DNA from: an uncultured virus (IMG/VR IMGVR_UViG_3300028299_000005)
Lineage: Duplodnaviria > Heunggongvirae > Uroviricota > Caudoviricetes
Virus record (IMG/VR): IMGVR_UViG_3300028299_000005
Direction: 5' to 3' (one strand)
DNA length: 20,000 nucleotides
The notes below the pieces were generated by a model that did no database searches, was not told where the DNA came from, and worked only from the letters and a program-made list of their open reading frames with translations. Positions 1 to 20,000 of this stretch are shown piece after piece (positions within the stretch are counted from its first letter, which is position 1; every line of letters begins with the position of its first letter). Position numbers and translations under genes: made by a program.

Positions 1-176
1 TCTCCAGTATATTTTACAAACACATATGTATCATTTACACTTGTTACAACACCTAAATTTTCTTTTATATGAATACCCCCGTCATTTCCGGCTGCAATAG
101 CTTCCCGCATTAGATGCTCAGGAATATAAAGCACCGCATTGCCTTTTTTAAATTCTGCAGTTGTTCTTTCTTTCAT
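1..176 (-). CDS. hypothetical phage protein, truncated by left window edge
   Basis: ATG at 176; open frame MKERTTAEFKKGNAVLYIPEH...ENLGVVTSVNDTYVFVKYTG runs off the window (not in ORF track). Confidence 0.75.
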   Translation of the reverse strand, partial: MKERTTAEFKKGNAVLYIPEHLMREAIAAGNDGGIHIKENLGVVTSVNDTYVFVKYTG

Positions 177-187
177 CTTAATTTCTC

Positions 188-400
188 TTATTCAAAAGTT
201 TGATCCACAAAATCCCAACATTTTTGACGAAACTCTAATTTTATACGTTCTCGATTCATATAATCTTCTGCGTTAACAATACTTCTCTGTATTCCAGCAA
301 CGCCTTTGATCATGCGTATTGCATTTTCTATATATTCTAGATCATCATCTTTTATATCACTATCTAAAACAATTGTAAATCCTTTTATTCTATCGGTCAT
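188..400 (-). CDS. hypothetical phage protein (70 aa)
   Basis: ORF track; co-oriented, overlaps upstream gene end. Confidence 0.8.
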   Translation of the reverse strand: MTDRIKGFTIVLDSDIKDDDLEYIENAIRMIKGVAGIQRSIVNAEDYMNRERIKLEFRQKCWDFVDQTFE

Positions 401-770
401 TTTTTTCTAATTGATTTTCATCTAAATTCCAAGCATCCATTCTTTTCATAGCTTCTAACACAGATTTTTGAGGCATTAATTTTCTTTTTAAAATGCACCA
501 TTTGACAATACCCCAATACTTGTCTGCTCTCCACATTTCATACAAACTTCTAATTTCAGAATAAGGCAATTTCTCAGCATCCACACACGCAAATGCAAAA
601 ATATCATTACAAACTACACGTAGTTCTACTGTTTCGTCTGTGCTCTGACTTGAAATTAGCTCACCGTTTAGGAGCATATGCGCTAACGCTGCCTCTTCAT
701 TAAAAAGTGTCTCGCCATTTTTTCCTTCGAGATATACATCTTTTTTAACAATCATATTATTTATTTTCAT
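390..770 (-). CDS. hypothetical phage protein (126 aa)
   Basis: ORF track; ATGA overlap with upstream gene at 767-770. Confidence 0.8.
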   Translation of the reverse strand: MKINNMIVKKDVYLEGKNGETLFNEEAALAHMLLNGELISSQSTDETVELRVVCNDIFAFACVDAEKLPYSEIRSLYEMWRADKYWGIVKWCILKRKLMPQKSVLEAMKRMDAWNLDENQLEKNDR

Positions 771-1234
771 TTCAATAAATGTCCAAAGATTTCTTTTTTA
801 TCAGATATATATTCATTAGTTCCCAAAAGAACATGAAAACAGCCTTTTTGTGCTGTTAGTTCTCTCATCCATTTTATCCAATTCGTCTCCAGTAATTTTA
901 CAAATGAGAAGTCATTACCACGTGTCTTATACCTATTAATATACTCAATCTTCAGAAATGGATTTGGATATACGAGCGTAAACTCTAGACCTTCTTCTAC
1001 TAGGGCATCGCGCACTTCTTTATGACTGCTAATAAAAATAATATCTGCTTTTCCTATATTAGCTTTTATATATTCTATATAATTAGTGGGAAAACCCACT
1101 TTATTAAAAGTAGAGCTGTCACTGTCTAATATAACTTTTCCATCCATCCCACCAAACACAGTATAAAAATATGATTTACCTGTGCCTGGAAAAGCTGAAC
1201 ATAACAATGTTTTCTTTTTCTTAAATTTTTTCAC
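767..1234 (-). CDS. P-loop NTPase / nucleotide kinase-like protein
   Basis: Walker A AFPGTGKS, then ILDSDSS and IFISSH; likely start GTG at 1234 with GGAG 7 nt upstream (track start 1252). Confidence 0.75.
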   Translation of the reverse strand: MKKFKKKKTLLCSAFPGTGKSYFYTVFGGMDGKVILDSDSSTFNKVGFPTNYIEYIKANIGKADIIFISSHKEVRDALVEEGLEFTLVYPNPFLKIEYINRYKTRGNDFSFVKLLETNWIKWMRELTAQKGCFHVLLGTNEYISDKKEIFGHLLK

Positions 1235-1442
1235 AATAGGTCTCCATAACAAATTTAGAAAGAACTCCTACTCGTGGAGGTTCTTCTATGGTCTGCACAG
1301 TTACCACATCTAAAACAAAAGTTGCGGCTACTCTAGTTTTGGCACCCGTTACAAAAAATTCAGTGTCGGCGTCTATATCAAACTTAGCTCCATTTTGGTC
1401 AATAAACCCAACAACTGTTTTAGTTCTATATTTTATATTCAT
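1221..1442 (-). CDS. hypothetical protein (73 aa)
   Basis: ORF track; operon context. Confidence 0.7.
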   Translation of the reverse strand: MNIKYRTKTVVGFIDQNGAKFDIDADTEFFVTGAKTRVAATFVLDVVTVQTIEEPPRVGVLSKFVMETYCEKI

Positions 1443-1457
1443 TCTTTATTTCCTAAA

Positions 1458-1694
1458 TTAAATTCGTGTAGTCGTATCAACCGTCAAAAGCCTATATTTT
1501 TGTTCTTGCTCCTCTAATCCCCAATTACGCCTATTTTTTATAGTACGGCGTATCTGTGTTTTAGCCTTTGACTCTGTTTCAACTCTAACAGGATTGCCTC
1601 GACTACAAGAATAACAAAGCTGTCCATCTTCAGAAACAAAAGTCATAGGAATACCCTCTTGATCTGTAATAATAACATATCTTATTTTTTTCAT
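1458..1694 (-). CDS. hypothetical protein
   Basis: ATG at 1694 preceded by GGAGG (track start 1706). Confidence 0.75.
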   Translation of the reverse strand: MKKIRYVIITDQEGIPMTFVSEDGQLCYSCSRGNPVRVETESKAKTQIRRTIKNRRNWGLEEQEQKYRLLTVDTTTRI

Positions 1695-1709
1695 ATATTC
1701 CTCCAAATG

Positions 1710-1733
1710 AAAGGGGCCGATAACTGCCCCTTT
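1710..1733 (-). terminator. probable intrinsic terminator hairpin
   Basis: 8-bp stem AAAGGGGC/GCCCCTTT immediately after the stop of 1737..2033; followed by CATTT on the minus strand (weak U tract). Confidence 0.55.
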
Positions 1734-1736
1734 AAG

Positions 1737-2033
1737 TTAAAATTTCCTTACGATGCCATCTTTTTTAATTATAATCTGTTTACCAAAAAACTTATATAAC
1801 CAACAAAGCTTAATAAAAACCAAACTTTTACGATTAGCGGTTATGTCACTAAAAACATTCCATACTCCATTTAAGAAATATTTAGGTACTTTAACTGTAA
1901 ACGAAAAATCTGTCTCATTCGCTCTTACTTTTAAATTTGGTAAATCTATCGCCATCTTATATAACATTAAACTTAAATCAGGCTGCACCGGAACCGGTGC
2001 TTTTCCTGCCCGTTTTTTTATTATTTTAGCCAT
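1737..2033 (-). CDS. hypothetical protein (98 aa)
   Basis: ORF track; GAGGT SD upstream. Confidence 0.75.
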   Translation of the reverse strand: MAKIIKKRAGKAPVPVQPDLSLMLYKMAIDLPNLKVRANETDFSFTVKVPKYFLNGVWNVFSDITANRKSLVFIKLCWLYKFFGKQIIIKKDGIVRKF

Positions 2034-2092
2034 GGGCCATACCTCTGTTTTTCTATTTTTATTTACTAACCTTTTATAGCAATTCTATATTA

Positions 2093-2476
2093 TTATTCAC
2101 CCTCTATTACTATATCAGGCTTATTACGTTTTATAGGTTCTATAACAAAACCCAATAGTTTTTTTCGTGCTCCGGCTTTTTTTAACTGTTCAAGCTGAAC
2201 GGTTAATTTTCGTCGTTCAAATTCAGCAAATGTCTCTTTATTCATTTTATTTACTTCAAAATATATACCTTCAGGATCATCTCTATAATCCCAAATACCC
2301 TCCAAAACTTCACATTTATCTGTAGTTACTTTAGTTGCTAAAGCCATGCCAAGAGGATGAAAAAATTGTCTATTTACTTCTTGTAAAAAACCTAACTCCC
2401 TAAATTCAGTGATATTCATATATTTTATGGCTTCAGTATTTTTGGACTTTTTTGTTTTTACTATATTTTTTGACAT
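2093..2476 (-). CDS. hypothetical phage protein (127 aa)
   Basis: ORF track; EFRELGFLQEVNRQFFHPLGMAL block resembles small phage proteins (recognition only). Confidence 0.8.
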   Translation of the reverse strand: MSKNIVKTKKSKNTEAIKYMNITEFRELGFLQEVNRQFFHPLGMALATKVTTDKCEVLEGIWDYRDDPEGIYFEVNKMNKETFAEFERRKLTVQLEQLKKAGARKKLLGFVIEPIKRNKPDIVIEGE

Positions 2477-2904
2477 ATTGTTTCTCTAATTATATTTATT
2501 GTTGTATTCAGTGCTCTTTCAATATTTTGTGTATCTTTGTCTTTTTCTTCCTCTTCCATGGTTAACAAATCAACCGCTGGGATTTCTAAAAGAGGAATAG
2601 TTTCTGGAAAACCCGTTTTAGGTTTTGTTATAATGGTAGCAACAGTACTCTTCGGTTTTTTAGTCCAACCCCAATATGCTGCCTGACTATAATAAGACTC
2701 AAGATAAGCAAGTCTTCTAGCCGCTTTTTTTGCTGTTGCAAAACAAACAGGACAATCCATAACTACTTTTAGGGTAGGTTTTGAATCAGTGTAGATTCTA
2801 TCAACTTTATGAATAGAGAGGCCACAAACTGTTTTTTCTTTTAGAGATGTTTTTGTTGATATCTTATGTAAAATTTTGCCATTTGGCACTACCAAATATT
2901 TCAT
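2461..2904 (-). CDS. hypothetical protein, possible Zn-binding N-terminus
   Basis: H..C G L..CPVC pattern; ATG at 2904 with GGAG upstream (track start 2919). Confidence 0.7.
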   Translation of the reverse strand: MKYLVVPNGKILHKISTKTSLKEKTVCGLSIHKVDRIYTDSKPTLKVVMDCPVCFATAKKAARRLAYLESYYSQAAYWGWTKKPKSTVATIITKPKTGFPETIPLLEIPAVDLLTMEEEEKDKDTQNIERALNTTINIIRETICQKI

Positions 2905-3017
2905 TTTACTTTCTCCCAAAAAAAGTAAATTATTTTTTGTGTCATAAATGTCTCCTATTTATCTTTGTAATTCTAAAATTATTTTTCGAACGATTTTAGA
3001 ACTAATTTATCACAGAT

Positions 3018-3204
3018 TTAACTAATGTATAATACTTTTTTAACTGTCATAGCCCGTTCGCCTTTTGGGATTTTACGAGTATTAACAGTTACATCACTCA
3101 TCTCAAAGTTCTTTACAATCGTTCTTGGTATTTCCTGATCAAACGTGAAAAATTAATTTTAACCAAGCTACCAAATTATCAAAAAACTGTTTTAATCTTT
3201 GCAT
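3018..3204 (-). pseudogene. frameshifted small gene (about 61 aa if corrected)
   Basis: AGGAG SD and ATG at 3204; removing one base from the run at 3148-3152 opens the frame to TAA at 3018. Confidence 0.45.
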
Positions 3205-3403
3205 TTGAAAAGTCTCCTTAACCAATTGTCAACATACAATGTGCAATCGTTATTTTTGTTTTGTATATTAAAATTCTTTATTCTTACTTCAACACACTCT
3301 ATAGCTGTATCTTTCTTTCCTATCACTTTTTTACAATGTGCTGGTGTATGAAATTCCACCGATCCCCAACTAAAATATTTGCAGTTTTACAATATACCTT
3401 CAT
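3192..3403 (-). pseudogene. frameshifted Cys-rich small phage protein (MKVYCKNCKY...NKNNDC..Y)
   Basis: ATG at 3403 with AAGGA SD; one extra A in the A4 run (3385-3388) gives a 70-aa ORF with CxxC and NxNNDC. Confidence 0.65.
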
Positions 3404-3414
3404 GGTCTATTCCT

Positions 3415-3600
3415 TTAATTTAAAAGGTAACACGTTATGCAAATAGAAATAAATATAATAATAGCGGGAATTAAAATAAAAGACAATGCTGCTATTAGTG
3501 CCGCCGCCACTACTAAAAATGCCATTATCCCTATTGCAAACGCAGCTAACATTATAATGCCTAACAACCATTTGCCTGTAGCTTTCAAAAACTTTTTCAT
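3415..3600 (-). CDS. small membrane protein (61 aa, two TM helices)
   Basis: Basic N-terminus then about 45 hydrophobic residues; AAGGA SD. Confidence 0.75.
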   Translation of the reverse strand: MKKFLKATGKWLLGIIMLAAFAIGIMAFLVVAAALIAALSFILIPAIIIFISICITCYLLN

Positions 3601-3622
3601 TTATTTTCCTTTTGTTTAATTT

Positions 3623-3695
3623 TGGAGCGGGCGATGAACTTGATTTTCATATCTCTCTGCTAAAATGCCGAGGCTCTCCTTTGAGCTACGCCCAC
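3623..3695 (-). tRNA. degenerate tRNA / tRNA-like RNA (possibly Lys-UUU derived)
   Basis: Acceptor GTGGGCG/CGCCCGC, TA at 8-9, D arm GCTC/GAGC, T stem ATGAA/TTCAT, encoded CCA; but 6-nt anticodon loop ATTTTA and T loop AATCAAG. Confidence 0.65.
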
Positions 3696-3701
3696 ATATT
3701 T

Positions 3702-4052
3702 TTAATTGCTTTCAAAAATCCACGCTGGTCTTTTACTGTTCTCAGGTGCTCGTATTCTTCGTGAATGCCAAGGATCTGTTAGATCAATAACCATCTTTAT
3801 GTTTTTATTGTATCCTAAAATTTCTTCATTCAGCGGGGCATCTATAATTTCTACATGTCTTTCCAATATATGTGTAAATGATAATGAAAGCCCGCAATTC
3901 ACACACGGAATTGTAGTCAGCCATAAACCATTATTACTGTGCGTGACTATGCACTCTGTTCCCACTGGGACTGAACCATAGTGATTTTTGAGTTCATGTA
4001 CACATCGTACCTTTAAGCCAATTCAATCCATTTTTCGTTTAGGCAATTTCAT
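3702..4052 (-). CDS. hypothetical CxxC protein with in-frame TGA at codon 10
   Basis: ATG at 4052 with AAGGA SD, in frame with track ORF 3702..3965; TGA at 4023-4025 (MKLPKRKMD*IGLKVR...). Confidence 0.6.
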
Positions 4053-4053
4053 A

Positions 4054-4314
4054 TTATTCCTTTATCTTTAAAAATTTCAATTCGGTTTTTTTATCAAAAC
4101 CATCTCGAACAGGACATAGCGGATTTACGCCAAAAAGAGCTGCCACTATCTCAGGTTTTAAATATTTTGGATAAGGCTGTTTTGGTAAATCCCACCCAAT
4201 AGTAATTCCTGTACCATAGTCATCTATAATATAACCATTTGTGCCTTTTGGCACTCCAGAAAAATCCCGTAATGACTCAACTTCGGAACCTATTTTAATT
4301 TCTTTTATTGTCAT
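4054..4314 (-). CDS. hypothetical phage protein
   Basis: ATG at 4314 overlaps upstream TGA (ATGA); track start 4329. Confidence 0.8.
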   Translation of the reverse strand: MTIKEIKIGSEVESLRDFSGVPKGTNGYIIDDYGTGITIGWDLPKQPYPKYLKPEIVAALFGVNPLCPVRDGFDKKTELKFLKIKE

Positions 4315-4505
4315 TGTCGATGATTCCAAGCTTCTGTTACTTCACACTTAGTAGAACCACTTACACGTACAGAGTGATTGTATTTTATACAACCGAGCTC
4401 ATAGGTATCATGCTTACCGAACGGCCAAAAAATATTTCGATGTCGGAGTACTTGTGGTATATGCGCACAAAAAGGACAGGGTAACAAATCAATTTTTCTT
4501 TTCAT
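4311..4505 (-). CDS. Lar (restriction alleviation)-like zinc finger protein
   Basis: LLPCPFC N-terminus and C-terminal AWN motif typical of the family. Confidence 0.6.
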   Translation of the reverse strand: MKRKIDLLPCPFCAHIPQVLRHRNIFWPFGKHDTYELGCIKYNHSVRVSGSTKCEVTEAWNHRQ

Positions 4506-4859
4506 TTAGTCTCCTTCTATAATTCCTGCTGGAAATTGTTCACAAAAGAATTTTAATGCCAATAAAGCATTTCCTGCATTTCCTTGTGTGGCCTCCCAGT
4601 AATTATTTGTTTTATCAATACCTAATTTTTCTATGGCTTTATTTATATGTAATAGACACTCTTTACCGGTTTTACCATATAAAAACCTAATACCTTCATC
4701 TCCTAACACTTCCTTATAAAAATAACCATAATTATAAGTAATATTATGTTCTGCAAGGTCATTGCCACCTATAATATATGTTCCGCCTTTATAATAATGT
4801 GGCTCTTTTAATTTGCAAACCTCACCTTGTATATTAACCATTCTTATGTCGTAACTCAT
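4506..4859 (-). CDS. hypothetical phage protein (117 aa)
   Basis: ORF track; AGGAG SD; MSYDI...NITYNY...YW motif. Confidence 0.8.
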   Translation of the reverse strand: MSYDIRMVNIQGEVCKLKEPHYYKGGTYIIGGNDLAEHNITYNYGYFYKEVLGDEGIRFLYGKTGKECLLHINKAIEKLGIDKTNNYWEATQGNAGNALLALKFFCEQFPAGIIEGD

Positions 4860-5229
4860 GGATATCTCCTAAATTTGTTAATACTATATCTGAATGCAAT
4901 AACTTTGAAATCTGATGTTTACTGTTTGGCTTATTATAAGAGCTATTCAATCGAATAACGTTATTACCTGCATAAGTGTACAGTTCTTCCCAGCTTATTC
5001 GCTTAATAAATTCTTGATATTTCTTATCTAATTCTTTCCAAAACTGATATGTTTTTGAAGGAAAACGCCAACTGAAGAATTCTGATATAGCCTGTGGTCT
5101 GAGACTTATCAGGACTATACTTAGATCATGAGAAGCGGCTGCTGCATTGCCATAGGTTAAAAAGAAGTGTTTATAAACCTCTAAAACACCTTCTCGCTTT
5201 AAAAACCAATATAATGTTTTGAAATTCAT
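4834..5229 (-). CDS. hypothetical protein (131 aa)
   Basis: ORF track; operon context. Confidence 0.75.
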   Translation of the reverse strand: MNFKTLYWFLKREGVLEVYKHFFLTYGNAAAASHDLSIVLISLRPQAISEFFSWRFPSKTYQFWKELDKKYQEFIKRISWEELYTYAGNNVIRLNSSYNKPNSKHQISKLLHSDIVLTNLGDIHELRHKNG

Positions 5230-5232
5230 AAC

Positions 5233-5499
5233 TTAAAGTCTGCTAACAGTTTCTTTTAATTTCAGCTGTGCGGGGGTATGTTCGACGAATAGCCATTCAT
5301 CTGTATTTGTATCCGGTTTTACTTTGATTATGTTAAAAGCATACACAGAGCCCAACTCATCAAAGAGGCCTATCTCAGAACAATGTGTTTCAATCATGCG
5401 AATATCGCCCCTCATATTATCTTTCATAACACCCGTTACCAATGGGCCAAGTTGGTTTGTAAGAATAGCCATACCTGCTTTTATATCATTTGTTTTCAT
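5233..5499 (-). CDS. hypothetical phage protein (88 aa)
   Basis: ATGA overlap with radical SAM stop; AGGAG SD. Confidence 0.8.
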   Translation of the reverse strand: MKTNDIKAGMAILTNQLGPLVTGVMKDNMRGDIRMIETHCSEIGLFDELGSVYAFNIIKVKPDTNTDEWLFVEHTPAQLKLKETVSRL

Positions 5500-6326
5500 T
5501 TTATCTCCTTTAAATTAAAGCTTGATTTATATAGTTTCATAGTAGGTAAATTTAAATATTTACTTAATAACTCTGGCTCATATAAAGACATTTTTAACCA
5601 TTTTTTATCTTGTAAATATGGATAAAAATTAGCTCCAAAAGCTATTTTTGAATAATCTATTTTTTTTATCTGTTCAAATAAATACCCAAAATCTGTGAAT
5701 GTACGCGAAGCTCTGCCCATCCTCATATATGGTAGTAATACAAAATAATGTACTTTTGGAAATTTTTTATAGATCTCAAGAAAATCATCTACAGAATCTT
5801 TATCAGATATAATTATATGCAGATTAGTTCTAATCCCGGCAGCTATATAACAATGCGCTGCCACTTCCCATGCCAGATGTTTATGTGTCGACACTGCCAC
5901 ACCTCCACAATAGTTCTGTGTTAGTTTTATTAGTGACGAAGACATATTAAGTCCGTTTGTAGTATAGTTAGGCATAATTCCTAAAGCCCGACAGGTTTTT
6001 ATGATTTCTTCAAATTGTACATGATCTGTCGGCTCTCCGCCGCCAAAAGCTACTTGAAACGGTCTTTGATGCGGAGTCATACATTCAAAAAAAGTTTTAA
6101 AGCGTTCAAGAACAGGTAGATCACGACTATATGAGGTACAGCTATTTTGATAACAATATGGACAGCCGCCTTTACAATAGTTTGTAATACTTACGTCATA
6201 AAATTCAGGGTAATCAAGTTCTTGAATAGGCTTTGAAGGGTCTATAGTCATTCTTATAGTTTTTCCGCTACTATTAAAAATAGCATAATAATTTTTATCT
6301 TCAAACCTTCTAGTTTTAATCACCAA
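5496..6326 (-). CDS. radical SAM enzyme (no SPASM domain seen)
   Basis: CxxxCxxC motif CKGGCPYC, GGGEPT, YTTNG and VAVS motifs. Confidence 0.92.
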   Translation of the reverse strand: MVIKTRRFEDKNYYAIFNSSGKTIRMTIDPSKPIQELDYPEFYDVSITNYCKGGCPYCYQNSCTSYSRDLPVLERFKTFFECMTPHQRPFQVAFGGGEPTDHVQFEEIIKTCRALGIMPNYTTNGLNMSSSLIKLTQNYCGGVAVSTHKHLAWEVAAHCYIAAGIRTNLHIIISDKDSVDDFLEIYKKFPKVHYFVLLPYMRMGRASRTFTDFGYLFEQIKKIDYSKIAFGANFYPYLQDKKWLKMSLYEPELLSKYLNLPTMKLYKSSFNLKEIK

Positions 6327-6401
6327 TCTTCCTAAGCTTCAGATCTTTGAATAGCCAGACTAAGAACTGCTTTCTGTTGTTTTTTATTTAGTTTCTTCAT
6401 T

Positions 6402-6779
6402 TTAACCTAAATGATAGCGTTTACAATTAAAGCTATCTTCAATCACGTCAAAAAATTTGTAAGGTATGCTGTTGTCATCTGTTCCTGTAATGAGAACATC
6501 TCCAACTTTTAAATGCTTTAAACTGGGATAATCGTCTGCCCAATTTTCATGATAATCCTTTACTGTTTCTTCGTCAGCCAATGTTACTGTTAAACAATCA
6601 CTAAGAGCTTCTGATCCAGTATCATTATATAGTGCCTTATAGTATGGCCATTTTTCCTCCAAAATACCTCTAACCATGTCAGCTGATTTTTCTCCACTAG
6701 CTACAAATAATTCAGTAGATGAATTTGTTATGACATCCACGAAAGAGTGAATAGACACAACAAAAAATGTTTTTTTCAT
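6402..6779 (-). CDS. acidic protein with DVITNSSTE motif
   Basis: ORF track; ATGA overlap; directly upstream of the radical SAM gene. Confidence 0.8.
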   Translation of the reverse strand: MKKTFFVVSIHSFVDVITNSSTELFVASGEKSADMVRGILEEKWPYYKALYNDTGSEALSDCLTVTLADEETVKDYHENWADDYPSLKHLKVGDVLITGTDDNSIPYKFFDVIEDSFNCKRYHLG

Positions 6780-7003
6780 AATTTTTCCTTCCTATAGTCT
6801 AAAATTTCATTTAGTTTATTAATAAATTCTTGAGATTGAAGAATACGCCCTTCTCTAATATATATAAGCATTTTATTATCAACGGAATTTTTTCTTAAAG
6901 GCTCTAATTCTGCACGGTATTGATCAATCTCTGCCTGCGTATCCTGTATATCTTGCTCAATAGTTTCCGTAGGAATATGTGTATATTTGCTAAAGCATGT
7001 CAT
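6776..7003 (-). CDS. hypothetical coiled-coil protein (75 aa)
   Basis: ORF track; heptad-like composition. Confidence 0.7.
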   Translation of the reverse strand: MTCFSKYTHIPTETIEQDIQDTQAEIDQYRAELEPLRKNSVDNKMLIYIREGRILQSQEFINKLNEILDYRKEKL

Positions 7004-7013
7004 TATTTAAACT

Positions 7014-7391
7014 CTATATTAAATCACGCGAATTAAACTTATTATTGCCTTTATCCTCTGTAGGCCCTTTTTCCTCGTCATCAATAAAATTAATCCATAC
7101 TTTCTTTATTCTTTTGCCCCAATCACCTTCTTCGCCAACAAGAGCATATACCGGATATGTACCATCACCACGTCCAGAAGACACACACACTCCAAGGCCT
7201 TCATGACCAAGATCATAATTAAAGGACTTCATTGTGGGGAATTTTTCTGACAGCCCCTCACAAAACTCAAACCAACTTTTACCTATTGCTTTAGGAAGGG
7301 TTTTGCTATGTAAAACATAACAAGGATCTCCAATCCAAACTAAACCGGCATCAACGCCTATCATTCCTATTTTTACAACTGTGTCTTTCAT
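7014..7391 (-). CDS. DUF4241-like protein
   Basis: GVDAGLVWIGDPCY and SSGRGDGTYPVY motifs. Confidence 0.6.
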   Translation of the reverse strand: MKDTVVKIGMIGVDAGLVWIGDPCYVLHSKTLPKAIGKSWFEFCEGLSEKFPTMKSFNYDLGHEGLGVCVSSGRGDGTYPVYALVGEEGDWGKRIKKVWINFIDDEEKGPTEDKGNNKFNSRDLI

Positions 7392-7427
7392 TATTTCATC
7401 TTCTCTCTATTTTGTTATTTAAATTGT

Positions 7428-7574
7428 TGGGACGGCCGGAGGCCTTCAGCTCACGGCGCAGCCCCTCTCTGTAAAAAAGAGTATTTTATTTTACTTCCTT
7501 CATCCTAAGGAAGCCGTGATTCAGAATTACCGGACTTCGCACACTACATGTGAAATCGTGCAACTGCCGCCCCA
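7428..7574 (-). ncRNA. unknown structured RNA (147 nt)
   Basis: GC-rich intergenic island; closing stem TGGGGCGGC/GCCGTCCCA, internal TCACGGC/GCCGTGA, CTTCCTT/AAGGAAG, GCAC/GTGC; G-U pair favours minus strand. Confidence 0.6.
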
Positions 7575-7600
7575 TTATTTTTAGTTACTTACTTAATTTT

Positions 7601-7780
7601 TTAAGTATTTACCGGAACAAATACAGCCGTAGCTTTCATGCCTTTAGCACGATCAGTATCTGTAATACGATATATCCAGCCACCAATAACACGAATTATC
7701 TCAATAGAGAGAGAACCCTGTAGATATCCAACAGATGTATGTAAAGGCATGTCATTTAAAACTTCTTGTGTTATTAACAT
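7601..7780 (-). CDS. small phage protein (59 aa, RVxGGWIY...VFVP motif)
   Basis: Read manually, below ORF-track cutoff: MLITQEVLNDMPLH...IIRVIGGWIYR...AVFVPVNT. Confidence 0.75.
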   Translation of the reverse strand: MLITQEVLNDMPLHTSVGYLQGSLSIEIIRVIGGWIYRITDTDRAKGMKATAVFVPVNT

Positions 7781-7807
7781 TTTCTATTTTTTGGTTTTTT
7801 AATTTTT

Positions 7808-8083
7808 TCACCCTATGTCCTTTGTAGCATCTGGAAAATAGCCACTTGTCATCAGTTCTAACCAGCGTTCGGCATTTTTCCGTATTATTATTACTCGAGC
7901 TATTGAAGAAGAACAATCATGAAAGGAATAATAATCCTGTTCCTCCAATTCAATAAAAGTACTGGCATCATCAAAAAGAATATATACAGGCTCAATATGT
8001 TGTTTTTTCTTTTTGAAAGGCTTCATACGAAAACCTTTTATTGCTACAACTTTTAATCCTATAATGTTTAGTAAAGAAATCAT
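7808..8083 (-). CDS. hypothetical phage protein (91 aa)
   Basis: ORF track. Confidence 0.75.
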   Translation of the reverse strand: MISLLNIIGLKVVAIKGFRMKPFKKKKQHIEPVYILFDDASTFIELEEQDYYSFHDCSSSIARVIIIRKNAERWLELMTSGYFPDATKDIG

Positions 8084-8087
8084 ATTT

Positions 8088-8312
8088 TTATGTCTGCTCT
8101 TTTATATTATCTACTGCCGGTTTTAATATTTTTAAAGTTATGTATGACCACCAAGTAATCTTGTGCCAAGTTTTTTTACCTTGAAAATTCTTTATTTTTT
8201 CAATAGCTTCGTACTTCGACGCCTTAATTCTAATTTTTCCAATAGCGTCACCATCTTTATTTATTATCTTATAATATGCTTTATATTTCATATATTTCAT
8301 ATATTTAATCAA
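8088..8312 (-). CDS. hypothetical basic protein
   Basis: ORF track; start uncertain (repeated KYM). Confidence 0.6.
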   Translation of the reverse strand: MIKYMKYMKYKAYYKIINKDGDAIGKIRIKASKYEAIEKIKNFQGKKTWHKITWWSYITLKILKPAVDNIKEQT

Positions 8313-8496
8313 AGTACTTCATTGGATGACAAATTGAATCACAACCATGCCAATCAAGATTAGCTTTTATTTGTTTACCTACTGACCGAATAAAATCTAC
8401 GATCATCTCAGCCATTAAAAAATCAGGCATATCACATTCATTCTCGATCGAATATTTGTTAATTAATTCTTCTAGTTCTTTTTTAAATGCTTCCAT
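8305..8496 (-). CDS. small phage protein (63 aa)
   Basis: GGAG SD; LINKYSIEN..MPDFLMAE motif. Confidence 0.8.
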   Translation of the reverse strand: MEAFKKELEELINKYSIENECDMPDFLMAEMIVDFIRSVGKQIKANLDWHGCDSICHPMKYFD

Positions 8497-8535
8497 TAAA
8501 TTTCTCCATATTTTTACTCCTTTGTGTTTTGTTTA

Positions 8536-8995
8536 TTACTTATCCTTTGGTGGTTGATTTTTAAAACAATTATCTTCTCTACAAATACAACCATCTAATC
8601 CTGATAGTAACATTCTTCTGTGGCTACATTCGATATTCCCGTTTATATTCATTTTAAGTTTGCACTTCTTTTGAATTTTTATAAATGTCTTATTCTTTGG
8701 TGAGTCACTTTCTAAATTTTGCCAATTTCGAGAATAATTTCTATAATCATCTATAATTGGTTTATCCTTCTTACTCCTTACAAGTTTTAAATCCTTGCTC
8801 AATTTATTATCAATATCTATTTCTTTATCTTTTGGTACGAAAAACCTCATTAATCCAATTTTTAATTCAAGTTTTTTCTTTTCTTTCGCACATTCTTTGA
8901 TGATTGCTTGTTTGTATTCGTCTAAATCATTAACCATTTCCAATTTGCAACGCCATCCTGTATACTTACTTGCAATTTCTTCTTTTTTTTTTCAT
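8536..8995 (-). CDS. hypothetical protein carrying the LDx..IIKECAK module; frameshift in A10 run after ATG
   Basis: ATG at 8995 overlaps upstream TGA; A10 (8983-8992) shifts it out of frame with track ORF 8536..8943, A9 restores the frame. Confidence 0.65.
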
Positions 8996-9186
8996 TGCTT
9001 ATTCTTTAAAACTTCTTTTAATTTTCTATAACTATGATAGTATTTACTTAACATTTCGATACAATCTTTTTTGGCTTTAGCATTATCAAGTTTTGTATCA
9101 AGATTGCAAGTATGAATTAGCAGAAAATATAATGCCAACCAAACAAAAACCCCTACTTCGCCACCATCGTATTTACATTCTGTCAT
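8992..9186 (-). CDS. small protein with N-terminal TM segment (64 aa)
   Basis: AGGAG SD; hydrophobic VGVFVWLALYFLLI. Confidence 0.7.
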   Translation of the reverse strand: MTECKYDGGEVGVFVWLALYFLLIHTCNLDTKLDNAKAKKDCIEMLSKYYHSYRKLKEVLKNKQ

Positions 9187-9267
9187 TTTTTCTCCTGTTA
9201 ATATTTCTAAATTTAAAATTCATATATAACCAGAGCAAGTATCTACGGATGTCTCTTAACCATTTCC

Positions 9268-9480
9268 TTACTTGTCCTTTAAGTTTAAAACATCAAGACA
9301 ATATTTGTAAGGTCTTCCGCTGGACTTACTCCATTTCTTCGCACATTCTTTGATGATTGAGTTTTCTAATTGGTCTAAACTTTCTTCAATCGAATGTTCT
9401 AAATTCTCAATGCTAATATTAGCATTCCCATAATTGTGAATTTCTAACATTATATCATTAAGTGTTTTTTCTTTCATCAT
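9268..9480 (-). CDS. hypothetical protein with LDQLENSIIKECAK module (70 aa)
   Basis: ORF track; GAGGA SD. Confidence 0.75.
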   Translation of the reverse strand: MMKEKTLNDIMLEIHNYGNANISIENLEHSIEESLDQLENSIIKECAKKWSKSSGRPYKYCLDVLNLKDK

Positions 9481-9543
9481 ATTTATCCTCTTAAATTATT
9501 TTACAATTTCTCTTGCAAATGTAATTTTTGTTACAGTAATATT

Positions 9544-9657
9544 CACCACCGTAGCCACTTTGGTTTAGGTATTCGAAATACGTACTACTTGCGCTATCAC
9601 GCTCTTTGGTAGTATGAAAACGTTAAAGGGCAGGGCTATTTAGTCCTGCCCTTTTTT
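9544..9657 (+). ncRNA. putative small RNA partly complementary to the downstream allo-tRNA
   Basis: Hairpins with plus-strand G-U pairs, ending in a terminator; 9544-9556 pairs 11/13 with 9668-9680 and 9568-9578 pairs 11/11 with 9726-9736. Confidence 0.55.
9625..9657 (+). terminator. intrinsic terminator (possibly bidirectional)
   Basis: GGGCAGGGCT-ATTT-AGTCCTGCCC followed by T6; the G-U pair works only on the plus strand. Confidence 0.8.
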
Positions 9658-9661
9658 ATTT

Positions 9662-9746
9662 GGAGGGGGCAACCGTGGTGGTTTACGGCTCCGGCCGATA
9701 ACCGGATGAACGTCAAATGACGTGGTTTCGAATACCGCTCCCTCCG
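9662..9746 (+). tRNA. allo-tRNA (9/3 cloverleaf), Ser-like body, anticodon GAU
   Basis: 9-bp acceptor GGAGGGGGC/GCTCCCTCC; 6-bp D stem CCGTGG/TTACGG with TGGT loop; anticodon stem TCCGG/CCGGA with loop CC-GAT-AA; V arm ACGTC/GACGT; 3-bp T stem GGT/ACC with TTCGAAT; G discriminator; no encoded CCA. Confidence 0.85.
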
Positions 9747-9835
9747 CTTTTTATAAATTGTTGCTTAGTCATAATGTTATTACTTCTTTATATGATACAA
9801 TTAAAAATTGTAATGTAAATCAGTATCTTTAATTA

Positions 9836-10234
9836 TTATTCCTCCTTTAGGTTTTTATGGTAATTATCAAATCCATTTATTATTTCTAACATTAAATTCA
9901 TAGTATTATGGGATATTATGTTTCCTGAATGACTTTTATTGTCTCCGTCAAAGTGTTCAGATTGTATGTTCCTAAAAATTTCTAATTTATATTCAGTATC
10001 AAAATCTAAATCAATCATTTTTTTCGCACATTTTTCAATGATTGATTGTTTATATTGGTCTAAAGTCAATGCCTTTTGTCCGATAGTTAATTCTTTATAT
10101 CCCAATATTTTTATTCCACAAAGAAATCCTTGTTTATCATAGTCAAGATAAACTCCATAATCAACTCTATCAATTTCAGTTGTTTTGTCTATTTCTCCAT
10201 CACTTAGTTTTATATAAATTGGTTTCTTATTCAT
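9836..10234 (-). CDS. DUF2283-like N-terminal domain fused to LDQYKQSIIEKCAK module
   Basis: YIKLSDGEIDKTTEI...VYLDYDKQGFLCGIKIL resembles DUF2283. Confidence 0.65.
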   Translation of the reverse strand: MNKKPIYIKLSDGEIDKTTEIDRVDYGVYLDYDKQGFLCGIKILGYKELTIGQKALTLDQYKQSIIEKCAKKMIDLDFDTEYKLEIFRNIQSEHFDGDNKSHSGNIISHNTMNLMLEIINGFDNYHKNLKEE

Positions 10235-10238
10235 TTAT

Positions 10239-10517
10239 TTACTCCTTAATTGGCTTGTGAAATTCTTTATAAAAATCTATCATAGCATCATATATACTAT
10301 CTCCAAATCCAGCAATTCCTTCTTGTAAATTATCACCATACAAATAACACCATTGATTCCCATCTTTTTGTGGCTTTAATCCAAGTATAGAGATTAACTC
10401 ATATCTTGACTTATCATATAAATCAGTCATTTTATCTTGATGTTGCATTTGGTCATAGTGCTGTCTTTGTGCAGATTCTTCTCTAAAAATTTGTATCTGT
10501 TCATCTATTAAACTCAT
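10239..10517 (-). CDS. hypothetical phage protein (92 aa)
   Basis: GAGGT SD; DGNQWCYLYGDNLQEGIAGFGD motif. Confidence 0.8.
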   Translation of the reverse strand: MSLIDEQIQIFREESAQRQHYDQMQHQDKMTDLYDKSRYELISILGLKPQKDGNQWCYLYGDNLQEGIAGFGDSIYDAMIDFYKEFHKPIKE

Positions 10518-10536
10518 TATATTTACCTCTTATCCT

Positions 10537-10770
10537 TTAGGTTTCTGATTGCTTTGACTGTTCACGATAATTGTTATAATGTTTTAAAATATTGTCTGTA
10601 GTCGATTTTTCTGTTTTAACAAATTTCCCAAATGTAAGTATTAGTTCTATGTCTAAAGACGATGTTTCTCTTAATCTTGATAAGATATTTACATCTGTGC
10701 ATAGTCTTTTTTCTTCTTTTAGTTTATCACATATAGCAACAATTAATGTATCTCCATTATATTTACTCAT
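10537..10770 (-). CDS. hypothetical protein (77 aa)
   Basis: ORF track; AAGGA SD. Confidence 0.75.
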   Translation of the reverse strand: MSKYNGDTLIVAICDKLKEEKRLCTDVNILSRLRETSSLDIELILTFGKFVKTEKSTTDNILKHYNNYREQSKQSET

Positions 10771-10773
10771 TTG

Positions 10774-11085
10774 TTATCCTTTATTCTTTAGATGTATGAT
10801 TGCTTCTTTCATGGCTAAATTCCAAAATAATCTACCACAATAACCGCTAATTGTAGTTCTTAAATGTTCGTCGGGAATTGCCATTACGTACTCTTTTGTT
10901 GTCATTGGAAAAACCGATTCAGGATATGGATTTTGGATTTCTTGTATATCTTTAACACATTCTTCGATTATGCTTTGTTCTAATTGGTCTAATCTTTCTC
11001 TAACATACTTACAATTATCATAATAACTATTTCCATTGCTTAACATCATTGACGCTAAGTCCACTATTATTTCTTTCTTATTCAT
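10774..11085 (-). CDS. hypothetical protein with LDQLEQSIIEEC module and NPYPESVF motif
   Basis: ORF track; GGAG SD; ATGA overlap. Confidence 0.8.
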   Translation of the reverse strand: MNKKEIIVDLASMMLSNGNSYYDNCKYVRERLDQLEQSIIEECVKDIQEIQNPYPESVFPMTTKEYVMAIPDEHLRTTISGYCGRLFWNLAMKEAIIHLKNKG

Positions 11086-11222
11086 TTATTACTCCAGATT
11101 AAAAAATTACAATTAATTTCATTTGCCCCATTTTTTGCACAATCGTACCCCATTTTGTAAGCATATTTAGGACTAACCTTCTGTGGAATTAATCCTGCTG
11201 CTAAATCTATATTATCTTTCAT
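11082..11222 (-). CDS. small phage protein (46 aa; AYKMGYDC..NG.N..NC), possibly truncated
   Basis: ATG at 11222 with AAGGAAGGT SD (track start 11297). Confidence 0.6.
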   Translation of the reverse strand: MKDNIDLAAGLIPQKVSPKYAYKMGYDCAKNGANEINCNFLIWSNK

Positions 11223-11274
11223 CTTACTTACCTTCCTTTTTAATACCGGTTGTTTAATCTTCAGGAAAGTTTTG
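11217..11274. repeat. direct repeat copy 1 (gene-end / RBS / start cassette)
   Basis: 27 nt identical to 12214-12240; similarity extends to about 58 nt. Confidence 0.85.
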
Positions 11275-11463
11275 TATAATCCTTTGTAAGGTATCATTCA
11301 CTTCTTTTTTTAAATCCAATAATTCATCTAACGATAAATAGGAAAGTGAACTTCCGTTGATAAGCAAACTACCCCTTCTGCCCAATTCATGATAAATTTC
11401 AATCGTTTCAATCTTTTTGTCACTACCTAATGACGCTACCTGTCCACCATTTTTTATTTTCAT
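11254..11463 (-). CDS. hypothetical protein (69 aa)
   Basis: ORF track; AAGGA SD. Confidence 0.75.
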   Translation of the reverse strand: MKIKNGGQVASLGSDKKIETIEIYHELGRRGSLLINGSSLSYLSLDELLDLKKEVNDTLQRIIQNFPED

Positions 11464-11482
11464 TTGTTATTCCTTTAATTTT

Positions 11483-11593
11483 TGCAGGGTTGCTTACTGT
11501 AAGCGTATTTGCAACAACCGATGGAAGATGCTTCGGTATTGGCTTCCTCTCGCCTTTCAAGCCTCATCAGTTTGTAAGACTTATTGCCCTGCA
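11483..11593 (-). ncRNA. putative structured intergenic RNA
   Basis: Closing stem TGCAGGG/CCCTGCA; internal AAGTCTTA/TGAGGCTT and GGAAG/CTTCC; palindrome GCTTAC-A-GTAAGC. Confidence 0.4.
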
Positions 11594-11607
11594 TTATTTG
11601 TCCTTTT

Positions 11608-11856
11608 TTAATAATCCGATTTCCTTTTAAATCTATGATAACCCTGACTTAAGTTATATTTGTTAGGCATTGTTCTTATGTCGGATTTTAGAAAATTTCC
11701 ACATTTACAAACAACTCTAAGAAACATCCATTTAGGCTGACTACCACCAAATGACTGTGTTTGTGGTTGCATTGTTTCTCCACATTTACAAATCATAGGA
11801 TTCTCTTTTAATAATTTTAATGCCTTTTTATAATTTTCTTCTGATGTATAAAGCAT
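11608..11856 (-). CDS. small zinc-ribbon-like protein (82 aa)
   Basis: Two CKCG motifs. Confidence 0.7.
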   Translation of the reverse strand: MLYTSEENYKKALKLLKENPMICKCGETMQPQTQSFGGSQPKWMFLRVVCKCGNFLKSDIRTMPNKYNLSQGYHRFKRKSDY

Positions 11857-11859
11857 TTC

Positions 11860-12219
11860 TTATCCTTTAAGTTTTATATGTTCAACTACTCCGTTTTTAT
11901 CTGCTGTTCCCCATTTTCTTTTTTTATTTACATCTAATTTATTATAAGTAATCGTAATAAGTTCATCAGTATTTATTCCGAAATGAGTTGCACAATCAAG
12001 TAATAACATAAACACATCTGCAAATTCATCGTGTACTGCCATTCTTGTATCAAAACAATCTACCTTTTGGCAAGTTTGAATTGCTTTTGTAAGTTCCTCT
12101 GATTCTTTCTGTAAATGATATGAAATTGGTAAACTTCTACTCCTATTAAATTCGCCACCATCAAATTGTTTATCAGACCATTCGGAGATTTTATTCATAA
12201 GTTCCTGTAATGTTTTCAT
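11860..12219 (-). CDS. MazG-like (DUF550-type) dATP/dGTP pyrophosphohydrolase
   Basis: WSDKQF, HLQKESEEL, DEFADVFMLLLD, KLDVNKKRKWG and VEHI motifs of the all-alpha NTP-PPase family. Confidence 0.85.
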   Translation of the reverse strand: MKTLQELMNKISEWSDKQFDGGEFNRSRSLPISYHLQKESEELTKAIQTCQKVDCFDTRMAVHDEFADVFMLLLDCATHFGINTDELITITYNKLDVNKKRKWGTADKNGVVEHIKLKG

Positions 12220-12272
12220 CTTACTTACCTTCCTTTTTAAACATCTCTTGTTTAATCTTCAAGAAACTTTTG
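12214..12272. repeat. direct repeat copy 2 (gene-end / RBS / start cassette)
   Basis: Matches 11217-11274. Confidence 0.85.
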
Positions 12273-12336
12273 CAGGATAATCCTACTACTTGACTTTGTA
12301 GGAATGTTTGATTCATACGAGTTCACTCTATCCTGC
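12272..12336 (-). other. repeated structured motif, copy 1 (RNA junction or micropeptide MNQTFLQSQV...)
   Basis: Stems GCAGGATA/TATCCTGC and TCCTAC/GTAGGA; 12286-12316 is 29/31 identical to 14117-14147. Confidence 0.55.
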
Positions 12337-12341
12337 CTTAT

Positions 12342-12728
12342 TCATTTATTTACTCCTTGCCACTCCTTTTTAATATATTTTTTATCTTGAATTATTTTAG
12401 CCCGTGCGGATTGTCTAATCTTTTGGTACTCAGCCCTACCCTTGTCATTTAAAACATCTAAACAAATACCTATTTTGCTTAATTGCCCTTTTTTAAATGC
12501 TTGTGCTATATCCTTGGGGAAATTATCAGGTGTAGAGAAATCAGTACATTCCCTGTCTTTACCTTTTCCATTTAGTTCAGGATAATAATGCCTAATTGCA
12601 CCGTGTCCTTTAATATCTGCTTGAAATTCAGGAAGTAATAGTTTTTTACCCTCTTTGGTTTGTAATTTTAAATTGTCTATAAAAAAGTTTTCTCCTTTAT
12701 ATTCAATCCAACTAATAAAATTACACAT
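12342..12728 (-). CDS. hypothetical phage protein (MCNFISW... type)
   Basis: ATG at 12728 with AAGGAG SD (track start 12773). Confidence 0.8.
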   Translation of the reverse strand: MCNFISWIEYKGENFFIDNLKLQTKEGKKLLLPEFQADIKGHGAIRHYYPELNGKGKDRECTDFSTPDNFPKDIAQAFKKGQLSKIGICLDVLNDKGRAEYQKIRQSARAKIIQDKKYIKKEWQGVNK

Positions 12729-12820
12729 TTTTGACTCCTTTTGTTTGTTGTTAAATAGTGGGTGATTACTCACCCATAGTAATTATACTTCTCGCCATTA
12801 TATTATCAAGTATTTCTTTC

Positions 12821-13012
12821 TTATTCATTATTTTTGTCCTTTAGGTTTCTGACAAACTTTTCTATCGGCCATTCTGCACCCGCACCAAGATCTAATTCAG
12901 CAGTCTTTCCATTTTTTTCCCCATTTTCTCTTGATTTAGTAAGAATATCATGAGAAAACATAAAATATGGTGATATTTCTTTTATAAATTCTTCTTTAGT
13001 TATTTTCTTCAT
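12821..13012 (-). CDS. hypothetical protein (63 aa)
   Basis: ORF track; AAGGA SD. Confidence 0.7.
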   Translation of the reverse strand: MKKITKEEFIKEISPYFMFSHDILTKSRENGEKNGKTAELDLGAGAEWPIEKFVRNLKDKNNE

Positions 13013-13114
13013 TTTCTATCCTTTTGGTTGTTAATAAATTCATCAATAGCTTACGGTGTAGATAATCAAAGATTCACAACGGTAGCCGATTATAGACTAT
13101 CGCACCTGTCTTTT

Positions 13115-13531
13115 CTACACCACTTTTAATATTTTTCTACCACGACACATAACTTTATCACCGTCATTAAACTGTTCTGCTTTTTCAATAAGTTCGGAAA
13201 ATATATCATTAATATTGCCATCCATTACAAATCCACCCAAATCTATTTTATAAGTTCCATCATAATTTACTTTGCATTTCATTGATTTTTCTATAGAATC
13301 TAAAATCATGTTAAATATTTCTTCTTTTGTTTTGTCAGTTTCTTTTACAATTATATGCGTAGTAAATTTTCTTGTTTTTATTCCACACATACTAAACTCA
13401 GTGCCTTTCCCCTGTCTATTGTTCGCAGTTTGAAATTGACCAAACATTAATATCTCTCCATTATTTGCCCAATGATAATCTTTTTTAGAATTGTATCCCT
13501 TTTTATGTTTTTCTGCTATAAATAACTTCAT
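13115..13531 (-). CDS. hypothetical protein (138 aa)
   Basis: ORF track; AAGGA SD. Confidence 0.8.
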   Translation of the reverse strand: MKLFIAEKHKKGYNSKKDYHWANNGEILMFGQFQTANNRQGKGTEFSMCGIKTRKFTTHIIVKETDKTKEEIFNMILDSIEKSMKCKVNYDGTYKIDLGGFVMDGNINDIFSELIEKAEQFNDGDKVMCRGRKILKVV

Positions 13532-13542
13532 TTATCTATTCC

Positions 13543-13707
13543 TTACTTATCCTTTATCTCTGTTAAATCTTCTTCTGTTATGGTAAAACAAACCACATTG
13601 TCTTCTTCCTTTAAATACACATCATAACCTTGCCTTACAAGTGCAGCAATCAAACAATCAACATAGTCTTTATTAAGTATCTCTGTCGATATTTCGTATT
13701 TTTTCGT
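13543..13707 (-). pseudogene. 54-aa small phage gene with ACG in place of ATG
   Basis: AAGGA SD then ACG-KKYEISTEILNKDYVDCLIAALVRQGYDVY...EIKDK*. Confidence 0.6.
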
Positions 13708-14069
13708 TTATTGATCCTTTTTTGTTTGGTTCGTTTAATACGTTCAATTTTTATAACATAAATAACTTTATTTATAATTTTATATGTCATTTTTAAACTA
13801 TAATCGCCTTTTGCACATCCAAGATCTACACTATATCGCGGTCTTGTAAAGAATAATAAAATACGATCAAACCGTGTACAATTGTTAGATAATTTACTAC
13901 TCCTTCTAAATTCAATATTATAAGTTATGCCTTGATCTTGGCAGTATTTAAGAGTATCAACTCCAAACTCTTTTTCAATTAATAATAAAATCCCCTTATC
14001 GAGCTTGTTAAATGCATGTAAATAATCAATAAGTTTTTCAATACCTTCTATAATTTTTTTATTTGTCAT
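13650..14069 (-). CDS. hypothetical protein (139 aa; ancestral stop probably at 13704-13706)
   Basis: ORF track; codon 122 is CGA where TGA would create an ATGA overlap. Confidence 0.7.
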   Translation of the reverse strand: MTNKKIIEGIEKLIDYLHAFNKLDKGILLLIEKEFGVDTLKYCQDQGITYNIEFRRSSKLSNNCTRFDRILLFFTRPRYSVDLGCAKGDYSLKMTYKIINKVIYVIKIERIKRTKQKRINKRKNTKYRQRYLIKTMLIV

Positions 14070-14108
14070 GATATATTATTCCTTAGTTTTATATTTTAGC
14101 AACTTGTC

Positions 14109-14164
14109 GGAAAACCCTACTTGACTTAGTAAGAATGTTTGATTCATGCATGTTCGTTTTTTCC
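14109..14164 (-). other. repeated structured motif, copy 2
   Basis: Stems GGAAAA/TTTTCC and TCTTAC/GTAGGG; core matches 12286-12316. Confidence 0.5.
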
Positions 14165-14237
14165 CATATAATCATGAAAATATGGTAATTTTTCTATACT
14201 TTTCACGGTTATAATTTTACAATTCTCCGACTCCTTT

Positions 14238-14450
14238 TTATTCTTCTGTCCACTTTGTTGGTTTACCCATTTCTCTTGCTACTGCTTCCGCTACTGAATT
14301 AATAGAATATCCTAAAAATTCCTGCCATTTAGTTTTCATATTCATAATACAACTGTTACCACCATCCGTTAATGGAATATAGTCTTTATCAATTGGCACA
14401 GCAAAAAACTTAAGAAAGGCTTTGCATCTTTTTAATTCTCTTTTTGTCAT
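14238..14450 (-). CDS. hypothetical protein (70 aa)
   Basis: ORF track. Confidence 0.7.
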   Translation of the reverse strand: MTKRELKRCKAFLKFFAVPIDKDYIPLTDGGNSCIMNMKTKWQEFLGYSINSVAEAVAREMGKPTKWTEE

Positions 14451-14491
14451 TTTATTTTTTTTTGCGATTCATTTATATCCTATTTTAAACT

Positions 14492-14782
14492 CTAACATCG
14501 TGTATACTCAAAAAACTTCTCTGCACTCCAAAGCATTTTTTGTTCTAATTTATGTTTAGCATTCACTTGAATTGATTTCAATGGTGCTATGACTAATAAT
14601 TTATACTTGTCATCACTAATTGCGATTTCAATAATAATGTCTTTCGTCTCAGCAAATCATATTAAGTATCTCCAAATGTCCTTGATTGCTGCTTTATTTT
14701 CTCCACAATAAAATCACATAAACTCTTTCATCAATTCAATATTTTCAAATTTATTGTAAATTTCTTTCCATGGTTTTATCAT
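14492..14782 (-). CDS. 96-codon gene interrupted by two in-frame TGA codons (readthrough or pseudogene)
   Basis: ATG at 14782 with GGAAGG SD; TGA at 14714-14716 and 14657-14659; TAG at 14492; fills an otherwise empty gap. Confidence 0.55.
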
Positions 14783-14788
14783 AATTTA

Positions 14789-15007
14789 CTACCTTCCCTG
14801 TTCGGTATAATATTCATCTACATCGTGACTACCCACAGTATACTCAGGCAAATCTTTATTATATTTTATATATTCAATAAGTTCTTTTTCTAATTTGTCG
14901 AAATCATCAGAAGAAATAAACTTGGGAATAGATTGAAACTTTGCAAATTCATTAGTTTGTTTTATGTGTTCAGCATATCTTTCTATTATTTCTCTAAGCT
15001 TTGTCAT
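14789..15007 (-). CDS. hypothetical protein (72 aa)
   Basis: ORF track; AAGGA SD. Confidence 0.75.
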   Translation of the reverse strand: MTKLREIIERYAEHIKQTNEFAKFQSIPKFISSDDFDKLEKELIEYIKYNKDLPEYTVGSHDVDEYYTEQGR

Positions 15008-15034
15008 AAAATTTCTTCCTTGTTTTGTATTTTA

Positions 15035-15190
15035 TTATTTTAAATCCTTAATAATCTTATATGCTTCATTAACTTTTAATTCTGATATAAATTCTCCTGC
15101 AATTAGTATATTTATAATTCTTATTGCCTGCTGCCATTTTATATATGCTTCTTCTTTATCTTTAGGCTTTTTAAAAAGTTCTATTTTCAT
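15035..15190 (-). CDS. small hypothetical protein (51 aa)
   Basis: Read manually: MKIELFKKPKDKEAYIKWQQAIRIINILIAGEFISELKVNEAYKIIKDLK; AAGGGG SD. Confidence 0.65.
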   Translation of the reverse strand: MKIELFKKPKDKEEAYIKWQQAIRIINILIAGEFISELKVNEAYKIIKDLK

Positions 15191-15244
15191 TTATTGCCCC
15201 TTTGATTATTTTGTTCTTCTTATTTATAATACATTACTTATTCT

Positions 15245-15538
15245 TTACTGTTCTAAAATAAGTTTTATCTTATCTGTTTTTGTTCGATAAGAATTTTCAT
15301 ATAATATTTTTCCAATTTTACATTGAAAAATTCGAGATTTTCCATATCTAAAAAAGTATTTTTGTAATGCTCGTGCAGATGACAATTTCTTACAACACCA
15401 AATGCCTCCAAAATCTTTATTATTCATCTGCGGCCGTGGTTCATGTTTCCATTTTCCTATAAAATAGGTAAATATATTAAAATTTTTTCTTAATCCCAAT
15501 GATTGCATATTATCTGTTACTACTTTAAAATACAGCAT
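15245..15538 (-). CDS. hypothetical phage protein
   Basis: Probable start MLYFKVVT at 15538 (track start 15571); GGIWCCK motif. Confidence 0.75.
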   Translation of the reverse strand: MLYFKVVTDNMQSLGLRKNFNIFTYFIGKWKHEPRPQMNNKDFGGIWCCKKLSSARALQKYFFRYGKSRIFQCKIGKILYENSYRTKTDKIKLILEQ

Positions 15539-15604
15539 ATCTTTTCGCATTTTGCGTAACGCATTATGCATAATTTTTAGTTGTCCGAAAATATCGGACA
15601 GGTA

Positions 15605-15898
15605 TTACTTGTAAAAGCATATTATTCCTCCTAATCCAGTCGAAGCAGCTATTTGATAACCTCTTTCTTTGTCATCTTTTGATAGTTCACTTTCAATTAT
15701 GTCACTAAAATGTGCTGCAATATTATAAATTTTATATGCAGGAAAAAGAAATTCTCTGATTAATTTACCATTATATTTAATTTCAATTAATGCATCTCCT
15801 TTAGACTCTTCAGTATCTATTAAATACCATGCCTTTACATTAAATCCTCTGTCATCAATATTAAATTGCGGATTTTCATTTTCTTTTTCTCTATTCAT
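15605..15898 (-). CDS. hypothetical phage protein (97 aa)
   Basis: ORF track. Confidence 0.8.
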   Translation of the reverse strand: MNREKENENPQFNIDDRGFNVKAWYLIDTEESKGDALIEIKYNGKLIREFLFPAYKIYNIAAHFSDIIESELSKDDKERGYQIAASTGLGGIICFYK

Positions 15899-15932
15899 TT
15901 CTCTTTTTTTATCCTTTTATTATTATTTATCT

Positions 15933-16058
15933 GGCGGACAAGAACTAATTATGTAAATTCAGTTACCCGCCTTTTTAAAACTAGGCTCTTATTGTCCTAC
16001 CCAAGCACTGTCGGGTTAGAATTCCCTGTCTCGTCCTTAGACAATAAAAAGCCTAGTT
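15933..16058 (-). ncRNA. two tandem structured elements in a 300-nt intergenic gap
   Basis: About 18-bp stem 15979-15996/16040-16058 enclosing ACCCGA/TTGGGT; second long hairpin GGCGGGTA/TGTCCGCC at 15933-15971; G-U pairs favour minus strand. Confidence 0.5.
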
Positions 16059-16197
16059 ATCAAGCTCTTATCCTATAGATATACTAACTAAAAAACACAA
16101 TTAATACTCCCAGCCTAAAACCTAATGAAAAGTTATTAAATTTATTTCATTAAAATTGCTTGTTATCTTCATGTTTTATACTTTCAGATAATAAAAC

Positions 16198-16473
16198 CTA
16201 ACCACTGGCACCGAAAAGTTTTATTTGAATTGTTTCCATTCTATTTAAAACTCCATCACGAAAATTTATCAATGCTTCCGATGTATTATCTAAGAAACCT
16301 ATTAAAGACGTAAAAACTTCTTTAGTATTTTCATTTGCTTTCTGCGGCTTTTCAGATGGGTCTAATCTGTCTATAAGGGTGTCTAATGCATATAGAGTAT
16401 CCCGTATTGTTTCATTTAACGCTATCTGAATTAATTCATGTTTAAAACTCGATCTATCTTTTGTAACATTCAT
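16198..16473 (-). CDS. hypothetical helical protein (91 aa)
   Basis: ORF track; AGGA SD. Confidence 0.75.
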   Translation of the reverse strand: MNVTKDRSSFKHELIQIALNETIRDTLYALDTLIDRLDPSEKPQKANENTKEVFTSLIGFLDNTSEALINFRDGVLNRMETIQIKLFGASG

Positions 16474-16526
16474 ATTATTATCCTGGTTATTTTTATTAAA
16501 AATTACTAGTTAGCACTATTTTGATT

Positions 16527-16730
16527 TTACGTTGGGTGTATGTTTTTAACTTTAAAATAGGTATCAAGATACTCAAGAATAAAATTTACATTTGTATTAT
16601 ACCCATTAAAAGTAACACAGGATCCATCCTTCATAAAAATTTGCACATCATTACTAATTTTTCTATATCTTTGTATTTCGTTTAAAACAACTCTTTCCAT
16701 AAAAAATTTTACAGTTTTTGGAGTTTCCAT
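16527..16730 (-). CDS. hypothetical protein (67 aa)
   Basis: ORF track; overlaps upstream gene end. Confidence 0.7.
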   Translation of the reverse strand: METPKTVKFFMERVVLNEIQRYRKISNDVQIFMKDGSCVTFNGYNTNVNFILEYLDTYFKVKNIHPT

Positions 16731-17035
16731 GTATTTTTGTCTTTTAATTGTTTATAAAACTCTGTAAGAAATTTAATTCTTATTTTTGCATCCCCTTGTT
16801 TCCAAGCCCACATACTATGTCTTTTACGTTGTCGACTATCAATTTCAAAAAACAATTCTGGAAAAGCAATCTCCATATAATCCATTGATGCCCCATTGCA
16901 CGTTATACCAGCGGCCTGATTAAATCGAAAACAAAGATGATGAAGAAGTAAGTAAGCTTTGCTATCTTCATTTTTTAGACTTGTAAGCATTTTTTCAATT
17001 ATTTTTAGTTTTTTAGTTATAGTATATTCCTTCAT
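16709..17035 (-). CDS. hypothetical protein (108 aa)
   Basis: ORF track. Confidence 0.75.
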   Translation of the reverse strand: MKEYTITKKLKIIEKMLTSLKNEDSKAYLLLHHLCFRFNQAAGITCNGASMDYMEIAFPELFFEIDSRQRKRHSMWAWKQGDAKIRIKFLTEFYKQLKDKNTWKLQKL

Positions 17036-17088
17036 ATTAACATTAAATCCTTTTATTTAATTCCTTAATTATATTATTAGCATCTAAA

Positions 17089-17493
17089 TTAGTAATTTCT
17101 GTTTAGCATATGTTCTAAAATTTCAAAACCTTTTTCAATCCCAAGATGTAAAGCTCCTTTCTTTGCTTGAATTACTTTTTGTTTATAACACTTTTCTTTT
17201 TCAACCCAATAATAGATTTTAGTTCTCCATCCCCAAACACCACAAGGATCTAATTCATTAGTTTTAAAATTAAACATAGGAGCAGATGTAATCAATATAT
17301 CTCTGCTACGAAGAAAAAGCATTAACCAAAATGTTAGAGAATTTAAAGATTCTCTAAATAATAGTTTTTCTAAATTTTGCTCTTTTAGTTTAGCAAAACT
17401 GTAATTAGTATTAAAATTAAAATTTTCTTCAAACCAAATTAAACAAGCTGCATAGGCATTAGGAAAATTCTTTTTTATTAATTTAAAATTCAT
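17089..17493 (-). CDS. hypothetical phage protein (134 aa)
   Basis: ORF track. Confidence 0.75.
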   Translation of the reverse strand: MNFKLIKKNFPNAYAACLIWFEENFNFNTNYSFAKLKEQNLEKLLFRESLNSLTFWLMLFLRSRDILITSAPMFNFKTNELDPCGVWGWRTKIYYWVEKEKCYKQKVIQAKKGALHLGIEKGFEILEHMLNRNY

Positions 17494-17527
17494 GTTTTTT
17501 TATTGGTTAGAAATAAAGTTTATATAT

Positions 17528-18358
17528 TTAATTTATTTTCTTTAAAAAAGGTGGGTAATCACAAATAAATCCAGCGGCGTTCTTATGTCCGCCGCCGCCA
17601 TATTTTAAAGCAATGGTTGAGACATCAATATCTTTAGTAGTATATAACGATACTGTCCATTTTTTACCATTCCAGCAAAAAGGCATCATTATATCATATA
17701 GTTCCGGCGAAACAGAAGCAAAAAGCTGTGAACCTCTTTCATGAGAATTGCATACTACTGCTGTATAACCTTCAAACTGAATAAAATAAGCTTGACTTCT
17801 AATCACTTCAGCGTATTGCTGTTCTCTGAATTTTAGTAACAGCTTTCCATTCTCTATAAAATGTCTTATTAGATCATTATCATAAAACCATGTAGACCAC
17901 ATATCATTTTCAGGATATGTATTTTCTAACTTGATTCCAAGTTGTAAGGCCTCGCTATCCTCTTTATACCTTAGTGTCCAGGTATCATAATCTCCTAGTA
18001 AAGTCACTACTAAAGGAACCTTTATATTTAAAAAATAATACTCCCAAGTTAATTCACATCCAGCTGCCCGAATATCCTGTATTCCTTTTAAATTTAATTC
18101 TTTATATTTTTCAATTGCAGTAATATGGTGATCAATCCATATAATGAAGGGCGTAATAGTAAGCAGCTTTTTCCAATCTTCTATTGAAGATAAAGAGAAG
18201 TCTACTATTACAATCATTTCATTTTTTTGAATAATATCAAATGGAAAAGATTTACTATAATCCATCTCATAGTATTTACTAGATACTGTTGTATAATATT
18301 CTTTAACAATCGCTGCAGCACAGTGACCATCAAGATCATTATGATAAAAGCATTTCAT
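17528..18358 (-). CDS. DHH/DHHA1 family phosphoesterase (nanoRNase-like)
   Basis: YHNDLDG, IVDFS, WIDHH, DYDTW and SLY...YGGGGHKNAAGF motifs. Confidence 0.93.
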   Translation of the reverse strand: MKCFYHNDLDGHCAAAIVKEYYTTVSSKYYEMDYSKSFPFDIIQKNEMIVIVDFSLSSIEDWKKLLTITPFIIWIDHHITAIEKYKELNLKGIQDIRAAGCELTWEYYFLNIKVPLVVTLLGDYDTWTLRYKEDSEALQLGIKLENTYPENDMWSTWFYDNDLIRHFIENGKLLLKFREQQYAEVIRSQAYFIQFEGYTAVVCNSHERGSQLFASVSPELYDIMMPFCWNGKKWTVSLYTTKDIDVSTIALKYGGGGHKNAAGFICDYPPFLKKIN

Positions 18359-18367
18359 ATTTTTAAT

Positions 18368-18634
18368 TTAAATTTCCTGTAATATTTTTTCAGCTGTTAC
18401 ATAGCGTTTTTCATATATATCTATAAGAAAATCTCGAACATGTGCAAAATCATTATTATCAGTACTTAATGGACTAAGTTTTATAATAATATCTTCCTGT
18501 CCTGCACCAATTTTCTTGCCAAAAAATATAATTTTGTGACAATTATTATTATATAATACATTATTTAACATTTCTTGACAATCATTGATAATTCCATCAA
18601 GCATTTTTACTTTTTCTACTGTGGCCTTTTTCAT
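18368..18634 (-). CDS. hypothetical protein (88 aa)
   Basis: ORF track; GAGGA SD. Confidence 0.75.
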   Translation of the reverse strand: MKKATVEKVKMLDGIINDCQEMLNNVLYNNNCHKIIFFGKKIGAGQEDIIIKLSPLSTDNNDFAHVRDFLIDIYEKRYVTAEKILQEI

Positions 18635-18658
18635 AATTTTTATTCCTCAGAAGCTTGT

Positions 18659-19096
18659 TCATTCAATAACATGCGGTTTTTCCTTTATTATTACTTGCTT
18701 TGCTAGTTGTTTAGCCACTTCAGTGACTACCTTATCATTGTATGCCTCTCCCCAAAAACTATTGGCTTTTATTACTTTTTTGACAATATCCGTCATAGTG
18801 TTTTCGCTAAGCTGGTGTTTAACATAATTTACAGCAACTTCTTTAACAGCGTCTTGTGTCCACTGTTTTATATCTGCTTCTGAAATTTGTAATTCATTGT
18901 GAAGATAGTTTTTAAACATCTTCCATTTTTCACCATATGCACCCAATCTCATTAATTTGTCGAGCTGTGTTGTGATCTCTGTCCAGAGAACATCGCGCTC
19001 ACCAGGCGATGTGCTTTTATAAAACTTCTCATACAGCGGTGATATATTATCTGCAGTAAAATCTAATTGTTCCTTTGTCATTTTTAAAGTCCTCAT
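18659..19096 (-). CDS. hypothetical helical protein (145 aa)
   Basis: ORF track. Confidence 0.75.
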   Translation of the reverse strand: MRTLKMTKEQLDFTADNISPLYEKFYKSTSPGERDVLWTEITTQLDKLMRLGAYGEKWKMFKNYLHNELQISEADIKQWTQDAVKEVAVNYVKHQLSENTMTDIVKKVIKANSFWGEAYNDKVVTEVAKQLAKQVIIKEKPHVIE

Positions 19097-19186
19097 TTAT
19101 TTGTTTGGTAAATATCAAAGAGTGTGTAGTTAATTATGGACAAAAGGCATTAGGAGCAAGTGTAAAAAACACCCACCCCATTTAGC

Positions 19187-19504
19187 CTACTTCATTTTTG
19201 CAGACAATTCCTGTAATTGTTCCAAAACCTCATAAGGTGTTTTATCCGTTTGGCTCTCTGTTGTTATTTTTGCAATAGCAGCCAAAAGTAATTTACCCTC
19301 GGAAGTAGTAGTATTAATTAAATTAATGTCTTTAATGTCAGGCAAAAATAAAATTTTTAGTGATTCTAATTGCCCGTCCTTTCTTCGTTCATATTCAATA
19401 CCCTCTACACTACCTAAATTAATTCCTAAATTATTAGGAATTGAACTGATAAACGAATTATTTTCTTTGATTAATTCATCAATTGTTTTGAATGTTTTTT
19501 TCAT
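19187..19504 (-). CDS. hypothetical protein (105 aa)
   Basis: ORF track; first gene of the minus-strand run. Confidence 0.75.
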   Translation of the reverse strand: MKKTFKTIDELIKENNSFISSIPNNLGINLGSVEGIEYERRKDGQLESLKILFLPDIKDINLINTTTSEGKLLLAAIAKITTESQTDKTPYEVLEQLQELSAKMK

Positions 19505-19535
19505 TTTTATAAATTATTAAATATCAACCCCTAAT

Positions 19536-19565
19536 AATATATAACAAATTGGGGGCTGTTTACAA
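19536..19565 (-). promoter_or_regulatory. candidate sigma70-type promoter
   Basis: TTGTAA-N18-TATATT about 30 nt upstream of the ATG at 19504; AT-rich context weakens the call. Confidence 0.35.
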
Positions 19566-19820
19566 TTTGCTCTATTTGTGCGATTAATTTATTTTCTTGT
19601 GACTTGATAGGGCCGCACATTTTAATCCCCAGCCACACTAAGTTAAGTCTTTTTTTTAGTTAAAAGGCGCCATATAAGTATACCGAATCGCTTTGCGATA
19701 GCTTGTGGTCTTAAATTGGCGACTGTACGTTTGCATTCCTGTTAAAATTTGGTGGGTAATGGTACCCTATAATGTAGTTGTTTTAAGGCATTTGTGGGTA
19801 ATTATAATGCAAATATTGTC

Positions 19821-19884
19821 TTATAGGCAGTTATAGGCAGTTATAGGCAGTTATAGGCAGTTATAGGCAGTTATAGATAGGCAG
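19821..19884. repeat. tandem repeat (TTATAGGCAG)x5 plus one variant copy
   Basis: Exact 10-bp units at 19821-19870, then TTATAGATAGGCAG. Confidence 0.95.
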
Positions 19885-19940
19885 TGCTTGTAAAGTTTGC
19901 AGTTGCAGTCAAAAACGTTTTTTTTCTCGTCGGTTAAACT

Positions 19941-20000
19941 CTGACTTTAAACTGACTTTAAACTATAAAAAGCTGACTTTAACCTATAAAAAGCTGACTT
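19941..20000. repeat. CTGACTTT-core repeat, 21-bp period, runs off window
   Basis: Cores at 19941, 19952, 19973, 19994; unit CTGACTTTAA(A/C)CTATAAAAAG. Confidence 0.9.

Follow-up and report, generated by a model that had tools for sequence, protein, structure and literature searches.

We identified, in an AT-rich phage from lake water, an intact gene for a (9/3) allo-tRNA, encoded on the plus strand at 9662-9746 of the 20,000-nucleotide stretch of DNA that we analyzed (hereafter, the window). The gene is a real, new and phage-borne member of the (9/3) allo-tRNAs. Judged from its sequence, it is a hybrid, whose acceptor end, discriminator and variable arm are like those of Ser, Sec and allo-tRNAs and whose anticodon arm is like that of phage tRNA-Ile. 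This hybrid Ser/Ile make-up is the new point of our analysis.

Structure and genomic setting of the element

A complete cloverleaf had been predicted at this position from the letters alone, and we found each of its features in place:

9662..9746, plus strand: whole (9/3) allo-tRNA-like gene of 85 nt, without encoded CCA, recognized by a hand-built cloverleaf, shuffles, a descriptor, the Rfam tRNA model and GC content
9662..9670, plus strand: 5' strand of the acceptor stem, GGAGGGGGC, pairing with 9737-9745
9671-9672, plus strand: linker AA
9673..9688, plus strand: D arm CCGUGG-UGGU-UUACGG, 9673-9678 pairing with 9683-9688
9690..9706, plus strand: anticodon arm UCCGG-CCGAUAA-CCGGA, 9690-9694 pairing with 9702-9706 (5 bp)
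9707..9723, plus strand: variable region, UGA followed by ACGUC-AAAU-GACGU, 9710-9714 pairing with 9719-9723
9724..9736, plus strand: T arm GGU-UUCGAAU-ACC, 9724-9726 pairing with 9734-9736 (3 bp)
9737..9746, plus strand: 3' strand of the acceptor stem, GCUCCCUCC, and discriminator, G73 at 9746

In the hand-built cloverleaf all 28 proposed pairs are standard, three of them being G-U, and the 12-bp acceptor branch (9 + 3) is paired throughout. The 9-bp acceptor stem, with one G-U (9668-9739), opens with G1-C72, G2-C71 and A3-U70, and the 6-bp D stem, which includes two G-U pairs, is closed by a UGGU tetraloop. A single C separates the D arm from the anticodon arm. The anticodon loop CCGAUAA contains C33 at 9696 and GAU at 9697-9699, followed by A37 and A38, and the variable stem is composed of 5 Watson-Crick pairs with an AAAU loop and no bulge. 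G73 is followed by C and five T (9747-9752), and no CCA is encoded. The anticodon GAU is neither the UCA of tRNA-Sec nor a serine anticodon (NGA, GCU). Alanine identity is not expected, because the element has A3-U70 instead of G3:U70.

When the same 85 letters were shuffled 200,000 times and tested in the same geometry, the best shuffle formed 22 of the 28 pairs, compared with 28 out of 28 in the real sequence. The 9/3 fold has an energy of -40.1 kcal/mol, close to the unconstrained minimum of -40.5 (z = -3.9), while the alternative 8/4 and 7/5 folds reach -34.6 and -33.7 kcal/mol (5.5 and 6.4 worse than 9/3), and a 4-bp D stem returns -38.0 kcal/mol as compared to -40.1 with 6 bp. We also wrote by hand a 9/3 descriptor that tolerates at most one mismatch in the 9-bp acceptor and none in the 6-bp D stem, whose loop must be 4 nt long, and that further requires an anticodon stem of 5 bp and a T stem of 3 bp closed by a TTCRA loop. 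It matched once in the window, with both strands scanned, and six times over 937,837 bases of fetched loci, always in phage allo-tRNA-Ser genes; no false match occurred in the approximately 790 kb of loci chosen without a tRNA pattern. The GC content of the element is 0.60 versus 0.31 in the window.

The window is filled by 52 minus-strand ORFs (taken from 86 ORFs), so that the element lies opposite to the protein genes, as originally proposed. Seven of the 52 ORFs have PHROGs matches at E up to 1e-5, including a DHH phosphoesterase and a radical SAM protein, and 7 have Pfam matches at E up to 0.01, five of which are above the curated cut-off. By these matches the gene array is phage-like, in agreement with the phage setting assumed at the outset. 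When the DHH protein was compared with phage records (tblastn), it returned distant, mixed matches only. The stretch is present in 11 runs from 11 studies, all of them labelled as lake water metagenomes, dating from 2019 and possibly belonging to one campaign; the window itself may derive from one of these runs. The element is hosted in a 355-nt gap between two small genes, with the following features around it:

9268..9480, minus strand: small ORF of 70 aa flanking the element, one of four paralogues
9836..10234, minus strand: ORF of 132 aa flanking the element, a paralogue, with an N-terminal DUF2283 match of 30.7 bits (cut-off 23)
9625..9660, plus strand: terminator-like hairpin with 13 pairs, 7 of them G-C, followed by a T run, UUUUUUAUUU
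9568..9578, plus strand: anti-T-arm stretch of 11 nt, perfect complement of 9726-9736 (T loop and 3' T stem)

The four paralogues around the element are located at 8536-8943, 9268-9480, 9836-10234 and 10774-11085. DUF2283, matched by the third of them, may have an antitoxin link. The only printed description that we found of this domain concerns the ICE regulators FseA and QseM (PMC4755241). Direct repeats at 9440-9455 and 9882-9897 were considered as an insertion scar, and are better explained by the paralogy of the flanking genes. A second tRNA-like gene upstream (9500-9625) was also considered and rejected, with no Rfam tRNA match in that stretch at E up to 10.

No terminator-like site in the window is stronger than the hairpin at 9625-9660, which has terminator-type partial matches in Rfam. 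The hairpin lies on the same strand as the element and ends one base 5' of G1, so there is no room for a promoter in between. No convincing plus-strand promoter was found; the promoter-like sites upstream are weak, the nearest listed at 9104-9133. On the minus strand, a promoter-like site occurs at 9819-9792. The 11-nt complement of the T arm arose by chance in 5 out of 3000 shuffles and in none of 540 other 144-nt windows, and the whole stretch 9545-9760 (plus strand) folds with z = -5.3.

Given that the protein genes all lie on the minus strand, we considered whether the functional RNA may be encoded there as well, as a 3' or 5' untranslated region of the flanking genes or as part of a compound terminator. 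The minus strand folds well (z = -3.5), it has the promoter-like site at 9819-9792, and the hairpin may be bidirectional. However, transferring the cloverleaf to the minus strand turns its three G-U pairs into C-A mismatches and leaves 25 of the 28 pairs, with a weaker fold (-35.4 versus -40.5 kcal/mol). The T-loop and D-loop consensus is readable on the plus strand only, and the single-sequence model that we built scores 115.9 bits on the plus strand and 10.6 on the minus. Similarly, the Rfam tRNA model applied to 9655-9755 matches the plus strand only (22.9 bits, E 0.0046 for that small search). We therefore retain the plus strand, as had been predicted, and regard a minus-strand RNA as very improbable.

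The Rfam score of 22.9 bits is below the gathering score of 29 bits, and no tRNA was reported by Rfam at its normal threshold or in a 291-nt stretch at E up to 10. ARAGORN found 0 tRNA genes in the window. The expectation that standard finders would miss the gene was thus borne out.

Allo-tRNA relatives and the origin of the anticodon arm

The element shares with the (9/3) allo-tRNAs of Mukai et al. (2017) the 9/3 branch, the 2-nt linker, the 6-bp D stem with a tetraloop, the 5-bp anticodon stem, the long variable arm, G73 and the fact of being missed by ARAGORN (PMC5389517). A tRNA-Sec-like D stem, long and closed by a tetraloop, is a feature of allo-tRNAs (PMC5389517). A long variable arm and a discriminator that is either G73 or U73 are further characters of the (9/3) type. 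The segment lengths of the element (9, 2, 6, 4, 6, 1, 5, 7, 5, arm, 3, 7, 3, 9, 1) equal, when compared by eye, those of the published CAG, CCU and UCU (9/3) rows (PMC5389517 supplement), the last of which comes from a marine viral metagenome. The 9/3 architecture proposed for the element is therefore confirmed, relatedness to the published allo-tRNAs being judged from architecture read by eye. The 9/3 anticodons reported concern AGA/AGG (Arg), four Leu codons and UAA, and in the accessible part of the published table GAU appears as a codon only and never as an anticodon; none of five substrings of the element, 7 to 10 letters long, occurs there either (PMC5389517). Compared to the published (9/3) allo-tRNAs, the element adds C33, the Ile-type anticodon arm and an AT-rich lake phage as host genome.

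In the search for relatives, a pattern of its design (GGAG..AA..TGGT..CYNNNAA..TTCRA..CTCC) returned 48 loci in metagenome contigs, with anticodons UCA (28), GCU (10), UGA (5), CGA (2) and other (3). The 28 UCA loci are of the tRNA-Sec type, and 17 loci have serine anticodons by our own parsing. One of the three others (L106) is a tRNA-Ser(UGA) according to ARAGORN, which brings the Ser total to 18, and the remaining two (L078 and L108) were not called. The pattern returned 1 locus in IMG/VR and 0 in genome contigs, where position 35 was restricted to A or T. Among the genes seen with the GGAG/AA/UGGU design, our element alone has an anticodon that is neither of the Ser nor of the Sec type.

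Outside the window, the best match to the single-sequence model (47 bits, 60 out of 85 positions identical) is the phage allo-tRNA-Ser(GCU) gene of L098, which belongs to an array of tRNA genes. Genes of this type (L077, L089, L095, L098, L100, L101, L107, L109, L120 and L121), known as the '(8/4) tRNA-Ser' of phage tRNA clusters (PMC5389517), have in common with the element the GGAG start, the AA linker, the UGGU D loop, G73 and the long arm. Also like the element, they were missed by ARAGORN in the three cases checked (L077, L095 and L098). In contrast to it, they are members of tRNA arrays, combine U33 with a serine anticodon, for the most part encode CCA, are mismatched at the eighth pair of the acceptor and have two extra bases before the T stem. 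The 9/3 branch of the element is perfect, its anticodon is not one for serine, and it stands alone.

We found no homologue of the element in phage records, IMG/VR, metagenome contigs or genome contigs, all of which exclude the window's own contig. Neither blastn of 9300-10100 nor megablast of the whole window matched phage records, an exact 22-mer of the element had 0 occurrences in IMG/VR, and a neighbouring protein searched in IMG/VR had no relatives. In 39 loci around relatives of the DHH phosphoesterase (30 to 50% identity) there was no match to the single-sequence model, the best scores of 18 to 26 bits corresponding to ordinary-looking tRNA-like stretches, and the element was present in 0 of the whole records of the five closest relatives. 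The searches thus turned up no compensatory changes in support of the fold.

The anticodon arm points elsewhere. The 13-nt core CGG-CCGAUAA-CCG of the element is identical in ARAGORN-called phage tRNA-Ile(GAU) genes, the shared bases including C32, C33, A37, A38 and C29-G41. A scan of IMG/VR for the loop pattern with CCGATAA returned 37 loci, only one of which is a tRNA (L076), while the remainder look like chance; L076, which has the same core, is a tRNA-Ile(GAU) of the normal type from an array of phage tRNAs. When the core was combined with the T loop, 12 IMG/VR loci were found, and ARAGORN called tRNA-Ile(gat) in 10 of them, most within arrays. The same C33 pattern was detectable at 71 loci in one-genome-per-species contigs, a number close to the chance estimate; tRNA-Ile(gat) was called in 10 of them, mostly in dense tRNA arrays. 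We compared eight different tRNA-Ile(GAU) sequences with the C33 arm (L126, L127, L129, L130, L131, L133, L134 and L137). All eight have A73 and at least seven encode CCA; most are 74 to 77 nt long, and two (L131 and L133) measure 86 nt with an extra arm. The C33 tRNA-Ile loci fit the 9/3 model poorly (31 to 32 bits at best).

Ordinary phage tRNA-Ile(GAU) genes with C33 thus have the same anticodon-arm core as the element; unlike it, they are called by ARAGORN, have A73, lie mostly in arrays and mostly encode CCA. The original prediction recognized the Ile anticodon and overlooked that the anticodon arm as such is of the tRNA-Ile type. The isoleucyl enzyme (IleRS) relies on the anticodon loop, and in E. 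coli its determinants are G34, A35, U36, A37 and A38 on a C29-G41 stem. The Ile-type anticodon arm therefore makes charging by IleRS a serious rival.

Codon meaning and the C at position 33

Among the 5438 codons of the 52 ORFs there are 224 ATT, 36 ATC and 214 ATA. Together, ATT and ATC make up 4.8% (260 out of 5438) of the codons in the phage's ORFs, with ATT ranking among the most frequent. To read the meaning of AUY (AUC and AUU), we aligned the DHH gene with homologues from 24 of the 39 loci, skipping near-duplicate-looking rows. The residues that the 24 homologues have at its 16 ATT/ATC codons are I (37%), V (16%), L (7%) and S (5%), and at its serine codons the same homologues have S in 32%. 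These residues rule out a changed genetic code in which AUY would mean serine: the phage code is standard, and AUY is isoleucine. Serine at AUY would consequently be true mistranslation. This part of the original prediction holds with the added support of the codon meaning, and the charging with serine that it presupposes is expected rather than observed. An active serine inserter would therefore harm the phage's own proteins.

C33 had been suspected of being a sequencing error. Position 9696 is covered by contigs of four runs, two from RNA libraries (X2 and X4) and two from DNA (X3 and X7), and no other letter occurs anywhere in the element. The only differences listed among the contigs are those of X3 at 10051-10058. 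Rare variants are lost in contigs, and it is possible that the samples depend on one another. These data exclude an error in one assembly as the source of C33. The RNA-library contigs of two runs span the element, and contigs carry neither strand nor transcription information.

Nor does C33 mark decay, given that the same base recurs in normal phage tRNA-Ile(GAU) genes. The C33 pattern is a minority but recurrent variant, the U33 version of the same scan having returned at least 120 loci. In yeast, a tRNA-Leu(GAG) with C33 nearly equals its U33 form in function (PMC13492127). By analogy, C33 need not block decoding of AUC and AUU by the element.

A further comparison is offered by the Candida tRNA-Ser(CAG), a serine-type tRNA with a leucine anticodon that likewise reads the codon of a hydrophobic residue and has a non-U base at position 33. 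Its G33 is named as a rare exception to U33 (PMC5041475) and is said to lower decoding efficiency (PMC13492127). The Candida tRNA, however, is encoded on a eukaryotic chromosome, adopts the canonical 7/5 fold and serves a fixed codon reassignment, whereas in our phage AUY stays isoleucine.

Charging, decoding and alternative readings

Our main reading, to which we assign a probability of about 0.4, is that the element would be a Ser-type tRNA, charged with serine, that reads AUC and AUU and mistranslates them, with some charging by IleRS as well and with low output. We consider mistranslation plausible but unproven. RNase P would cleave a longer transcript so that its 5' end falls at G9662, a trimming enzyme would shape the 3' end, and a host enzyme would add CCA. 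The acceptor end (G1-C72, G2-C71, A3-U70 and G73) and the unbulged long arm would make the product a substrate of seryl-tRNA synthetase (SerRS). SerRS ignores the anticodon and binds the long arm; its acceptor-stem identity rules come from E. coli and may not be those of the host. The presence of G73, not A73, argues for serine charging, and we infer that the element, if made and processed, would be charged mainly with serine. A 'strong intrinsic affinity' for SerRS has been described for (9/3) allo-tRNAs, and a bulge in the variable stem abolishes it (PMC7590224).

Once charged with serine, the RNA would read AUC and AUU by its GAU anticodon and put serine in place of isoleucine. Some charging with isoleucine is also likely via the Ile-type anticodon arm, and would result in a dual-identity tRNA. 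The output is probably low, considering the upstream terminator on the same strand, the lack of a nearby promoter and C33 in place of U33. Conjecturally, the gene may be made by terminator read-through only, which would suit a harmful product. Allo-tRNAs with Leu anticodons have been reported to insert Ser at Leu codons, and E. coli growth was stopped (PMC5389517). Against the main reading count the negative searches for a homologue and for a convincing plus-strand promoter, the expected harm to the phage's own proteins, the Ile-type anticodon arm, and the observation that a (9/3) allo-tRNA derivative causes ribosome disassembly during translocation in E. coli (PMC9561287). We also consider as possible, if rather doubtful, that the element is a deliberately ambiguous reader of AUC and AUU (Ser or Ser/Ile), kept at low dose by read-through, with C33 tuning decoding or recognition by IleRS; controlled Ile-to-Ser mistranslation would then be a phage tool, serving for instance to disturb host proteins or as a toxin-like element, and the gene would be a viral counterpart of the Candida CUG tRNA.

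The synthetase that the anticodon arm invokes leads to a different, tentative explanation, namely that the element is a working isoleucine tRNA with an unusual body, charged by IleRS. It would supply AUU and AUC decoding to an AT-rich phage, or replace a host tRNA-Ile cut by a defence nuclease, with C33 and the odd body conferring resistance. The identity of the 13-nt core with called tRNA-Ile(GAU) genes (10 out of 12 viral and 10 out of 71 genome loci), the frequency of ATT (224 out of 5438 codons) and the retained isoleucine meaning of AUY are in line with this, as is the proposal that anticodon-loop changes in phage tRNAs evade host anticodon nucleases (PMC10264068). On the other hand, the element has G73 where all eight compared tRNA-Ile genes have A73, both its acceptor end and its long variable arm are those of a serine-type tRNA, and binding of SerRS to the variable arm is still expected (PMC7590224). 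Moreover, it is solitary rather than arrayed, and lacks the encoded CCA of at least seven of the eight. Decoding itself may be dispensable if the element is a tRNA-shaped RNA acting as a regulator, as a processing signal, or as a decoy, either of a synthetase or of a defence enzyme that cuts tRNAs, possibly together with the upstream leader. We hold this to be unlikely, even if several features agree with it: C33 in place of U33, the terminator directly 5', the anti-T-arm stretch at 9568-9578, which is improbable by chance, and the fold of 9545-9760 on the plus strand (z = -5.3). In addition, the abundant allo-tRNA(UAU) group showed suppression in E. coli for 0 of 6 variants, and non-translational roles were proposed for it (PMC5389517). 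Yet, just like tRNAs that decode, the element has all its stems, its T loop, its D-loop GG and a 7-nt anticodon loop with A37 and A38 intact, and it shares C33 with tRNAs from normal arrays and with a functional yeast tRNA (PMC13492127).

The missing promoter, the terminator abutting the 5' end and the status of the element as a singleton with no relatives found would also suit a silent passenger, namely an unexpressed gene that was acquired recently or is in decay. An allo-tRNA-Ser(GCU) with U33C and C35A would be an example, in that the best model match is a phage gene of this kind (47 bits, 60 out of 85) and the anticodon loops are two positions apart. Decay would however reach the stems, and there are 0 mismatches in 28 pairs; the anticodon stem too is of the tRNA-Ile type, unlike that of allo-tRNA-Ser, and requires more than two point mutations; and the sequence is identical in four samples. 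We thus judge this explanation quite improbable, and keep charging mainly with serine, accompanied by some charging with isoleucine, as our main reading.

No natural tRNAs are clearer candidates for breaking the codon table than the allo-tRNAs, which are also the chassis for the engineered insertion of selenocysteine and non-canonical amino acids. The element described here is phage-borne and structurally perfect, and, being a natural Ser/Ile hybrid, provides a simple test case for which synthetase wins. Through its C33 it is linked with a variant that recurs among ordinary phage tRNA-Ile genes. If isoleucine is accepted, a 9/3 body would be able to serve as a normal elongator tRNA. If instead serine goes in at isoleucine codons, the element would be a virus-encoded mistranslator.

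Paralogous genes and a T-arm complement beside the tRNA

The tRNA gene lies between the second and third of four paralogous small genes, which all share a motif near LDQYKQSIIKECAKK; one of the four has a DUF2283 match at its N-terminus.

8536-8943 (-), first paralogous small gene
9268-9480 (-), second paralogous small gene
9836-10234 (-), third paralogous small gene
10774-11085 (-), fourth paralogous small gene

On the same strand as the tRNA, we observed an 11-nt stretch (9568-9578, +) that is a perfect complement of the T loop and the 3' strand of the T stem and lies 147 nt upstream of this target. A complement of this length was reached in 5 of 3,000 shuffles and by none of the other 144-nt segments tested across the 20 kb.

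Repeated and recurring stretches

Directly past the stop of the ORF at 9836-10234 lies a 36-nt AT-rich stretch (9799-9834), which overlaps a minus-strand promoter-like site. With five differences, it is also present in other, more abundant contigs of all four lake-water metagenome runs that cover the element (depth up to 75 in X7, a DNA library). Because it recurs in other contigs, the stretch may be a shared regulatory motif. Elsewhere in the window, a 48-nt direct repeat, 81% identical between its copies, occupies two intergenic gaps (12286-12333 and 14117-14164) and is possibly a repeated regulatory region. Close to the window end, a tandem array (19811-19886) carries approximately seven copies of the 10-nt unit TTATAGGCAG.

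C33 and long-armed tRNAs in other loci

Ordinary tRNA-Ile(GAU) genes, too, combine the loop CCGAUAA, with its C33, and a CGG/CCG stem; most of these genes lie in dense tRNA arrays of the phage type. The same anticodon arm with U33 is at least 10 times commoner (at least 120 loci versus 12).

tRNA-Ile(GAU) with C33, IMG/VR loci: L126, L127, L129, L130, L131, L133, L134, L135, L136, L137
tRNA-Ile(GAU) with C33, genome-contig loci: L262, L263, L266, L276, L284, L293, L314, L317, L321, L325

Two further tRNA-like sequences received no call by ARAGORN. One is a tRNA-Sec-like gene with a UCA anticodon and C33 in the loop CCUCAAA (L116 2501-2591, +), hosted in a metagenome contig of 38% GC. The other is a 73-nt tRNA-like stretch within a phage tRNA array (+ strand; L015 15594-15666 and L039 9806-9878), which scores 25.7 bits against the single-sequence 9/3 model built from the window's tRNA gene.

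Each of two IMG/VR loci hosts an 86-nt phage tRNA gene whose D arm is Ser/Leu-like and whose variable region contains a short additional hairpin.

L131 385-470 (-), phage tRNA(GAU), C33, A73
L133 372-457 (+), phage tRNA(GAU), C33, A73

They represent a second type of long-armed tRNA that bears an isoleucine anticodon.
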